In this document: positions 1 to 64,000 of the stretch, piece by piece
How the letters are laid out: every line of letters begins with the position of its first letter
Position numbering within the stretch: the stretch's first letter is position 1
Assembly (NCBI GenBank): GCA_963766305.1
Contig: CAVYAE010000071.1
Span: 19,054-83,053, forward strand
DNA from: an uncultured Bacteroidota bacterium
GTDB lineage: Bacteria > Bacteroidota > Bacteroidia > Bacteroidales > JAAUTT01
Direction of reading: 5' to 3'
DNA: 64,000 bases
Translations under genes and position numbers: made by a program
Notes under the pieces: model-generated
What the model saw: only the letters and a program-made list of their open reading frames with translations
Databases searched by the model: none
What the model was told of the DNA's origin: nothing

Positions 1-204
1 AAAAACTTGTTAACATCCAACTCTGTTGATGGAATTCCTATATTATTAAATGATAAATATTTAAATGGTGATAATCAGAAATATTTCCAAAATATTAAGT
101 TTGATTTTAAGGAAATCAGATCAGCTATACCTGTTACTGTAGAGGAACTGCAAACTGAAATGATGTGGCAAAATAAATTTTATTGCATTACATTTAGAAA
201 ATAG
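1..204 (+). CDS. hypothetical protein, C-terminal part (gene starts upstream of window)
   Basis: Frame is open from nt 1 (KNLLTSNSVDGIPILL...), stop at 202-204; no diagnostic motif recognised. Confidence 0.3.
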   Translation, partial: KNLLTSNSVDGIPILLNDKYLNGDNQKYFQNIKFDFKEIRSAIPVTVEELQTEMMWQNKFYCITFRK

Positions 205-452
205 AACATGGTAGTGTAAATAATATAGCATATTTTCATGAGTTTGCCCATACCAACTAAAAATAATGGAAACATCCTGCAGACTTTGAAAATTGATAAT
301 GAAGTGTTCATCATACAGTGGTTTGCCTTTGTAAAATTAAAGTATTGTATTTGAATAATTGCTGAAAATTAAAGCTTTATATAATGCTGTAACCAAGTCT
401 GATTATTTAACTTCATCCTTCTTTTTAGAGCAAGTTGCAAAGTATTCATAAA

Positions 453-1064
453 TTAGGTTTTTTCCAGGTCCGTCATATTGTCCTTAAGCTGCTTTAACTT
501 GCCATTATAAATGCTAACAATTTTTAAACTTAAAAACATTCCCAAAGGAACTCCTATAATTAGCCCCAATAGAATTTTCAGTACAGAAAAACTACTACCA
601 GGTATTTCAGAAATAGGTTTGGCTGCAAAAAATACCTGAATGGAAATGGAGAATAAAATAATAATTATAAGTAAAATCAGGTTCTGATATTTTACATTTC
701 TTCTCTTTTTTTCTAAAGCCCAAATATTGTCTTCAATGAAATCATGCATGTTGGTATCTTCAGATATTGAAGGCTTAAAATGCCGGATAGCTATTAACGA
801 GCCAATTAATCCGGCTATTACAATAAGGAGGAGAATCCCATTTATCAGAATAAAATAGCCATCATAATTCCTCATTATGGCAGACAAAATCAAATAAACA
901 GCAGCACAAGCACTTATTCCAACTGATATTATATGAAATAATGCAAATTCTTTTAAAATCCTTTTTTGTTTTTTCATAAGTATTAATTTTAGTTGTTCTT
1001 TATTCAAATTATTTAGGAAGTGATCATTCTTTTTCCAAATTTTATGTAAATCCGTATTTTCCAT
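453..1064 (-). CDS. multi-pass membrane protein, putative anti-sigma partner of upstream ECF sigma
   Basis: Overlaps the stop of the sigma gene by 23 nt; short soluble N-terminus followed by several hydrophobic helices. Confidence 0.45.
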   Translation of the reverse strand: MENTDLHKIWKKNDHFLNNLNKEQLKLILMKKQKRILKEFALFHIISVGISACAAVYLILSAIMRNYDGYFILINGILLLIVIAGLIGSLIAIRHFKPSISEDTNMHDFIEDNIWALEKKRRNVKYQNLILLIIIILFSISIQVFFAAKPISEIPGSSFSVLKILLGLIIGVPLGMFLSLKIVSIYNGKLKQLKDNMTDLEKT

Positions 1065-1569
1065 TTCCGTCGTTATTTATTATTGATTTTAACTTTTCTT
1101 TGATTCTTAATATTTTCACACCAATATTGGTCTTTGACATACCTGTTATATCAGCAATTTCAGCATAATCTTTTTCGTCCAGGTATAACATAATAATTGC
1201 TTTTTCAATATCATTCAATTTATTTATTGCATTATTCAACCTTGTAAAATCTTCATCACGACACAACTTATCTTCAAAATCATCAATCAAAGACGATTCC
1301 GGGATTTCACTTTGATAACTCATTTTCACATCTTTTCTAATTTTAACAATAGATGTAAAAATTGATACTTTATAAATCCATGAACCTATTTTTGATTTAT
1401 CCTTTAATGTTGGATATGATTTCCATAACTGATATAAAATTTCCTGAAAGTTTTCTTCTCTTTCATCTTTTGTTTTAAAATAAATCCAACAGACTTTATG
1501 AAGTATTCTCTGATAATTCCTGATGATTTCAATGAATTCATCATCAAGTTCATGTTTATTATGGCTCAT
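1042..1569 (-). CDS. RNA polymerase ECF-type sigma-70 factor
   Basis: 175 aa; region-2-like EENFQEILYQLWKSY...GSWIYKVS and C-terminal HTH (YAEIADITGMSKTNIGVKILRIKEKL). Confidence 0.8.
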   Translation of the reverse strand: MSHNKHELDDEFIEIIRNYQRILHKVCWIYFKTKDEREENFQEILYQLWKSYPTLKDKSKIGSWIYKVSIFTSIVKIRKDVKMSYQSEIPESSLIDDFEDKLCRDEDFTRLNNAINKLNDIEKAIIMLYLDEKDYAEIADITGMSKTNIGVKILRIKEKLKSIINNDGNGKYGFT

Positions 1570-1687
1570 TCTAAATATTAATTATTATACATTAAAGTAG
1601 GGGAATGATTAAAAAAATTACAAATAACTACAAATATTTTCGAATATTCATGTCATGTATCTCAACTGCAAATATTTAGACAATTTG

Positions 1688-2290
1688 CTATGTGTTCAAT
1701 GATTCCCAGAGATACCAAACCGCGATTGTTTTATAATTACCCCATCTGGCGGATATATTTATAATTTCATTATGGAAATCCTGTTTGCTGATATTATATT
1801 GTTTACAAACAGCCCTTTGAAACCCGACGTCATTTACAGGTAGTACATTTAATCTATTTAAACTAAAAATTAAAAACATGTGGGCCGTCCAAATACCTGC
1901 ACCTCTTAAGGATGTAATTTTTTCAATTACCTCATTATCTTCTAAATCAAAAATATCATCAAAAGAAAACGATTTTTCCATGACTTGTTTTGAAATATCT
2001 AATACATAACCTGCTTTAGATTTTGACAGACCTACCTCCCGCAAATCAGCTACTGAAAATTTACAAATATTTTCAGGCTTAATTTCTCCAATTAGGTTAT
2101 GAAAGCGTATAAATATAGACTCAGCAGCTTTTACAGAAATTTGTTGGGAAATTATTTTTCTAATTATATCTTTAAAATAAGTTTTTGATGGCTCAAGTAT
2201 GCAGGGGCCTAAATTATCTATAAGCTTACTAATGATTTCATCATTATTATATAAAAAGGCAACCCCTTCATTTACATTCGTATCAATCAT
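1688..2290 (-). CDS. DNA-3-methyladenine glycosylase II family (HhH-GPD, AlkA-like)
   Basis: ISQQISVKAAESI, LREVGLSKSKAGY, LRGAGIWTAHMFLIF, PVNDVGFQRA are typical HhH-GPD glycosylase motifs. Confidence 0.75.
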   Translation of the reverse strand: MIDTNVNEGVAFLYNNDEIISKLIDNLGPCILEPSKTYFKDIIRKIISQQISVKAAESIFIRFHNLIGEIKPENICKFSVADLREVGLSKSKAGYVLDISKQVMEKSFSFDDIFDLEDNEVIEKITSLRGAGIWTAHMFLIFSLNRLNVLPVNDVGFQRAVCKQYNISKQDFHNEIINISARWGNYKTIAVWYLWESLNT

Positions 2291-2658
2291 AATGTTTTGT
2301 ATAAATGTACAATAACTGAAATCATATTCCTTAATAAATATTCAGATTAAATTGGTAACCATTGCTTAAAATCTGCACCTTAAATTTATATATTTACCGG
2401 TAATCTTTAATCGGGCAATTTACAATTAACTTAATTTTATGTTATAAAAAATAATGAATTAACATCCATTATTGAGCATTGTGATAAAGTTAGCTTTGTT
2501 GCATATTAAAAGGTTAATCCCTATTATAAACAATTTTTTCCCATTGTATTGTGGTTTTTCGATTCGTTGTATTAAGAATTAATTTATTCCATTCATTTGA
2601 CAAGTCGAAAATGAATCAAAATATAACAATACTTAGTCTGGATGATATTTCGATTTTA

Positions 2659-3234
2659 TCATTTCATTTCAGGATTAGCCATATTGATTGTATTAAGCTT
2701 ATAGTAATCCTGAATATTAAAATCCCAATCGTAAATTTTGAATATTTGTGGACGACATATAAACTTTATACCGCTAATGACGATTGCTATACCTATTCCG
2801 GTAATAAATAACCCTCCAATAATAAGAGGAACACCTATGTAACCAATACTTCCAAACTCCTGGTTGCTGATCAAACTCAGTGCTAATATACCATAGCCTG
2901 ACAAAATTATTCCTCCGGGTGTTACAATCAAACCTCCGGTTAATAAAAACGCACCTAAAATAATTTTAAGTGCTGGCTTTGCTTCTATTTCTTCAATATT
3001 ATTAAGTCTAATAATATTATTGCCAACTTTAATTGCGGAATCATTTACAATATTTAATTTACCTCTGTATATCCGGCTGTTAAAACAACTGATTGTAATG
3101 TTTTGATTTTGTAAAATTATTTTATGCTTTCCACTCTTTATATTTTTTATTACTAATACATCATTTTGTCCATAAATACCAATTAGTAAGGTTAATGCAA
3201 AACTCAGAAAAAATATAATTTTTTTAATTACCAT
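2659..3234 (-). CDS. secreted/membrane protein with glycine-zipper-like C-terminal half (paralog of 5807..6343)
   Basis: Signal peptide, VIKNxxSGK..Q.I...C.N....G.L.I block, Gly/Ile-rich hydrophobic region, WDF near the C-terminus; same layout as 5807..6343. Confidence 0.5.
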   Translation of the reverse strand: MVIKKIIFFLSFALTLLIGIYGQNDVLVIKNIKSGKHKIILQNQNITISCFNSRIYRGKLNIVNDSAIKVGNNIIRLNNIEEIEAKPALKIILGAFLLTGGLIVTPGGIILSGYGILALSLISNQEFGSIGYIGVPLIIGGLFITGIGIAIVISGIKFICRPQIFKIYDWDFNIQDYYKLNTINMANPEMK

Positions 3235-3832
3235 TAATTATGTGTTTGTTATTTAATTAGTTGTAAAACTTAATATAGATCCAAATGCATTAAAGGTACT
3301 ATTAGAAGGTGGTTTATACATTTCAGTTCAAGGATCAGCATTATAATCCAAATCATTTTCAATTAAATTGTTTTTTACCTACTACTATTTCTACCTGTCC
3401 ATTATAAGTACCTTCTATTAAAGAAAAGGGATTAAATTTATAAAGACAGACTTATATTTTAAAGAATGTTGTACTTAAATACCTGATGTAAAAAATAATA
3501 TTATAGCAAAGATTATGGAGACAAGCTTATTAACATTTTACAAATTGGATATAGTTTGTATTTCAATATAAAGTGTTAAAAGCATATAAAAAGGTTGGAT
3601 AATAAAAGATATTAAGCAAGAGGTCTTCAATTAAACCGTAAGGGTAAAATGATATTTATTGCAATTTATTGAATAAAAAAAGAATAGTTAAGCAAAAAAG
3701 GATCCTGAAATATTACAGGATTATAATGGCATGAATGCGAGTCTGCAGAATCTTCTTAATAAAGGTATTGTGTCAATAAATTAAATCCTAATTTTATTGT
3801 GATTTTTGTTTTAACACTACAAATTTTTAAGG

Positions 3833-4336
3833 ATGTATTTCACTGTTAATGATTTTAACCAGGCAACAGATTTAGCTGAGTTAGTGGCTAATATAGACAG
3901 TATAGATGCCAATTATGTTGACAAGATATCGGATGAAATATATATATACCAACCTTTCTTTTTATCTTTTATATTGGGTTATAGCCTTGATGTAACAGAA
4001 GAGGAGATGGAAGAAATTATTAAAATTCACCTTATTATATGGCTATATTTCAGATCAAATAAAAATGTCCTTTCAAAAAAAGTTACCCAGGCTAAATTTA
4101 AGAAAATGAGTCAAAGAAATTTCCAAATGCTAAAATATAGTGATGGTGAAAAATCATCTGTTGCCAGGTCGGAAATTTACGATAATAACCTGCAACAACT
4201 TAAATCTAAAGCGTTAATCGGGGCTATATTTTTTAGGGTTAAAAACAGACCTATATTGATCAAAATGGACGCTTATTTTAAAAGTTGTATGATGATCGGT
4301 GTTAAAAGTTTTATTGAGTGCTTTGAAACAATATAA
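3833..4336 (+). CDS. hypothetical protein
   Basis: 167-aa ORF in otherwise ORF-free region; no motif recognised. Confidence 0.4.
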   Translation: MYFTVNDFNQATDLAELVANIDSIDANYVDKISDEIYIYQPFFLSFILGYSLDVTEEEMEEIIKIHLIIWLYFRSNKNVLSKKVTQAKFKKMSQRNFQMLKYSDGEKSSVARSEIYDNNLQQLKSKALIGAIFFRVKNRPILIKMDAYFKSCMMIGVKSFIECFETI

Positions 4337-4700
4337 TATCCAAAGCATTCATAATTGAAAATTATGAGCTTAGAAAAGTAGGTTAATTTTAAATATAATA
4401 ATCCATGTAATAAACATATATTTAAATATTTAAGAAGCTGCTTTGCGGATTAGAGAACGGAAACTGGTAGTACCCCTACTAATGAAAATAATTTTATCCA
4501 AGCCAACCTGCAGTGATTTATGTACTTCCTTTTAATTTACCCCAAAGGAGGATAAGATTTTGTTTCCTTAAATCAAAAGCTATTACGGTCATAAAAAGAA
4601 TAAAGGTGAATGACCAACAATGCAGGAAAGAATGGAGATTTGAAAGTGGTTTTTGAAAGAATAGCATGTCTCGGTAGTTTTGAAGTAACTAATTATCTTA

Positions 4701-4916
4701 ATGGCTAATTTATCTTCTTTATTATACAAAGAAGAAAGAATAAAACGAGCTAGTATTGCTTTTTGGATTAACTTACCAATATGTTTAGTATTAATAATTG
4801 TTTTTAAATCTATTGATAGTCAGATCTTATGGAAGATTATTGCTTCTTCGATTGGGTTTATCGTGTTTTTAAGTCTAACCATCTTATTATTAAGGCTATT
4901 GATTCGATTACAATAA
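4701..4916 (+). CDS. small two-helix membrane protein (hypothetical)
   Basis: 71 aa with two hydrophobic stretches; weak support. Confidence 0.3.
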   Translation: MANLSSLLYKEERIKRASIAFWINLPICLVLIIVFKSIDSQILWKIIASSIGFIVFLSLTILLLRLLIRLQ

Positions 4917-4994
4917 AAGTAGGTTGACTAATTATTATATTGAAAATTATCAAATAATTGCTATTTTTGAATAGCTTAATTGGCAATTCAATTA

Positions 4995-5462
4995 ATGAAA
5001 CAAAGGGTATATATTGATACTTCTGTTATTGGAGGATGTTTTGATACAGAATTTGAAGAATGGTCAAAAAAATTGTTTGATGATTTTAGAACTGGTAAAA
5101 AAGTTGCCGTAATATCTGATATTACGCTAGATGAGTTATCAAATGCGCCAGAAAATGTTCAAAACAATTTTAAAGCATTGCCGGAAGAAAATATTGAGAT
5201 GTTAATATCAGAGGAAGAATCTAGAATACTAGCAAATAAATACATATTAGAAGGTGCAGTTTCTAAAAAATTCTACGAAGATGCGCTTCACATTGCTATA
5301 TCTACCATAAATCAGGTAAATGTATTAGCAAGTTGGAATTTTAAACATATAGTTAATCTTGATAAAATCAGAATGTATAATGCTGTTAATTTGAAAAATG
5401 GCTATTCAATTTTAGAAATAAGAAGTCCAAGAGAAATATTAAAATTCGATGATGATGACTAA
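4995..5462 (+). CDS. PIN-domain-like protein (VapC-like toxin candidate)
   Basis: N-terminal VYIDTSVIGG (first acidic PIN residue context), later acidic/Ser-Thr positions (ISDITLDE, DALHIA); ATG at 4995 preferred over TTG at 4980. Confidence 0.6.
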   Translation: MKQRVYIDTSVIGGCFDTEFEEWSKKLFDDFRTGKKVAVISDITLDELSNAPENVQNNFKALPEENIEMLISEEESRILANKYILEGAVSKKFYEDALHIAISTINQVNVLASWNFKHIVNLDKIRMYNAVNLKNGYSILEIRSPREILKFDDDD

Positions 5463-5616
5463 TAAATCATTTGATGCAGTTAAAATGATGAGGGATATTC
5501 GATCAAAACATCATGATGAATACGAAAACAATCCGGATTTAAGAGAACAAAGGTTAGCCGAAATTCGAAAAAAGTATAAAGCTAGATTCAAAAATAATAG
5601 AGCCGTTAGTATTTGA
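5449..5616 (+). CDS. 55-aa charged micro-protein overlapping the PIN gene stop (possible cognate partner)
   Basis: ATGATGATG start overlaps the last 14 nt of the PIN ORF; translation MMMTNKSFDAVKMMRDIRSKHHDEYENNPDLREQRLAEIRKKYKARFKNNRAVSI; below the ORF-track size cutoff. Confidence 0.4.
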   Translation: MMMTNKSFDAVKMMRDIRSKHHDEYENNPDLREQRLAEIRKKYKARFKNNRAVSI

Positions 5617-5806
5617 AACCAATCGCAAACTTTTAATTTTAAGATTTGTTGTATGGAAATTTATTATGTTAAATAGCAACTAATTGAATATAAATTAGTT
5701 GCTATTTAACAGTTTTATTATAAACTAAATAACATCTATACACCTAATTATCAACATAATACTATTTATCAAATAAATTATAAGACAATGTTCAAAGAAT
5801 CTTGAG

Positions 5807-6343
5807 TTATTTTATCCTTACTATAAAATCCCAATTATCTCTGTCACCTTTTTTCCCATTATTTAATATAGAGATTCCTGCCAAAGATATAAATCCACCA
5901 CCAATTATTTCAAAAATGCCAATATTAGTGTAAAAATTTGATCCTATATCACCTTGGTGGCTATTTGCATTAATAACATTTCCAATACCTACTATTGCCG
6001 TCAAACTACCTACTCCAGTTATTATACTTCCAATACTTCTTGCAGTTAACGATTTTATATTTATCGCTTCTATTGAATTAATAGAGAAAATATTTTTAAT
6101 AATATTTGATGTTTCTCCACTGTTTACATAGTTATCTATCTCAATATTCGAACAATCAATTATTTTTAGTTGACCTTTGGCTATACTCTTATTGTAGCAA
6201 TAAACTTTTATATTTTGCCCATCATGAAATACTACTTCTTTACCAGAAATTCTGTTTTTAATTACTAGTTCTTTTGTTTGGCTATACCCATGAATTAGAA
6301 CTAATAATAATACTAAGCAAAGAATAGTCATTTTTCTATTCAT
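5807..6343 (-). CDS. secreted/membrane protein with glycine-zipper-like C-terminal half (paralog of 2659..3234)
   Basis: Signal peptide; VIKNRISGKEVVF..QNIKVYCYNKSIAKGQLKII aligns by eye with 2659..3234; Gly-rich hydrophobic region; WDF near the end. Confidence 0.5.
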   Translation of the reverse strand: MNRKMTILCLVLLLVLIHGYSQTKELVIKNRISGKEVVFHDGQNIKVYCYNKSIAKGQLKIIDCSNIEIDNYVNSGETSNIIKNIFSINSIEAINIKSLTARSIGSIITGVGSLTAIVGIGNVINANSHQGDIGSNFYTNIGIFEIIGGGFISLAGISILNNGKKGDRDNWDFIVRIK

Positions 6344-6587
6344 ATATGAAGTTTAAACTTTCCTGGTTTTTAATTTAATATAAAGTGGGAAAATTAAACA
6401 AAAGGTTGGAAAATATTTAAATTTCACAAATTCCAAAACAGGTCAAAAAATCGTTTTTGCTTAACATAATCATTATAGGACAAATTGGCTTTCTCTTGAA
6501 AAACGTCTTTTATTCAACAAAGTTTACTATAAATTCATTTGTAGCTGAGTCTTTTCCATTTGTCCAAAAGTATTTTTGCATATAAAT

Positions 6588-6818
6588 TTATTGTTCTTTT
6601 AAAGGGGGTAAATTTTTAGGCAAAATAGCTCCTTTTTCACAATCACTGAAATAATAAAATTTATTGCCAATCCATCCACACCCAGATTTATTATTAAGGC
6701 AACCGGGATACCCTCCCTCTTTTATGAATTTATTTCCTGAATTAAATATTAAAAATTCTCGTCCACAACTTGATCCATATTCAAAAGCATGATATCGGTT
6801 ATCTTCAGAACAAAGATC
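6588..6818 (-). pseudogene. start-less ORF fragment (Cys/Gly-rich), probable gene remnant
   Basis: 76 sense codons (DLCSEDNRYHAFEYGSSCGREFLIFNSGNKF...KNLPPLKEQ) bounded by an in-frame stop upstream and lacking any ATG; further broken reading frames up to ~7090. Confidence 0.3.
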
Positions 6819-7196
6819 TTAGAAAACTTAGAAATCAATTATCTCCTAAATTGAGCAGCAAGATAGTAGGGCAGGGCCCTCTACTAATTTCTCGCTTGAT
6901 ATGCATACTTATCATATTTTTGCTGTGGCCCCTTTGTTAAAGCAACAGATAATTTTTGACAAGTGGTATACTTTTGAACTGAAATAGTGGTACCTTTTTC
7001 AATTAACACATATATAATTCGCCCTTATGCATCTCTATTAATAATACAATTTTTTATGTTCAAGGGACATCTCGTTTTGAACAAACATGTTTTCTAAAAA
7101 ATGGGGAATTAATTATTAAAAATCAAGGCACTACCGATTGTTGGGTGTATATTTATTAAATTATAGTAGTATAAAATAATTTAAAATGTTAATGAT

Positions 7197-7868
7197 ATGA
7201 AGAAAGGAATGTTTATTTTATTGCTATCGATATTACTACATAAATCAATATTATTATCTCAAACCAAATTACAGGCATTGGATCATAACATTATAAATAA
7301 TAAATTCATTGTACTGGTACCTAATAAAGGGATCATTTTATTTAATGATACATTATTTATTAATGCTAAATGTATAAATGATATACAGAACTTATTAAAT
7401 AAGAATTCTATAAATTATTCATTGAATTATAATGATCCTCAAGTTGGTTTGTATGCTATTAACTCTCCTCCACCAAACTTATTAAGTGAATGGCATCCTG
7501 ACAAACCAACTTCCTATTCAATTTTCTTAGCTACACTTAATACTGAGAGTATAAAATTTACATTTATGTATTGTTCCTTTCCAATGCAAACTATAAACTG
7601 GGATAATTCAATCAAAGATAGCCTTAAATTAAAAACTATAGAGATTTTCAAACTATCAAATGCAGGGTTAAATAATAACCTAAAAGTTGGCGATGAATAT
7701 GAGAATATATTTAAATATTTTAAAGAGCCACCAGAAGATGGAAAAATTATAAAAAGTTTTTATGAATATAATGGCGTGATATTTAAGTTGGATTTAGATT
7801 CTTTACATTCTGAAACATATAAAAAAATTATATCAATTGAGATTAACAATCATAAAGGTGAGTTATAG
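7197..7868 (+). CDS. hypothetical secreted protein
   Basis: 223 aa with N-terminal signal-like MKKGMFILLLSILL; no motif recognised. Confidence 0.45.
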   Translation: MKKGMFILLLSILLHKSILLSQTKLQALDHNIINNKFIVLVPNKGIILFNDTLFINAKCINDIQNLLNKNSINYSLNYNDPQVGLYAINSPPPNLLSEWHPDKPTSYSIFLATLNTESIKFTFMYCSFPMQTINWDNSIKDSLKLKTIEIFKLSNAGLNNNLKVGDEYENIFKYFKEPPEDGKIIKSFYEYNGVIFKLDLDSLHSETYKKIISIEINNHKGEL

Positions 7869-8189
7869 AGTTAAATAATAATTTATTTTATTGAGTTTTG
7901 CTAATGTAAGCATATGGTGTAAATGCACTTCACTAATATATCTTCTTTATTATATAATCACTTCCTTTTGTAATAAATGCTATTTCTTTGGTATCCTTAT
8001 TTAATAATATAATCCTATCATTGATCATACACATTAGTTCAGAATTATTTAAAATAGATACTTCCCTGGATATTCCGGAACATATGTCCGGAATACGCAC
8101 ATAATACAACTTCGTGCCTAAGTTGAATTATGATCTATACATTATAATTATAAGACATATTTCACAGAATCTTTTGATTATTCATGAAA

Positions 8190-8915
8190 CTAACCTACGA
8201 ATTCAGGATTCTTTTTTCGAGTAGTAAAATAAATCAGAATGATACCCCCAAAAATAAAGGGAATAGACAGTAATTGTCCCATATTAACTACCATTGATTT
8301 TTCAAAAGCTACTTGTTCATTTTTAATAAATTCAATTAAAAACCTGGCTGTAAAAAATAAAATCAGGAAAATACCGAATAATAACCCCTCTTTAGGTTTT
8401 CTATTCTGTTTGTAATATAGCCTGAGTAATATGCCAAATATTACCAGATTCGCTAAGGCCTCATAAATTTGTGTTGGATGTTTCGGGATGGTTTCACCAA
8501 CTCGTTGAAATATAAATCCCCATGGCAAGTTAGTCTCATGACCGTAGATTTCTGAATTCATAAGGTTCCCCATACGAATAAAAAAGCCACCCAAAGCACC
8601 TGTAATTACAATTCTGTCAACGACACACAGAAGTGAAAGTTTTTGCTTACGGGAAAAAAAGAATAAGGCCAAGAAAATCCCTATTGCACCACCATGGCTA
8701 GCCAATCCCCCTTGCCAGATCATCATAATTTCAATAGGATTTCTTAAATAAACATCTGGCTGATACAACAAACAATGTCCTAAACGTGCCCCGACAATAG
8801 TACCAACGGCCATATAGACGGTTAGCCTATCCAACACTGCAATTGGTACATTTTCCAAACTAAAGAATTTGGTAAATAACAGGTAACCAAAAATGAAATA
8901 TCTCAGGATTAACAT
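8190..8915 (-). CDS. lgt: prolipoprotein diacylglyceryl transferase (5' end questionable)
   Basis: GGLASHGGAIG, GARLGH, PTQIYEA and multi-TM layout typical of Lgt; ORF starts directly in the first hydrophobic helix (MLILRYF). Confidence 0.8.
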   Translation of the reverse strand: MLILRYFIFGYLLFTKFFSLENVPIAVLDRLTVYMAVGTIVGARLGHCLLYQPDVYLRNPIEIMMIWQGGLASHGGAIGIFLALFFFSRKQKLSLLCVVDRIVITGALGGFFIRMGNLMNSEIYGHETNLPWGFIFQRVGETIPKHPTQIYEALANLVIFGILLRLYYKQNRKPKEGLLFGIFLILFFTARFLIEFIKNEQVAFEKSMVVNMGQLLSIPFIFGGIILIYFTTRKKNPEFVG

Positions 8916-8996
8916 TCCAGTGTATAAAATCGAACATCATAAATATATTAATAATGTAAGTTACCTAACTTAAAAGATTTGAATTACTTCCAGGTA

Positions 8997-9051
8997 GAGC
9001 GGATCTTTGCATCCCCGCTCCCCTAAAGACCCTTACGAGCGGCTTTCCCGC
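8997..9051. other. GC-rich segment with alternative hairpins (GAGCGG / CCGCTC / GAGCGG / CCGC)
   Basis: Direct reading: GAGCGG 8997-9002, CCGCTC 9015-9020, GAGCGG 9037-9042, GCGG/CCGC 9039-9051; stands out from AT-rich surroundings. Confidence 0.4.
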
Positions 9052-9174
9052 ATATGGTTCCTCAAAAATTGGCTTCGCTAATTAAAGCTGTGATATATTT
9101 GAGAAATGAATAAAAATTAATTTATTTTATTGCTTTATTTCTGAGATGTTCAATCAATTTTTACGTTAATAGAT

Positions 9175-10380
9175 ATGGTCAAATGTCTTGGCATACTGTT
9201 TTTTCTAATTCATTTAGAAATTATTTATTGTCAGTCAGTTAGTCCTGAGTTGGGAAAATATGTGCAATTTCTTGATAACAAGAATACAACTTGTAAAGAT
9301 TACATTTTAAATCTATTTAAAACTCATGATATTGTTTTAATATGTGAAAGGTATCATGGTGAGATCACTCAATACGATCTCATTAATGATATTGTAAGTT
9401 CTGACTATTTCATTAAAAATGTAGGAAACCTTTTCACAGAAATTGGTTCAGTGGATAGTCGAATCAATGTAAACCATTTTATAAAAACTAAATTTACAAC
9501 TGAAAAGGAAAAGCAAAAATACCAAGTTGCTAATTATAGAACAATGTTTTTCCCGATATGGGAAAAAACAAATTCCTATGATTTGTTAGGAAGGATAAAT
9601 GATTTAAATTCAAAATTGGATTCATCCGCACAGATAAATTGGTTTCCATCAGATGTCAGAAAACCAAATAAATCTGAAATATCCAATATTGATAGCTTAC
9701 GTAAATATTTTAATTTAATGCATGATCGTGACAGTATCATTGCAAGTAACGTGATTACAAAATTCGATGAAATACAATTAAAATCATCCCGAAAAAAGTG
9801 TCTTATTATCATGAATTATCGCCATGCATTTTCAAAAAATTTCTATACGGATGATACAAATGTTGGTGCCTGGTTATTTAAAAAATATGGATCAAAGTTT
9901 TCCAATGTGCTTTTGAATAATTTTGCTCCAACTTTGAATATCTTACCCTCAGATAGTTCTAAACCTAAAAGATTTCAAAATTATACAGAAATTCCTATTC
10001 AAAATGGTAAATGGGATGCTGCATTTCGAATTGCACATAAGGAAAATGTCGGATTTGATTTTAATGGATCACCTTTTGGACAGGATAGTTTGGATATTTT
10101 TCCTTACACTAAAAACAATGAAACATACGCATCAATTTTCACTGGATTTGTTTTCTATTTACCTTTTGAAAAGCATGTTGAGTCATTTGGTATTCCAAAT
10201 TTTACAGATGATGGATACTTAGATACACTTTATCTTAATCTTAAAATATTCAATCAAGCTTTTAATAAGCCATTTACTTTCAAAAAGTCTGATCTAGAGG
10301 ATCTGTCTGTTGTTAAAAAAAATGAGTATGATAATCTGGATAAAATGGAAATATTAATTGATCAATGGATTAATAAATAA
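9175..10380 (+). CDS. hypothetical secreted protein
   Basis: 401-aa ORF with signal-like N-terminus; no secure motif. Confidence 0.5.
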   Translation: MVKCLGILFFLIHLEIIYCQSVSPELGKYVQFLDNKNTTCKDYILNLFKTHDIVLICERYHGEITQYDLINDIVSSDYFIKNVGNLFTEIGSVDSRINVNHFIKTKFTTEKEKQKYQVANYRTMFFPIWEKTNSYDLLGRINDLNSKLDSSAQINWFPSDVRKPNKSEISNIDSLRKYFNLMHDRDSIIASNVITKFDEIQLKSSRKKCLIIMNYRHAFSKNFYTDDTNVGAWLFKKYGSKFSNVLLNNFAPTLNILPSDSSKPKRFQNYTEIPIQNGKWDAAFRIAHKENVGFDFNGSPFGQDSLDIFPYTKNNETYASIFTGFVFYLPFEKHVESFGIPNFTDDGYLDTLYLNLKIFNQAFNKPFTFKKSDLEDLSVVKKNEYDNLDKMEILIDQWINK

Positions 10381-10620
10381 AATTCTGCAAAGTTTGTTCT
10401 ATAAAGTCCGATAATTTATTATGATGAATAACTACTATCTTATATTCAATCATATAATTAATTTAGATAATTTTATATGGCATCAGCTCGGACATATTTC
10501 CCGTGTTTAGCTTTTGGTATCGTTGGGAGATGCCAGCACGTCCGAGAATAAGTCAGGGCTGCATTCCATAGTTTACTTATAAAATTTAATAGAAAAAGAA
10601 TTTATATCTATGTCAAATAT

Positions 10621-10803
10621 ATGCATATGAGCACTAAAACTATAAAACCAACAAAGGAAAAAAGTTGGGCTCTTCCTGGGGTTAAACTTACACACAAGGA
10701 ATTCCTTGAAGGAATAAAAAAAGCCGAAGAGGGACCGTTTTATAATTTTGAAGAACTTCATGCAATACGCAAAGAATGGAGGAACTCAAATAAAAACACG
10801 TAG
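10621..10803 (+). CDS. small protein, possible antitoxin of decayed downstream ParE/RelE-like gene
   Basis: 60 aa, immediately precedes the ParE-like remnant; assignment by position only. Confidence 0.3.
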   Translation: MHMSTKTIKPTKEKSWALPGVKLTHKEFLEGIKKAEEGPFYNFEELHAIRKEWRNSNKNT

Positions 10804-10820
10804 TATTTTCCTGACTATAT

Positions 10821-11006
10821 GCTTTAGATACAGAAGAAATAAGTGATTAAGGTATATAGACATTTGGAAAAATTCAGGCAAATAAATATGAAGAATTTAT
10901 TAACCATACAATAAATGATTTGTCGTTTAGCTATTTGATGTACCCAAAATGTAAATGGTTAACTACAAAAGGCCGAATAAGAACCGCGCGCATTACTAAA
11001 ATTTAA
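10821..11006 (+). pseudogene. RelE/ParE-like toxin remnant with in-frame stops
   Basis: Frame reads ALDTEEISD*GI*TFGKIQANKYEEFINHTINDLSFSYLMYPKCKWLTTKGRIRTARITKI*, resembling the A..D...I..Y...fG..qA..Y...i...i..L layout of ParE toxins; two internal stops. Confidence 0.3.
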
Positions 11007-11092
11007 TGTTTCCCCTGTTCTATTTCTTTTGCAATGATCAGGCTATCGCAATAATCCGGGTTTTTTGATATAGCTTGTCTATTGCTTTTATA
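10976..11092. repeat. direct repeat copy 1 (~117 bp) flanking the DUF4160/DUF2442 cassette
   Basis: Aligns with 11738..11855; long identical runs such as aaaatttaatgtttcccctgttctatttcttt and gcaatgatcaggctatcg. Confidence 0.85.
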
Positions 11093-11113
11093 GAGGTTCT
11101 TCCAGTAAACAGG

Positions 11114-11353
11114 TCATAATTTTATCGAATCAAGATAAAGTGTATCTGGAGAAATATCGATATCATCGTTCCAACAAACAGTTTTACCGTTGCCTACAGT
11201 TGCTTTATAGAAATTATTCCCAATTGTTAAATATTTAAAAACCGGTAAATGCAATAATGGCTTTACATCATATATCCCTTTTTCTCCATTTGTAAACTCA
11301 AGTAACAATGTGAAGTCTTTATTAGGTATAACATTTTTAATCCTTGGGTTCAT
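11114..11353 (-). CDS. DUF2442-family small protein
   Basis: 79 aa; ...FTLLLEFTNGEKGIYDVKPLL...W..DIDISPDTLY matches my recollection of DUF2442 proteins; 7-nt gap to the DUF4160 gene. Confidence 0.7.
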   Translation of the reverse strand: MNPRIKNVIPNKDFTLLLEFTNGEKGIYDVKPLLHLPVFKYLTIGNNFYKATVGNGKTVCWNDDIDISPDTLYLDSIKL

Positions 11354-11360
11354 TGTGGTC

Positions 11361-11630
11361 TTACTTTAAAGGTTCTATTTTAAAAATTGCTTCGCCTCTT
11401 ACTGCCAATTTCCAGTCTGCCATTAAATCATCTTCATGTATAGTTATCCAAGCTTGTACCAGTTGCATTTTTTTAGTTGGGATTTCACCCTCTAGTATTC
11501 TTCCTGATGGAATTTCGACAATAGCATTATATTCATTGAATTCAACATGAATATGCGGTAAATTATGTTGCTTATTATCGATGTAATACATGTAAATTAT
11601 TATCCCATAAAACATTGATATGGTTGGCAT
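11361..11630 (-). CDS. DUF4160-family small protein
   Basis: MPTISMFYGIIIYMYYIDNKQHNLPHIHVEF... is the characteristic DUF4160 N-terminus; ATG at 11630 preferred over the track start. Confidence 0.75.
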   Translation of the reverse strand: MPTISMFYGIIIYMYYIDNKQHNLPHIHVEFNEYNAIVEIPSGRILEGEIPTKKMQLVQAWITIHEDDLMADWKLAVRGEAIFKIEPLK

Positions 11631-11737
11631 AGTATTTAATTTTTTTGCAAATTTAGTATTAAACAGACAAACAATCAAATAAAATCAGAACGAATAGGAG
11701 TGCTGCGGATCTTTCATGTTAAATCAATTATATATCC

Positions 11738-11855
11738 AATAAGAACGGCCCGCAATATTAAAATTTAATGTTTCCCCTGTTCTATTTCTTTCGCAATGAT
11801 CAGGCTATCGTAATAATCCGGTTTGGTTTGATATAGCTTGTCAATGGTTTTTATA
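11738..11855. repeat. direct repeat copy 2 (~118 bp)
   Basis: Aligns with 10976..11092; this copy keeps an open minus-strand frame ending ...KLYQTKPDYYDSLIIAKEIEQGKH*. Confidence 0.85.
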
Positions 11856-11943
11856 TCCTTTTGTGTACTTTGATTTTTATGCAAATTATATGCAAATGCA
11901 AACAGCCACCTAAAAGCTTTACCTTCTAAGTGGCTGTAATTGA

Positions 11944-12020
<77 letters not shown>

Positions 12021-12128
12021 TTTTTAATCAAAAAAAATAAATCCTGTTAAAATTATTTATTTCTTTTATTTTTGGGATTGCAATATTACATATTTGAAGT
12101 TAATTATCAAAAACAAATACAAATATTT

Positions 12129-12785
12129 ATGTTATTAAAACTCAACTCTGGTAAACTCCAAATTGACCAAACACAACTATCTGGAATTAAAAATATTATC
12201 TTTGATTTAGGTGGAGTGATTATAGGGATACATGAAGATTTACTTGTAAAAACATTTAAACAAATAGGATTTACAAATTTTAATGATTTATATGCTGAAA
12301 TCAAACAAACTCCATTATTTGAACTTTTTGAAACCGGAAAAGTACCAGCCCAGTCATTTAGAAACGAACTTAAAAAATTTAAAAATAATGTTACTGATAC
12401 TCAGATTGATTTTGCCTGGAATGCCACTGTTGGTGATATACCTGACATAAATATAGACCTTGTTAAGAACTTAAGACAAAGTTACAGAACCTTCCTGCTA
12501 AGCAACACCAATGTTATTCATATGGATTGTGTGTTGAATAACTTTAAAATAAAATATGGATATAACCCTCTTGAAGAAATGTTTGAACAGACATATCTGT
12601 CCTATGAAATCGGGTTGCGTAAACCAGATAAAGAATGCTTTCAATATATACTTGATAATGCAGGTATTAAAGCCAATGAAACATTGTTTATTGATGATAT
12701 CCTTTCTAATGTTAAAGGAGCAATAGAAACGGGATTAATGGGCTATCATTTAAACCAGGGAACAGTTGCAGAACTTTTTGAATAA
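12129..12785 (+). CDS. HAD-superfamily hydrolase
   Basis: Motif I FDLGGVI, later LSNTN and FIDD (motif IV); ATG 12129 preferred over TTG 12072. Confidence 0.7.
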   Translation: MLLKLNSGKLQIDQTQLSGIKNIIFDLGGVIIGIHEDLLVKTFKQIGFTNFNDLYAEIKQTPLFELFETGKVPAQSFRNELKKFKNNVTDTQIDFAWNATVGDIPDINIDLVKNLRQSYRTFLLSNTNVIHMDCVLNNFKIKYGYNPLEEMFEQTYLSYEIGLRKPDKECFQYILDNAGIKANETLFIDDILSNVKGAIETGLMGYHLNQGTVAELFE

Positions 12786-12895
12786 TAAAACTTAATTTTA
12801 AGTGCAGCATAAATCCATAATCTTAAGACCATTATCCTAAATCCATAATCTTAAAAAATTATCTTAAACAATTATCCTAAATTCGTCCACAGTAA

Positions 12896-13561
12896 TTATC
12901 TTATATCTTCCACAACCTGGTTCAAAAATTTATTAAAAGGGAATAGAGCTTTAAAAACCTTTGAAGTATATACGGATAAATCAGGCCCTGTTAGAATAGC
13001 TTCTGGTAAAGGTGTAGAAACTGTATAACTCTTATATTTAAGTAAATCTATGTGTGGCCAGTCTTTAGGATAATCTTTTGGTACAGTTTTAAGTACACTT
13101 TCGTTATCTATACTGTCGAAATATTTTTTAAATTCTCCAGATTTTATTATTTGAATAAACTCCTCTGTATTATGATAAATTTCATTTCTGATTGCTTTTA
13201 AAAGGTCGGGTTGCGGCATCCATATTCCGCCGGCTAACAAAGAATTACCGGGTTCAAGGTGAAAATAATATCCTCCGTTTTCACTTTTACGACCTCCCCT
13301 GGCTATAAAAGCTCCAAAATTTGTTTTATAAGGTGTTTTATCTTTTGAAAAACGAATATCCCTGAAAATTCTGAATGTACAATCCTTTGGTTCCAGGAAT
13401 CCTAAAGATTTATCAAATTCACCAATAAGGGTAATAAGCTGTTTTACAAAGATTTCAAACTCTACTTTGGCTTCTTCGTACCGAGGTTTATTTTCATGAT
13501 ACCATTCTTTATAATTATTCTCCTTTAATATAGATAAGAAACTTATTGATTTTTCGAGCAT
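12896..13561 (-). CDS. DUF2461 (TIGR02453-like) family protein
   Basis: NNYKEWYHENKPRYE, FRIFRDIRFSKDKTPYKT, GGYYFHLEPG typical of this family. Confidence 0.7.
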   Translation of the reverse strand: MLEKSISFLSILKENNYKEWYHENKPRYEEAKVEFEIFVKQLITLIGEFDKSLGFLEPKDCTFRIFRDIRFSKDKTPYKTNFGAFIARGGRKSENGGYYFHLEPGNSLLAGGIWMPQPDLLKAIRNEIYHNTEEFIQIIKSGEFKKYFDSIDNESVLKTVPKDYPKDWPHIDLLKYKSYTVSTPLPEAILTGPDLSVYTSKVFKALFPFNKFLNQVVEDIR

Positions 13562-13687
13562 AGGATTATAGTTTTAAAAATTAGATCTATATTCAATAAC
13601 TGTAAAATTTTTACTAAAATTGATAAATCTTATTACATAAATTCAAAAATAATATCATTTTTACTCAAAAACTAAATTCTGAATAAA

Positions 13688-14356
13688 ATGATTTCAAGGT
13701 ATGTTTTAATTGTTGCCGGTGGTTCGGGAGAACGCATGAAATCTGATATACCGAAACAGTTTATAGAGATAAATGGCAAGCCATTACTAATGCATACCCT
13801 GGAAGTGTTTTATAATTTTGACATAAATTTGTCTGTTGTGGTTGTGTTGCCTGAAAATCAAATCTCTTATTGGCAGGAGAAATGTCAGAATTTGAATTGT
13901 AACATCAGGCATAGCATAATAAAAGGGGGTGAAAACAGGTTTCAGTCAGTCAGGAACGGACTGACAACAATTCCTGATGAAGGTATTGTTGCCATACACG
14001 ATGGAGTACGCCCTTTTGTAACAAGAGAAACTATATCCAGATGTTTCTCTGAAGCTGAAATATTCGGAAATGCCATTCCTTGTATTCCAATTCACGATAC
14101 AGTACGACTAGTTGTAAATGATACTTCTGCAATAATTGACAGGTCAATGTTAAGGTCCATCCAAACTCCCCAGGTTTTTTTAAATAAAATTATTAAAGAA
14201 GCATTTAACCAGCCCTATATAAATTCATTTACCGATGATGCCAGCGTCTTCGAAAAATCAGGTGGTAAGGTTCATCTTGTGGAAGGCAACAGGGAAAATA
14301 TAAAAATTACTGATCCCTTTGATCTTACCCTCGCAAAATGTCTGTTAAATATTTAA
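13688..14356 (+). CDS. ispD: 2-C-methyl-D-erythritol 4-phosphate cytidylyltransferase
   Basis: VAGGSGERM...PKQF, HDGVRPF, IKITDPFDL motifs. Confidence 0.85.
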   Translation: MISRYVLIVAGGSGERMKSDIPKQFIEINGKPLLMHTLEVFYNFDINLSVVVVLPENQISYWQEKCQNLNCNIRHSIIKGGENRFQSVRNGLTTIPDEGIVAIHDGVRPFVTRETISRCFSEAEIFGNAIPCIPIHDTVRLVVNDTSAIIDRSMLRSIQTPQVFLNKIIKEAFNQPYINSFTDDASVFEKSGGKVHLVEGNRENIKITDPFDLTLAKCLLNI

Positions 14357-14540
14357 TTTTTATTACCCTTTTATCGGCAAAAATCCTCAATTCACCGAAT
14401 AAGCATTAATTACATAAACTTTTTACCCATAAATTTGAACAAATACATTTAAAGTTTATTTATATAATAAACGAGTAACACTGTGGAAACTTTTGGCACA
14501 ATATTTGTTTCCTAAGTGTCCTAAGTTTATATTTTTTATA

Positions 14541-15164
14541 ATGCACGATGAATTAATAAATATCCTGGGTAAGGTTAAGGTCCTTTATAACAAATACGGC
14601 ATACGCAGCGTAACTATGGATGATGTTTCCCGTGAATTGGGTATATCTAAAAAAACGCTGTATCAATATGTAAGGGACAAAACTGAACTGGTTGAAAAAA
14701 TTGTCGAACTTGAAATAGAAAAATACAGTTGTTTTTTGGAACAACTGGTTGAAAGGAACCTCAATGCTATTGAAGAGCTCTTTGAAGTTCAGAAAATGAT
14801 ATCCCGGATGCTCAGGGAACATAATCCTTCCCAGGAATATGACCTTAAAAAATATTATCCTGAGCAGTATGCACAAATTCTCAAAATAAGACGCGAAAGG
14901 ATGTATACAAACATCCTTAATAACCTAAAAAAAGGCAAAGCAGACGGATTATACCGCAGCGAGCTAAATGAAGAAATAATAGCCAAAGTTCAGCTGTTGA
15001 GGATGGAAACCTCTTTTGATACCGAAATATTCACTTTGGAGGAAGTAATGTCAGCTAAGGTGTTTTTTGAAATATTCATATATCATATACGTGGTATCGC
15101 AAATGATAAAGGAATAGAATTACTTGAAAAGAAACTGAAAGAATTGGAAAATAATAACATTTAA
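14541..15164 (+). CDS. TetR/AcrR-family transcriptional regulator
   Basis: N-terminal HTH YGIRSVTMDDVSRELGISKKTLYQYV; sits directly upstream of the efflux operon. Confidence 0.75.
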   Translation: MHDELINILGKVKVLYNKYGIRSVTMDDVSRELGISKKTLYQYVRDKTELVEKIVELEIEKYSCFLEQLVERNLNAIEELFEVQKMISRMLREHNPSQEYDLKKYYPEQYAQILKIRRERMYTNILNNLKKGKADGLYRSELNEEIIAKVQLLRMETSFDTEIFTLEEVMSAKVFFEIFIYHIRGIANDKGIELLEKKLKELENNNI

Positions 15165-15177
15165 AGCAATTTTGATT

Positions 15178-16617
15178 ATGAAATGGTTACCAGGTAGTAC
15201 ACTTGCCCTTGCGTTTTGGATGATAGCGCTTGGAGGATATAGTCAGGTGAAGAAAGAAGAAACAAAGGCACCTGACACATTGAAATTATCAGTTGAACAG
15301 GCACAAAAGTATGCATTGGAGAATAACAAATCTATTCTTAATGCAAACCTCGATATAGAAATGGCGAAGAAAAAAGTATGGGAAACTACAGCAATAGGAC
15401 TGCCTCAGATAAGTGGTAAATTAGCATTTTCTTATACACCTGAATTGTCATTATTAGTTTCAGAATTTTCTGGTTTTGAAACCCTTCCTTCCTGGCTATA
15501 TATGGCTGATCAGGAATTGAACAAACTTGCCCCAAAAACAGGATTTGGCAACATTCCCGCAGCTACTCCATCGGCACCAGTACCTGAAAATGATTATAAA
15601 TGGAACCTGGTAGGTGATCTGAATGTTAGTCAGCTACTTTTCAGCGGATCCTATATTGTTGGCTTACAATCTGCCAAAGTATATAAAAGCCTGTCTGAAT
15701 TAAACCAGGTAAAATCAAAGCAGGACGTGCTGGAGTCAGTTGTCAACAGTTATTTTAATGTGTTGATAGCTCGTGAAAACAAGGAAATAGTCGACTCTAC
15801 ATACCAAAACCTCCTCAAGACCTTATCTGATACAAAAGCTTTGGGTAAAAACGGTTTTGTGGAAGAAACAGATATCGACCAGCTGCAGATAACTGTATCA
15901 AACGTCAGGGTCACTCTCGACTTTATCATTAGACAACAGGACATAGCAGAAAAACTATTAAAAATCCAGCTGGGTGTTGACTTTAACAAACCTCTGACAT
16001 TAACCGATGAATTAAATTCACTTATTGATGCAATGTCATACGATAAAATACTAATGGCCGATTTTATTGTTGAAGATAATATTAATTACAAAATGCTCGA
16101 TGCACAGGTTAAAGCCAATTCATTATTACTAAAATTACATGAATCAGAATTTTTACCGGAACTATCAGCATTTTACCAGGGAGAAAAAATATTTAATCCA
16201 AACCAGTTTGCATTTAATGCTCCAAATATGATAGGTGTCAACCTGAACATTCCAATTTTCAGTGGTGGGGCACGAATGTCAAGGGTTGGACAGGCCCGTC
16301 TCGATTTGCAAAAAGCTATAAACACAAGGGACCAGAATGCTGATAATTTAAAGCTCGATTATTATAACAGCAAGTCAACCCTTCAAAATGCCCTTGATAA
16401 ATATCATACTGAATCGAGCAATATTAAACTTGCCAAAAAGATATACGACAGAGCTCTTATTAAATATTCCAACGGAGTAATATCAAGTACCGATCTTACC
16501 CAAATTCAAAACCAGTACCTGAATGCGCAATCGAGTTATTACACTGCAATTCAAAACCTGGTGGCTGCTAAAAATAAACTTGAAAAAATGCTGGCAAAAG
16601 GCGACTATAGTAAATAA
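15178..16617 (+). CDS. TolC-family outer membrane efflux protein
   Basis: Signal peptide, two-repeat coiled layout, first gene of TolC-MFP-RND set. Confidence 0.8.
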   Translation: MKWLPGSTLALAFWMIALGGYSQVKKEETKAPDTLKLSVEQAQKYALENNKSILNANLDIEMAKKKVWETTAIGLPQISGKLAFSYTPELSLLVSEFSGFETLPSWLYMADQELNKLAPKTGFGNIPAATPSAPVPENDYKWNLVGDLNVSQLLFSGSYIVGLQSAKVYKSLSELNQVKSKQDVLESVVNSYFNVLIARENKEIVDSTYQNLLKTLSDTKALGKNGFVEETDIDQLQITVSNVRVTLDFIIRQQDIAEKLLKIQLGVDFNKPLTLTDELNSLIDAMSYDKILMADFIVEDNINYKMLDAQVKANSLLLKLHESEFLPELSAFYQGEKIFNPNQFAFNAPNMIGVNLNIPIFSGGARMSRVGQARLDLQKAINTRDQNADNLKLDYYNSKSTLQNALDKYHTESSNIKLAKKIYDRALIKYSNGVISSTDLTQIQNQYLNAQSSYYTAIQNLVAAKNKLEKMLAKGDYSK

Positions 16618-16647
16618 GTTATTAATGAATCTTATAAATTACACAAT

Positions 16648-17763
16648 ATGAACACAATAAAAAAATTACCGTTTCTTTTGATTTTTGCAATTGTTGTATT
16701 CAGCTGCAAGCAGGATAAAATGGCTCAGCTAAATAAACTCCGTAAACAACAGGATGAGATAACCTCTGAAATTAACAAATTAAAACAAGAGGTTAATGAA
16801 CAGGGCAAGGAACAAAAAACCCTCCGGGTTACTGTTGAACCGGTCAAATCATCTGTTTTCAAACATTATATTGAGGTACAGGGTAAACTTGACGGAGAAG
16901 ATAATGTGGATGTTTTTCCGGAAGCCCAGGGTGTCATTGATGACGTACTTGTAAGCCCGGGACAGCAGGTATCAAAAGGACAGGCTCTGGCACACATCGA
17001 TAAAGGCCCTGCACGGGATCAGTTAAAAGCTCTTGAAACACAGTATCAGTTTGCAAGTGATACCTACGATAAACAACAAAGATTATGGGATCAGAAGATT
17101 GGCTCAGAAATCCAATACCTGCAGGCCAAAACAGCCAAGGAACAGTTGGAATCGCAGATTGCTGCAACAAAAAAGCAAATAGATATGATGACCATTAAAT
17201 CTCCTATTGATGGTACAGTAGAAGAAGTAAATATTAAAGTTGGCCAGTTCGCCTCGGCAGTGAGTCCGACACCACCCTTCAGGGTATTAAACTTCAGTAT
17301 GATAAAGGTTAAAGCTGAAGTGGCAGAAGCATATTCCCACAAGGTTAATGTAGGTGATGCTGTATTAATATATTTTCCTGATCTGGACAAGGAGATATCC
17401 GCTAAAATTACCTCGGCAAGCAGGTTTATCAACCCTACAAACCGTACATTCTCTGTTGAAGTACGTTTAGTCCCTGACAATATTGGTTTTAAAGCAAATA
17501 TGATTGCTGTTCTTAAAATTAACGATTACACGGCCACAAATGCAGTTGTTGAATCTGTAAACCTGGTACAGAATGACCCTACAGGAAACTTCGTATACGT
17601 TGCAGAAAATGAAGCCGGTAAAAACGTGGCAAAAAAAATGTACGTTGACCAGGGTCAGAGTTACAACGGACAGGTTGAAATCACCAAAGGATTAAAACCG
17701 GGAGATAAGATAGTTACATCCGGTTATCTTGACCTGGAACAGGGTGAATTAATTAGTTTCTAA
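16648..17763 (+). CDS. efflux RND periplasmic adaptor (MFP) lipoprotein
   Basis: Lipobox-like VFSC, coiled-coil segment, lipoyl/beta-barrel segments (SPIDGTVEEVNIKVGQ). Confidence 0.85.
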   Translation: MNTIKKLPFLLIFAIVVFSCKQDKMAQLNKLRKQQDEITSEINKLKQEVNEQGKEQKTLRVTVEPVKSSVFKHYIEVQGKLDGEDNVDVFPEAQGVIDDVLVSPGQQVSKGQALAHIDKGPARDQLKALETQYQFASDTYDKQQRLWDQKIGSEIQYLQAKTAKEQLESQIAATKKQIDMMTIKSPIDGTVEEVNIKVGQFASAVSPTPPFRVLNFSMIKVKAEVAEAYSHKVNVGDAVLIYFPDLDKEISAKITSASRFINPTNRTFSVEVRLVPDNIGFKANMIAVLKINDYTATNAVVESVNLVQNDPTGNFVYVAENEAGKNVAKKMYVDQGQSYNGQVEITKGLKPGDKIVTSGYLDLEQGELISF

Positions 17764-17783
17764 TAAACTCAAAGTTAAGTATT

Positions 17784-20700
17784 ATGGCAGAAAATAAATT
17801 TAAGGAGTTTAAACCTACAAGCTGGAGTATAGAAAACCGAATAAGTATATTTGTCCTGGCTTTTATCATAGCTGTTTTCGGGATAATAAGTTACATATCG
17901 ATCCCAAAAGAACAATTTCCTGAAATTATAATCCCGACAGTACTTGTCAATACGATTTATCCCGGCACTTCTCCTGCCGATATTGAAAACCTCATCACCC
18001 GTCCCCTGGAAAAAAATCTGAAAGGTATAAACGGTGTCAAGGATATTAAAAGTACATCTATACAGGATGTATCTTCAATAGTAGTGGAATTTCATACCGG
18101 TATTAAGATTGAATATGCAAAGCAGCTGGTTAAGGATGCAGTGGACAAATCAAAACCTGACCTGCCTTCCGACAGGAAAAACGATCCTGATGTTAAAGAA
18201 ATAGCTTTTTCAGATATACCAATAATGTATATCAACCTATCGGGTAAATATGGCCTCGACAGGTTAAAGAAATTTGCGGATCTTATGCAGGACCGTATCG
18301 AAGGACTTAAAGAAATTACCCGTGTTGAAATCTCCGGGGCTCTCGACCGCGAGATCCAAATCAACGTGGACATGTACAAGCTGCAGGCGGCAAACTTAAC
18401 TTTCAATGATATTATTAACCAGATAAGTAAAGAAAACATTACTATATCCGGGGGAAATATCAAACAGGAAGGTATGAGCAGGTCGGTGAGGATAGTCGGG
18501 GAATTTAAAGATATGGAGACAATACGTAATATTGTCCTTAGCACTTCCAAAGGAGCCCGAATATACCTTAAAGATGTGGCAGAGGTAAAGGATACCTATG
18601 CGGACCGCGAAACATATGCCCGTCTTGACGGGGAAAATGTTATTACCCTTAACGTAATTAAAAAAAGCGGGGAGAATCTTCTCGTTGCATCGGATAAGAT
18701 TAAAGATATAATTGCCGATATGCAGAAGAACAATTTCCCGTCGGACCTTAAGGTTGTGATATCTGCCGATACAAGTAAATTTACCCGTTCTACATTGTTT
18801 GACCTCAATAATACAATAATCATAGGATTCATACTTGTTACCCTGGTACTTATGTTCTTCATGGGTCTTACTAATGCCTTCTTTGTAGGTTTGTCAGTTC
18901 CATTATCCATGGGCTTGGCATATATTGTAATGCCAAGCATTGATTTTACCATGAATATGCTTGTAATGTTCTCGTTTATATTTGCTTTAGGGATAGTTGT
19001 TGATGATGCAATTGTTGTGATTGAAAATACACACAGGATATTCAAACGTTCTAAGATGGATATTGTCACTGCGGCCAAATTTGCTGCAGGTGAGGTTTTT
19101 CAACCAATACTTTCAGGTACTCTGACTACCCTGGCTCCCTTTTTCCCGCTTTGTTTCTGGCCCGGCGTAGTAGGTAAATTCATGTTCTTCATTCCTATTA
19201 CCCTTATTATAACCCTCTTTGCGTCTCTTATAGTTGCATATATAATAAATCCTGTTTTTGCAGTAACATTTATGAAACCCGATGAGGAAGAAGTTCAGAC
19301 AATGAGCCAGAAGAGGATTTTTACAACTGCAAGCTTAATTGCTGCCTTTGGTGTAATTCTGCATATAGCCCGGTTACCTGCATTGGCAAACTTTGTTTTG
19401 TTCATAGCCGTATCATTTATTGCACATAACCTGTTCGGTTACAAAGTTCTTTTACACTTTCAGCATTTTATAATTCCTAAAATACTAAACAGGTACGAAC
19501 AGTTCATTTCCTGGATACTGCAGAAAAGAAGACCATATCATTTGTTATACTCTCTTATTGCACTTTTAGTGTTGTCAATATTTTTTATGGGAGCATTTCC
19601 TCCAAAGGTTGTATTTTTCCCTGATAACGAACCTACCCAAATTTTTACTCTTATAAAAATGCCTGTAGGGACTGACGTGTCAACAACAGATTCGGTATGC
19701 CGGATAGTTGAAAAAAGGATATTTAAAGTAGTTGGGAAAAATAATCCCATCGTGGAATCAATTATTTCCAATGTGGCCAGCAATGCTTCGGAATCACAGT
19801 TCGACTTTGGCTCAACGACATCTAACAAAGCTAAGGTAACCGTTAACTTTGTTGAAACATCAAAACGTAACGGACAAAGTACAAGTAAATATCTTGAAGA
19901 CATTAGGAATGCAGTAAAAGATATACCTGGTGCTGAGATAACAGTCACCAAACCACAGGGAGGACCTCCAACAGGTAAGCCTATTAACATAGAGCTTATA
20001 TCCGATGACTTTCCAACTCTTATGAATACTGCCCAGCGATTTATCCTATACCTCGATTCAATAAATATTCCAGGTATAGAGGAGCTGAAAAGTGATTTTG
20101 ATAAGAATAAACCTGAGGTTATAATTGGTATAGACCGTGTACGGGCCAACCGTGAAGGAATATCCACCGGACAGATTGGAACTGAAATACGTACCGCTAT
20201 TTATGGCACTGAAGCATCTAAATACCGTGAAGGCGAAGATCAGTACCCTATACAGGTGCGTTATAAATACGACCAACGTACGAATATTGATGAGTTGCTC
20301 AACACCAAAATCACCTTTCTGGATATGAACTCAGGTACCATACGACAGGTGCCGCTATCTTCAGTAGCCAAGGTAACTTATCTGAATTCTTACAGCGGCA
20401 TAAACCGTAAAAATTCAAAGCGTATCATTACTGTATCTTCAAATGTTATAACAGGTGCCAATGCAAATGAAATAATTTCTCAGATAAAAAAAGCACTGCC
20501 CTCTTTCCAGAAACCTGACCTTGTAGATATAAAAATTACAGGTGAGCAGGAAGACCAGCAGGAATCGTCGTCCTTCCTGGGAATAGCAATGATACTTTCA
20601 ATATGTCTTATCCTGTTCATACTTATCACACAATTTAATTCCATATGGAAGCCTATGATAATATTAACTGAGGTGATATTTAGTGTTGTCGGGGTAATGC

Positions 20701-21179
20701 TGGGTTTTATACTTACCCGCATGCCGGTTTCAATAATTATGACGGGTATGGGTATAGTTGCCCTGGCTGGTATTGTTGTGAGAAATGGAATATTGCTGGT
20801 TGAATTTACTGATATTCTTTTAGCACGAGGTCTGAAGACCAGGGATGCAATTATACAGGCGGGTAAAACTCGTATAACCCCTGTTTTACTTACTGCCACA
20901 GCAACAATACTGGGACTTATACCTCTCGCTATAGGATTGAATATCGATTTCCAGGGATTATTCAGGAACTTCCATCCGCATATTTATTTTGGAGGTGATA
21001 GTGTAAGGTTCTTTGGCCCGTTGTCGTGGACAATTATTTTCGGACTTTCTTTTGCAACATTCCTTACATTAATATTTATACCGGTAATGTATTTTATTAT
21101 GCATGCTTTTACTCTTAAAGTTAAAAAGACAACACAATCATTCAGGACTCCCACCGGAGAACTTGAAGATCTGGCATAA
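17784..21179 (+). CDS. efflux RND transporter permease (AcrB/HAE family)
   Basis: 1131 aa, duplicated 6-TM plus large-loop architecture, conserved GIVVDDAIVVIEN and GIVVRNGILLVEF blocks. Confidence 0.9.
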   Translation: MAENKFKEFKPTSWSIENRISIFVLAFIIAVFGIISYISIPKEQFPEIIIPTVLVNTIYPGTSPADIENLITRPLEKNLKGINGVKDIKSTSIQDVSSIVVEFHTGIKIEYAKQLVKDAVDKSKPDLPSDRKNDPDVKEIAFSDIPIMYINLSGKYGLDRLKKFADLMQDRIEGLKEITRVEISGALDREIQINVDMYKLQAANLTFNDIINQISKENITISGGNIKQEGMSRSVRIVGEFKDMETIRNIVLSTSKGARIYLKDVAEVKDTYADRETYARLDGENVITLNVIKKSGENLLVASDKIKDIIADMQKNNFPSDLKVVISADTSKFTRSTLFDLNNTIIIGFILVTLVLMFFMGLTNAFFVGLSVPLSMGLAYIVMPSIDFTMNMLVMFSFIFALGIVVDDAIVVIENTHRIFKRSKMDIVTAAKFAAGEVFQPILSGTLTTLAPFFPLCFWPGVVGKFMFFIPITLIITLFASLIVAYIINPVFAVTFMKPDEEEVQTMSQKRIFTTASLIAAFGVILHIARLPALANFVLFIAVSFIAHNLFGYKVLLHFQHFIIPKILNRYEQFISWILQKRRPYHLLYSLIALLVLSIFFMGAFPPKVVFFPDNEPTQIFTLIKMPVGTDVSTTDSVCRIVEKRIFKVVGKNNPIVESIISNVASNASESQFDFGSTTSNKAKVTVNFVETSKRNGQSTSKYLEDIRNAVKDIPGAEITVTKPQGGPPTGKPINIELISDDFPTLMNTAQRFILYLDSINIPGIEELKSDFDKNKPEVIIGIDRVRANREGISTGQIGTEIRTAIYGTEASKYREGEDQYPIQVRYKYDQRTNIDELLNTKITFLDMNSGTIRQVPLSSVAKVTYLNSYSGINRKNSKRIITVSSNVITGANANEIISQIKKALPSFQKPDLVDIKITGEQEDQQESSSFLGIAMILSICLILFILITQFNSIWKPMIILTEVIFSVVGVMLGFILTRMPVSIIMTGMGIVALAGIVVRNGILLVEFTDILLARGLKTRDAIIQAGKTRITPVLLTATATILGLIPLAIGLNIDFQGLFRNFHPHIYFGGDSVRFFGPLSWTIIFGLSFATFLTLIFIPVMYFIMHAFTLKVKKTTQSFRTPTGELEDLA

Positions 21180-21254
21180 ATAATTACTGACTATTTATGA
21201 CGAGTGACTGTTAATAAATATCTTATAATAAATTTTAAGGTTCGGAATTTCAAA

Positions 21255-21287
21255 AAAGCCCTTTGTAACTAAAACAAAGGGCTTTTT
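21255..21287 (+). terminator. rho-independent terminator after efflux operon
   Basis: aaagccctttg / caaagggcttt stem with 9-nt loop followed by a T run. Confidence 0.6.
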
Positions 21288-21427
21288 AATTGTACCTATT
21301 CCAATTAATTTTACATATTTTTGCAATCTGGTACCCGAAAAGAATAAAGCTGAAATAATTATATATAAAGAAGAGCACTTAATATATGCGAGATAAAGAA
21401 TTAATAAAATTATTACAATAAAAAATT

Positions 21428-22708
21428 ATGGACAATCTTCAAGGTAATTTTGCATATATACATAATATCTGGACTCACGATATAAAGTTTTTTGGCAAAA
21501 CAAACCCTCTCGATTTAATTCAAAAATACGGTTCCCCTCTGTATGTGTACAATGAAAATATCCTCCGGCAACGTTGCCGTGAGCTAAAAAAGCTTGTTTC
21601 ATATCCGCACTTTAAGGTAAATTATTCAGCTAAGGCAAATACAAATTTCACTATTCTTAAAATAGTGCATGAAGAGGGTTTATTGGTCGATGCCATGTCC
21701 CCCGGTGAAATATTCCTTGAATTAAAAGCAGGCTTTAGTTCTCAGGATATCCTTTACATATCCAATAATGTTTCTGACGAAGAAATGATGTATGCTGTAA
21801 ATGCCGGTGTACTTATAAGCATCGACTCCCTATCGCAGCTCGAAAGGTATGGAAGGCTGAATAAAGGCGGCAAGGTTGCAATCCGAGTTAATCCCGGTGT
21901 GGGCGCCGGTCATCATGAAAAAGTAATCACAGGTGGTAAAAACACAAAGTTCGGTGTCGATCCCGCTTTTATAGGCCAGATAAAGGAAATTCTGAAACGT
22001 TACAATTTACATCTGGCAGGCCTTAATCAGCATATAGGTTCACTTTTTATGACTCCTGAAGCTTATTTCGAAGCTGCCTCATTTATGCTATCCTTTGCTT
22101 GTAATTTCCCTGAAATAGAATTTGTAGATATTGGCGGTGGTTTCGGTATCCCTTATCATAAAGAAGCAGGTGAAGCCCGTCTCGACTTGGAAAACCTTGG
22201 GAAAGGTCTTGATGAGGTAATTGAAAATGGGATTAAAAATATTGGACGCGAAATTACTGTAAAAATTGAACCGGGAAGATACACTGTTGCTGAAAGTGGG
22301 GTTTTACTCGGTAATGTGCATTCAGTAAAAGTAAATTCTTCAAAAAAGTATATAGGTACCGATATAGGCTTCAATGTACTTTTACGTCCTGCCTTATACG
22401 ATGCCTATCACGACATTGAGATATACAGCTCCCTGGCCCGCGAATCTTCTGAAAAGGAAAAAGTTTCTGTTGTCGGAAATATATGTGAAACGGGAGATAT
22501 TATCTGCAAGGACAGAAATCTTCCTGTAATATTGGAAGGCGATGTACTTGGTATACTCGATGCCGGTGCCTATGGTATGGTTATGACCTCCAATTATAAC
22601 TGCCGCCTGCGACCTGCTGAAGTTCTTATAACAGAAAATGGTGAGGATATATTAATCCGGAAAAGAGACGAAATCAACGACTTAATAAGGAATTTCCCCG
22701 ATTTATAG
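21428..22708 (+). CDS. lysA: diaminopimelate decarboxylase
   Basis: PLP-decarboxylase fold-type III motifs YSAKAN, GGGFGIPY, CETGD, AGAYG. Confidence 0.85.
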   Translation: MDNLQGNFAYIHNIWTHDIKFFGKTNPLDLIQKYGSPLYVYNENILRQRCRELKKLVSYPHFKVNYSAKANTNFTILKIVHEEGLLVDAMSPGEIFLELKAGFSSQDILYISNNVSDEEMMYAVNAGVLISIDSLSQLERYGRLNKGGKVAIRVNPGVGAGHHEKVITGGKNTKFGVDPAFIGQIKEILKRYNLHLAGLNQHIGSLFMTPEAYFEAASFMLSFACNFPEIEFVDIGGGFGIPYHKEAGEARLDLENLGKGLDEVIENGIKNIGREITVKIEPGRYTVAESGVLLGNVHSVKVNSSKKYIGTDIGFNVLLRPALYDAYHDIEIYSSLARESSEKEKVSVVGNICETGDIICKDRNLPVILEGDVLGILDAGAYGMVMTSNYNCRLRPAEVLITENGEDILIRKRDEINDLIRNFPDL

Positions 22709-22714
22709 AAATTA

Positions 22715-23287
22715 TTAATTATTTCCTTTTATTCTACCTCCACCTATTTCAAATCCTATTTGAATTCCAACTATATCGCTAATTCCCTTACCGGTATAAT
22801 TATATATAGCTGCCAGTCTGAAATGTCCGGCATTTAAACCTATCCTGGGAGCAAATCCAAAGTTTGTCGTAGTTGTGTTAGAGCCTATCATCAAATTACT
22901 TGTGCTTGCAGAAATGCCGTTTAAAATTAATTTATACATTCCAATACCTGCTCCAATAAATGGTCTTACATTTGCTAATGAAAAATAATAATCCCCGGTT
23001 AATAAAATAGGAACTAAAAATTCTGCTCCTATTTTTGTAGAATTCCAGTTAACAGATACTCCTGAATTAACCAGTATATCTTCAAGTCGAATACCAAGAG
23101 TAAGTCTGCTGTTGACACCATAACGTGGCTCTACATATATACCTGCTGCCAGACTACTGTTATCTGTAGGAAAACCAAAACTGAAACCAACATCAACTTT
23201 AAATGGTTTAAAAATTGTATCCTGGGAAAATAAAACTGGATTTAAACATAGTAATAATATAATAATGTTTACAAATAACTTTTTCAT
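22715..23287 (-). CDS. outer-membrane beta-barrel family protein (hypothetical)
   Basis: Signal peptide plus alternating Gly/aromatic beta-strand pattern. Confidence 0.45.
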   Translation of the reverse strand: MKKLFVNIIILLLCLNPVLFSQDTIFKPFKVDVGFSFGFPTDNSSLAAGIYVEPRYGVNSRLTLGIRLEDILVNSGVSVNWNSTKIGAEFLVPILLTGDYYFSLANVRPFIGAGIGMYKLILNGISASTSNLMIGSNTTTTNFGFAPRIGLNAGHFRLAAIYNYTGKGISDIVGIQIGFEIGGGRIKGNN

Positions 23288-23530
23288 ACTAGTTTAGATT
23301 TTAAATTGTTGATTATTTAGTACTTTAGTTCTTAAAATATAGTCTAAATATAATAAATTTAGTAAAAGGTGTAATCTTGAAAAAACAAAAAAATATTTTA
23401 CTACTGATTGTAATAATAATCCTTATTATAGTATTTGTTACAAAAAGGTGTCAAAGTAGCTATAAATACAGAAGCTATATATTAAAAAATGGCAATTATT
23501 CAGTAGCACTTAACCTTAAATTTCTTTACA

Positions 23531-23860
23531 ATGACTTTAGCAAAAACATTACTTATATTCATCCTGGCCGGATTATGTGAGATTGGAGGCGGCTATCTTG
23601 TATGGATATGGCTAAAGTCAGGGAAGCCAATCCTCTATGGGTTGACAGGCATGATAATCCTGGCAGTTTATGGTGTTGTAGCAACCCTGCAACCGGCAAA
23701 TTTCGGGAGGGTATATGCAGCTTATGGAGGTATATTTGTAGTAATGTCTTTACTATGGTCATGGAAAATAGACAATTTAGCTCCCGATAAATACGATATT
23801 ATCGGAGCTGCAGTTGTCCTGGCCGGAGCCTGGATTATTTTTTATGCTCCCCGCAAATAA
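23531..23860 (+). CDS. ynfA: YnfA-family (UPF0060) small membrane protein
   Basis: LAGLCEIGGGYLVWIWLK and four-helix 109-aa layout. Confidence 0.75.
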   Translation: MTLAKTLLIFILAGLCEIGGGYLVWIWLKSGKPILYGLTGMIILAVYGVVATLQPANFGRVYAAYGGIFVVMSLLWSWKIDNLAPDKYDIIGAAVVLAGAWIIFYAPRK

Positions 23861-23862
23861 GC

Positions 23863-24303
23863 TTATTTCTCATCATAGGTTCCTGTTCCATATGGACCTA
23901 CAACCATAACTTTATTCGTATCCGGCATATGAACTATTTCCGGTATATTGATAGCATCAAAATCAATATAAACCAGTTTTTCTGTTTCCGAGCCGTTACG
24001 TATAACATGAGCCCCGTCAGGACCTGTCGGAAATGTAATTATATCCCCTGCATTTAAGGTAATATCGCCTTTGGAGGTTCGTACTATACCTACGCCACTT
24101 ATAATGTAAAATACTTCTTCATTCATCTCATGATAATGATAGCTGAACGCCTTGTTGCCCGGTTCCACCTCAACAAAATTAACCCGGCACTTCGTTGATT
24201 CAGCCCTGGGTATTACCTCTTTTATAGTAAATTCATTTCCTTCTCCCCTGTTTAATTTTTGACCTTCAATAGTATTGAGGTTTTTAACGGTTAATTCTTT
24301 CAT
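23863..24303 (-). CDS. cupin-domain protein
   Basis: HYHEMNEEVFYIISGVG ... GDIITFPTG cupin motifs 1 and 2. Confidence 0.65.
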   Translation of the reverse strand: MKELTVKNLNTIEGQKLNRGEGNEFTIKEVIPRAESTKCRVNFVEVEPGNKAFSYHYHEMNEEVFYIISGVGIVRTSKGDITLNAGDIITFPTGPDGAHVIRNGSETEKLVYIDFDAINIPEIVHMPDTNKVMVVGPYGTGTYDEK

Positions 24304-24378
24304 AATTAGTCCTCCTTAGTTTTTTAACTTAGTAAATATTAATGACTTCATAATAGTTTATATTTTATTGTAACTAAG

Positions 24379-25290
24379 TCAATATAAACCTTCGACAGAT
24401 AAATACCGTTCTCCGGAATCATAATTAAAAGTAAGCACCTTTGAACTGTGAGGAATTTCAGGTAGTTTTTTAGCTACCGCAGCTAAAGAAGCGCCGGTAG
24501 AAATTCCTACAAAAAGCCCTTCTTCCCTGGCTATCCTTTGTGCATAGCTAAATGCTTCATCTTTGGATACAGATATTACACCATCCAAAACATTTTCTAA
24601 CAGGTTTTTAGGAATAAAATTTGGAGCAATACCCTGGATGGGATGAGGACCAAATTGTCTTTTACTGATAAAAGGTGCTGCCTCTGGTTCCACTGCAAAT
24701 ACTTTCAGATTTGGGAAACGGGATTTGAGAACTTCTCCTACTCCCGAGATGTGACCTCCTGTACCAACCCCAGTTATGAGATAATCAAATCCATCCGGAA
24801 AGTCATTTATTATCTCTCGTGCTGTGGTTGTTCGATGAATCTCAATATTAGAAGGATTATCAAACTGGGATGGAATCCATGAATGTGGAATTGATTTTGC
24901 TAATTCCTGAGCCTTTTCAACGGCACCATTCATTCCTTTTTCACGAGGAGTGAGCTCAAATTCAGCGCCATAGGCAGCCATAAGTTTTCTCCTTTCTACA
25001 CTGAACGATTCCGGCATAACCAGGATAAGTTTATAACCTTTTACGGCAGCTGTCAGTGCGAGTGCAATTCCTGTATTTCCGGATGTTGGTTCGATAATAA
25101 CCGAATCTTTTGTAAGTAGCCCTTTAGCTTCAGCATCTTCAATCATAGCCAGACCAATCCTGTCTTTGATACTATTCCCCGGATTTTGTCTTTCCAGTTT
25201 TATCCAAACTTCATATTCAGATGGATATAACCGGTTAATCCTCAGATGAGGGGTATTTCCTATACTTTGTAAAATACTGTTAAATTTCAT
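24379..25290 (-). CDS. cysK: cysteine synthase A (O-acetylserine sulfhydrylase)
   Basis: [12 protein letters not shown]-lysine motif, [20 protein letters not shown]. Confidence 0.9.
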
Positions 25291-25459
25291 AATTAATAGA
25301 ATTTATAATTTAATATATTAGAATATCATCTGTTAACTGAATTAAATGATATACTAAACAATTTTTTAGTTTATAAGTTTCGATTATATAAATTTCTATT
25401 TATGAAATTTCGATAAATTTTGTATTTATAATCCTGCTGATCCTTGTTACTTTATTTAA

Positions 25460-25858
25460 TTATGCAATAACTTTCCCGGCAGTAGGACCAGGTTTTAATG
25501 AATGTATCTCTGTAATTTCTACTACTACTACTCCATGAGGTTTTGGCATTCCCATTTTTACAGCCATGGCTGCCGACTGTTCATAAAGTACTCCGCTTTC
25601 GTGTAAAACCGGATTTCCAACAAACCTATACCCATCCAATATATCCCTGTTTACTACAGAAATAGAAATCTTTGAGCCTCTTTTAATGTTGGCATAAGTT
25701 GCACCTCCGGTACCCTCGGAGAAAATTAGTGAATTGTCTGATAATACTCTTGTTGATCTTTTTGGAGCCACATTGGGAGTTCCGTCAGCATTTACAGTAC
25801 CAACAAAACATTGCTGTGTTGCTACCATATCCTTCATTTCCTGTGTTAGTACAGCCAT
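25460..25858 (-). CDS. pyridoxamine 5'-phosphate oxidase-family (split-barrel flavin-binding) protein
   Basis: 132 aa; GTVNADGTPNVAPK and overall layout typical of PNPOx-like proteins. Confidence 0.6.
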   Translation of the reverse strand: MAVLTQEMKDMVATQQCFVGTVNADGTPNVAPKRSTRVLSDNSLIFSEGTGGATYANIKRGSKISISVVNRDILDGYRFVGNPVLHESGVLYEQSAAMAVKMGMPKPHGVVVVEITEIHSLKPGPTAGKVIA

Positions 25859-26143
25859 ATATTTAATATTTTAGATACATACAAATATAAAGATTTATAA
25901 ACCGGTTAATCTAAAAATGAATAAACAAATAACAATTTTCAATATTACCCGTCTTCAGGATTTTATTATATTTGCTTTAACGTCAAAGAAAATGAATAAG
26001 GTTATCCCCGATATAATTGATGATGTTATAATCTGGGGCATAATTTCCAAATAATTAACGTTATTGAATGTTCAAGTTGATGAATTACTGCAATAAAAGA
26101 CTACAATTCATTATTATACAAAAAAATACATTCATGTAATTAA

Positions 26144-26797
26144 ATGATTAAAAACATCGAAAATATACTATTTGATCTGGATGGTACTTTAACCGATTCA
26201 AAAAAAGGTATAATTAATTCGCTTTTATTTGCTTTAAATAAACTTCATATAGAAGAACCTTCAATTAACGAACTTGATAGTTTTATCGGACCTCCTCTCA
26301 GACAATCGTTTAAAAAAAGATATAATCTTTCGGACGATGTTACTGATAAAGCTGTTAATTATTACAGGGAATATTATTCTGAGAAGGGTATTTTTGAAAA
26401 TGAGCTATATGCAGGTATTGCTGAACTCATTAAAACATTGTATGACAAAAAGTTTAAATTGTTTGTAGCTACGTCCAAACCAACAAATTTTGCTGAAAAA
26501 GTTTTGATTTATTTCAATTTAAAAAATTATTTGACCGGTTTTCTTGGTACTGCAAGTGATAATGCCCAAATAGATAAAACTGAAATTATTTCGCGTTTGG
26601 TTTCCGGGTACTCTTTAAACCCAATAAATTCAGTCATGATCGGGGACAGAGAGCACGATATAATATCTGGTAAGAATAATAACATGAAGACAATTGCAGT
26701 TTCATACGGATATGGTACTTACAAAGAACTTTTGTTACAAAATCCCGATTTTATTGTCAGCACATGCGACGAACTTAAATTGTTATTAATGTATTAA
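26144..26797 (+). CDS. HAD-superfamily phosphatase (phosphoglycolate phosphatase-like)
   Basis: FDLDGTLTDS motif I, ATSK motif II region, GDREHDI motif IV. Confidence 0.7.
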   Translation: MIKNIENILFDLDGTLTDSKKGIINSLLFALNKLHIEEPSINELDSFIGPPLRQSFKKRYNLSDDVTDKAVNYYREYYSEKGIFENELYAGIAELIKTLYDKKFKLFVATSKPTNFAEKVLIYFNLKNYLTGFLGTASDNAQIDKTEIISRLVSGYSLNPINSVMIGDREHDIISGKNNNMKTIAVSYGYGTYKELLLQNPDFIVSTCDELKLLLMY

Positions 26798-26881
26798 TAT
26801 TATTGAGCGGCTTTAATATATTTATATTAAGGTATTTAACATATTTGCTGAATATATCCTTTAACCTGTTTTTCCTAAACT

Positions 26882-27107
26882 ATGGAGAAGTTTAAAGTAG
26901 AGTTTAAAATAATTGGGGTAAATCCGTTTGTATTTATACCTGATGAAGTTTTAAATAATATTTTTATTCAAGCTAATAAGGATAACTTGAAATCATAGAT
27001 ATATTTCTTTCTTAAGAACCGACGAAAGCATCGACAGAAATATTGTTAAAGCCATAAATTTTTTACTCGGACAATCCCGGTTTGTTGGCAGAGACAAGCC
27101 TAAATAA
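26882..27107 (+). pseudogene. DUF1905/YdeI-like gene remnant (N-terminal 38 codons plus out-of-frame C-terminal tail)
   Basis: MEKFKVEFKIIGVNPFVFIPDEVLNNIF...* then, in another frame, ...RTDESIDRNIVKAINFLLGQSRFVGRDKPK*; the middle of the gene is missing. Confidence 0.35.
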
Positions 27108-27120
27108 AACTCATAAATTA

Positions 27121-27446
27121 TATGACAAAACATGTGAAACCAGCTTTAATTCTGGTTGATATACAAAAAGGATTTGAAACAACAACTCGATAAATCCAAC
27201 ATAAAAAAACTCATTATAGTTGGTTTGACAACTGACCATTGCATATCTACTACAGCTCGAATGGCAGGGGACTATGGATATGACACATTTGTAGTTTCTG
27301 ACGCAACAGCAGCATTTGATAAAGAGGGATCGGACGGACAAAAATACTCCGCAGAAATAATACATAAAACAGCATTAGCTAGATTGCACAAAGAATTTGT
27401 GACGGTAATCAGAACGATAGAATTAATAACAAAAATAAATATTTAA
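27121..27446 (+). pseudogene. isochorismatase/cysteine-hydrolase family gene with internal deletion and frameshift
   Basis: MTKHVKPALILVDIQKGFE..* (N-terminal motif) then the other frame LIIVGLTTDHCISTTARMAGDYGYDTFVVSDATAAFD (C-terminal catalytic Cys region); the central part of the fold is absent. Confidence 0.55.
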
Positions 27447-27509
27447 TAAAGTAACATATCAAAACAGGGCAATAAACATTATGCCTGACAAAACATATAC
27501 AAACTACCT

Positions 27510-27920
27510 ATGAAGAGCATATTTACTGATAGTAATAAATTACCCGATAACAATGATTTGAAAGAGTCGTTGGGTGAAACATATGAATTATGGCAGTTGC
27601 TTAAAGATTATGTTATTTCGAAATATCCGAAGGGATTTGAGGAATGGAGTTGTTCAAAATACGGTTGGAGTTTTAGGATTAAAGATAAAAAGCGAGCGAT
27701 AATTTATTTTTTACCAAGAGACAGATTTTTTAAAGTAGCTTTTGTATTTGGACAAAAAGCAACTGATCTGATAATGCACAGTCAGATTACAAAATCAATT
27801 AAAACAGAGATTGAATCTGCTACAGTTTATGCCGAAGGTCGTGGGATTAGGATTGACATAACGAATGATAAGATCATTGGCGATATAAAAGAGCTAATAG
27901 ACATTAAATTAGCCAATTAA
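27510..27920 (+). CDS. DUF3788-like protein
   Basis: 136 aa; ...YGWSFRIKDKKRAIIYFLPRDRFFKVAFVFG... matches my recollection of DUF3788. Confidence 0.55.
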   Translation: MKSIFTDSNKLPDNNDLKESLGETYELWQLLKDYVISKYPKGFEEWSCSKYGWSFRIKDKKRAIIYFLPRDRFFKVAFVFGQKATDLIMHSQITKSIKTEIESATVYAEGRGIRIDITNDKIIGDIKELIDIKLAN

Positions 27921-28296
27921 TTTTTATATTGAAAACCTGTCTAACTTAATGGATGGTATTTTAGGTGATAAGTCAGAGCCTTTTCCATTTAAACATCCGG
28001 CAACTAATATTAAAAATGAGGATTTATCCTGGTGGTTTAAACTGGAAATGTGGCAAAGTGTTTATTCCGGAACCATTGACCCCCCATTCCTGAAGCATTG
28101 ACTCTCCCCTATAACCTATAAGAAGAGCGACACCCCGAAGGGCACCTGGCAAAGAAAAATGCAATGAACGTTAAAATATATTTCAAAGATATTTTATTTT
28201 CTTGTAATTATGAGATTAGCTTTTTATTCAATTTCTTATTAAGTATACAACAGCCTATATATTAAATTATTATGAATATTTAAGGCTAGGTTTAGA

Positions 28297-28662
28297 TTAT
28301 GTACTTACTTTGTTCAAATATAAATCAATTAAATAAAGTATTGAAAATGAAAGCAAGATTGAAATCGTAACAGGATTCAATAAATAACCAGAAATTATCT
28401 CAATCGAATGTATTACGTTGTTTATCTGTCCAAATTGAGCCCAGGAAATGATTACGTTTACTAACGAAAGTAGAATAAACAAAAAAACATATATAATCTG
28501 GGGAATTAAAAAAATTATATCACCTGAATTTGAATAGCTTATCTTAGTATCTTTTAATTCTGCAATTTTTTCAAGAGTATCACGTGTAAAATCGGGATTT
28601 GAAATATGCTTAAAATCAGAAGATACTATTTCTCTGATAAATTCTTTATCCTTTGTTTTCAT
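28297..28662 (-). CDS. membrane protein downstream of ECF sigma (putative anti-sigma)
   Basis: 4-nt ATGA overlap with the sigma gene; soluble N-terminus plus two or three TM helices. Confidence 0.4.
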   Translation of the reverse strand: MKTKDKEFIREIVSSDFKHISNPDFTRDTLEKIAELKDTKISYSNSGDIIFLIPQIIYVFLFILLSLVNVIISWAQFGQINNVIHSIEIISGYLLNPVTISILLSFSILYLIDLYLNKVST

Positions 28663-29210
28663 GTCAATTCCTTTAATTCCTTTTTTAATGAAACACTGAG
28701 TTCATTGTATAACTTCAACCTTGCTCTCTGTAGTAGAACCTTTAAATAATTTATTTTCTTATCAACAATTTTAGAAATCTCTTTTAAGCTCAAATCCTCA
28801 TAATAATAAAGTGAAAGTACAGTGTAATCAAGTTCATTTAGCTTTGACAAAGCTTCACTTAATAAACGTTTTCGGTCATATGAATCAAGATTATTAACTG
28901 CACGCTCAATTTGATTATTTTCAAAAACGTCAGTTAAATTATCATCAATCTTGACAACTGTGTATTTCTTAGGCCTTACTGAAGAAATAGCCGTGTTACA
29001 AACAATCCTATAAAACCAAGTTGAAAACTGGCTTTCATTTTTGAATTTATTCAATCCCCTGAAAGCTTTAACAAAAGAGTCCTGAACTATCTCCTCAGAA
29101 TCTTGTTCGTTTTTAGTGATCTTAAGAGCTATATTAAAAGCTAGATCTTTGTATTTGTTAATTATTGCAGAATAATCCCAATCCTGATTGCTATTTTGGT
29201 TAACTGTCAT
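28659..29210 (-). CDS. RNA polymerase ECF-type sigma-70 factor
   Basis: EEIVQDSFVKAF, FSTWFYRIVCN (region 2), LSLKEISKIVDKKINYLKVLLQRARLKL (region 4 HTH). Confidence 0.8.
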   Translation of the reverse strand: MTVNQNSNQDWDYSAIINKYKDLAFNIALKITKNEQDSEEIVQDSFVKAFRGLNKFKNESQFSTWFYRIVCNTAISSVRPKKYTVVKIDDNLTDVFENNQIERAVNNLDSYDRKRLLSEALSKLNELDYTVLSLYYYEDLSLKEISKIVDKKINYLKVLLQRARLKLYNELSVSLKKELKELT

Positions 29211-29224
29211 ACACAATTAATCAA

Positions 29225-29563
29225 CTATGCAATTTTCGATTTATGGAAATATATAAGCAATAACCCACAACAAACCAGAACCATAGTTGGGTATGTAACA
29301 AAATTTGGTATGTCTAATGTTAAATTTAGTATATAACCAACCACAACACCAATTGCAACACCAATTAACATCAACCCGGTTTTAAAACTATTCTGCTCAT
29401 TTTTCTTTTGTTTTGGGTCAGCAAGTGCAGGATCCATTCCCTTTGCAATTAAAGCAAGTTTTTCTTTGTTTTCTAACTGTTTTGCTTTGTATTTAATGAA
29501 TAAAAAGAAAACCGCTAACCCCATTCCAAAAATTGGCACTAAATACATAATATTTCCGTTCAT
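29225..29563 (-). CDS. small membrane protein upstream of ECF sigma
   Basis: 112 aa, two or three hydrophobic helices separated by a Lys-rich linker; 8-nt gap to the TTG-start ORF of the sigma gene (14 nt to the preferred ATG at 29210). Confidence 0.4.
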   Translation of the reverse strand: MNGNIMYLVPIFGMGLAVFFLFIKYKAKQLENKEKLALIAKGMDPALADPKQKKNEQNSFKTGLMLIGVAIGVVVGYILNLTLDIPNFVTYPTMVLVCCGLLLIYFHKSKIA

Positions 29564-29827
29564 ATCTTAAAAATTTTAAAGTTTATTCATTAGACGCAAT
29601 AATTTATCAATCGGTATCATTTTGTAGCGAGTTTTTTTATTAAACCTAACATCCCCGATAAGTGCAACTAGTTAGGATGTTTCCAGCATCCGTGTCATGT
29701 ACTGTAATGTTAAATTGCAATAAGTTTATAAATAACTTGTTACAGTCTTAACGTGAATTTGGTAGAAAAGGCTATCGACACCCATATTAGGCAAAAGACA
29801 GTTTAAATAATTAATTTATTTCAAAAG

Positions 29828-30217
29828 CTATTGTATTGTCTTCTTCCTTAAAGATTCTCCTTTTAAATCAATTCTATGTGCTGTATGCACCAACCTGTCT
29901 AATATGGCATCAGCTATAGTGCTTTCACCAATAATTTCATGCCATTTATCTACTGGTAATTGTGAGTTGATCATGGTGGATTTTTCATGATGTCGATCCT
30001 CTATTATTTCCAAGAGCATCATCCGTGTGTTCTGATCCAGTGACTGCATACCAAAGTCATCAATGATTAAAAGGTCTTGTTTTTCGATTTGCTTTATTTC
30101 TTTGAAATATGATTCGTCAGCTTTTGACATCCTAAGCATGGTAAATAGCTTTTGGGCACTGAAATAGGCTACCCTTTACCCCAGAAGGCATGCCTGGTGT
30201 CCAATGGCTGTAGCGAC
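29828..30217 (-). mobile_element. istB: IS21-family istB (helper ATPase) remnant, N-terminally truncated and frameshifted
   Basis: LLIIDDFGMQ (Walker B), ...DRHHEKSTMINSQLPVDKWHE...ADAILDRLVHTAHRIDLKGESLRKK; upstream out-of-frame piece VATAIGHQACLLG; no istA present. Confidence 0.7.
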
Positions 30218-30539
30218 ATAAAAATAAATGTTATCTAAAGTTTTACCACTTACCGAAGGATTTATTAATGCTTTTACATCTTCAGTAAAATGTAAACTTA
30301 AATTTTCTTTAATTGCTGCTCTAATTGTAAATCCAAATTCAGTAGCAGTACCGCTGAATAATTTATTGTTCGTATTGTCAATGTAATTACCAATAGAAGG
30401 CCTTATTGCAAATGATAAATAAAAACCTTTATGTTCATGTTCCGGAGCAACAATAATGATAAAAAAGATTAGTTCAGATAATAAAAATATTAATTTTTTG
30501 CCTCCCTTGTCCTAACAAATTCCAAAACTTCTCACTCAT
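30218..30539 (-). pseudogene. 5' fragment of an outer-membrane beta-barrel-like gene, truncated by the IS21 remnant
   Basis: MSEKFWNLLGQG.. then (frame change in an A6 run) KKLIFLLSELIFFIIIVAPEHEHKGFYLSFAIRPSIG...; the reading frame runs straight into istB-derived sequence. Confidence 0.3.
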
Positions 30540-30617
30540 TTGTATTTTTAATAAGATAAAATGTGATATCACCCATTTACCTGTGTTTTTACTAATAATC
30601 AGGATAGTTTTTCTGTC

Positions 30618-31625
30618 TTAAATTGAGTTTAACATTGTTATACGTTCATTGTAATGTGTTATATAAAGTTTCTTTGTATCTTTATCAAGAAATGATTTTT
30701 TTACCAATTCCTCAACTCCTGATTGTTTATTAAGAAAAGGTTCTAGTAATTTATTAACCCTGTTTTCCTTTAAGCCAATTATCTTTCCAAATTCAATAAA
30801 ATCTTCTTTACATGGATGATGTTGGTCGTTTTTAATTCTACAGTCGGACCAATGCCACTCTTTAAATAAATCATTAGTTAAAGCAAAAAAACTTTCTTCT
30901 TCAACATGAATTCTGGTGTCCATAAGGTCGTAAGCAGGACTTAAAATATAATCGCCGTTACTTGTTTCAAGTATAGAAAAATTCTTCAAGTGAGCATCGC
31001 CATTTGAAAACAAAAAGTTGAAAACTACCAAACTATAAAATTTCTCCATTTCAATTTTCCAAGCTGCCACGTGTTGCATAATTAATTCGGCAATTTCTTC
31101 ATAAGAATAATCATATTTAAAATTAAGACCTGCATTTTCTTCTGTTTTACCTGCCAGTGATGCAAAGTCTTCTTTTCCCAATTTAACACCATTGGATACA
31201 ATATCAAAACGCCTTGTAATATATGCAGGTTCATCGTTACTAAAAAAGACTAACCCATTTTCTGCTGTAGTGATTTTATAAACCTGATTGGCTATTTGCA
31301 TGGTTACATGTTCATTAGCTGGTGCCATGTATGTTTTCTGTAACCCATGTGGTTTGGGTTTGAGAATATATGTGCCCTGTTCTTTTTCTTCAGTTAAACG
31401 AAGTCTATTTTTATCAAGTATTATCGAATACTTTTCCTGAACACCTGAAATAGAAATTCTTTTCATGTTTTGCATAAATTTTTTTTGGTCTCGCTCGTCA
31501 ATTTCAGGGGCATTATATGGTAATATGTGGCTAACCTTCCGCCCATCAAACATTCTTCGAACAAAAAGTGGGCTATACTCTGAAAATCCTTCCAATAGCA
31601 GTCCGGGGCAATTCTTTATTTCCAT
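30618..31625 (-). CDS. hipT: HipA-like Ser/Thr kinase lacking the N-terminal subdomain (HipT-type toxin)
   Basis: 335 aa; P-loop region RISISGVQEKYS, catalytic GDAHLKNFSIL, SPAYDL; N-terminal subdomain is encoded separately upstream. Confidence 0.75.
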   Translation of the reverse strand: MEIKNCPGLLLEGFSEYSPLFVRRMFDGRKVSHILPYNAPEIDERDQKKFMQNMKRISISGVQEKYSIILDKNRLRLTEEKEQGTYILKPKPHGLQKTYMAPANEHVTMQIANQVYKITTAENGLVFFSNDEPAYITRRFDIVSNGVKLGKEDFASLAGKTEENAGLNFKYDYSYEEIAELIMQHVAAWKIEMEKFYSLVVFNFLFSNGDAHLKNFSILETSNGDYILSPAYDLMDTRIHVEEESFFALTNDLFKEWHWSDCRIKNDQHHPCKEDFIEFGKIIGLKENRVNKLLEPFLNKQSGVEELVKKSFLDKDTKKLYITHYNERITMLNSI

Positions 31626-31636
31626 AGTATGAATCT

Positions 31637-31960
31637 CTAATTAATTTGCTTAACAGTTATTGCACCAATAGTATCGTATTGTGCTGTAGCCAATAACAAA
31701 CCAAAAAAATCCTTCTCATCAATTTTTAACAGTTTTGATTGGACTACCCTATTGGTTCCTTCGGAAAGCATGTTGTAAAAAAAAGGGAATAAGTGTTTGG
31801 AGGTATATTCTATTTGTTTTTTTGGTAATGTTAAGCTTATACCAGGCATTTTATTATCATTAAAATATGATACATCGTATTTAAAAACATACGAACCGCT
31901 GTCTGTTTCGAACAATATGCCAGCCAAAACTCCATTCCGGTAAATCTCAGCTTTTCTCAT
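31637..31960 (-). CDS. hipS: HipA N-terminal-subdomain-like protein (HipS-type)
   Basis: 107 aa; MRKAEIYRNGVLAGILFE...YVFKYD... resembles the N-terminal (couple_hipA) region of full-length HipA; sits between the HTH gene and the kinase. Confidence 0.7.
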   Translation of the reverse strand: MRKAEIYRNGVLAGILFETDSGSYVFKYDVSYFNDNKMPGISLTLPKKQIEYTSKHLFPFFYNMLSEGTNRVVQSKLLKIDEKDFFGLLLATAQYDTIGAITVKQIN

Positions 31961-32169
31961 TTATTTGGTTTTTTAAGTTCAAGTTTCAGTTCGAAACCTA
32001 ATACATCAGCAATCTTTTGGAGGTTACTCAAGGTAATATTTCCTTTGCCGCTTTCGAGCCTCTTTAAAGTTGCTATTCCAACTTCAGAAAGTTCTGCAAG
32101 GTAATCCTGATTTATTCCAAGGATATCCTTTCTTTCTTTGATAATCTTAATTATTTCTTCGTTTGTCAT
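31957..32169 (-). CDS. hipB: XRE-family HTH regulator (HipB-type)
   Basis: 70 aa; INQDYLAELSEVGIATLKRLESGKGNITLSNLQKIADVLG; 4-nt overlap with the next gene. Confidence 0.75.
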   Translation of the reverse strand: MTNEEIIKIIKERKDILGINQDYLAELSEVGIATLKRLESGKGNITLSNLQKIADVLGFELKLELKKPNK

Positions 32170-32188
32170 ATTATCTAAAATATGGTAG

Positions 32189-32204
32189 GTATCATTTGTG
32201 ATAC
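32189..32204. promoter_or_regulatory. palindromic operator candidate 1 (GTATCATTTGTGATAC)
   Basis: GTATCA-N4-TGATAC inverted repeat 20 nt upstream of the hipB start. Confidence 0.55.
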
Positions 32205-32248
32205 TTTTTGGTAAAGTTACTATGTTTTTACAAAAACGCGATATAATA

Positions 32249-32264
32249 GTATCATTTATGATAC
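32249..32264. promoter_or_regulatory. palindromic operator candidate 2 (GTATCATTTATGATAC)
   Basis: Same half-sites, 60 bp from site 1. Confidence 0.55.
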
Positions 32265-32309
32265 TAATTGAAATGATTAAGCGCTAAATAGCATGAAAAT
32301 GTAAGAATA

Positions 32310-32325
32310 GTATCATAAATGATAC
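32310..32325. promoter_or_regulatory. palindromic operator candidate 3 (GTATCATAAATGATAC)
   Basis: Same half-sites, 61 bp from site 2. Confidence 0.55.
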
Positions 32326-32604
32326 CGCAATGCAGCTAAATAAGTTTAAATAATTTATTGAATCATTAGAGTTTTCAACTTATAACTACTTCGATTTGAA
32401 GCCACATACAGGGCAATAATTAACCTGACTTCCGTATTCATCATTACCAGCCCAAAGCTTGCCTTCAGTATCTTCATAACAATATTTAATGGCTATGCCA
32501 TAGGCTTTATCGGGGTTGTGCAAATCGTAACGGTGTTTATCTGGTAACGAAAGGTTTACATATTTTAGTTAATCAAAGAAGTTATTTTCCATAGGTATCT
32601 GTTT

Positions 32605-32712
32605 TAAGGACAAAACTCGCCACATTTGCTGCAATACAAGCGGGCATCGTCAATAATTATTTTTACATACACCCTAAAGGTGTCGTTGCCGCATTTGTCG
32701 CAAATAACCATT
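32605..32712 (-). CDS. 35-aa CxxC...CxxC zinc-ribbon micro-ORF (possibly first piece of a decayed gene)
   Basis: MVICDKCGNDTFRVYVKIIIDDARLYCSKCGEFCP*; a second start-less frame downstream ends ...NYCPVCGFKSK*. Confidence 0.25.
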
Positions 32713-33251
32713 TCTTCCAAATAAATAAGTGAATGTTTTATTTTAAAAGTTTTAGAAGCTGATATTATTATTTTATCTTATAATAAAGGTTCTTAAATGT
32801 GTTTACAATTTTCTAACGTTTACCCTTTTATAATTCTTTGAGTTAATTCAGGAGAATTTCTTGCTAAATTACTTCCTATTTTAGCCTGTTACAGGATTAT
32901 TTTAGGACAATCTTTTTTTTAGGATAACTGAGATTAATTCCAAAATTCAAGTGGTAAAAATTTACGCATTAATGTTGGTATATTATAGACACCGCTAGTT
33001 ACCAAAATTTTTTCAAGTAGGCTATTTTACCAATTGTTATGTTTGAAATGTTAATTTATGTAATTAAGTGAAAATTAATTTATTTAATCTATTATTGTTT
33101 GGACTTTCTGTAAAAAATTATTATTATTGACAAAAAATCAATCGAAGTGTTACAGTTAACCATTCAAAGATGAGTAGAACCTGCTAAATTATTGTGTCTG
33201 TAAAATAGTTATCGTCAATATTAAAAAGAAATCTACAACTATCACAAGGTT

Positions 33252-35307
33252 ATGCCTTTAAATATTAGAATAAAAGGGAATCAAGATACTGAAGAATATA
33301 AAGACGCACTAACTCTTAAAGAAATATTTGTCAGAGATATTCCAAAAGGGATAAACGGAGATATTTTAATAATTTCAAATGCAACATTATTCGGGCAGGA
33401 GATTAAAGATATTGATTTAATAGTTTTAGGAAACTTTGAACGATATAATTTGTTTTTAGACTCAAAATCAATCAATTCAGAAAAAAAAGAATGTGAACTT
33501 AAAAACCGTAATATTTTTATTAATAATTTCTGTTTTGTAATAGAAACGAAACATCATCGTTCACAGGATGTTGTTTTGGATGGGTTGACTCTTTGTGTTA
33601 AATATAACAATAGACTTGCAGATGTCACGACTCAAAGCGAAAAGCAAAAATATTCACTAAAAAATTATTTTTGCGATAGAATAAATTCATCTCCATATAT
33701 ATGTAATTTCATCTGGCTTAGGAATGTAAGTCCAAATTCTCTGCGAGAATTAACTGGGACAGAACAGCATTTTACAATAAATAATAATTATTTATCTTCA
33801 GATTTTAATATCAAAAGGATTTTTCAACTTGCTTGTTTACAAAATTTTCCATTTACTCCTATAGATAAAAATACAAATCAAGAAAAAGGATATTCAGTCT
33901 ATAATTCTTTAAAAAAATTTAATGATAAATATGATATAAATGAAATGTATTCTATTTTTCAATTGTTTGAAAAAATTAAAAGTGGAACAGGTGATTTAAC
34001 GAGGAAAAAAATTGAATATATAACCAGAGATTTATTAAATACTCAACTATATGCTCAGGCTATTGGTCAAAAATTAGTTATTGTTAATGGAAGAGCAGGT
34101 ACTGGTAAAACAATCAAACTATTAACTATTGCTTGTAATTTAGCTATTGATAGAGGTGAGAGATGTTTGATTTTAACATATAACCATGCACTTGTAAGTG
34201 ATATTAAGCGTACTCTTGCATTAGCTGAAATTCCTAATCAAATTGACAATTATTCAATAAATATAATTACACTTCATAAATTTTTTTATGAGTTGATTCT
34301 TGGGTTTGGATTAGTTGAAGGTAAATACATCCCAGAATACCTTTCAAATTATTACCATTATATAGTAGAACTTACAAAACACATTGAAAGCGGTCTTATT
34401 GATGATAGAGACATTCAAGCGTTAATGAAAAACAGACATGATGAAGTAGCTTGGGATTATGTATTAATTGATGAATCTCAAGATTGGGATATCGTGAAAG
34501 AGATTTAATCTTCAAAATCTTTACCCACAAGAGAGTATTGATTACAGATGGAATTGACCAATTGGTGAGAACCCAATCTCATTGTAACTGGACAAAAGGA
34601 CTAAAACCTAATATTGATTTTCATTTAAAACAACCAGAAAGAAAGAGTTTAAGGCAAAAAGTAAATCTAATTAAGTTTGTTAACTCGTTTGCAAATGAAA
34701 TAGGTATTCAATGGAATATAGAACCAAAAGAAGAATTAATTGGTGGTAAAGTAATTATTTCAGTTAAACCATACAATAAAGAGTTGCACCAAAAGGAATT
34801 TTTTTATTGCAAGGAAAACGGTAATAGTCCTTATGAAATGATGTTTCTTGTACCACCTTCTCTCGTTGATAAAATAAAGTCAAGTGATGGAAAAGATGTA
34901 TTCCGCAAATTTAAGGATGAAGAAAAATTTAAACAAATGGGCATTCCGATTTGGGATGGAACAAACACAGATTTAAGAACCCAATATGTCGTTAATTTAG
35001 AAGAACATAGGGTTTTACAATACGATTCGTGCAGGGGACTTGAAGGCTGGACTGTTGTTTGTTTAGATTTGGATGAATTTGTTCGTTATAAAAAGGAAAC
35101 TTATGAGGTAATGGTAGAAGATGGTGAGTTAGCTTTGGAGACTGAAAAGAAAAAAAGAAAAGGTTTGTATATTTATGGGCATTAATTCCCTTAACAAGAG
35201 CCATTGATACATTGATAATTACTATTAATAATAGAGATAACGAAATTGGAAGTAAACTTTATAATATATATAATAAATATCCTGACTTTGTTGACTGGAT
35301 TGAATAA
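33252..35307 (+). pseudogene. NERD-like nuclease fused to SF1 (UvrD/RecD-like) helicase, Nhi-like; reading frame broken by two -1 shifts
   Basis: N-terminus DIDLIVLG...FVIETKHH (D...ExK); Walker A GRAGTGKT; motif II LIDESQDW at end of frame 1; frame 2 (34484..35185) carries DSCRGLEGW; frame 3 (35146..35307) carries LIPLTRAIDTLII (helicase motif VI); shifts at GGG 34486-34488 and A7 35150-35156. Confidence 0.65.
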
Positions 35308-35385
35308 ATAATAAAAAATACTAGCTAAAAATTGGCAGTCATTTCAGTTTGACGATATTAAGAATTAAACATTAAGTAATAAAAA

Positions 35386-36786
35386 ATGGAACTATTTTTG
35401 GATAATTTTAGAAGTTTTAAAAATCAAAATTTCAAATTTTCGAAGTTTAACATTTTAATTGGAGAGAATAGTTCTGGTAAAAGTAGTATTTTAAAGTTTT
35501 TTTTAATATTAAAGCAAAGTCTACAGAGTTTTCAAAGTAGGAGTGCAATAAATATTACGCTTCAAGGTGATTATGTAGATTTGGGAAATTATGAAGAAAT
35601 GATTTACTACCATGATTTGTCACAAACACTAACATTTTCATTTACTCTAGATTCTGATTATCCTCTGTTTTTTAAATCATATGTGACAAAAACCGAAAAG
35701 AGAAATATAAATTCAAAAAATGAAGATAATAATATTTTAGAAGTATACAGATTATTAAAAGATTATCCCACTAAAATATCTTTTTCTTTAAGTAAGGATT
35801 TAAAACAACACGACAATATTAAAACTATTATTTCGAATCCAAAATTAGGAAGTATTGAAATTGTTACAAAGTTAAATGAGAATAAAGAAATTGAAAATGT
35901 AATATCTTCAGATGCAATTTGTGATATTATATTTATAGACTTAGATAATAATAAAACTGAATACACAAATATTGAATATGAGAAGGATGCTTTTTTTTCA
36001 ATGGTTAAAGGTTATAGTTTAAATGAAAAATTTGATAAAAAATTTAGTGTAGATTTCTATCAAATAGCATATTTGTTAATAACTCAGAACTTTATTGAAC
36101 GCTTTGCCCAAAGAATTCAATTTATTAACCCGATTAATTCTGTTCCTAAAAGATTTTTATTTCGAAAAGACCCTTCTAGTAAATATATAAATTTAAATTT
36201 AGAAGAGTTGGTAAATATTTTATCCGATGAAACTCTGGATAAAATTAGTTCGGAAAAGTTAATTTCCAAAATTAATGAAGCTGTAAATTTTTTTGGTATA
36301 GCAAATGAAATAAAGATTAATAAAGACAATAAAATTCCTGTTGTTGAACTTAAAGCAAAAGTTAAAGATTTATGGAGTAATATTACAGATGTGGGTTATG
36401 GCACTTCTCTTCAACTTCCTATATTATTCCAAATAATATTATCAAACACGAAATCTGGTGGTGAAAATATATTAATTGAACAGCCTGAAGTTCATTTGCA
36501 CCCCAAACTTCAAGCACAATTTATTGAAACAATTTTAAAATTTGGTTTTAATAATAAATACTTCATTGAAACACATAGTGAACATATTGTTAGGAAACTT
36601 CAAATTATGGTTAAGAATAATATGTATGGAATTAAGCCTTCTGATATTACAATTCATTATTTTAGACGAGAAAATGAGGTTTCTCACGTAACATTTCATG
36701 AAATACTTTCTGATGGCAAATTAAATCCAAACTTTCCTTCAGGTTTTTTTGATTCTTCTTACTTATTAGCAAAGGAACTTTTATAA
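35386..36786 (+). CDS. ABC/AAA_21-type ATPase with DUF3696-like C-terminal tail, no fused nuclease domain
   Basis: Walker A GENSSGKSS, Walker B region ILIEQPEVHLHP, H-loop ETHSEHIV, tail NPNFPSGFFDSSY. Confidence 0.75.
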   Translation: MELFLDNFRSFKNQNFKFSKFNILIGENSSGKSSILKFFLILKQSLQSFQSRSAINITLQGDYVDLGNYEEMIYYHDLSQTLTFSFTLDSDYPLFFKSYVTKTEKRNINSKNEDNNILEVYRLLKDYPTKISFSLSKDLKQHDNIKTIISNPKLGSIEIVTKLNENKEIENVISSDAICDIIFIDLDNNKTEYTNIEYEKDAFFSMVKGYSLNEKFDKKFSVDFYQIAYLLITQNFIERFAQRIQFINPINSVPKRFLFRKDPSSKYINLNLEELVNILSDETLDKISSEKLISKINEAVNFFGIANEIKINKDNKIPVVELKAKVKDLWSNITDVGYGTSLQLPILFQIILSNTKSGGENILIEQPEVHLHPKLQAQFIETILKFGFNNKYFIETHSEHIVRKLQIMVKNNMYGIKPSDITIHYFRRENEVSHVTFHEILSDGKLNPNFPSGFFDSSYLLAKELL

Positions 36787-36796
36787 TTTTATTGTT

Positions 36797-37660
36797 ATGC
36801 AATTAAGTGTAGCATTGTTTTCCGACATTTTAGTTGAATACTTTAATAGTCGGAACAAATTTGACAAATCCATTATTGAATTTAATCTTCAATCAATTAT
36901 TGAGAATCCAAAAAATAAAATAATTGTAACAAAAGGTTATATTGACTTTCTTGAAACAATATTTAATAAGGAATCCCTGTATTATGACAGTTATACAAAT
37001 TTTTTTACAGAAATATTTGATAATGACCTAAAATGTGAGATACAAAAATTAACAAAAGCAGAAACTATTGAATCCGAGTTTGTAAATATGGCAAATAATT
37101 GTCAACATACAAGTATAGCAGTATCTATTAAAAACAAGGGGTTTACACTTCTAAACTATGTCTATATTGAGAATTATTATAATTGTTTGAAAACAAAACT
37201 TTTTATAGATATATTAAAGGATAGGAAACATATTTCAAGATATTCCGATTTTATTAGTAAATCTCAAATTGTAGAATTTTTCAATTCCTTGTATAATTTG
37301 CCAAGAAGAATTAATTCAGTTGTAATATTTGAAAGATATGCTAATGTTAATCATACTTATTTTGATTTTTTTAATGACCATAATATAGAAGTTAAATATT
37401 ATAAATTAAATGCATCTTTAGTAGATAGCTACGCATTAAAAAAGAAATTTAAAAAGGTAAGTCTATATAATACTTCAAATCAAGATTTGATTCATGAAAG
37501 GTCTATTATTTTTGATAATTTTGTAATAAATCTTGATGAAGACCCCTGTTATCTTGATGCAAATAGAAAAACTTGGACGATTGCTGTTGAATATTCTTCA
37601 AAAACTGTTAATGACTTAACAAATAAATGCAAAGATTTTAATAAAATGGCATGTGTATGA
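36797..37660 (+). CDS. uncharacterised 287-aa partner of the ATPase (C-terminal IHERSIIFDN motif)
   Basis: 10-nt gap after the ATPase stop; no TOPRIM, HNH or PD-(D/E)xK signature seen; H233-x-R-x4-D-N at 37493-37519. Confidence 0.5.
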   Translation: MQLSVALFSDILVEYFNSRNKFDKSIIEFNLQSIIENPKNKIIVTKGYIDFLETIFNKESLYYDSYTNFFTEIFDNDLKCEIQKLTKAETIESEFVNMANNCQHTSIAVSIKNKGFTLLNYVYIENYYNCLKTKLFIDILKDRKHISRYSDFISKSQIVEFFNSLYNLPRRINSVVIFERYANVNHTYFDFFNDHNIEVKYYKLNASLVDSYALKKKFKKVSLYNTSNQDLIHERSIIFDNFVINLDEDPCYLDANRKTWTIAVEYSSKTVNDLTNKCKDFNKMACV

Positions 37661-37699
37661 ATGACAACTTCCTAAAAAAAACATTGTTAAAAATTATTT

Positions 37700-37993
37700 C
37701 TAATTAATAAAAAACGGAATCTCAGCAATTATCGATGTTTTACCAGCATTTTTATGTAAATCCTTATCTAAATTCATCAACACAAGTTCATCCAGTTTAG
37801 TACCTAATTTCCATTGGTCTTCTGCTTGTGCCAGAATGTAACCATTGTTTACTTTGATAATGGAACGAACAACTGGATTACCATCGTCATCCTGCTCTCG
37901 CTTAATTGTACCATGAAAAGTCCTGCTGAAATCGTTCCCCGGTTTTGCCATGAACAACTCAGTCATCTGGATTTTGGATTCTTTTTTCTTCAT
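37700..37993 (-). CDS. hypothetical protein
   Basis: 97-aa ORF convergent with the ATPase pair; no motif recognised. Confidence 0.4.
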   Translation of the reverse strand: MKKKESKIQMTELFMAKPGNDFSRTFHGTIKREQDDDGNPVVRSIIKVNNGYILAQAEDQWKLGTKLDELVLMNLDKDLHKNAGKTSIIAEIPFFIN

Positions 37994-38077
37994 ATTGTAA
38001 AATAAAAATGCAAATTAATAAACAATTAGCAGTAAATTAACGCTTTAAATTAAAAAAAGTTACATAATATGGGAAAA

Positions 38078-38455
38078 TTAATAATCGAAATCCAAAAGGT
38101 CATGTGGATTAATCTCAGCTTGCATTTCATCTACAACCATTTTTTTAATGTCTTGCCAATTAAGGAATAATATTCTTTGATTATTATTCTTTATATCTAC
38201 CTTGACATTAAATACTTGATTTGTTGTACAATCCAGTAGTTCCAAAATAATGTAATAGTCCTCAACGTTAAGGTTTTGTAGTTTAACTTTGAAAAACCCT
38301 AAGGGTGTAACCATTAAAAATTCATAATCTGATTTGACCCTCTTTTCCCTTGGTGAATGAAGGAATACCTGAAGGTTGTTAAATTTATCAGAATTCCTTG
38401 ACATTCTGTATATAAGGTCATCCACAGAATCATTTTTAATCCTTATATTTTTCAT
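38078..38455 (-). CDS. hypothetical protein
   Basis: 125-aa ORF; no motif recognised. Confidence 0.4.
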   Translation of the reverse strand: MKNIRIKNDSVDDLIYRMSRNSDKFNNLQVFLHSPREKRVKSDYEFLMVTPLGFFKVKLQNLNVEDYYIILELLDCTTNQVFNVKVDIKNNNQRILFLNWQDIKKMVVDEMQAEINPHDLLDFDY

Positions 38456-38502
38456 AGCAGAAGTTGTTTAATGTATTTTCCATAAATACTCTTGAAAAAT
38501 AA

Positions 38503-38576
38503 ACTGGGGAGGGGGGGGTAAAAAAAGTACCTTCTTTCCATCCCCCAGTGGGGAGGGGTAGTCAGAGGGTTAGGGG
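38503..38576 (+). other. G-tract cluster / potential G-quadruplex plus ACTGGGG...CCCCAGT inverted repeat
   Basis: GGGGAGGGGGGGG at 38506-38518; GGGG-A-GGGG-N8-GGG-TTA-GGGG at 38550-38576; IR 38503-38509 / 38543-38549. Confidence 0.5.
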
Positions 38577-38690
38577 TGATACATGAAGAAATTCCAGACG
38601 ACCTAAATAAATTTAAATATTATCAAACCAAAAAATTTTCCACAGAAAAAAAATAATTTTAAAAATTCGGACTGGTCAGGTTTTATAGGT

Positions 38691-38754
38691 AAAAAAATTC
38701 AGGGAAAATCTTAATGGTCTGGAATTTTCAGCTTTAAAAAAATTCTGGGAAAAT
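38691..38754 (+). repeat. two 19-nt direct repeats AAAAAAATTC(A/T)GGGAAAAT, 45 bp apart
   Basis: 38691-38709 and 38736-38754 differ at one position; looser copies at ~38661 and ~38587. Confidence 0.6.
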
Positions 38755-39082
38755 TTTTATTAAAAGGATGCTAAATAAGGTTTACAACATGTTAATAAGA
38801 ACCTTACAAATTCATTAGTTTATTTTATAATACCAATGGTGGTAAAATTGTGGTGTTAAAATACTTTTGTGGTGTTATTGAAAAGGTGGTGGTGGTGGTA
38901 CTGGTGAAAAAGGTAATGGTGGGATTGTTGGTATTTACGTAATATTGGTAATATTTGTATTGATAGTTAAGATATTAATTGTGATTTTGAAATTGATAAT
39001 GTTCATGATGGTCTTTTAATAATGTTAGTATTTTAGTATTAATGTTGAAGATGATATTGAAAATACTAAAAATACATTGATA

Positions 39083-39190
39083 TTGGTGGTCTTTTTGGTG
39101 GTCTTTTGGTGGTAAATTGGTGGTAAAAAAAGTTGGTGGTTTTTATTGGTGTTGGTGTATTATAATAATGTTTGTGTATTCCAACACCAA
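39083..39190 (+). repeat. five exact TTGGTGGT repeats at 11-16 bp spacing followed by a 10-bp inverted repeat
   Basis: TTGGTGGT starts at 39083, 39095, 39106, 39117, 39133; TTGGTGTTGG 39146-39155 pairs with CCAACACCAA 39181-39190. Confidence 0.7.
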
Positions 39191-39471
39191 AAGTTAATAA
39201 TGGTGATTAATTGTTGGTATTGGTGAAGATGATGTTACCTATTTTAATATAATTGTAAGTTTAATGATTGTATTAATAGCACTTCCCCTATTAAAAAATT
39301 CGGTAATTAATAAAATATATTATTAAAATATTAATTAATAAGCAATTAGTATTAATTTATTTTTACATGCTAATAGTTACTTTCATTGAACTGGAAGTAT
39401 TTGGAGTACAATTGATATTCAGAGTTCCTTATTACTATTAAAAATGTACTAATATTTGTACTACTTGCTTT

Positions 39472-39515
39472 TGGTAAAATACAAAAGCCTGCTAATTTGA
39501 ATGTTAACAGGCTTT
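39472..39515 (-). terminator. rho-independent terminator downstream of tRNA-Arg
   Basis: aaagcctg / caggcttt stem (39484-39491 / 39508-39515) followed on the minus strand by ttttgtatttt. Confidence 0.5.
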
Positions 39516-39529
39516 AAGTACACTTTCAG

Positions 39530-39601
39530 TAGTCCCACCGGGAATCGAACCTGGATTTACAGTTTAGGAAACTGTCGTTCTATCCGTTGAACTATGGAAC
39601 C
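39530..39601 (-). tRNA. tRNA-Arg (CCU)
   Basis: Hand fold: acceptor GGTTCCA/TGGGACT (two G-U pairs), D arm GTTC-AACGGATA-GAAC, anticodon stem ACAGT/ACTGT with loop TTCCTAA, T arm CCAGG-TTCGATT-CCCGG (one A-C mismatch). Confidence 0.75.
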
Positions 39602-39659
39602 ATTTTATTCTGCAAATATAATTGTTTTGGGTTAATTATTATAAATTTCACCCTATCCC

Positions 39660-39851
39660 GCTTTTATACTTTCCTATTTTCCTACTTTACTGCTTTCTTA
39701 CTTTCCTGCTTTCCTACTTTCCTACTTTACTGCTTTCCTGCTTTCCTATTTTCCTGTTTTCATACTTTCCTGCTTTTATACTTTCCTGCTTTTATACTTT
39801 CCTGGTTTCCTTCTTTCCTTCTTTCCTAATTTTCTGCTTTAATACTTTAAT
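39660..39851 (+). repeat. 24 in-phase copies of a degenerate 8-bp pyrimidine-rich unit (consensus RCTTTCCT)
   Basis: Sequence partitions without phase slip into gcttttat actttcct attttcct actttact gctttctt actttcct gctttcct ... actttaat. Confidence 0.85.
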
Positions 39852-39936
39852 AAACCTTTTTTATATAATAATCAAATTTTATTCTTACAATAGATCGATT
39901 TAAGTATTTTTGCCAAAAATTAAAGCAAAATATTAA

Positions 39937-40506
39937 ATGGCAACTACAGCAGATTTAAAAAAGGGGTTATTTATGGAATTTAACAATGACATTTTTGTTG
40001 TTGTAGATTTTCAGCATGTTAAACCAGGTAAAGGTCCGGCATTTGTAAGAACAAAACTTAAGAGTTTAACTAACGGGAGGGTTATAGACAATACATTTAA
40101 TTCAGGTGTAAAATTGGATGTAGCCAACGTAGAAAGGCGTCCTTACCAGTTTTTGTATAAGGATGAGGCCGGATATAATTTCATGCACCAGGAGACTTTT
40201 GAACAGCTTTCCATGAGTGAGGAATTAATAAATGCTCCTAAGTTGCTAAAGGAAGGGCAGTATGTTGAAGTTATGTATCATGTTGACACAGATACTCCAA
40301 TGTCATGTGAGCTTCCTCCAATAGTTGATTTACTGGTTACCTATTCCGAACCGGGGGCCCGGGGCGACACAGCCTCCTCGAATGTTACCAAGCCTGCTAC
40401 ACTGGAAACAGGTGTTGTACTTCAGGTACCCCTGTTCATCAACGAGGGTGATAAAATAAGGGTAGACACAAGGGATATGTCTTATTATGAAAGATCAAAA
40501 GATTAA
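39937..40506 (+). CDS. efp: elongation factor P
   Basis: 189 aa; VKPGKGPAFVRTKLKSL and three-domain length typical of EF-P. Confidence 0.9.
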   Translation: MATTADLKKGLFMEFNNDIFVVVDFQHVKPGKGPAFVRTKLKSLTNGRVIDNTFNSGVKLDVANVERRPYQFLYKDEAGYNFMHQETFEQLSMSEELINAPKLLKEGQYVEVMYHVDTDTPMSCELPPIVDLLVTYSEPGARGDTASSNVTKPATLETGVVLQVPLFINEGDKIRVDTRDMSYYERSKD

Positions 40507-40551
40507 ATATATTTTGTACCTTTAATCGTGTTTCTTTTAATATAACACGTA

Positions 40552-41784
40552 ATGACTGAAAAAGCTTCGATTAAGAGAATACAAGTATTTAATTTTAAAT
40601 TAAATGCTTTACTGGAGATAACACAGGCTATAAATGCCAACCTGTCGGTTGGCGATTTACTTTTCCGATACCAGAAAATACTTCACGAAAATCTTAATAT
40701 TGGAAAAATACTAATATATAAATACCAGAACGGAGTTTGGGATTGTCTTCTGAATACCCCGGCATATGAAACTTCCTATAAAACCATTAACGTTGAAGAA
40801 CAGCTTCTGCCTTTTACGGATATAAGGTTTATCTCTAATGCACCAAACTCATCGTTAAGCTCTTATGATATAGTTATTCCTGTTTACAATAATAATTTAC
40901 CTATAGCTTATGTGCTGATAGGGGATATTGATGAAGAGATGGAAGGAATAAGCCCCGTAATAAAACATCTTAATTTTATCCAAACCATTTCGAATATAAT
41001 AATTGTTGCCATTGAAAACATAAGACTGGTTAAAGACAGTCTGCGTCAGGAAGCTTTAAAGAAAGAGCTTGAGCTTGCCTCGAAAATGCAGAGTATGTTA
41101 ATACCCAAGAAAAGTCTGTTACCAAAAACAGAACATGTAGCAGTAAATTCGTTTTATCATCCGCATTTTGAGGTAGGTGGCGACTATTTTGATTTTATAC
41201 CGATGGAAGACAGTGAATTTGGATTCTGTATTGCCGATGTTTCAGGAAAAGGGATGTCAGCTGCAATATTGATGTCTAATTTTCAGGCCACACTGCGTGC
41301 TCTTTTTACAAAGGAAATACCACTTAACATTCTTGTGGAAAAACTTAACGACAGGGTTATGTCAAATGCAAACGGAGAAAAATTTATAACCATGTTTGTA
41401 GGTCGTATAAATTTAAAAAACAAAGAATTGGAATATATAAATGCAGGTCATAACCCCCCTTTGCTATATGAACTGGAATCTAAAAAGCTTTCCTTTTTGC
41501 AGAATGGTTGTGTGGGATTGGGTATGCTCGATCATATACCCTGCATACTAAGAGGTTATTATAAGTTTACATGCAATACCAAGTTGCTGTGTTATACTGA
41601 TGGCCTGGTTGAACTGCTTGAAGGTGAAGATATATCCTTAGCAACTACCAACCTTGAAGCTCAGCTGTGCAACGACAATTTACTTGAAGATAACATAAAG
41701 GAAATAATAAGGGATTTATTCATTGAGGAAGGTAATATTTCTATTTTTGACGATGTTACCATGCTTGGAATACAGGTTTACTGA
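40552..41784 (+). CDS. GAF-domain PP2C/SpoIIE-family serine phosphatase
   Basis: ELELASKMQSMLIPK, GGDYFDFIP, CIADVSGKGMSAAILM, TDGLVE. Confidence 0.75.
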   Translation: MTEKASIKRIQVFNFKLNALLEITQAINANLSVGDLLFRYQKILHENLNIGKILIYKYQNGVWDCLLNTPAYETSYKTINVEEQLLPFTDIRFISNAPNSSLSSYDIVIPVYNNNLPIAYVLIGDIDEEMEGISPVIKHLNFIQTISNIIIVAIENIRLVKDSLRQEALKKELELASKMQSMLIPKKSLLPKTEHVAVNSFYHPHFEVGGDYFDFIPMEDSEFGFCIADVSGKGMSAAILMSNFQATLRALFTKEIPLNILVEKLNDRVMSNANGEKFITMFVGRINLKNKELEYINAGHNPPLLYELESKKLSFLQNGCVGLGMLDHIPCILRGYYKFTCNTKLLCYTDGLVELLEGEDISLATTNLEAQLCNDNLLEDNIKEIIRDLFIEEGNISIFDDVTMLGIQVY

Positions 41785-41844
41785 CCCTCAACATCGCCCC
41801 ATATAACATATAATAAAAACCACATAGCTTTATAAGAATACAGG

Positions 41845-43308
41845 TCAGGCTTTTCCGGTTAATTCTTTTTCCTTACGGCGCACCTGATAAACATCTATTG
41901 CTACAATCATTGCGGTGTATCCCCAGAACAAGGATGAAAGCTTATCAGTATCAAGGAAATTGTTGACAATGGCATGGAAAAAATAAGTCACCAGTCCCAG
42001 AACAGCGCATACCAACCATAACCTTGTCTGCTTCTGATTGGCCAGTTTAGGATAAAGACGTATTCCGGAATATAAGGTCACAATTAAAAGCAAAATAAAA
42101 GTAAGACTTCCCAGGATACCCGAATCGGCCAGCGATTCAATATAATCGCTGTGGGCGTTGCCTTTGTCTCCCATGTTGGTGCTTATTATAGTCTTATCGT
42201 ATGACATCTGAAAAGGAGCATATTTGAACATATAGGTATTTGGCCCCCATCCAAAAATGGGTCTCTCCCTGAACATCTTAAAAGCACTGTTCCACCTGTT
42301 AAGACGTTCGGTATTGGAAGCATCCGTTTCAATATTGGATATCGATTGAACATGTTTTGAAAAATCCTTTGACGAATCAACATTGTTTTGTTCCAGAGAA
42401 AGATATAAATCTGTCCTGTACTGAAAAAATAAAGCTAGCCCTACTACAGCAAGGACCAGAACTGTTCTTAATTTTATCCTTATAACAATTAATATTAATA
42501 CTACGGCAGCAACCAAAATACTTACCCATGCTGCCCTGCAATAAGAAATTACCAATGCGAAAATTATTATTCCAAATATTACCAAAGCCATGGCACGGAT
42601 AATAATTCTGAATTTGGGATAAATAATAAAACCTACGGTAAAAGGCAGCAACATGGCCAAGGCTGCTCCCAGAGCCGTGTGATCGTTATAAAACGGATTT
42701 GGTGCCAGATTGGCTGCATGCTGATTAAACAGACCTACCTTAGATAAATTATACACCACATAAACGATTACAACCATTAAAAGCGGTATATATGCCCAAT
42801 AAAATTTCCTTATAGCCTTCTTTTTTTTAAATATTTGAGTAGCAAGGAAATAAAATGTTGTTATAAACCATATTCTTGAAAGTAAAAACTTAAATGAAAC
42901 GACAGGTATTGTACTTGTAAGGCAGGTTATAAATATCCAGGCCAGATTTATATATATAGCAATACTTATTGGGTGCAATAATACCTTTCTGTCAAATTTC
43001 CTTTCAAGTATTAATTTAAACAACAATACTGTAAAAATTAAGACCAGGATTGGATCAGTAGGTAACTGGACATTAAACCCAAGATCGGGCATAAATTTCT
43101 CAAGGGGAACAGATATGGGAACAAAGAATACAAGGATATAAAACAATGTATCCATTGATAAAAAAGCGAGATAAACTATATAAAGAAATGCCGGTAATGC
43201 CAGCAGATAATATTTTTCGTCAACCATCAAACGGGCATTTATTAATATAAAAACAAGAGTTATTATAAATGCCCAGAAATTCTGGCTAAATTTTGGCAAA
43301 AACTTCAT
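41845..43308 (-). CDS. O-antigen ligase/polymerase family (Wzy_C) membrane protein
   Basis: About 12 TM helices with a large loop; NAHSDYIESLADSGILG motif. Confidence 0.7.
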   Translation of the reverse strand: MKFLPKFSQNFWAFIITLVFILINARLMVDEKYYLLALPAFLYIVYLAFLSMDTLFYILVFFVPISVPLEKFMPDLGFNVQLPTDPILVLIFTVLLFKLILERKFDRKVLLHPISIAIYINLAWIFITCLTSTIPVVSFKFLLSRIWFITTFYFLATQIFKKKKAIRKFYWAYIPLLMVVIVYVVYNLSKVGLFNQHAANLAPNPFYNDHTALGAALAMLLPFTVGFIIYPKFRIIIRAMALVIFGIIIFALVISYCRAAWVSILVAAVVLILIVIRIKLRTVLVLAVVGLALFFQYRTDLYLSLEQNNVDSSKDFSKHVQSISNIETDASNTERLNRWNSAFKMFRERPIFGWGPNTYMFKYAPFQMSYDKTIISTNMGDKGNAHSDYIESLADSGILGSLTFILLLIVTLYSGIRLYPKLANQKQTRLWLVCAVLGLVTYFFHAIVNNFLDTDKLSSLFWGYTAMIVAIDVYQVRRKEKELTGKA

Positions 43309-44315
43309 CCTTCTTTATTATAATTTATTCTATCCTGAACAGACATTATCAGTAAAGTAAAAAATAAAGCAGCAAATGTTGAAATCAACACTATGAGCAA
43401 ACGTTTGGGAGAGGCTTTCTTATCTGCGGGGTAGGCTTTATCTACAACAAATTTCTGTGGCATATTATGTTCCAGTTCAGCTTTTGCTTCAATATACGGC
43501 TCTTTTAATTCCCTCAGTTTTTGTGTTTCAATACTCAGGAGATTATTTAGTTTATTATACACCACTTCATATTTTGAAATAAGCTTCAGCTTATTTTCCA
43601 GGGTTCTTATGCCTGAAGTTTTCCCATCGGCTAAAGCTTTTGCATAAGCTTTATGATATGCAAAAGCATTTCCGTCAAAACCTACTACTCCTATTTTGTT
43701 TATATAATTGATGGAATCTTCCAAAACCGTCATCCTGTTTTGAATATCGGTATATTGTTTTTGTATTAAATTAAAGGTACTCACTGCCCTGTCATGTTTT
43801 ACCCGGTTATAAACTGTATCTACCAGGCTGGATATCTCGTTAGCCATCATCGCTGCAGTATCGGGCTGATGATCCAGAACCGTAATAACTACCGACATAT
43901 ATTCAGTTCTGTGATATGAAATGTTGTCTTCGTAAATATCATTCAATTCCGATCTCCATGTACGAGCCGTAGTATCAACCCTGTAACGTTTGGCCAGGTG
44001 AAAATCCCTGATTATCTGTCCTCGTATTTCAGAAGATTCAAGTATTTGCATCAGCTGCTCACCTTCTTCCTGACCTCCGAACCTTAGTAAATCTTCTTTG
44101 GCTGTTATAGTGTTAAATATTGTTTTGGAAACAGATAAAGATGAAGCAGGAAATAAAACTACTGTGGACTTAAACTTTGGTTTAATCATATAAGATACTG
44201 CTGCGGAAACTATTATAGCAATTATTCCTATCCATATCAGTGGTTTTCTTTTCATCCATATATAGCTAACCAGGTTAACTGATTCAAACGTGAAGCGATT
44301 TTTTTGCTTACCCAT
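43305..44315 (-). CDS. Wzz/chain-length-determinant-like polysaccharide biosynthesis protein
   Basis: N- and C-terminal TM helices flanking a coiled soluble domain; 4-nt overlap with downstream ligase gene. Confidence 0.6.
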   Translation of the reverse strand: MGKQKNRFTFESVNLVSYIWMKRKPLIWIGIIAIIVSAAVSYMIKPKFKSTVVLFPASSLSVSKTIFNTITAKEDLLRFGGQEEGEQLMQILESSEIRGQIIRDFHLAKRYRVDTTARTWRSELNDIYEDNISYHRTEYMSVVITVLDHQPDTAAMMANEISSLVDTVYNRVKHDRAVSTFNLIQKQYTDIQNRMTVLEDSINYINKIGVVGFDGNAFAYHKAYAKALADGKTSGIRTLENKLKLISKYEVVYNKLNNLLSIETQKLRELKEPYIEAKAELEHNMPQKFVVDKAYPADKKASPKRLLIVLISTFAALFFTLLIMSVQDRINYNKEG

Positions 44316-44360
44316 ATTAAATTATAGATTTAAGTATTTAAATTTCAAAGATTATTTCTT

Positions 44361-45644
44361 TTATATCACTTTTACAAGGTAATAGTTTTTTTTACCTCTC
44401 TGAACAAGAATATATTTATTGTTAAGCAGAAATGAGGCATCTAATTTTATCTCCTGACTTTCGATTTTAGATTTATTAATGCTTACCCCTCCCGACTGAA
44501 GAGTTTTTCTGGCTTCTCCTTTACTTGGAAATATTCCTGTGTCGGCTAAAAAAGTAACTATATCAATTCCTTGTTTCAGGTTACTCAGGTTATATCCGAA
44601 GGCAGGCACTCCTTCAAAGACCTGCAGCAGCTGTTCTTCATTTAAACTTATCAGTACTTCCCTGGTAGCATTGCCAAAAAGAATTTCAGAGGTTTTTTTG
44701 GCAAACTCATACTCATGAACCCCGTGTACAAAACAGGTTACTTCCTTCGCAAGCTGCTGCTGCAGTAATCGTAAGTGTGGTAACTTCTTATGTTCATCTA
44801 TTAATTTTTCTATCTCTTCTTCACCAAGAAGTGTAAATATTTTAATCCACTGATATGCATCATCATCTGAAGCATTTAACCAAAACTGGTAAAACTGATA
44901 TGGCGAAGTCTTTGCCGGATCGAGCCATACATTACCCTTCTCCGTTTTTCCGAATTTACCTCCATCCGTCTTTTTTACAAGAGGACAGGTAAATGCATAG
45001 GCTTCCCCTCCGCTTATCCGTCGTATGAGCTCAGTACCTGTAACAATATTTCCCCACTGATCACTGCCTCCGACCTGCATTTTGCAGTTCATGTTTGAGT
45101 ATAACCAGTAAAAGTCATAACCTTGTATAAGCTGGTATGTAAATTCCGTAAAACTTATTCCATTTTCGCTTTCGAGCCTTTTCCTGACACTTTCCTTGCT
45201 CATCATGTAATTGACGCTTATGTTCTTTCCGATATCGCGAATGAAATCCAGGAAGTTCATATTGCGGAACCAGTCGTAATTATTTGTAAGCACTGCGGCA
45301 TTGGGTAGCGATGGATTAAAGTCCAGGAATTTTTCCAGTTGTTTTTTAATACAGCTTACATTGTAATTTAAGACATCTTCATTCAGCAGGTTTCTTTCTT
45401 CACTTTTACCGGAAGGATCCCCTACCATTCCCGTGGCTCCGCCCACCAGGGCAACGGGCTTATGGCCCGCGGCCTGCAAATGGACCAACAGGAGTATGGG
45501 CACTAAACTTCCAATATGCAGACTATCCGATGTTGGGTCAAAACCAATATAAAGAGTCGTCATTTCTTTATTTAACTGCTCCTCCGTACCCGGCATGATA
45601 TCCTGTACCATACCTCTCCATTTCAACTGATCAATAACTTTCAC
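44361..45644 (-). CDS. tyrS: tyrosine--tRNA ligase
   Basis: HIGS (HIGH) and KFGKT (KMSKS) class-I motifs, C-terminal S4-like domain. Confidence 0.9.
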
Positions 45645-45691
45645 TTTACTACTTTACAGCTTTATAACTAATTTTGCGCCAAATATAAATA

Positions 45692-46207
45692 TTATCTTGT
45701 TCCTTTTATCAAACCGTTTTTTATTTCTTCCAGATGTATATGGGGAAAAATGGCAGGAGCAATTTTCTGAACAGGTTTATATAAATAGGATTTATCTGTG
45801 TCGTTATATGTTAAAAAGTTGCGTCTTGGATCCAGTTTCTCAAGAATTAATATGATTATACTTAAAATAAAAGCCATTTTTAATATCCCGAATAATATAC
45901 CGGCTATGCGGTTCATTTGACCTAAAACAGATTTATGAACTATGGCAGTAATCAGTAAGCCAATAAAATGTATAATTATAAGAATAAGAATAAAAATGAT
46001 TAAGAATGAAATGGCCGGAACCAACCTTCCGTTTAAAGAATAATGTGTTGACAGATAATGGTTAACCAGATATGAAAAATGTATTCCGCCCCACACTCCC
46101 AGTAACAAAGCCACCAGGGTCAGGCATTGATTAAGAAAGCCTTTGATAAAACCATTTATAGCTCCCCAAAGTAAAACCACAATTATAATAATATCTATTT
46201 TGTTCAT
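45692..46207 (-). CDS. cvpA: CvpA-family membrane protein
   Basis: MNKIDIIIIVVLLWGAINGFIKGF start typical of CvpA; ATG 46207 avoids overlap with xth. Confidence 0.7.
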   Translation of the reverse strand: MNKIDIIIIVVLLWGAINGFIKGFLNQCLTLVALLLGVWGGIHFSYLVNHYLSTHYSLNGRLVPAISFLIIFILILIIIHFIGLLITAIVHKSVLGQMNRIAGILFGILKMAFILSIIILILEKLDPRRNFLTYNDTDKSYLYKPVQKIAPAIFPHIHLEEIKNGLIKGTR

Positions 46208-46214
46208 ATAAAGG

Positions 46215-46985
46215 TTAAAATTCGATTTCCACAACTACCGGACAATGGTCCGAATGTATTACATCCTGAAGGATAGAGGCCGAGCGTAACCTGCCGGATA
46301 ATTCATTTGACACAAAATGATAATCTATCCTCCATCCCAGGTTTTTGGCTCTGGCCTGTGCCCTGTATGTCCACCATGAATACTGTTGTGGCTGATTATT
46401 AAAAACTCTGAAGGAATCAACAAATCCCGAGGAAAGGAACTGATCAACCCATTCCCGTTCCTCAGGTAAAAATCCTGATGAATTCTGATGTTTGGAAGGA
46501 TAATTAATATCAATATCCTTATGGGCGATATTCATATCTCCTGAAATAATAAGGTTGGGCCTTTCTTTTTTAAGTTCATTGATATAAGCCGTAAAAGACC
46601 GGAGAAAATCCATTTTAAAAGTCTGCCTTATGTCTCCTGTTGTGCCTGAGGGAAAATATGCAGTTATATGGGTAATATCGCCAAAGTCGCTGCGTATTGT
46701 TCTTCCTTCACTATCAAATTCCCTGATACCAAATCCATACTTTACAAGCTCAGGTTTAATTTTTGTAAATAATGCCGTACCGCTGTATCCTTTCTTTTCT
46801 GCAGGGTACCAATAATGCATATACCCTTCTTTTTCAAAATAAGACATGTCGAGCTGATCGGGAGTTGCTTTAATTTCCTGCAGACAAATTATATCACAGC
46901 CGGAGGAGGCAAGCCACCTGTCAAATCCCTTGGTTACCGCTGCCCTTAACCCATTAATATTGTATGAGAATATCTTTGTTATCAT
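46215..46985 (-). CDS. xth: exodeoxyribonuclease III
   Basis: SYNINGLRA, CLQEIK, GDMNIAH, SDHCPV motifs of the EEP/ExoIII family. Confidence 0.85.
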   Translation of the reverse strand: MITKIFSYNINGLRAAVTKGFDRWLASSGCDIICLQEIKATPDQLDMSYFEKEGYMHYWYPAEKKGYSGTALFTKIKPELVKYGFGIREFDSEGRTIRSDFGDITHITAYFPSGTTGDIRQTFKMDFLRSFTAYINELKKERPNLIISGDMNIAHKDIDINYPSKHQNSSGFLPEEREWVDQFLSSGFVDSFRVFNNQPQQYSWWTYRAQARAKNLGWRIDYHFVSNELSGRLRSASILQDVIHSDHCPVVVEIEF

Positions 46986-47037
46986 AAATTTCTTTTGCTA
47001 AAAATAATTATTAATATTGAATCTTTAAATATGTAAA

Positions 47038-47961
47038 TTGAATAAAGGATTAGTATTAAAATCTACCGGCAGCAGTTATTCTGTTAAATCCGAATCAGGG
47101 GAAATAATACACTGCACCATCAAGGGTAAATTAAGAACATCCGGATTTAAAAGTACCAATCCGGTATGTGCAGGAGACTGGGTTATATATGAATTATCGC
47201 CAGATAATTCCGGATTAATAACTGACATAGCCGACAGGAAAAATTACTTAATACGAAAATCAACCAATCTCTCAAAACAATCGAATATTATTGCAGCAAA
47301 TATAGATATTGCTGTTTTAATAATTACCCTTGCCTATCCCGAAACACCACTTGAATTTGCAGACCGTTTTCTTGTTATTGCCGAAGCATACCAGGTTCCT
47401 GTGATTATAGTTATAAATAAGGTTGACCTGTATAAAGATACTCTTAAAGATTTAATATCTTATATTCATGAGATTTATGAACCAATAGGTTATAAAGTTA
47501 TTGAAACATCTGTGGTTACAAATTTAAATATTAATGTTTTATATTCTTATTTACAAAATAAGGTTAGTGTTTTATCCGGTTATTCAGGTGTTGGTAAATC
47601 ATCTTTAATCAATGCCATATGTCCTTCAGTAAAGAGAAAAACCGGCAATATATCCGATTATCATCAAAAAGGGAAACATACCACCACTTTTGCTGAGATG
47701 ATTTCCTTAGATGACGATGGATATATAATTGACACTCCTGGAATTAAAGGTTTTGGAATAATCAATATTGACCGCAGGGAAATATTTCATCATTTTCCCG
47801 AAATATTCAAATTATCTTCTTCCTGTCAATATAATAATTGTCTGCATTTAGAGGAACCAAATTGTGCGGTTAAGAAAGGTGTTGAAAGTAATGTAATAAG
47901 TTACAGCAGATATGCAAGTTATGTTAGTATTATGGAAGATATGAATTCAAAATACAGGTGA
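47038..47961 (+). CDS. rsgA: ribosome small-subunit-dependent GTPase A
   Basis: OB-fold N-terminus, circularly permuted GTPase (NKVDL ... GYSGVGKSSLIN), C-terminal C..C.H.EP.C zinc motif; TTG start as in the track. Confidence 0.85.
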   Translation: MNKGLVLKSTGSSYSVKSESGEIIHCTIKGKLRTSGFKSTNPVCAGDWVIYELSPDNSGLITDIADRKNYLIRKSTNLSKQSNIIAANIDIAVLIITLAYPETPLEFADRFLVIAEAYQVPVIIVINKVDLYKDTLKDLISYIHEIYEPIGYKVIETSVVTNLNINVLYSYLQNKVSVLSGYSGVGKSSLINAICPSVKRKTGNISDYHQKGKHTTTFAEMISLDDDGYIIDTPGIKGFGIINIDRREIFHHFPEIFKLSSSCQYNNCLHLEEPNCAVKKGVESNVISYSRYASYVSIMEDMNSKYR

Positions 47962-48034
47962 AGTTTGATATTATATATAAATCTAGTATATTTATATGGA
48001 CAAGTGATTGTCTTTTAAATAAACCTATCTACTA

Positions 48035-50854
48035 ATGAAGAAAATTTACCGGGTATTTATTGCAATTGTTGTAATAATATTGTGCGTACAAGTATTTATT
48101 TTTCAGGAAGAAAAAAATGAACAAATCAATAATTACAGAAACAGGATTCTCATTCAGGGTAAGAATTGCGTTTCAGTTCTTGGAAAAACAGATAAAGAAT
48201 TTGAAGGTAAAATCAGAAAAATTATTTTATCGGGTTGTATAACTAAAATTATTGGAAGTCAGGGTAAAGACAACGAACCTATAGAGAATTTAAAATTATT
48301 ATTTGCATCTTATCCAAACCTTATATCCGGTATTTCTATTTATGATACTGTAGATCATTCTTTTAGCCTTGATAAAGACAAGGAAATTTTTATGCATAAT
48401 TTTTATACCACACATAGTCAGCATCAATTAATTAAAAAAGAGACATTAATAACCGATGAAGATCAGACGTATATAAACTATCCTGTATTTGAAGATAATA
48501 AGTTAATCGCAAACCTTATTATTACAATAAACCCATTTAATTATCTTGACTTATTATTAAAAGACTACCAGGAAAATCCTTTATATTTTCAGGAGGTATG
48601 TGACACATCAGGAAAATTGATATACTCAAATTCAAGCCGTCAGATAAAAGATTCCGTTTTATTTACTAAAAATTTATTGCAAACAACTGGTTTTTTTAAG
48701 AGCTCATGTACAACAAGTAGTGGTAAAATAACTTTAAATACTGCACTTTATAAATTACATTTTGCCAATATTCAATTTATTCTGGCCTTTTCTTTAGATA
48801 TTGATCAGTTAATTGCACCCATCCTTGTCCGTAATTTCATTAGTTTTATAATCTTCCTGGTATTGATAGGCTTTCTGTTATACTATGTATCTGTTAAATT
48901 AAAGGAAAAAGACAAGGAAATTAAAAAAGGGTTTGAAGCAGAAGCAAGTATGATGAAGATTTTCAACTCTATTCCAATAGGAGTTATGATTCTGAATCAG
49001 GATAAAACTATAATTCATATTAATAATACCGCATCTGAATTACTGTTTGGTAAAAATTCTGAAGGTGCAGTTGGAAGAAATGTATCGGAGATGATAATTC
49101 AATCAAATTTCTGGAATAAGGTTAAGCCCGATACTGCATATGATACCAGTCATTTCTATGCCTTTGAAAAAGAAGGATCAGAAATAACCATATATAAAAA
49201 GGACATTCCATTCAATTTAAGTGAGGAACAATTGATTATTGAAGCTTTTATAGATGTAACGCCTATTGAAAAAGCCCGTAAACTGGAAGCTGCCGCCAAT
49301 CTTGCCAAGAGTGATTTCCTTGCGAAGATGAGTCATGAAATAAGAACTCCGATGAATGGAATTGTCGGCATGGCAGATGCACTGCTAAGACAAACTCTGA
49401 CACCGGAGCAAAAAGAGTTCGCTGAGATAATTAAAAAATCATCAGATCTGTTATTGACAATCATTAACGACATCCTAGATTTTTCAAAAGTTGAGGCAGG
49501 GAAAATGATGCTTGAAGAAATTCCATTTAAAATTTCCGATGAAATTAATCTTGTGCGCGAACTGTTTAAACCCATGGCTGAGCACAAGCGCCTGAAGATA
49601 GTAACAGAAATAGCTCCGGATGTACCAAATAATATTATTGGCGATCCTTTCAGACTGCGTCAGGTAACAACAAACCTGATGAGCAATGCCATTAAATTTA
49701 CACAGGAAGGAGAAATACATATCCGTATTGAACTTCTTGAATCGTATTCAGGTCATCTCACCCTGCAGTTTACAATAGAAGATACCGGTATAGGTATTCC
49801 AAAGGATAAAATAGATACCATATTTTCTTCATATATTCAGGTTGAAGGATCGACTACACGTAAATATGGAGGTACGGGTCTGGGTACAACTATAAGTAAA
49901 CAACTGGTGGAACTGATGGGCGGGGAAATTTGGGCGGAAAGTCCTTCTTCCATCTCTGAAAATCCTGCTTTTCCAGGGTCTAAATTTACCTTTACCATTG
50001 AAGTGTATTCTAACGAAATGCTTCCAAAAAACATTAATTTAAGTAATATTACCGAATATTCTCAGATAAATGCTTTAATTATAACACCTTCTGCAAAAGA
50101 CAATGAACCCATATACACCTATTTTGATAATTTCGGAATAAGGTTTGAAAAATATGAACTGCATGAAAATGGAAATCACGAATTATTTGCCAAGTTAAAA
50201 ATTGACGGGAAAAATTTCCAATTGTTAATTATTGTTGACAGTTTAAATTTCGACGGATTCAGAATTGCAAAATTATTACACGACAAAGGACTTTTAAATC
50301 ATTTTATATGCATCCTCATCAGCAGTAATGATATAATTGGTAATTATATCAGGGCCCGCAGGCTTGATGTCGATTACTACCTTATTAAGCCGTATGAATC
50401 ATCTGAGATCTTCGATCTTATTCAAAACAATTTTAAATCTATAGAGCCTGATGCAGGAATACCTGCCAAGCTTAATAAAATAAGGAAATCAATTAATATA
50501 TTGGTTGCAGAAGATAATATGATAAACCAAAAGGTAGCAAAAACCATATTTAAAAATCTGGGATATGAAATTGCACTGGTTGCTAATGGTAATGAAGCTG
50601 TTAAGGAGGCGATGTCGAGAAACTACGATATTGTATTTATGGATATTATGATGCCTGAAAAAGATGGGGTACAGGCTACCAAAGAACTGAGGATAAAGGG
50701 ATTTAAATCGCCTATCATAGCTATGACTGCCAATGCCACCAAAGAAGGTAAAAATAAAGCCATATCCTTTGGGATGGATGGCTATATTACCAAACCAACA
50801 AAAATGGAAGCAATTAAAAAGATTTTGATAAAGTACTTCTCCGAACCTCTTTAA
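48035..50854 (+). CDS. hybrid sensor histidine kinase/response regulator
   Basis: H-box [10 protein letters not shown], HATPase GGTGLGT, C-terminal receiver DIMMPEKDG. Confidence 0.85.
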   Translation: MKKIYRVFIAIVVIILCVQVFIFQEEKNEQINNYRNRILIQGKNCVSVLGKTDKEFEGKIRKIILSGCITKIIGSQGKDNEPIENLKLLFASYPNLISGISIYDTVDHSFSLDKDKEIFMHNFYTTHSQHQLIKKETLITDEDQTYINYPVFEDNKLIANLIITINPFNYLDLLLKDYQENPLYFQEVCDTSGKLIYSNSSRQIKDSVLFTKNLLQTTGFFKSSCTTSSGKITLNTALYKLHFANIQFILAFSLDIDQLIAPILVRNFISFIIFLVLIGFLLYYVSVKLKEKDKEIKKGFEAEASMMKIFNSIPIGVMILNQDKTIIHINNTASELLFGKNSEGAVGRNVSEMIIQSNFWNKVKPDTAYDTSHFYAFEKEGSEITIYKKDIPFNLSEEQLIIEAFIDVTPIEKARKLEAAANLAKSDFLAKMSHEIRTPMNGIVGMADALLRQTLTPEQKEFAEIIKKSSDLLLTIINDILDFSKVEAGKMMLEEIPFKISDEINLVRELFKPMAEHKRLKIVTEIAPDVPNNIIGDPFRLRQVTTNLMSNAIKFTQEGEIHIRIELLESYSGHLTLQFTIEDTGIGIPKDKIDTIFSSYIQVEGSTTRKYGGTGLGTTISKQLVELMGGEIWAESPSSISENPAFPGSKFTFTIEVYSNEMLPKNINLSNITEYSQINALIITPSAKDNEPIYTYFDNFGIRFEKYELHENGNHELFAKLKIDGKNFQLLIIVDSLNFDGFRIAKLLHDKGLLNHFICILISSNDIIGNYIRARRLDVDYYLIKPYESSEIFDLIQNNFKSIEPDAGIPAKLNKIRKSINILVAEDNMINQKVAKTIFKNLGYEIALVANGNEAVKEAMSRNYDIVFMDIMMPEKDGVQATKELRIKGFKSPIIAMTANATKEGKNKAISFGMDGYITKPTKMEAIKKILIKYFSEPL

Positions 50855-50907
50855 ACTGATCACCATTATAAAAATCTAATACTGATAATCAAAACATAGT
50901 AATTAAT

Positions 50908-52152
50908 TTATTTACTATCTATGACCTTATAAAGTTTATCGGAACGGCGGATCTGGTTTTCGAGTTTTATAGAAAATCTGTCGCCTTTTTCAGCTTTGGT
51001 AACCGGCAATAAATTAACCCTTATTTCCTTTAACTCACTTTCAACCATACCAGTGGTAGGTCCAGTAATAATTATCTTATCCCCCTCATTAACCGAACCA
51101 GCCTCCACTAAAAACTCTGCAACTTTTAAATCGCTGAAATAGTTCATCCCTTTTCCAATATATACTTTGGTTTTAGTTGCTTTGGAACCATATGAACCGC
51201 TCCATTCACCCAGGGTTTTGCCCAGATAATATCCATCCCAGAATCCTCTGTTGAATACAGTAGATAACGATTCTTCCCACCTGGTAATTTTATCCCTGTT
51301 ATAGGTATGGTCATAAATTGAATCTACTGCCTGCTTATAGGCTTCAACCACCGTTTTGACATAATCAGGCGGACGTGCCCGCCCTTCAATTTTCAAAACA
51401 CCGACGCCGGCATTTAATATCTGATCCAAAAAGCCAATGGTACATAAATCCTTTGGCGACATGATATAATGATTGTCTATTTCATACTCCATGTTTGTTT
51501 CCTTATCTGTTACAATATAGGATCGTCTGCACATCTGAAGACAGCTGCCGCAGTTTGCCGATTTATTATAACTGTGCAGGCTAAGGTAACATTTGCCTGC
51601 TATAGCCATGCACAAGGCACCGTGTACAAATAATTCCAGCCTGACAAAATCTCCGGACGGACCTCGAATGTTGGATGCATGAATTGCTTCAGAAATTTCC
51701 TGTATCTGTTCCAGGGTCAGTTCCCTGGCAAGTACCATAACATCAGCATACCTGGAGAAAAACTTTACTGCTTCAGTATTTGAAACATTAAGCTGGGTTG
51801 AGATATGGACTTCTACACCAACAGAATTAGCATATTCAATTACTGCAATATCTGAGGCTATTATGGCATTTACATTATTAATCTTTGCAGTATTTACCAA
51901 ATTCCTCATTAACACCAGGTCGTCATCGTAAATAACAGTATTGACTGTCATATATGTTTTCACATTGTACGAGGAGCAAAGACCAACTATTTTGGGCAAA
52001 TCGTCAAGGGTAAAATTAACTGTCGATTTTGAGCGCATATTAAGTTTGCCGATACCAAAATAAATGGCGTTTGCACCCGATTTCAATGCAACCACGAGCG
52101 ATTCCCATGAACCTGCCGGTGCCAGTATTTCTATTTTGTCTTTTTCAATCAT
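50908..52152 (-). CDS. peptidase U32 family protein
   Basis: EILAPAGSWESL..GANAIYFG and E..VHGALC motifs. Confidence 0.8.
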   Translation of the reverse strand: MIEKDKIEILAPAGSWESLVVALKSGANAIYFGIGKLNMRSKSTVNFTLDDLPKIVGLCSSYNVKTYMTVNTVIYDDDLVLMRNLVNTAKINNVNAIIASDIAVIEYANSVGVEVHISTQLNVSNTEAVKFFSRYADVMVLARELTLEQIQEISEAIHASNIRGPSGDFVRLELFVHGALCMAIAGKCYLSLHSYNKSANCGSCLQMCRRSYIVTDKETNMEYEIDNHYIMSPKDLCTIGFLDQILNAGVGVLKIEGRARPPDYVKTVVEAYKQAVDSIYDHTYNRDKITRWEESLSTVFNRGFWDGYYLGKTLGEWSGSYGSKATKTKVYIGKGMNYFSDLKVAEFLVEAGSVNEGDKIIITGPTTGMVESELKEIRVNLLPVTKAEKGDRFSIKLENQIRRSDKLYKVIDSK

Positions 52153-52166
52153 TGGTCATTGTTTTT

Positions 52167-53318
52167 CTACCTTTTCGTGGCTGACAATATAATCCGGAAA
52201 GTAGTGCCTGCATTTGGTTCAGATTGTAATACAAAAATACTGCCATGATGGAAATTCTCAATAATTCTTTTTGATAAAGACAATCCCAGACCCCAGCCTC
52301 TGGACTTGGTTGTAAAACCAGGCTTAAACACCCTCTTTATGTTACTCTTTGCTATACCTATTCCATTATCAATTATATCAATATAAACCTTCTTGTTATT
52401 TTCATGCACCTTAATCTTTATAATCCCTTCATTTTTAACTGCATCGAGACTGTTTTTTAAAAGGTTCTCAATCACCCAGGTGAATAGCTGAGGATTTATC
52501 CATATATAGACAGGAGTAGTAACTGATAAGCTAAAATCAACTGTTACCGGAGTTCTGTTTTTCATATATAAAATAACTTCTTCCAGTATATTTTTTAAAT
52601 CCACAATTTCAAATTTAGGCTTTGATCCCATTTTTGAAAACCGCTCTGTGATAATACTTAACCGGTTAACGTCTTTTTCCAGTTCATCGATAATATCCTT
52701 CACTTCTATCTTGTCTTTTAATAGTTCAACCCAGGCCATTAATGAAGAGGTGGGTGTACCCAGCTGATGTGCAGTTTCTCTTGACAGGCCAAGCCATACA
52801 TGGTTCTGCTCTGCTTTTCTTGAAGCATTGAAAGCCATGTAAGACAGTATTATGAAAACACCAACAACTATAAATTGTATAAAGGGGTAATATGTAAGCT
52901 GTTTTATTAATATAGAATCGTCGTAGTAGATGTAATTATGCTGGCCATGTTCCAAATTAATAATTATAGGAGCATGTTTCCTTTTCATTTTATCCAGCTC
53001 CTTCAAAAGGAATTCCTTTTTTAAGGAGCTGATGCTGTCAAGGTTCCTGGAAGCGATAATCTGATTATTATTATCACATAAAATTGCAGGGACAGTATTA
53101 TTGTTCTCTATCACCTTAAACATAAAATTTAAATCCGTATTGGGTGAGGTAAGTGACAAAAGTTGTGTTGCTTCGGCCCACAGCTCTACTTTTTTACGTT
53201 CTTCGACTGAAAGCTTGGTTACAAGATGATGAGTATATAAAACAGACCCAAGCCCTATCAAAGTAGCAGCTACAAGCAGAAACAATTTCCAGTGCTGTTT
53301 TACGATGTATATCTCCAC
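52167..53318 (-). CDS. sensor histidine kinase
   Basis: Two TM helices, H-box-like AHQLGTPTSS, HATPase DNGIGI / GWGLGLSL. Confidence 0.75.
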   Translation of the reverse strand: MEIYIVKQHWKLFLLVAATLIGLGSVLYTHHLVTKLSVEERKKVELWAEATQLLSLTSPNTDLNFMFKVIENNNTVPAILCDNNNQIIASRNLDSISSLKKEFLLKELDKMKRKHAPIIINLEHGQHNYIYYDDSILIKQLTYYPFIQFIVVGVFIILSYMAFNASRKAEQNHVWLGLSRETAHQLGTPTSSLMAWVELLKDKIEVKDIIDELEKDVNRLSIITERFSKMGSKPKFEIVDLKNILEEVILYMKNRTPVTVDFSLSVTTPVYIWINPQLFTWVIENLLKNSLDAVKNEGIIKIKVHENNKKVYIDIIDNGIGIAKSNIKRVFKPGFTTKSRGWGLGLSLSKRIIENFHHGSIFVLQSEPNAGTTFRIILSATKR

Positions 53319-53407
53319 CTGTTATGATTGTTTATTTGTTTAATCATTTATTTATAAATAGTCATCAGTAATTATTCATTATCCAATCACATATTCACAT
53401 TTTCAAA

Positions 53408-56080
53408 TTATTTATCATCATTCCATTCCACTTTCACATCATCATCCTTCTTAGTTTTTTTCTTTTTAACTGCAGGTTTAGGGATGTTATCCACAGCGGT
53501 GGTATCATCATCCCAGCTCACCCTGATCTGCTGTTTCTTGGCGAGCTTTTCCCTTTTAACGGTGGTGTCATTTTTATACCATCCAAATTCGTTATTCAGC
53601 GCCTCCTTCATTTCTGTGCGCTGGTTAACAAGTGTCGTTTTAAACATGTCAAAGGCTTCCTTTGAATCGTAGGAAATCTTAAAATCGGTGTTGAACCCTT
53701 TTATTGACAAAGGAATGGTTGTCTTCCCCAAACCGTCGTCCTCAACAATACCAAATTCTTCATTTTCCTTTTTATGCCTTTTGGCTTTTCCCCATAAAAT
53801 ATCGGACAACAATATTTTCACCTTGTAGTTATAATGATTGTCAAAACTGTGTATACCTGAAGCTTTTATATTAAAAGCAGAGGAATAAATATCCATTTGG
53901 GGAATGTTAACCTTATTATCCTTTACTGTAATTCTGTTTTTCAAGGTTTTGAAGGAAATAGTTTTTAGTTCATCCATAGATATAAACTTTGACAAAGCTT
54001 TTGCGTAACTGAAATCGATTAACTGCCCGTTGGAAATATTTATGTCACCATCAACAAATAACTTGTCATTATCTAACAGCAGATTATTATTCCATTGAAT
54101 GGATAAATTTATATTTCCACTCAATTTACCACTTAAGTTATTGTAAGTAATAATATTCTGGGTAAAATTATTAAATTCATTAAACATAAGGTTTATATCA
54201 ATATCTGATAATTCAAGCTGACATTTAGTTATAAAATTTTTATCTATATCCTGCACAATTAAACCATTTCCGGAAATGTCGCCATACATTGATTCAAATG
54301 ATACTGACTTTATTGTAAATATGGTTGGCTTATAATTTATGTTACATGAAATCCATTTAGCATTAAATTTGAGCAACTTAAAATTATTTATGGAAAGTTT
54401 TACATCAAGTGATATATTTTCAGGAAACAGTAATTGCCTTGAATAGGCGGCTTTAGCAGGCCTGACATCTGTATTACTTATAAAATAGTTGGACAGGTCA
54501 AGGTTGACCGAATATATGTCAGCTTTAAGCACAGCATTATTATCGGCACCAAATATGTATGATATACCGTTAATTAATGTGCCGTTAATTTTAAAATCAT
54601 TATCGTGCAATTTCAGAACCAGATTTTTTAATTCAATATCGCGTTGTAAATTTATTACTCCGTTTACATTTGATATATCATATTCAGTATTTTTTATTTT
54701 AACAGAGCCGTCGGTAATATTTATGCTCCCTGAATAATTTAATACTGATAAATCAGATAATTTTACAGTTTTAAATGATGGAAGGTGTCCATTGATAATA
54801 ATATTGCTCTCCGCCCACCCTTTTAAGGTTTCTATATTTTCAATATTTAAAAATGTTTTTATATCATTCAAATTTAATTTATTATATAAGGTTATGTTAA
54901 TTATAGGTTCATCAATATTCCTTATAACCACATTCCCCCGCAGTATTCCCTTTCCCAGCTTTCCTGAAAATGAGTTCAGAGTGAGAATGTCATCATTAAA
55001 GTGGTTTTTTATATAACCGCCCTGCAGATTTATATCAGATAGTTTTATATTTGTCTTTCTCTGAATTAAAGCAGCATTAGTAACCTTAAATTTCAAATTA
55101 ATATCTGGGGTTTTTTCCCGACTGAAAGATCCTTTTATTGTTCCCTTTACAGAAATTATACCTTTTGAATAATAATTAAAATTATCAGTAAATTTCCCTG
55201 GTAATAAACCTATTAAATCCGGGACATTTATTTTGTTACTTTCAAACTCCAAATTTATTTTAGGGCTTGTTCCGGAATTATAAATACCATATGTTGAAAA
55301 ATTAACTCCTTGTAAATTAACTTTTGATAAGCTGAATTGATAAGTATCCTTTAATATATTGACAGTAGAAGTAATTTCGATTGTTTTATCTGTGATATAC
55401 GATACCGTGCCAACAGTTAAATTTATAATTTTCATACCTCCATCCAGTTTAATAAGTGTGCTGTCATGGCAAATGTCAGCTGCCACCATTAGTTTACCCG
55501 TTAAACCGGCACACTGGAAGTCACTTTGGCTGTCGGAATAATAAAATCCTATGTTTGAAAATAAAATATTATCAAAGTTCAGATTAGTCCCGGCGCTTTG
55601 CTGAGGATTGGTTTGTTTTTTAAAAATATTGAAATTGTTAATCCCCGATTTATAGACCTTAAGTCTTATAAACCCGTTATAAACCTTTAGAAGTTTTATT
55701 TCATAATCTCCGGTTAAAAGCTTTATGGGATTGAACAGAAAATACACCTTTTCTGCTTTTAAAAGGGTATCTTTACCCAAATTTAAATTTGAAGCTGATT
55801 CACCTGATTTTGATTCCTTAATTACCACATTATCCAATTCAACTGAAAAGTTTGGAAAAGTTGTAAAAAATGTAAACCCGATGTTCCTTACATTGACAGG
55901 TACATTTACCTGTTTGTTCAATTCATCTACGCTAAATTTTATAATCTTATCCTTATAAATATATTCAATGACAAGGGCAGTCAATAAAACTAAAAGAAAA
56001 ACTGTTCCGGCAATTATTAACAGGTATTTTAATATTGACTTTATTTTAATTTTAATCTTTTGTTTAAGTATATTATTCAT
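53408..56080 (-). CDS. AsmA-family outer-membrane biogenesis protein
   Basis: 890 aa, N-terminal anchor helix, long repetitive beta-rich body, Lys/Asp-rich tail. Confidence 0.6.
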   Translation of the reverse strand: MNNILKQKIKIKIKSILKYLLIIAGTVFLLVLLTALVIEYIYKDKIIKFSVDELNKQVNVPVNVRNIGFTFFTTFPNFSVELDNVVIKESKSGESASNLNLGKDTLLKAEKVYFLFNPIKLLTGDYEIKLLKVYNGFIRLKVYKSGINNFNIFKKQTNPQQSAGTNLNFDNILFSNIGFYYSDSQSDFQCAGLTGKLMVAADICHDSTLIKLDGGMKIINLTVGTVSYITDKTIEITSTVNILKDTYQFSLSKVNLQGVNFSTYGIYNSGTSPKINLEFESNKINVPDLIGLLPGKFTDNFNYYSKGIISVKGTIKGSFSREKTPDINLKFKVTNAALIQRKTNIKLSDINLQGGYIKNHFNDDILTLNSFSGKLGKGILRGNVVIRNIDEPIINITLYNKLNLNDIKTFLNIENIETLKGWAESNIIINGHLPSFKTVKLSDLSVLNYSGSINITDGSVKIKNTEYDISNVNGVINLQRDIELKNLVLKLHDNDFKINGTLINGISYIFGADNNAVLKADIYSVNLDLSNYFISNTDVRPAKAAYSRQLLFPENISLDVKLSINNFKLLKFNAKWISCNINYKPTIFTIKSVSFESMYGDISGNGLIVQDIDKNFITKCQLELSDIDINLMFNEFNNFTQNIITYNNLSGKLSGNINLSIQWNNNLLLDNDKLFVDGDINISNGQLIDFSYAKALSKFISMDELKTISFKTLKNRITVKDNKVNIPQMDIYSSAFNIKASGIHSFDNHYNYKVKILLSDILWGKAKRHKKENEEFGIVEDDGLGKTTIPLSIKGFNTDFKISYDSKEAFDMFKTTLVNQRTEMKEALNNEFGWYKNDTTVKREKLAKKQQIRVSWDDDTTAVDNIPKPAVKKKKTKKDDDVKVEWNDDK

Positions 56081-56278
56081 TTAAATAATAAATCATTTAT
56101 AACAATCCTCAAATTAAGCTAAGTATATTGTTTATAAAGTTTAGGATTTCTTAATAAATAAACTGATTTTCCTTTTGAGGTTAATACTTTACTTCGTTTA
56201 TTAGCAGTCAAATAATTAAGACAGCATAAAAAGTTAAATCCTTATGGATAAATAATTCTACATAAATATTATTTTAGG

Positions 56279-58084
56279 ATGAACGAAGATACCCCAAATA
56301 AAAATAACCCCAAAGCAACTATAGATTTTAATTTATCCTCTAAAAAACTGGCTGACGATTTTAATTTAACAGATATTTTTGATACAGAACAGCTTCAAAT
56401 AATTCAGGATGCTTTTGCCTTATCGCATAACATTTCATCTGTTATAACAGATATTGAAGGAAAGCCGGTAACCATACCAAGTAATTTTACTCCTATATGT
56501 AATATAATTAGGAATACAAAAACTGGAGGTGCCTTGTGCCAGTTATCAGATAAAAATATTGGCAATAAAGTCCGTGAAACCTTAAAACCTTATTCGGCAA
56601 AATGTTTAAGTTGTGGTTTTATTGAGACAGGTGCCCCTATTATCGTTGCCGGTAAACATATTGCAAACTGGATGGTTGGCCTGGGTTTAAACAAAAGTAT
56701 TGAAGAAAAACATATCCTGGAAACTGCATTAAAATATGGAATAGATAAATCAGAATTTATTGAAGCTTACAGGAACACTCATTTTGTTAAATTAGACCAT
56801 TTTAATAAAATAATTAACTTTTTGTGGATAATGGCCAGGGATATTTCTTCCCTTGGCTATAATAATATCTTGCTTGCCAGGGATGTTGAAGAACGTAAAA
56901 GAGCAGAAGAAGAATTAATTCGTGCTAAAAATAAAGCTGAGGAATCGGATCGTCTTAAAACAGCTTTTTTAGCAAACATTTCTCACGAAATACGCACTCC
57001 CATGAACGGTATTCTGGGTTTGGCAAATTTATTAAACGAAGAGGATTTGTCTTATGATCAGCGTAAAGAATACATTGAACTTATAAATGAAAATGCCAAT
57101 ATTTTATTAAAATTATTTGATGATATTCTTGATATTGCTAAAATAGAAGCTAATCAGCTGTCTATAGATGAAAAACCCTGTTACCTTGACGGTGTTTTAC
57201 AGGAGGAGCACGATCATTTTAAAAATAAAATTGATCATCTGAAATCAAAAAATATTCAGCTGATTTTGACTCTTCCGGAAAATAAACTGGATACTTTAAT
57301 TTATGTAGATATTACACGTTTACGGCAGATCATCAATATCTTACTGGTTAACGCCATTAAATTCACTCAAAAAGGGTACATAGAATTTGGATATACCACT
57401 GAATTTCCCTCCAGTCTGAAGTTTTTTGTAAAAGATACAGGTATAGGCTTGTCTCAGGAAAATAAGTTTATAATTTTCGACCGCTTCCGCCAGGCTGATG
57501 AAAGTACATCCAAACAATATGGCGGCACAGGACTGGGTCTGGCAATAACCAGGAACCTTATAAAACTTATGAAGGGAGATATTTGGGTGGAATCAGAACC
57601 GGGACAGGGTTCATCTTTTTATTTTACCTTGCCTTATAAACCTTATAATGACTACGAGTTAACCCAGTTAACTGTCAATAAAGGAATTGAATTGCCCGAT
57701 ATTTTTACTGATAAACAAATTTTAATTGCTGAAAAGGAACAATTAAATTTTAACTTGTTGTACGAATCTTTTAAAACTACAAAAGCAAAAATTATTCATG
57801 CAAAAAATGGTAAGGAAGCAATTGAAATTTGTCTGAAAAATAAATTTATAAATTTAATCCTTCTGGATATTAAAATGCCGGACATGGATGGTTTTAAAGT
57901 TATAAATGTAATCAAAGCCATGTATCCCTTTCTTCCTGTAATTGCCCTTACAAACTTCCCTTCACAGGATGAAAAATTACGTTGTTTCCAGGCAGGTTGT
58001 AATGATTATGTTACAAAACCCATAAATAAAACATTATTAAACATAGCACGTTCATTTTTAAGTAAAATTGAAGTAAGGGAATAG
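56279..58084 (+). CDS. PocR-domain hybrid sensor histidine kinase/response regulator
   Basis: N-terminal PocR-like Cys-containing region (..[19 protein letters not shown]), H-box [19 protein letters not shown], receiver [11 protein letters not shown]. Confidence 0.8.
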
Positions 58085-58145
58085 AATAATTATTTCTTTT
58101 ATACTATCTTTGCTTTATTGAAGTTAATTTTATATCGCCAACTTA

Positions 58146-58562
58146 TTGAATTTCATTGTTGTGGAAAATGCTACACCAGATTATTTGTGGCAAGGTAAAG
58201 TAATTCTGGTAGGTGAAGATGAATTAATAAATTTTCGGCTGCTCGAAGTAATGTTATCCAAGACAAAGGTAACTCTTATACATGCCAATACAGGTACAGA
58301 AACATTAAGTAAATTTCTAAGTATTACAAAAGTAGATTTGATCCTTCTGGATATTAAAATGCCTGGAATGGATGGTTTTGAAGTAACTGCCGAAATTAGA
58401 AAAATAAACCGGCAGGTACCCATTATTATACAAACTGCCTTTGCATTTGAAGAGGAACATCTTAAATCGCTCCAGGCAGGATGTAATGCTTTTCTCACCA
58501 AACCAATAAAACAAAAGGACTTATTAAACGTAATAGATCCGTTTTTGAAAATTGAGGTATAG
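58146..58562 (+). CDS. single-domain response regulator (receiver only)
   Basis: ILVGEDE, LLDIKMPGMDG, TKPI; start codon uncertain (TTG in the track). Confidence 0.7.
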   Translation: MNFIVVENATPDYLWQGKVILVGEDELINFRLLEVMLSKTKVTLIHANTGTETLSKFLSITKVDLILLDIKMPGMDGFEVTAEIRKINRQVPIIIQTAFAFEEEHLKSLQAGCNAFLTKPIKQKDLLNVIDPFLKIEV

Positions 58563-58606
58563 TGAGGAGTTGCTTTTAAATCAAAAATATAAAATTCCCG
58601 GGTTGC

Positions 58607-59926
58607 ATGAGCTATAAAAGCTGTATTTTATACTTATTATTAGCCTCCTGTAATTGTTTTGCCCAGCAGACAAACTTTAAATTTTCGGAATTCGGTCTGA
58701 CAAATGGCCTTCACGTTATTCTTCATCAGGATAATTCCTTACCTGTAATTTCAGTTCGTGTTATATATCATGTAGGTTCAAAAGATGAAACTTCCGGTCA
58801 TAATGGATTTGCTCATTTTTTTGAACATCTTATGTTCGAAGGAACAGATAATATTAAACGGGGAGAATATATTAAAATAGTACATGATGCCGGCGGCAAT
58901 GCCAATGGGTCTGCCACATTTGACATTACTGAATTTCACGAAAACCTGTCCTCCAATCAGCTGGAGCTTGCACTATGGCTGGAATCAGAACGTATGCTGC
59001 ATCTTAAAACAGATAGTACGGGAATTGAAACCCAAAGACAGATTATAAAAGAAGAGAACCGGGAAAGTTTTGAAAACACTCCTTATGGCCGGTGTTTAAA
59101 TGAAATAATGAAAAACGCCTTCAGGGACAGCTCTTACAAATGGACACCTGCAGGAGAAGATCAATATGTTAATGTAGCTGGTTATTCGGAGTTTACTGAT
59201 TTTTATAAAAAATACTATGTGCCGGATAATGCCGTGTTGGTTATAACGGGGGATATTCAACCCGAAAAGGCAGAGAGGCTGGTTAAAAAATATTTTGAAG
59301 ATATTCCGAAAGGAAAAATCAATATCTCCGGTTCATTTTCAAAAACTCCTGAAAATGAGGGTGAAATAAGAAAAACAGTTTACGATAATGTTCAGCTGCC
59401 GGCTATTTTTTATGCTTATCATACTGCACCTGCAGGAACAAAGGATGCCTGCGCCATGGAGCTGATTCAAAAATGGCTCACTGAGGGCGAAAATTCATTG
59501 GTTTTTAAATCACTTGTGGAAGAACAACAGCTGGCCATGCAGGTGGGTGCCATACCTTTAAACCTTGAAAAATCAGGTTTGTTCATAATCTATTCTATCT
59601 CAAATATAGGTGTTAAAGCAGAAGATCTTGACAATGCTATGAATAGTAAAATAGAAGAAGCTAAAACAAAAGGAATAACTGATCATGATTTTCAAAAAAT
59701 AAAAAATAAAACCGAATATGACTTTTATACCAGAAACTCAACGATGGAAGGTATTGCATCATCCCTGGCAGAATATTATATATACTTTAAAAATACTGAA
59801 CTCATTAATAAGGAAATGGACCTCTTTAATTCAATTACACCTGAAGATTTACTTAAGGCAGCCAGGAAATATCTTACACCTGAAAACAGGCTGGTGCTAT
59901 ATTACTTACCCGAAACATTGAAGTGA
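58607..59926 (+). CDS. M16-family zinc peptidase (catalytic subunit type)
   Basis: HxxEH zinc motif in GFAHFFEHLMFEGT. Confidence 0.85.
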   Translation: MSYKSCILYLLLASCNCFAQQTNFKFSEFGLTNGLHVILHQDNSLPVISVRVIYHVGSKDETSGHNGFAHFFEHLMFEGTDNIKRGEYIKIVHDAGGNANGSATFDITEFHENLSSNQLELALWLESERMLHLKTDSTGIETQRQIIKEENRESFENTPYGRCLNEIMKNAFRDSSYKWTPAGEDQYVNVAGYSEFTDFYKKYYVPDNAVLVITGDIQPEKAERLVKKYFEDIPKGKINISGSFSKTPENEGEIRKTVYDNVQLPAIFYAYHTAPAGTKDACAMELIQKWLTEGENSLVFKSLVEEQQLAMQVGAIPLNLEKSGLFIIYSISNIGVKAEDLDNAMNSKIEEAKTKGITDHDFQKIKNKTEYDFYTRNSTMEGIASSLAEYYIYFKNTELINKEMDLFNSITPEDLLKAARKYLTPENRLVLYYLPETLK

Positions 59927-59964
59927 ATCCAAAATCCGGAATCTTAAATTAAAATTTTTTTAGT

Positions 59965-62040
59965 ATGCATAAGATTCATCTGTTATTATATCTAATAATT
60001 TTCACCAATTTAAATGCCCAGGTCGACAGGACTAAAATGCCACAGGCTGACCAGGCTCCCGTTGTCAACCTTGCTACTCCCGTTAAATTTATGCTGGACA
60101 ACGGATTAAGGGTTTTAGTGGTTGAAAATCACAATATACCAAAAATATCCTTTACTGTCTCCCTGATTATGGATCCCCGGCAGGAAGGAAGTTATGCCGG
60201 AGTGGCAGATATAACCTGTTCAATGTTGGGCACAGGCACCACTTCACATACAAAGGAAGAAATATCTGGGGATATCGATTTTATTGGAGCGGAGCTCTCC
60301 GCCGGCACAAACGAAATATATGCATCATCATTAATAAAACATACTGATAAACTTCTTGAAATATTGTCAGATATTACAATAAACTCTGTATTTACCCGGG
60401 AAGAATTCGGGAAAAAAAGTGAACAAATACTTTCTGATGTGGCAGGAGAGGCGGCCAATCAGTCCACAATTGCTTCAAATGTTTTCAATGCCATGGTATT
60501 TGGTAGGAATAACCCTTACGGAGAATTCAAAACTGAAAAATCTGTTAGAAGAGTTACCCTTCAAATGTGCACAGATTATTACAACAAGTACTTTAACCCC
60601 GGCATTGCATGCCTGACAATAACCGGAGATATAACACCTTCAGAAGCACGTACCCTGGCCGAAAAGTACTTTGGCAGGTGGCAGAAAAAAGAAGTTGAGT
60701 TAAGTAAATATGAAACTCCAAAGGAACCTGAATCAGGCAGGATATATTTTGTTGACAGGCCGCAGGCCGTCAGGTCGGTTGTTCAGATTGGTTATCCGGT
60801 TTCCCTAAATTTATCGGACACAGATTATATTAAAGCCCGTGTCACCAATACCATCCTGAGCGGCGGTGAATCGAGGTTATTTGATAATCTGTGCGAAAAA
60901 CATGCCTGGGCAGGCAGTGTATACTCAAGTTTTATAATACATCCTTTGGTAAGTTGCTTTAAAATAAGCACTACAGTAAAAACTGAAGTAACTGACAGTT
61001 CTGTTCATGAAATTTTAAATGAAATGAACAGGATAAGAAATGATAAGGTTTCATTGTCCGAATTGAGGGGATCTAAAAACTTCCTTGAGGGCAGCTTTGC
61101 ATTAACGCTTGAAAACCCAAGGACTATAGCTAACATGGCAGTTAATACGGAAAGATACAATCTTAATAACGACTTTTATCACAACTACTTAAAAAATATA
61201 GATGCTGTTACACCTGAAGATGTAAGAAATACAGCTCTTAAATATATTAAACCGGATAATACAATAATTGTAATAGTAGGTAAATATTCATCTTTATCGG
61301 ATAAAATAGCCAAATTAAATACTACCGCCAATATCCAGTTATTGGATGTAAATGCAGATCCATGCGATTCATTGCATTCAGCATATAAAATACCTGAGGG
61401 AATTAGTGCTCAGGAAATACTTGATAATTATATAAAAGCCATTGGCGGGGACCGGAATATTAATAAAATAAAAGACCTGACTCTGAAAGCCACGATAAAC
61501 ATACAGGGCAACCTGCTAAATTTTAATCTGTTTTATAAGCTCCCTGATAAGTACAAATCAGAAGTTCTAATGAACGGACAAACATTTCAGAAAGAAATAT
61601 TCAATGCAGGAAATGTTAAAGTATGGGACATACAGGGTAGCCATGAATTAAATGATAATGAAAAGGAAAAATTAACTGTTGACGCCGATCCTTTTCCTGA
61701 ATTGCATTACAGGAAAATGGGATATAACATAAAACTACTGGATATTACTTCTGTTGACACCACCCGGGCGTATCGGGTTGAAATTACTTCCCCAGGAGGA
61801 AACTCCGTCATAGATTATTTTTCAGTAAACAACGGGCTTAAAATACGATCCGAAAGTGTTTTGAACTCTCCTGAGGGGCCTGTTACGCAAATAACTGATT
61901 ATGTAAATTATATTGAGGCGGGAGGAATAAAATTTCCTAAAAAACTAATTCAACGAACAGCTTCTCAGGTTATAGATATTGAAAATGAGTCAATTAAAGT
62001 TAACGAAGGAATTGAGGATTCAATATTTAAACCTGATTAA
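59965..62040 (+). CDS. M16-family peptidase-like protein without HxxEH, with C-terminal extension
   Basis: M16 fold-like N-terminal 430 aa lacking the zinc motif, plus an additional ~250-aa domain. Confidence 0.7.
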   Translation: MHKIHLLLYLIIFTNLNAQVDRTKMPQADQAPVVNLATPVKFMLDNGLRVLVVENHNIPKISFTVSLIMDPRQEGSYAGVADITCSMLGTGTTSHTKEEISGDIDFIGAELSAGTNEIYASSLIKHTDKLLEILSDITINSVFTREEFGKKSEQILSDVAGEAANQSTIASNVFNAMVFGRNNPYGEFKTEKSVRRVTLQMCTDYYNKYFNPGIACLTITGDITPSEARTLAEKYFGRWQKKEVELSKYETPKEPESGRIYFVDRPQAVRSVVQIGYPVSLNLSDTDYIKARVTNTILSGGESRLFDNLCEKHAWAGSVYSSFIIHPLVSCFKISTTVKTEVTDSSVHEILNEMNRIRNDKVSLSELRGSKNFLEGSFALTLENPRTIANMAVNTERYNLNNDFYHNYLKNIDAVTPEDVRNTALKYIKPDNTIIVIVGKYSSLSDKIAKLNTTANIQLLDVNADPCDSLHSAYKIPEGISAQEILDNYIKAIGGDRNINKIKDLTLKATINIQGNLLNFNLFYKLPDKYKSEVLMNGQTFQKEIFNAGNVKVWDIQGSHELNDNEKEKLTVDADPFPELHYRKMGYNIKLLDITSVDTTRAYRVEITSPGGNSVIDYFSVNNGLKIRSESVLNSPEGPVTQITDYVNYIEAGGIKFPKKLIQRTASQVIDIENESIKVNEGIEDSIFKPD

Positions 62041-62051
62041 CCAGGAAAAAA

Positions 62052-62080
62052 AATGAGCAGGTTTTAGTTACCTGCTCATT
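62052..62080. terminator. bidirectional rho-independent terminator
   Basis: aatgagcagg / cctgctcatt 10-bp stem, A-run upstream and T-rich downstream, between convergent genes. Confidence 0.6.
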
Positions 62081-62083
62081 TGT

Positions 62084-62341
62084 TTAGTTCACCTGATGAA
62101 CCTCTGTCTGGATTATCGATTTTGCCATTTCAAGAATTGTTGTGTCATCCAATGATACAATGCCTCCGTCAGGCCCTTGTTCCAGATGAATACCAACACA
62201 ATCACCACTTTTATAATTAGTGGCTCCAAAATAATTTCTAACAGTATCTTCTGTAACATTTAATTTTTCAGCAATTGATTTCATGCTGCCTGCAGGCAGG
62301 TGATCCTTAATTTTCCTGAGCTCATTGAATGTAATATTCAT
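62084..62341 (-). CDS. small hypothetical protein, possible HTH
   Basis: MKSIAEKLNVTEDTVRNYF resembles an HTH; otherwise unassigned. Confidence 0.4.
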   Translation of the reverse strand: MNITFNELRKIKDHLPAGSMKSIAEKLNVTEDTVRNYFGATNYKSGDCVGIHLEQGPDGGIVSLDDTTILEMAKSIIQTEVHQVN

Positions 62342-62722
62342 ATCAAAAAACATTTAAGTTAGTAATCAAATCAGCCACCTAATTTAATAATAATTTATAA
62401 TAAAGTATAAATAATATTAACAATTATTTAATAAAACTGTAATGTAATGTAGTATATATAATTGTTCTAAATATTTAATTTATTAGTAGAATTGATTATT
62501 GTATTATATTATAATACATGATTATATGCTTTTTAGTAATTTTTACTTTCATCAATGTTTATTTAACATTAAGCCAATTGCATTTTAACTTAAATTAATA
62601 TACTTTATATAATTTTATATTTAATAAAACAATACATAAACAAACATTAATGATATTGTCAATTAATTATTATAATTTTATAATATTTATCAATATATTT
62701 TGATGCACTAGGTTAAAAAATA

Positions 62723-64000
62723 ATGAAACGGTATTTTTTCTTTTTTTTAGTAATAATACAAAATTTTACTTACCAGCCGGGCTTCTCCTCAGTAAAAAAT
62801 AATGCAGCAGCCGACAGCACAAACCAGGCTTATAAAATCAACAATATAGACATACTGCTTGGCCTTGCTACCAAGGTATATTATAAAACTCCCGAACGAA
62901 GTTTAAAATACGCTGAAGCGGCACTAGATTTGTCGCGACGCAACCATGATCTCTTATCCGAAGCTAAATCCCTTAAAATAATTGGTGATATTTATTGTAA
63001 ACTCAATTATCAGGATCTTGCTTTGCCTTTTTATCATACCTCGGTGGAAATCTATACCAGGCAAAATAAAGAATCCGATATTGCCGATATCGATCTTTTA
63101 ATAGGTGATGTTTTTTACGTTTTAAACAAAAATGATACTGCCAGAGTATATTATAACAGCTCAAATAAACTTTATAAAGAACTGCACAACGATAATGGAT
63201 TTGCCCTGTCCTCATTAAAAATTGGTAATACCTATTGGTATACCACCGATTATGACAAAGCATTGCAATATTTTCAAACTGCTCTTTATACCTTTGAATT
63301 TACCGGAAATAAAAAGGGTATTGCAAGAGTATACAATAACATTGGTGCTTTATATTCTGTTATGGGCGATAATTTCAGGGCACTGTCATATTTGAAGAAG
63401 TCGCTGACCTATTTTTCTTCTATTAATGATCCGGAAATATTATCCGACCTTTATTTTCGCCTGGGGGAAGTATACCGGCTCCTGAAAAAGAATACTGATG
63501 CAATTTATTATTTAGATTCTGCTAAAGTACTATTTGATTCATTGCATGTTATAAGAAAATCAGCTTATGTGGAGCTTATAAAAGGAGAAATTTATCATAA
63601 TACAGGCAATTTAAATAAAGCTATAAATTTGGCTGATAAAGCTTTAACCACATTTGAACATTACAATTACACCTGGGGCGTGGTTGAATGCTGCAACTAT
63701 CTGGGGAAATATGAAATTGAAAGCAAGATTATTCAAAATCATATTCTTATCTGCAGCGATCTGTTAAACTTTCTAAGGAAATAAAATCATGGATACTCCT
63801 GAAAGATTCATATTTAAACCTATCGGAATTGTATAGTCAGGAGAATGATTATAAAACTGCATTAAATTATTACAGGTTATTTCAAACAGTAAATGACTCG
63901 GTGTTAAACAAAGAAAAAACTCCAGAATTGCCGAACTGCAGGCTAAGTACGAATCAAATAAAAACAAACAGGAGTTAAAGGAAATTACGGAATTACTAAA
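62723..64000 (+). CDS. TPR-repeat protein, probably N-terminal part of a TPR sensor/regulator; apparent -1 frameshift at 63720-63722; continues past window end
   Basis: Repeated A..Y......Y...G....A..Y...A TPR pattern; after the 63784 stop the -1 frame is open from 63721 to 64000 (KQDYSKSYSYLQRSVKLSKE...NSRIAELQAKYESNKNKQELKEITELL). Confidence 0.6.

Follow-up and report, generated by a model that had tools for sequence, protein, structure and literature searches.

Is the cluster of three small genes shown here a complete toxin-antitoxin module, to which characterised system is it closest, and what does the regular spacing of the palindromes ahead of it suggest about its regulation? In the window (the whole 64,000-nt stretch of DNA that was analysed, from an uncultured Bacteroidota bacterium), the features concerned are:

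30606 to 32333, minus strand: hipBST cassette, from the hipT stop codon to O3 (limits of blastn conservation)
30618 to 31625, minus strand: hipT, 335-aa HipA-type Ser/Thr kinase toxin without N-subdomain 1 (HipA_C 4e-37 over residues 57-296, Pfam)
31637 to 31960, minus strand: hipS, 107-aa HipA N-subdomain 1 homologue, presumed antitoxin (Couple_hipA 7e-18 over residues 5-103, Pfam)
31957 to 32169, minus strand: hipB, 70-aa Cro/C1-type HTH repressor (HTH_3 4e-11, Pfam)
32189 to 32204, no strand: operator O1, GTATCACAAATGATAC on the coding strand (pattern match; site in related loci)
32212 to 32219, minus strand: predicted -7 box TAACTTTA, Bacteroidota consensus TAnnTTTG (motif in relatives)
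32239 to 32241, minus strand: position of the -33 element, TCG in the window (column-wise comparison with relatives)
32249 to 32264, no strand: operator O2, just upstream of the promoter -33 position (pattern match)
32310 to 32325, no strand: operator O3, distal, at the upstream edge of the conserved cassette (pattern match)

The most probable answer, which we would put at roughly 0.85, is that the locus forms a self-contained type II toxin-antitoxin cassette, a tripartite HipBST system belonging to the Legionella-type subfamily. The sequence itself shows the gene order, the domains present, a kinase with its catalytic residues intact, and three genome-unique operators; the mechanism is partly carried over from characterised relatives. 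The ORF list of the window gives three co-directional genes in the order hipB-hipS-hipT, all on the minus strand, with the order and lengths reported in the earlier note (HTH protein 70 aa, HipS-like protein 107 aa, kinase 335 aa). Its 4-nt overlap of the hipB stop and hipS start (ATGA at 31957-31960) and 11-nt gap between hipS and hipT (31626-31636) are both seen in the sequence, and the HMM search that it proposed finds HTH_3, Couple_hipA and HipA_C each in the expected protein.

In the kinase, HipA_C is the sole domain found, and a Pfam search of the 335 residues gives no Couple_hipA domain. Its alignment with solved HipT chains runs over the whole length, that with full-length HipA over only about 55 residues, bearing out the earlier view of a kinase that lacks the HipA N-subdomain. 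The catalytic motif G-D210-A-H-L-K214-N215 and the Mg-binding D233 are present, and alignment A1 is invariant at S58, G61, Q63, K65, D210, H212, K214, N215 and D233, among other columns. Six HipT(Lp) residues are needed for HipS binding (PMC9325769), four of which are conserved here (D141, E152, K170, K214). The Gly-rich loop region translates as R56-I57-S58-I59-S60-G-V-Q-E-K65, so that the RISISGVQEK loop with S58-I-S60 noticed earlier is indeed there; Ser-Ile-Ser is kept in 118 of 120 close homologues and in all relatives down to 49% identity. The S-psi-S group of HipT kinases is marked by a pair of serines that flank a small aliphatic residue immediately ahead of the Gly-rich loop (Baerentsen et al. 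2023, PMC10627512), and the window has S58-I59-S60 followed by G-V-Q-E-K. By analogy with E. coli HipT, S58 and S60 are probable autophosphorylation sites modulating control by HipS.

The assignment of the 107-aa protein to the HipA N-terminal subdomain, also made in the earlier note, is upheld not only by Couple_hipA, of which it is the sole match in the genome, but by TIGR03071 (1.3e-25) and by solved HipS proteins; weaker matches are to HI_0666 (3e-6) and residues 6-103 of E. coli HipA (2.5e-3). The nearest solved HipS is that of Legionella, HipS(Lp) (7vkb_B, 6e-14, 55.6 bits, vs 2e-8 and 37.7 bits for E. coli O127 HipS, 7ab3_B). The same preference holds for HipT, which matches HipT(Lp) best (8ezr_B, 1.5e-27, 99.9 bits, over residues 42-333, about 290 residues, vs 1.7e-19 and 73.5 bits for E. 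coli O127 HipT, 7ab3_C), and for HipB, whose best solved match is HipB(Lp) (8ezt_A, 4e-6) and for which E. coli O127 HipB was not detected. HipB also matches the couple_hipB model TIGR03070, at 2.7e-11 and under the family cut-off.

These similarities place the locus nearer to the Legionella HipBST than to any other characterised system, that of E. coli O127 included. The earlier note had seen a match to the HipBST of enteropathogenic E. coli: the split-HipA architecture and the matches to O127 HipS and HipT agree with this, but the Legionella proteins are closer. The L. pneumophila system is Lpg2368-2370 (Zhen et al. 2022, PMC9325769; Lin et al. 2023, PMC10653801). It shares with the window the three-gene order, the best solved match for all three proteins, a short HipB (about 70-76 aa), a HipS without the Trp wedge, and three palindromic operators at even intervals, their arms 6 nt long, the proximal one near the hipB start and promoter (PMC10653801). 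The layout is thus common to both, whereas the spacing is not: compared by published description, the Legionella period is 71 bp (53-bp gaps plus 18-nt sites) and that of the window 60-61 bp. The single-serine Gly-rich loop of the Legionella kinase, S-V-Q (PMC10653801), also differs from S-I-S here, and the S-V/I-Q form of the Legionella subclade is not found in the window.

The E. coli O127:H6 HipBST (Vang Nielsen et al. 2019, PMC6581861; Baerentsen et al. 2023, PMC10627512) resembles the locus in its tripartite architecture, in the S-psi-S loop (S57/S59 there, S58/S60 here), in D210 and D233 at identical residue numbers, and in HipS Glu63, whose counterpart is E67. Its hipBST lacks the Legionella operator motifs (PMC10653801), and its essential HipS Trp65 is replaced here by Thr69; the absence of this wedge from the window's HipS counts against the preferred reading. 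The O127 kinase targets TrpS. For the window's HipT, one possibility is that the target is a tRNA synthetase; HipT(Lp), the nearest kinase that has been characterised, does not target TrpS or GltX (PMC10653801).

Two-gene HipBA systems have a homologous kinase core and HTH repressor, and autoregulate by way of HipB dimers that bind several palindromic operators. They differ in that the kinase is one polypeptide including N-subdomain 1, and in that HipB is the antitoxin. Their operators, TATCC-N8-GGATA, are four in number and closer spaced. The arms are 5 nt long (PMC10653801). Could HipB be the real antitoxin here as well, with HipS a detached structural lid only? HipB is homologous to the HipBA-type HipB, and its nearest NCBIfam model is named as an antitoxin family. 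HipBA-type HipB, however, inserts a C-terminal Trp into HipA (PMC10627512), and the 70-aa HipB of the window ends in ...KKPNK, without Trp. Both characterised HipBST systems have HipS as antitoxin (PMC9325769 for Legionella), and a second, decayed locus in the same genome has lost hipS and the 5' end of hipT together while hipB is intact. An antitoxin role for HipB is therefore very improbable.

The limits of the cassette are sharp. With window positions 29000-34000 as blastn query against all fetched related loci, no match begins before 30606 or ends after 32333. Among the 36 relatives and the window (37 loci, the close-relative set), the conserved segment is about 1.7 kb (30606-32333) and the flanks are not conserved; DNA similarity stops at 32325-32333, and the cassette evidently travels as one unit between unrelated flanks. 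Two candidates were rejected, there being no conservation upstream of 32333 in any relative: that the zinc-ribbon micro-ORFs at 32380-32712 are part of the module, and that O3 serves a divergent upstream gene. The order hipB-hipS-hipT recurs in 40 of 42 related loci (one further locus has hipS-hipT alone) and in 77 of 79 more distant ones, and at least 7,955 homologues were found.

Its mobility bears on what the cassette may be for. One possibility is that it is mainly an abortive-infection module against phage rather than one for persistence or addiction, with HipT freed when a phage shuts down host expression. Apart from its movement as a unit, this is somewhat supported by its place in an accessory island, where its neighbours are an IS21 remnant, a helicase/AAA-matching gene and an AAA_15/DUF3696 ATPase pair, by weak PADLOC matches to the candidate defence pair PDC-M03A/B, and by the validation of a different HipA-family kinase system in phage defence (PMC13092281). 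However, the PADLOC scores are low (at most 32 bits), a shared island is circumstantial, and in the literature cited no HipBST has been shown to defend against phage; an anti-phage role is possible, with the balance tilted against it.

Three GTATCA-N4-TGATAC palindromes had been reported at 32189, 32249 and 32310, and a pattern search agrees: GTATCANNNNTGATAC has exactly these three matches in the window, with start-to-start distances of 60 and 61 bp. Three matches occurred in none of 100 dinucleotide-preserving shuffles (shuffle mean 0.10), and GTATCA-N4-TGATAC has no exact copy elsewhere in the 4.55-Mb genome, where about 0.5 would be expected from base composition. The palindromes are in fact longer than 16 bp, O2 being TAGTATCAT-AA-ATGATACTA with 9-bp arms. 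O1 ends 19 nt ahead of the hipB ATG and begins 7 nt downstream of the -7 box.

A Bacteroidota-type promoter is predicted between O2 and O1, which would place O1 over the transcription start, predicted near 32204-32206. The call rests on the TTG/TAnnTTTG motif and its conservation: 31 of 34 relatives carry TTG-N19-20-TAnnTTT[GA] in the O2-O1 interval. At the -33 position most relatives have TTG and the window TCG, so that the strict promoter pattern is not matched in the window itself. A sigma-70 promoter scan (13 promoter-like sites vs 12.0 expected) is uninformative, because Bacteroidota use -33/-7 promoters.

How far is the spacing conserved? All three operators are present in 27 of the 37 loci, and an equivalent of O1 in every related locus with sufficient upstream sequence. 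O2 and O1 are 61 bp apart in 29 loci, 60 in 6 and 62 in 1; O3 and O2 are 61 bp apart in 22, 60 in 3 and 62 in 2. In relatives further out in the Bacteroidota, the 61-bp period persists with different operator sequences: the best repeated 16-mer is 60-62 bp apart in 55-58 of 76 such loci, compared with 4 of 76 shuffles. At least four operator "dialects" follow the HipB recognition helix (in the window, the region V-G-I-A-T-L-K-R), which co-varies with operator class in 77 relatives. The sister S-V-Q clade of Bacteroidota has mostly a 71-72-bp period, in agreement with the 71 bp published for Legionella. Its adjacent-site spacings cluster at 40-41, 61 and 70-73 bp, the exceptions being a single site pair at 67 bp and three above 100 bp; the periods of both clades all lie near n x 10.15 bp. 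The three-operator layout of Legionella is, on this comparison, a general property of Bacteroidota HipBST modules.

Pairwise spacer identity is 40% for O3-O2 and 63% for O2-O1. Since spacer length is held while the O3-O2 sequence diverges, the fixed period of 61±1 bp indicates that the three bound complexes would have to sit on roughly one side of the helix. The earlier idea of phased, cooperating operators thus gains comparative support in its first part; cooperativity or looping is still an inference. Its figure of about six helical turns holds only at about 10.17 bp per turn, 61 bp being 5.8 turns at 10.5, and binding on one face would need that same pitch. It had also commended the locus as a Bacteroidota example of a regular array. 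The array is real, but less novel than that implied: Lin et al. (mBio 2023, PMC10653801) had already reported a regular series of three HipB operators and noted how the subfamily has spread in Bacteroidota. What is added here is the 61-bp period, its quantisation by about 10 bp across clades, and the double-serine loop in a Legionella-like lineage.

By analogy with the characterised relatives, HipT would halt growth as an ATP-dependent Ser/Thr kinase; HipS would bind it and push the Gly-rich loop out of the ATP site; and HipB, without neutralising the toxin, would repress the operon as a dimer on the palindromes. With the predicted promoter elements (-33 and -7) between O2 and O1, O1 would sit on the transcription start and O2 abut the -33 element, O3 lying one further 61-bp step upstream. 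In experiments on relatives, HipB(Lp) bound its three regularly placed operators, with a supershift of the complex by HipT (PMC10653801). Repression needed no partner of HipB, and with HipBST or HipBT it occurred at lower levels of expression (PMC10627512). In the window the three complexes would probably act together, most likely as HipB2(HipS-HipT)2 on bent DNA. More speculatively, spacing quantised at about one helical turn may make the array a scaffold holding HipB2(HipS-HipT)2 on one face of bent or wrapped DNA as a single repressosome, which we offer as a tentative idea, doubtful as it stands. Contact between complexes on adjacent sites of straight DNA was considered and rejected: the crystallised E. 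coli HipBST hexamer has a width of 135 Å, and 61 bp spans about 207 Å, so that they would not touch without bending.

Alternatively, the operators are independent HipB sites whose spacing is a relic of tandem duplication, preserved because indels are rare, with repression graded by occupancy and no contacts between sites. The stepwise gel shifts of Legionella HipB, possibly reflecting intermediate occupancy rather than cooperativity (Lin et al., PMC10653801), would fit such sites, as would the non-integral number of turns at 10.5 bp per turn and the presence of O2 and O1 only in 8 of the 37 close loci, where upstream sequence is sufficient. Against this, O3-O2 keeps a length of 60-62 bp in 27 of 27 loci at 40% identity; the same period occurs in clades whose operator sequence has wholly changed, and the sister-clade spacings differ in steps near one helical turn, a pattern that drift would not produce. 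Independent sites accordingly appear unlikely.

The cassette is a well-supported but largely ordinary example of an already known system: alone, it is one more HipBST cassette in a family of thousands, and its value lies in the comparison that it opens up. A period fixed within each clade (61 or 71-72 bp), with a difference between clades of about one helical turn, amounts to a natural experiment on the cooperativity of HipBST repression. If the repressosome idea is right, promoter occupancy would be tied physically to the sequestering of the toxin, the analogy being HipA dimerisation across hipBA operators. The operator dialects are potentially orthogonal small repressor-operator pairs usable with Bacteroidota promoters, and an S-I-S loop in a lineage otherwise nearer the single-serine Legionella kinase offers a test case for the second phosphoserine. 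The second locus of the same genome is far closer still to HipT(Lp), at 1.4e-95.

A HipBST module lies on the minus strand of the window, with hipB and hipS overlapping in a shared ATGA (stop and start, respectively) and hipS and hipT separated by 11 nt:

31957-32169, minus strand: hipB, 70 aa, HTH_3 (Pfam, 4e-11)
31637-31960, minus strand: hipS, 107 aa, Couple_hipA over residues 5-103 (Pfam, 7e-18)
30618-31625, minus strand: hipT, 335 aa, HipA_C over residues 57-296 (Pfam, 4e-37)

Gene sizes, coordinates, overlap, gap and operator positions are all as the earlier note had read them; the three domains it expected were each found in the expected protein, and NCBIfam assignments are consistent. 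Its split-HipA reading is also borne out: a Pfam search of the kinase found no Couple_hipA, and the 107-aa protein matches HipS chains of L. pneumophila (Lp; 6e-14) and E. coli O127 (Ec; 2e-8) in the PDB, as well as H. influenzae HI_0666 (3e-6) and residues 6-103 of HipA (2.5e-3). Against all PDB sequences, the top match of HipT is L. pneumophila HipT (8ezr_B, 1.5e-27, residues 42-333), followed by E. coli O127 HipT (7ab3_C, 1.7e-19), so that both proteins of the E. coli system proposed for comparison rank below their Legionella counterparts; full-length HipA aligns with HipT over just ~55 residues, around the catalytic loop. HipB matches HipB(Lp) at 4e-6.

Upstream of hipB, the palindrome GTATCA-N4-TGATAC occurs at 32189 (O1, nearest hipB), 32249 (O2) and 32310 (O3), with no further copy within the window; none of 100 shuffles gave three matches, and these are the sole exact copies in the 4.55-Mb genome (35% G+C), where ~0.5 would be expected. 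Comparison of the window with 36 close relatives (n=37; HipT 74-85% identical) gives three predicted operators in 27 loci, centred on distances of roughly -157, -96 and -35 relative to the hipB ATG, and the two proximal ones alone in 8, while two loci end at a contig edge before the operator region is complete; many of the related loci come from MAGs and some are closely related among themselves, so that these counts represent non-independent events. Most O2-O1 distances are 61 bp (29 loci), with 60 bp in 6 loci and 62 bp in 1; O3-O2 distances are likewise mostly 61 bp (22 loci), with 60 bp in 3 and 62 bp in 2. The O2-O1 spacer is conserved in sequence (63% mean pairwise identity); the O3-O2 spacer is not (40%), yet its length is kept, which argues for selection on the distance between these predicted sites.

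The more conserved spacer also contains a candidate promoter. In 31 of 34 loci it includes TTG-N19-20-TAnnTTT[GA], the Bacteroidota -33/-7 form according to the consensus in the cited papers, placed in the window as follows:

32219-32212, minus strand: predicted -7 box, TAACTTTA, by the Bacteroidota promoter motif
32241-32239, minus strand: -33 position, reading TCG, by column comparison with the relatives' TTG motif

The -33 position lies 7 nt downstream of the end of O2, and O1 starts 7 nt downstream of the -7 box, so O1 should cover the predicted transcription start.

A profile-based scan added 79 loci (HipT 54-82% identical, most 54-63%, with six falling again in the close clade). Their sources include Chitinophagaceae, Flavobacteriales, Saprospiraceae, Cyclobacteriaceae, Ignavibacteria and Balneolaceae. 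When the best repeated 16-mer upstream of hipB was sought without any motif in 76 loci, it recurred at 60-62 bp in 55-58 of them, versus 4 of 76 shuffled controls, and at least three phased sites were present in 36, typically at -132, -71 and -10. Operator sequence varies by clade, together with the HipB recognition helix:

GTATCA-N4-TGATAC (the window's): V-G-I-A-T-L-K-R
TCACA-N6-TGTGA: V-S-T-N-T-L-Y-K
GTGC-N8-GCAC: V-G-L-R-T-L-K-A
AAACA-N6-TGTTT: V-N-I-N-T-V-I-R

This covariation, in part a product of shared ancestry, is the strongest available evidence that HipB would read the predicted sites. In many loci of the TCACA-type clade (among fetched loci L052-L121) the operator closest to hipB overlaps its start codon (~-10 to +3, TCACATTATAATG), so that its right arm extends into coding sequence; transcripts there must have very short leaders. 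The O1-to-ATG distance in the window's clade is ~24 bp longer.

Another HipA_C gene is found in this genome; its product matches HipT(Lp) at 1.4e-95, has the loop K-M-S-V-Q-G-V-Q, and has relatives in 74 of 401 Bacteroidota genomes searched. Among the best 29 loci fetched from this sister clade, the closer ones have operators of the form TACYGY-N4-RCRGTA; as a rule there are three of them, at -163, -92 and -21. Adjacent sites are 71 bp apart in 14 pairs, 72 bp in 8, 70 or 73 bp in 3, 40-41 bp in 3, 61 bp in 2, 67 bp in 1 and over 100 bp in 3. The main period equals that of the Legionella operators, known here by published description (71 bp in 28 species: 18-nt sites, 53-bp gaps; Lin et al., PMC10653801). 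Apart from the 67-bp pair and the three over 100 bp, the spacings are covered by 41, 61 and 71-72 bp, which lie about one or two helical turns apart and fit n x 10.15 bp; by inference, these counts favour a same-face constraint on the operator sites.

HipT has an intact Gly-rich loop (I57-S-I-S-G-V-Q-E-K65), catalytic D210 (within G-D-A-H-L-K-N) and Mg-binding D233, and its kinase motifs are invariant in an alignment extending down to 31% identity. Of six HipT(Lp) residues required for HipS binding (Zhen et al., PMC9325769), four are kept in the alignment (D141, E152, K170, K214), with I142 standing in place of R134. HipS retains, as E67, the Glu directed into the active site; at the position of the essential Trp65 of Ec HipS it has Thr69, and Legionella HipS likewise lacks this Trp. 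Unlike HipBA-type HipB, the window's HipB has no C-terminal Trp, ending ...KKPNK. S58 and S60 of HipT are the counterparts of Ec HipT S57 and S59, which are autophosphorylated and tune HipS control (PMC10627512); by analogy, they may be autophosphorylated and modulate that control here.

In characterised relatives HipT is a toxic kinase, neutralised when HipS displaces its Gly-rich loop from the ATP site (PMC9325769); HipB binds operators and represses, with HipT joining the HipB-DNA complex (PMC10653801), and repression by HipBST or HipBT sets in at lower expression levels than repression by HipB on its own (PMC10627512). The window's HipT would likewise be a toxic kinase, held in check by HipS pushing the loop out of the ATP site, and HipB would bind the operators and repress the operon, with HipT joining the complex. 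HipB dimers, probably with HipS-HipT aboard, would sit on O1 over the transcription start, on O2 next to the -33 position, and on O3 a further period upstream, the three complexes probably acting together. Since 61 bp of straight DNA spans ~207 Å and the E. coli HipBST hexamer in the crystal measures 135 Å across, contacts between neighbours would need DNA bending. The target of Ec HipT is TrpS; that of HipT(Lp) is neither TrpS nor GltX (PMC10653801).

HipBST itself (2019), the S-psi-S loop group of HipT (2023; PMC10627512), the Legionella subclade with its spread in Bacteroidota and three evenly spaced HipB operators (both 2023; PMC10653801) are already published, so this locus adds to a known system. 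The HipBST papers cited here give no account of the 61-bp period of the window's clade, the ~10-bp quantisation of spacing between clades, the classes of operator with their recognition helices, or a double-serine loop in proteins nearer the Legionella system.

The protein collection contains at least 7,955 homologues of HipT, and almost every one is 335 aa long. The 42 genome loci fetched (HipT 49-85% identical; Bacteroidales, Rikenellaceae, Prolixibacteraceae and other MAGs) include 40 with the same hipB-hipS-hipT order. In comparisons with all fetched loci, the window's DNA is similar only within 30606-32333, from the hipT stop to just past O3, with unrelated flanks; the mobile unit is therefore the cassette together with its operators. 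In the window it sits inside an accessory island, with these genes nearby:

29828-30139, minus strand: IstB (IS21) C-terminal remnant
33252-34508, plus strand, continuing in another frame to 35185: gene with AAA_19/helicase/AAA domain matches
35386-36786, plus strand: AAA_15/AAA_21/DUF3696 ATPase

The partner of the last is a 287-aa protein with no Pfam match. Together the flanks (29828-30139, minus; 33252-37660, plus) resemble a defence or accessory island. Directly upstream of O3, small CxxC...CxxC zinc-ribbon ORFs lie on the minus strand (32380-32712), one of 34 aa (32608-32712 including stop) and one frame ending ...NYCPVCGFKSK; they were rejected as part of the module because they are conserved beside hipBST in none of the relatives.

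The second Hip locus of this genome (L001, contig C31:152207-155875, coordinates 1390-2531) is Legionella-like and appears decayed. It retains a complete hipB of 90 aa, whose recognition helix G-K-T-V-I-Y-D is shared with HipB(Lp); its hipS is a 17-codon stub (MRKAKVFVKGIEVFKKH*), and its hipT lacks ~28 N-terminal residues in an otherwise open 283-aa frame; it looks as if a single deletion took the antitoxin and the toxin 5' end together. Two palindromes lie upstream in this locus, TACTGCTATGGCAGTA and TACCGCTATAAGAGTA, with a spacing of 61 bp. Another fetched locus (L022, MAG contig CAVVYS010000005.1, 4413-5897) carries two sets in tandem: ~400 bp downstream of one hipB-hipS-hipT lies a divergent hipB'-hipS'-hipT', an arrangement recalling the L. 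pneumophila "pentapartite" locus; the second kinase loop, S-I-A-I-P-G-V-Q-A-K, lacks serine at each of the two phospho-site positions, and HipS' carries the P-E-G-W tryptophan, as does Ec HipS.

Follow-up and report, generated by a model that had tools for sequence, protein, structure and literature searches.

The anti-phage system Menshen, described by Millman et al. in 2022 and dissected by Li et al. (NAR 2025, PMC12065111), consists of NsnA, NsnB and NsnC. NsnA, a ParB-DUF262 (ParBDB) protein and the proposed DNA sensor, is encoded immediately upstream of NsnB and defines the system, which is also catalogued by it. NsnB departs from canonical ABC ATPases in two places, GxG standing where SGG is expected and E-N where D-E is expected (PMC12065111). 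For NsnC, an architecture joining an inPIN domain to a domain named PB-PLD1 was published in 2025; PB-PLD1 adopts the PLD fold, with a conserved D/E after beta-2 and the residues HDR before beta-5 (PMC12065111). AlphaFold 3 models of an NsnB4-NsnC2 assembly dock the inPIN domain between the DUF3696 tails of NsnB (PMC12065111). A second relevant precedent is HEC-03, a validated two-gene system made of an ABC ATPase and a PIN protein, both genes of which are required in E. coli (Payne et al., bioRxiv 10.1101/2024.01.29.577857). More remotely, PARIS (AriA-AriB) and Septu (PtuA-PtuB) each keep a small nuclease bound to an oligomeric ABC ATPase, whose state governs the nuclease.

The locus examined here lies in a 64-kb window, by which we mean the whole stretch of DNA analysed. 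Two intact open reading frames, separated by 10 nt and both on the + strand, encode an ABC ATPase and a smaller partner (Table 1). A preliminary description of the locus had given the coordinates of both frames, the gap between them and the motifs of the ATPase (Walker A, Walker B region, H-loop and a FPSGFFDSS tail, aa 450-458), and all of these are present as described. In the window the pair is surrounded by a low-GC island that also holds HipBST-like toxin-antitoxin genes, an IS21 remnant and a NERD-helicase.

Table 1. Features of the ATPase-partner pair, in coordinates of the window
Feature	Position	Strand	Residues and remarks	Basis
NsnB-like ABC ATPase gene (OLD-ABC/AAA_15 type, C-terminal DUF3696 helix)	35386..36786	+	466 aa	ORF, Pfam, PADLOC
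Walker A GENSSGKSS	35461..35487	+	aa 26-34	read from sequence
Signature-motif position DVGYGTS	36388..36408	+	aa 335-341; G-x-G replaces canonical SGG	
Walker B region ILIEQPEVHLHP	36469..36504	+	aa 362-373; E-Q replaces canonical D-E dyad	
H-loop ETHSEH	36568..36585	+	aa 395-400	read from sequence
DUF3696 C-terminal tail	36631..36753	+	aa 416-456	Pfam PF12476, 5.9e-8, above gathering score
NsnC-like effector gene	36797..37660	+	287 aa; coordinates include the stop codon	ORF, family, synteny, AF2
N-terminal PIN-like alpha/beta domain	36797..37225	+	aa 1-143	domain model pLDDT 96; Foldseek
C-terminal single-copy phospholipase-D-fold domain, HxR type (PB-PLD1 / MIT_C-like)	37226..37657	+	aa 144-287	Foldseek
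E179-R180	37331..37336	+	just after beta-2 (strand 174-178) of PLD-fold domain	
H233-E234-R235, putative catalytic motif	37493..37501	+	directly before beta-5 (strand 236-239)	
D247-E-D249 acidic pair	37535..37543	+	after beta-6	
T259-W260	37571..37576	+		conservation

We begin with the ATPase. Its Pfam matches all exceed the gathering scores (AAA_15 3e-17, AAA_21 2e-12), and Pfam also bears out two earlier readings, namely that the protein ends in a DUF3696-like tail and that no TOPRIM or nuclease domain is fused to it. Among PADLOC models the best match is NsnB (3.6e-51, covering positions 5-336 of the 345 in the profile). It is followed by the HEC-03 ATPase model PDLC04148 ('HEC-03B'), which is matched over its full length at 1e-34, and by PDC-M55A (1e-33), AriA (1e-25) and PtuA (1e-13). 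The first two models rank alike in the family: NsnB is the top model for 40 of the 40 ATPase family members tested, with the HEC-03 ATPase next. The nearest solved structure is PtuA, the match being confined to the Walker B/H-loop region.

Conservation of the motifs was read across 40 family members. Invariant residues are G26, E27, N28, S29, G31, K32 and S34 in Walker A; D335, G337 and G339 at the signature position; I364, E365, Q366, P367, E368, H370, L371, H372 and P373 in the Walker B region; and E395, T396, H397, S398 and E399 in the H-loop. The window ATPase thus shares with NsnB the OLD-type ABC architecture, the DUF3696 tail, the GxG signature and a Walker B that lacks the D-E dyad, though the dyad is replaced by E-Q here and by E-N in NsnB, and the protein exceeds the NsnB profile by about 120 aa. 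Its long insert, formerly taken for low complexity, is the Insert region, a conserved element of OLD-type ABC ATPases; since it can be aligned across the family, it is not of truly low complexity. Conservation along the ATPase peaks in the DUF3696 tail, at a median pairwise identity of 52.9%. By analogy with the AlphaFold 3 models of NsnB4-NsnC2 (PMC12065111), this tail is the predicted dock for the N-terminal domain of the partner.

The 287-aa partner proved refractory to sequence comparison. It has no significant match in Pfam, PADLOC or NCBIfam, so that at the sequence level nothing links it to Menshen NsnC or to any other PADLOC model; 80 members of its family, compared with PADLOC, likewise hit neither HEC-03 nor any other model, a Pfam comparison of the 80 did not identify the protein either, and a search of PDB sequences with the partner profile failed to identify it and did not recover MITD1. 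Even the relatives of the partner are easily overlooked: word-indexed searches, including profile-based ones, returned only 2-3 of them, and it took an exhaustive HMMER search to obtain the full family of 148 clusters at 50% identity. None of its homologs was found on plasmids or in phages in the collections searched. The identity of the partner was resolved by structure prediction alone, the AF2 model reaching a pLDDT of 97.1 and a pTM of 0.91.

Two domains are apparent in this model. The N-terminal one had been missed in the preliminary description. Its best PDB matches are PIN domains, namely VapC2 (3zvk; probability 0.97, TM about 0.5), Utp24, AF1683, Mtb VapC and SMG5, and all of them are weak (E of at least 0.03). 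Across 80 divergent homologs, over which all residue conservation in the partner was counted, no acidic residue of this domain is invariant, D10 being kept in just 61%. The domain is probably a catalytically inactive PIN resembling the 'inPIN' of NsnC.

The C-terminal domain matches PLD-superfamily folds only. Foldseek places the TrmBL2 C-domain at the top of its PDB matches, together with Nuc (1byr), NucT (6ehi), Zucchini and PLD3/4, all at probability 1.00 and E values from 8e-6 to 1e-3. AF2 and Foldseek together thereby substantiate the earlier suggestion that the partner's motif belongs to a PLD-fold module in single copy, of the HxR type seen in MIT_C. According to the Menshen study this module type also occurs in the BREX protein BrxL and in MITD1 of eukaryotes, and the HxR variant is common to MIT_C and the partner domain (PMC12065111). 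Viral PLD proteins also match this domain.

The motif itself, IHERSIIFDNFVINLD, spans 37490-37537; it had been noted one codon further downstream (37493-37540). It had been read as H-x-R-x4-D-N, and only its first half withstands comparison with the homologs: H233 and R235 occur in 80/80 and E234 in 72/80, whereas position 240 is D in only 14/80 and position 241 is N in 44/80. The catalytic pattern H-x-K-x4-D-x6-G-S-x-N is consequently absent from the family, its lysine being replaced by the invariant R235 and positions 240 and 241 being variable in the 80 homologs. Outside the motif, W260 is invariant (80/80) and the preceding T259 is kept in 84%. Position 179 is D in 82% and either D or E in 69/80 (86%), and R180 is kept in 84%. 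Position 179, D247 (84%) and D249 (78%) are the conserved acidic positions of the domain. The resemblance to MIT_C does not extend to the Pfam profile of that name (PF16565), which leaves the window partner unmatched and is touched by one of the 80 family members, at E = 0.059. Profiles of PLDc likewise gave no significant match.

Next, we considered the genomic context of related loci, anchored on the ATPase (47 non-redundant loci, including the window). In 42 of them the gene that immediately follows the ATPase, in the same orientation, is the partner; the other five loci are truncated, masked or decayed. Spacing between the two genes is tight, with a mode of -1 nt, and falls between -4 and +10 in 40 of the 42 loci. 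This two-gene layout occurs in Bacteroidota, Ignavibacteria, Acidobacteriota and a Janthinobacterium MAG. Beyond these two genes the 47 loci share no conserved neighbour, the next commonest neighbour cluster occurring in only four. ATPase loci further out (L055-L086, scoring under 175 bits) have no gene of the partner family. With 148 partner clusters and synteny in 42/47 loci, the association is far beyond chance, and the pair is a conserved stand-alone cassette, in agreement with its earlier description as a module of an ATPase and a small partner.

The two proteins also diverge in concert. The partner evolves about twice as fast as the ATPase (median identity 20-26% versus 42%), and the divergences of the two are correlated (rho 0.46-0.60). 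Such a pattern is what one would expect of a co-inherited effector engaged in an arms race.

Menshen's defining protein is missing from this picture. ParB-DUF262 NsnA is adjacent to the pair neither in the window nor in the 46 related loci, DUF262 does not figure in the top 25 Pfam families of the nearest neighbours, and all frames of the 64-kb window are free of DGxQR and DGx[QHK]R motifs. This consistent absence of NsnA is the new part of the finding. To call the pair undescribed, as had been done, was an overstatement given its NsnB-like ATPase, its partner resembling the PB-PLD1 form of NsnC and the precedent of HEC-03; the novelty resides in the missing third component.

Since the parts correspond to NsnB and NsnC and NsnA is always absent, the pair is probably a known system in a variant form that lacks the sensor, and not a wholly new one. 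We estimate at roughly 60% the probability that it is an autonomous two-gene equivalent of the NsnB-NsnC core of Menshen, working without the ParB-DUF262 sensor. Gene order (ATPase, then effector) and the rapid evolution of the effector are the same in both. The partner appears to have the layout of NsnC, a probably inactive PIN-like N-domain followed by a C-terminal effector, with the reservation that the PIN similarity is weak. Its C-domain may belong to the PB-PLD1 class: it fits the published description in the PLD fold, in the acidic residue after beta-2 and in an H-[D/E]-R motif before beta-5, which reads HDR in PB-PLD1 and HER in the window.

HEC-03 resembles the pair in another respect, being a two-gene arrangement of an ABC ATPase and a PIN-domain protein without a third sensor gene. 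Its ATPase model, however, is outscored by NsnB, and its effector is a VapC-like, presumably active PIN, whereas the PIN-like domain in the window is devoid of conserved acids and fused to a PLD fold; the lack of any HEC-03 match in the partner and its 80 homologs sets the pair apart from that system. The logic shared with PARIS, Septu and other systems that couple an ABC ATPase to an effector, pointed out earlier, holds. The components differ nonetheless: AriB is a Toprim/DUF4435 nuclease and PtuB an HNH nuclease, and the PARIS and Septu ATPases have no DUF3696 tail and resemble the window ATPase in the ATPase motifs only. Neither protein of the pair gave a Toprim, DUF4435 or HNH match in Pfam or PADLOC, which places the pair outside PARIS, Septu, Gabija and OLD.

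A function in defence is suggested by homology to the validated Menshen and HEC-03 systems, and a plausible course of events can be proposed. The ABC ATPase would oligomerise, and its paired DUF3696 tails would clamp the inactive-PIN domain, keeping the effector monomeric and inactive; contact between the two proteins is predicted from the published AlphaFold 3 models of NsnB and NsnC. With NsnA missing, either the ATPase or the fast-evolving PIN-like domain might detect the infection cue, whereupon the ATP-bound state would change. The effector could then be released or rearranged. Nuc, NucT, Zucchini/PLD6 and the MIT_C domains of MITD1 and BrxL have the same fold as the partner C-domain and, like it, one half-site motif per chain, so that two chains would have to combine to complete an active site. 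A freed PLD domain, contributing a single H-x-R half site, may accordingly pair with a second copy to build a composite active site. Activation by release and dimerisation would have parallels in the dimers of Nuc and Zucchini and in the release of AriB in PARIS. In contrast to these nucleases and to MIT_C, the PLD domain of the partner shares its chain with a PIN-like domain and has an ATPase as companion. The composite site would finally cut nucleic acid, and either phage replication would be stopped or the infected cell aborted.

If the pair protects alone, the NsnB-NsnC core could do without the proposed NsnA sensor, a result bearing on a question raised by the Menshen paper of 2025, that of the signal passing from NsnA to NsnB and of the actual trigger. 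At least 148 sequence clusters missed by Pfam, PADLOC and NCBIfam models would in that event join defence annotation, especially in Bacteroidota. A broader generalisation is more tentative, and we hold it at slightly less than even odds: a DUF3696 ATPase with an inPIN-effector would constitute a self-sufficient immune module that detects infection with no ParB-DUF262 protein, Menshen being the same core with a DNA sensor added, and the cassettes, whose HxR PLD effector would have to be freed and to dimerise before it acts, would form a distinct, uncatalogued and mainly Bacteroidota family.

The partner may be a nuclease, but its PLD fold could instead serve a defence system as a non-catalytic binder of nucleic acid, membrane or another ligand, in the manner of TrmBL2 and TrmB or of MITD1 as originally described. 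The output would then lie elsewhere, for example in a host factor being sequestered or recruited by the ATPase. As the top match, TrmBL2, is non-catalytic and MITD1 is not among the best 50 Foldseek PDB matches of the domain, catalysis by the HxR module is putative. The non-enzymatic C-domains of TrmBL2 and TrmB lead the Foldseek matches, the motif is H-E-R in place of the catalytic H-x-K, neither the aspartate of HKD nor the asparagine of GSxN is conserved, and the enzymatic activity of HDR-type MIT_C is itself called a hypothesis (PMC12065111). On the other hand, H233, R235 and W260 never vary, and 84-91% of sequences keep D/E179, D247 and K277 despite a family identity of about 25%, a pattern that points to an active site more than to a binding surface. 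The catalytic Nuc, NucT, Zucchini and PLD3/4 match strongly as well, and Menshen NsnC carries bona fide nucleases at the same position (PMC12065111). We regard the binder as unlikely. If the pair protects alone, the invariant H-E-R/W site would offer a clean test of catalysis by HxR-type single-copy PLD modules, and if the pair is indeed an autonomous module, it would be the first tractable case in which to ask whether 'MIT_C-type' HxR PLD domains, found also in BrxL and human MITD1, are enzymes.

Could the pair have no part in immunity? It might be a housekeeping or stress-related ABC ATPase with a phosphodiesterase, serving for example to repair DNA or to turn over RNA, or else a selfish addiction cassette of the toxin-antitoxin kind. 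RecF, RecN and Rad50, of the same ABC superfamily, serve in repair, and the failure to find the partner on plasmids or in phages fits such a role. The surroundings of the cassette point the same way. The defence island noted earlier is particular to the window; flanking genes in the 46 other loci are mostly housekeeping ones (RecA, CPSase, LptF/G, glycine cleavage), with few defence genes nearby (Type I MTase, AbiEi, PDC-S46, mad2/PglX), and guilt by association is therefore weak. Yet most validated HEC systems, too, show no enrichment close to known defences (Payne et al., bioRxiv 10.1101/2024.01.29.577857). The flanks are moreover unrelated and different in each genome, the partner diverges very fast, the profiles nearest to the ATPase are without exception those of defence ATPases (NsnB, HEC-03, PDC-M55, AriA), and in the window the cassette shares its low-GC island with toxin-antitoxin genes, an IS21 remnant and the NERD-helicase. 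A non-immune role appears improbable. Should the pair nevertheless fail to protect, pairs of a DUF3696 ATPase and a PLD protein ought not to be labelled Menshen from ATPase homology alone.

That the locus is a canonical Menshen which lost NsnA and decayed into a non-functional remnant is very improbable. Domains are sporadically lost and genes pseudogenised within Menshen (PMC12065111), and the frameshifted helicase next to the pair attests to local decay. Both frames of the pair are nevertheless intact and both proteins keep their invariant functional residues. We rejected decay because the two-gene layout recurs across phyla, in 42/47 loci and with no DUF262 gene adjacent.

Least probable of all is that the upstream NERD/SF1 helicase acts with the pair as a third component, as had been suggested. 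The helicase is on the same strand, its repaired stop lies about 80 bp before the ATPase start, and it is weakly matched by the GajB and NERD+UvrD models of PADLOC. Synteny speaks against cooperation, no helicase or other gene being conserved upstream in the 46 other loci, and the helicase frame needs repair of two frameshifts. The helicase is unrelated to the pair. A promoter and terminator scan placed promoter-like sites in the gap between helicase and ATPase, though its sites were in numbers not above those in shuffled sequence. The repaired helicase stop at 35307, given in the preliminary description, was confirmed.

Both open reading frames lie where the preliminary description had placed them, on the same strand and 10 nt apart, and all quoted motifs (Walker A, Walker B region, H-loop, tail) were found in the upstream product. 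As claimed, this product (the ATPase) is ABC-type, carries a DUF3696 tail and has no fused nuclease: Pfam AAA_15, AAA_21 and DUF3696 score above their gathering thresholds, and no nuclease domain was detected. In PADLOC it scores best against NsnB, the ATPase component of the anti-phage system Menshen (3.6e-51, positions 5-336 of the 345-position profile), followed by the HEC-03 ATPase (1e-34), PDC-M55A (1e-33) and AriA (1e-25). This order was reproduced in 40 of 40 family members tested. Throughout the family, an invariant I-E-Q-P-E replaces the canonical hhhhD-E Walker B, and an invariant G-x-G occupies the signature-motif position; the peculiarities reported for NsnB are a non-DE Walker B (E-N) and GxG instead of SGG (PMC12065111). 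No solved structure of a close ATPase relative was found, the nearest being PtuA, which matches the Walker B/H-loop region only.

Features of the gene pair and its surroundings in the window (aa, residues of the ATPase)
Feature	Position	Strand	Remark
IstB-like IS21 helper ATPase, C-terminal fragment, 103 aa	29828-30139	-	IS remnant at left side of low-GC island
HipBST-like operon, whole	30618-32169	-	
HipA_C/HipT-like kinase of HipBST-like operon	30618-31625	-	
Couple_hipA/HipS-like protein of HipBST-like operon	31637-31960	-	
HTH_3 protein of HipBST-like tripartite TA operon	31957-32169	-	
Split NERD-like + SF1 (AAA_19/UvrD-type) helicase	33252-35307	+	N-terminus NERD-like, AAA_19 core
ATPase, 466 aa	35386-36786	+	
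Walker A GENSSGKSS	aa 26-34	+	sequence
Walker B region ILIEQPEVHLHP	aa 362-373	+	sequence
H-loop ETHSEH	aa 395-400	+	sequence
Tail FPSGFFDSS	aa 450-458	+	sequence
Partner, 287 aa	36797-37660	+	
Two small ORFs, 97 aa and 125 aa, directly downstream of pair	37700-38455	-	

The proposed pairing of the ATPase with the downstream gene (the partner) holds in other genomes. In each of four ATPase relatives inspected individually, an unannotated ORF of ~285-300 aa follows directly downstream, with unrelated genes upstream; these ORFs align with the window partner and retain I-H-E-R. GTDB representative genomes were scanned with the ATPase profile, giving 79 loci, whose ORFs were called and searched with HMMs of both families. 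Among the 47 non-redundant loci with an ATPase above 440 bits, including the window and the four relatives, the partner is located directly downstream on the same strand in 42. None of the other five shows an alternative architecture: one locus reaches the contig end (L034), one is N-masked (L049), two contain truncated partners (L041, L053) and one represents a loss (L035). The most frequent distance from ATPase stop to partner start is -1 nt, and 40 of the 42 loci stay within -4 to +10. All-against-all clustering of the other ORFs within ~5 kb identified no additional conserved gene (the next cluster is confined to four loci), and among the scanned loci no partner-family gene accompanies ATPases below 175 bits. 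Hosts are mainly Bacteroidota (Flavobacterium, Chryseobacterium, Pedobacter, Niastella and Aquimarina among them), with further cases in Ignavibacteria, Acidobacteriota and one Janthinobacterium MAG.

Searches of Pfam, PADLOC and NCBIfam gave no significant match for the partner; this effector family is new in being missed by present annotation libraries. In an exhaustive HMMER search, homologs fell into 148 clusters at 50% identity and were almost always full-length (280-300 aa). Conservation was scored in an alignment of 80 sequences (~25% mean identity to the window partner), where H233, R235 and W260 are invariant, followed by K277 (91%), E234 (90%), D/E179 (86%), R180 and D247 (both 84%) and D249 (78%). 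The H-x-R-x4-D-N motif singled out previously stands in its H and R but not in its last two residues, D240 occurring in 14 and N241 in 44 of the 80 sequences. The partner does contain the motif IHERSIIFDNFVINLD, although at 37490-37537, one codon upstream of the range first given.

An AlphaFold2 model built from this alignment comprises two domains and is very confident (pLDDT 97.1, pTM 0.91). Foldseek against the PDB at E <= 1e-3 found PLD-superfamily folds only (the C-domain of TrmBL2, Nuc, NucT, Zucchini, BJ-TSA-9/FAM83 and PLD), and a viral structure library also returned PLD proteins. The suggestion of a single-copy PLD module of the MIT_C type was therefore a good lead, but it missed an N-terminal PIN-like domain. 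Modelled alone (pLDDT 96), the N-terminal 143 residues match PIN domains best, VapC2 (probability 0.97) preceding Utp24, AF1683, Mtb VapC and SMG5; this similarity is weak (E 0.03 to 0.5, TM ~0.5), and the 80-sequence alignment contains no conserved acidic residue in the N-terminal half. In the C-domain, E179 directly follows the second strand (174-178) and H233-E-R235 directly precede the fifth (236-239). Exactly the same geometry is described for the PB-PLD1 class of Menshen NsnC effectors, in which beta-2 is followed by a conserved D/E and beta-5 is preceded by a conserved HDR; this class was likened to MIT_C and reported to be structurally similar to NucT (PMC12065111).

Menshen is defined by NsnA (ParB-DUF262 + ParBDB), NsnB and NsnC, and its catalogue of 1,997 systems started from DUF262 proteins (PMC12065111). 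The window ATPase is of the NsnB kind, and the partner plausibly combines both traits of NsnC, an inactive PIN-like N-domain (inPIN) and a catalogued effector class. NsnA, in contrast, is missing, and the locus is therefore not Menshen by definition; the DUF262-type DGxQR motif is absent from the window in any frame, even as a relaxed pattern. Its mode of action is nevertheless most likely that of the Menshen core. NsnA is the sensor in the published model, where its signalling to NsnB is admittedly unexplained, and a phrase search of that text suggests that pairs devoid of NsnA are not discussed (PMC12065111). A precedent for two genes defending without a third is HEC-03, an ABC ATPase with a PIN protein (Payne et al., bioRxiv 10.1101/2024.01.29.577857), whose models give no match to the partner or to any of the 80 homologs. 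(PADLOC PDLC04148 labels the ATPase 'HEC-03B', whereas in the preprint the ATPase is HEC-03A and the PIN protein HEC-03B.) The pair is not wholly undescribed: its components correspond to NsnB and, plausibly, a PB-PLD1-type NsnC. The novelty lies in a coherent clade, mainly of Bacteroidota, with a Menshen-like core that always lacks NsnA and has a putative defence role. The initial observation is confirmed and its interpretation partly supported.

Comparison of 41 intact pairs revealed that the effector, its PIN-like half above all, evolves about twice as fast as the ATPase. Median pairwise identity is 41.6% for the whole ATPase and 52.9% for its DUF3696 tail, against 20.2% for the partner N-domain and 25.9% for its C-domain. 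Divergence of the ATPase rises with that of the partner (Spearman 0.46 for the N-domain, 0.60 for the C-domain), and the two genes have therefore been co-inherited. The fast-evolving partner mirrors Menshen NsnC, whose hypervariability was put down to an arms race (PMC12065111).

Judging from its E-Q Walker B, the ATPase may hydrolyse ATP slowly and therefore act as an ATP-bound switch more than as a motor. A single-copy PLD module contributes half an active site, and dimers are the active form of Nuc, NucT and Zucchini. Because of this, an effector held monomeric on the ATPase and freed by an infection cue would constitute a simple switch, resembling AriB release in PARIS. By analogy with AlphaFold 3 models of NsnB4-NsnC2, paired DUF3696 tails could clamp the inPIN domain. 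Since NsnA is absent, the sensing function would fall to the ATPase inserts or to the hypervariable PIN-like domain.

Low GC content (25-30% over ~32 to 40 kb of the window) and the neighbours of the pair, an IstB/IS21 remnant, a HipBST-like trio (HTH, Couple_hipA, HipA_C) and an ECF sigma factor, support an acquired island. Cooperation with the upstream helicase, proposed earlier, is not supported because the helicase adjoins the pair in no other locus. Its repaired frame does end at 35307 as described, with a motif-VI-like 'LTRAIDTLIIT' at the C-terminus; it is broken into three reading-frame segments by frameshifts near 34490 and in a poly-A run near 35150-35165, reflecting either a pseudogene or homopolymer sequencing errors, and its PADLOC matches are weak only (GajB 3e-6, 'NERD+UvrD' 1e-5). 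The two small downstream ORFs have no family matches and are not conserved beside the pair in other genomes. There, the nearest neighbours are mostly housekeeping genes, defence genes being few (Type I MTase, AbiEi, PDC-S46, mad2/PglX), so guilt-by-association is weak; the same remark was made on validated HEC systems (10.1101/2024.01.29.577857). A clear defence neighbour, of which few were seen, is a CBASS-like pair (patatin and SMODS/DncV-like nucleotidyltransferase) ~1.6 kb from the cassette in a related metagenomic locus (L001, 9938-12649).

Directly upstream of the HipB-like HTH gene, the palindrome GTATCA-N4-TGATAC occurs three times ~60 bp apart (32189, 32249, 32310; span 32189-32325), probably as its operators. 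Within the 'empty' 1.1 kb that precedes the helicase, short Cys-pair-rich, zinc-ribbon-like ORF fragments (32480-32800, minus strand; e.g. CDKCGNDTFRVYVKIIIDDARLYCSKCGEF) may represent a decayed small gene. Just upstream of efp (39937-40506), a tandem 8/16-nt unit (TCCTGCTTTCCTACTT; 39656-39848, ~12 copies, 79% match) yields spurious 'FLLSCFP'-type plus-strand ORFs. Three Actinomycetes MAGs (L076, L082, L083) contain distant DUF3696-type ATPase matches within far longer ORFs (700-970 aa); those of L076 and L082 also include a DUF262-like DGxQR motif, which hints at ParB-DUF262-ATPase fusions.
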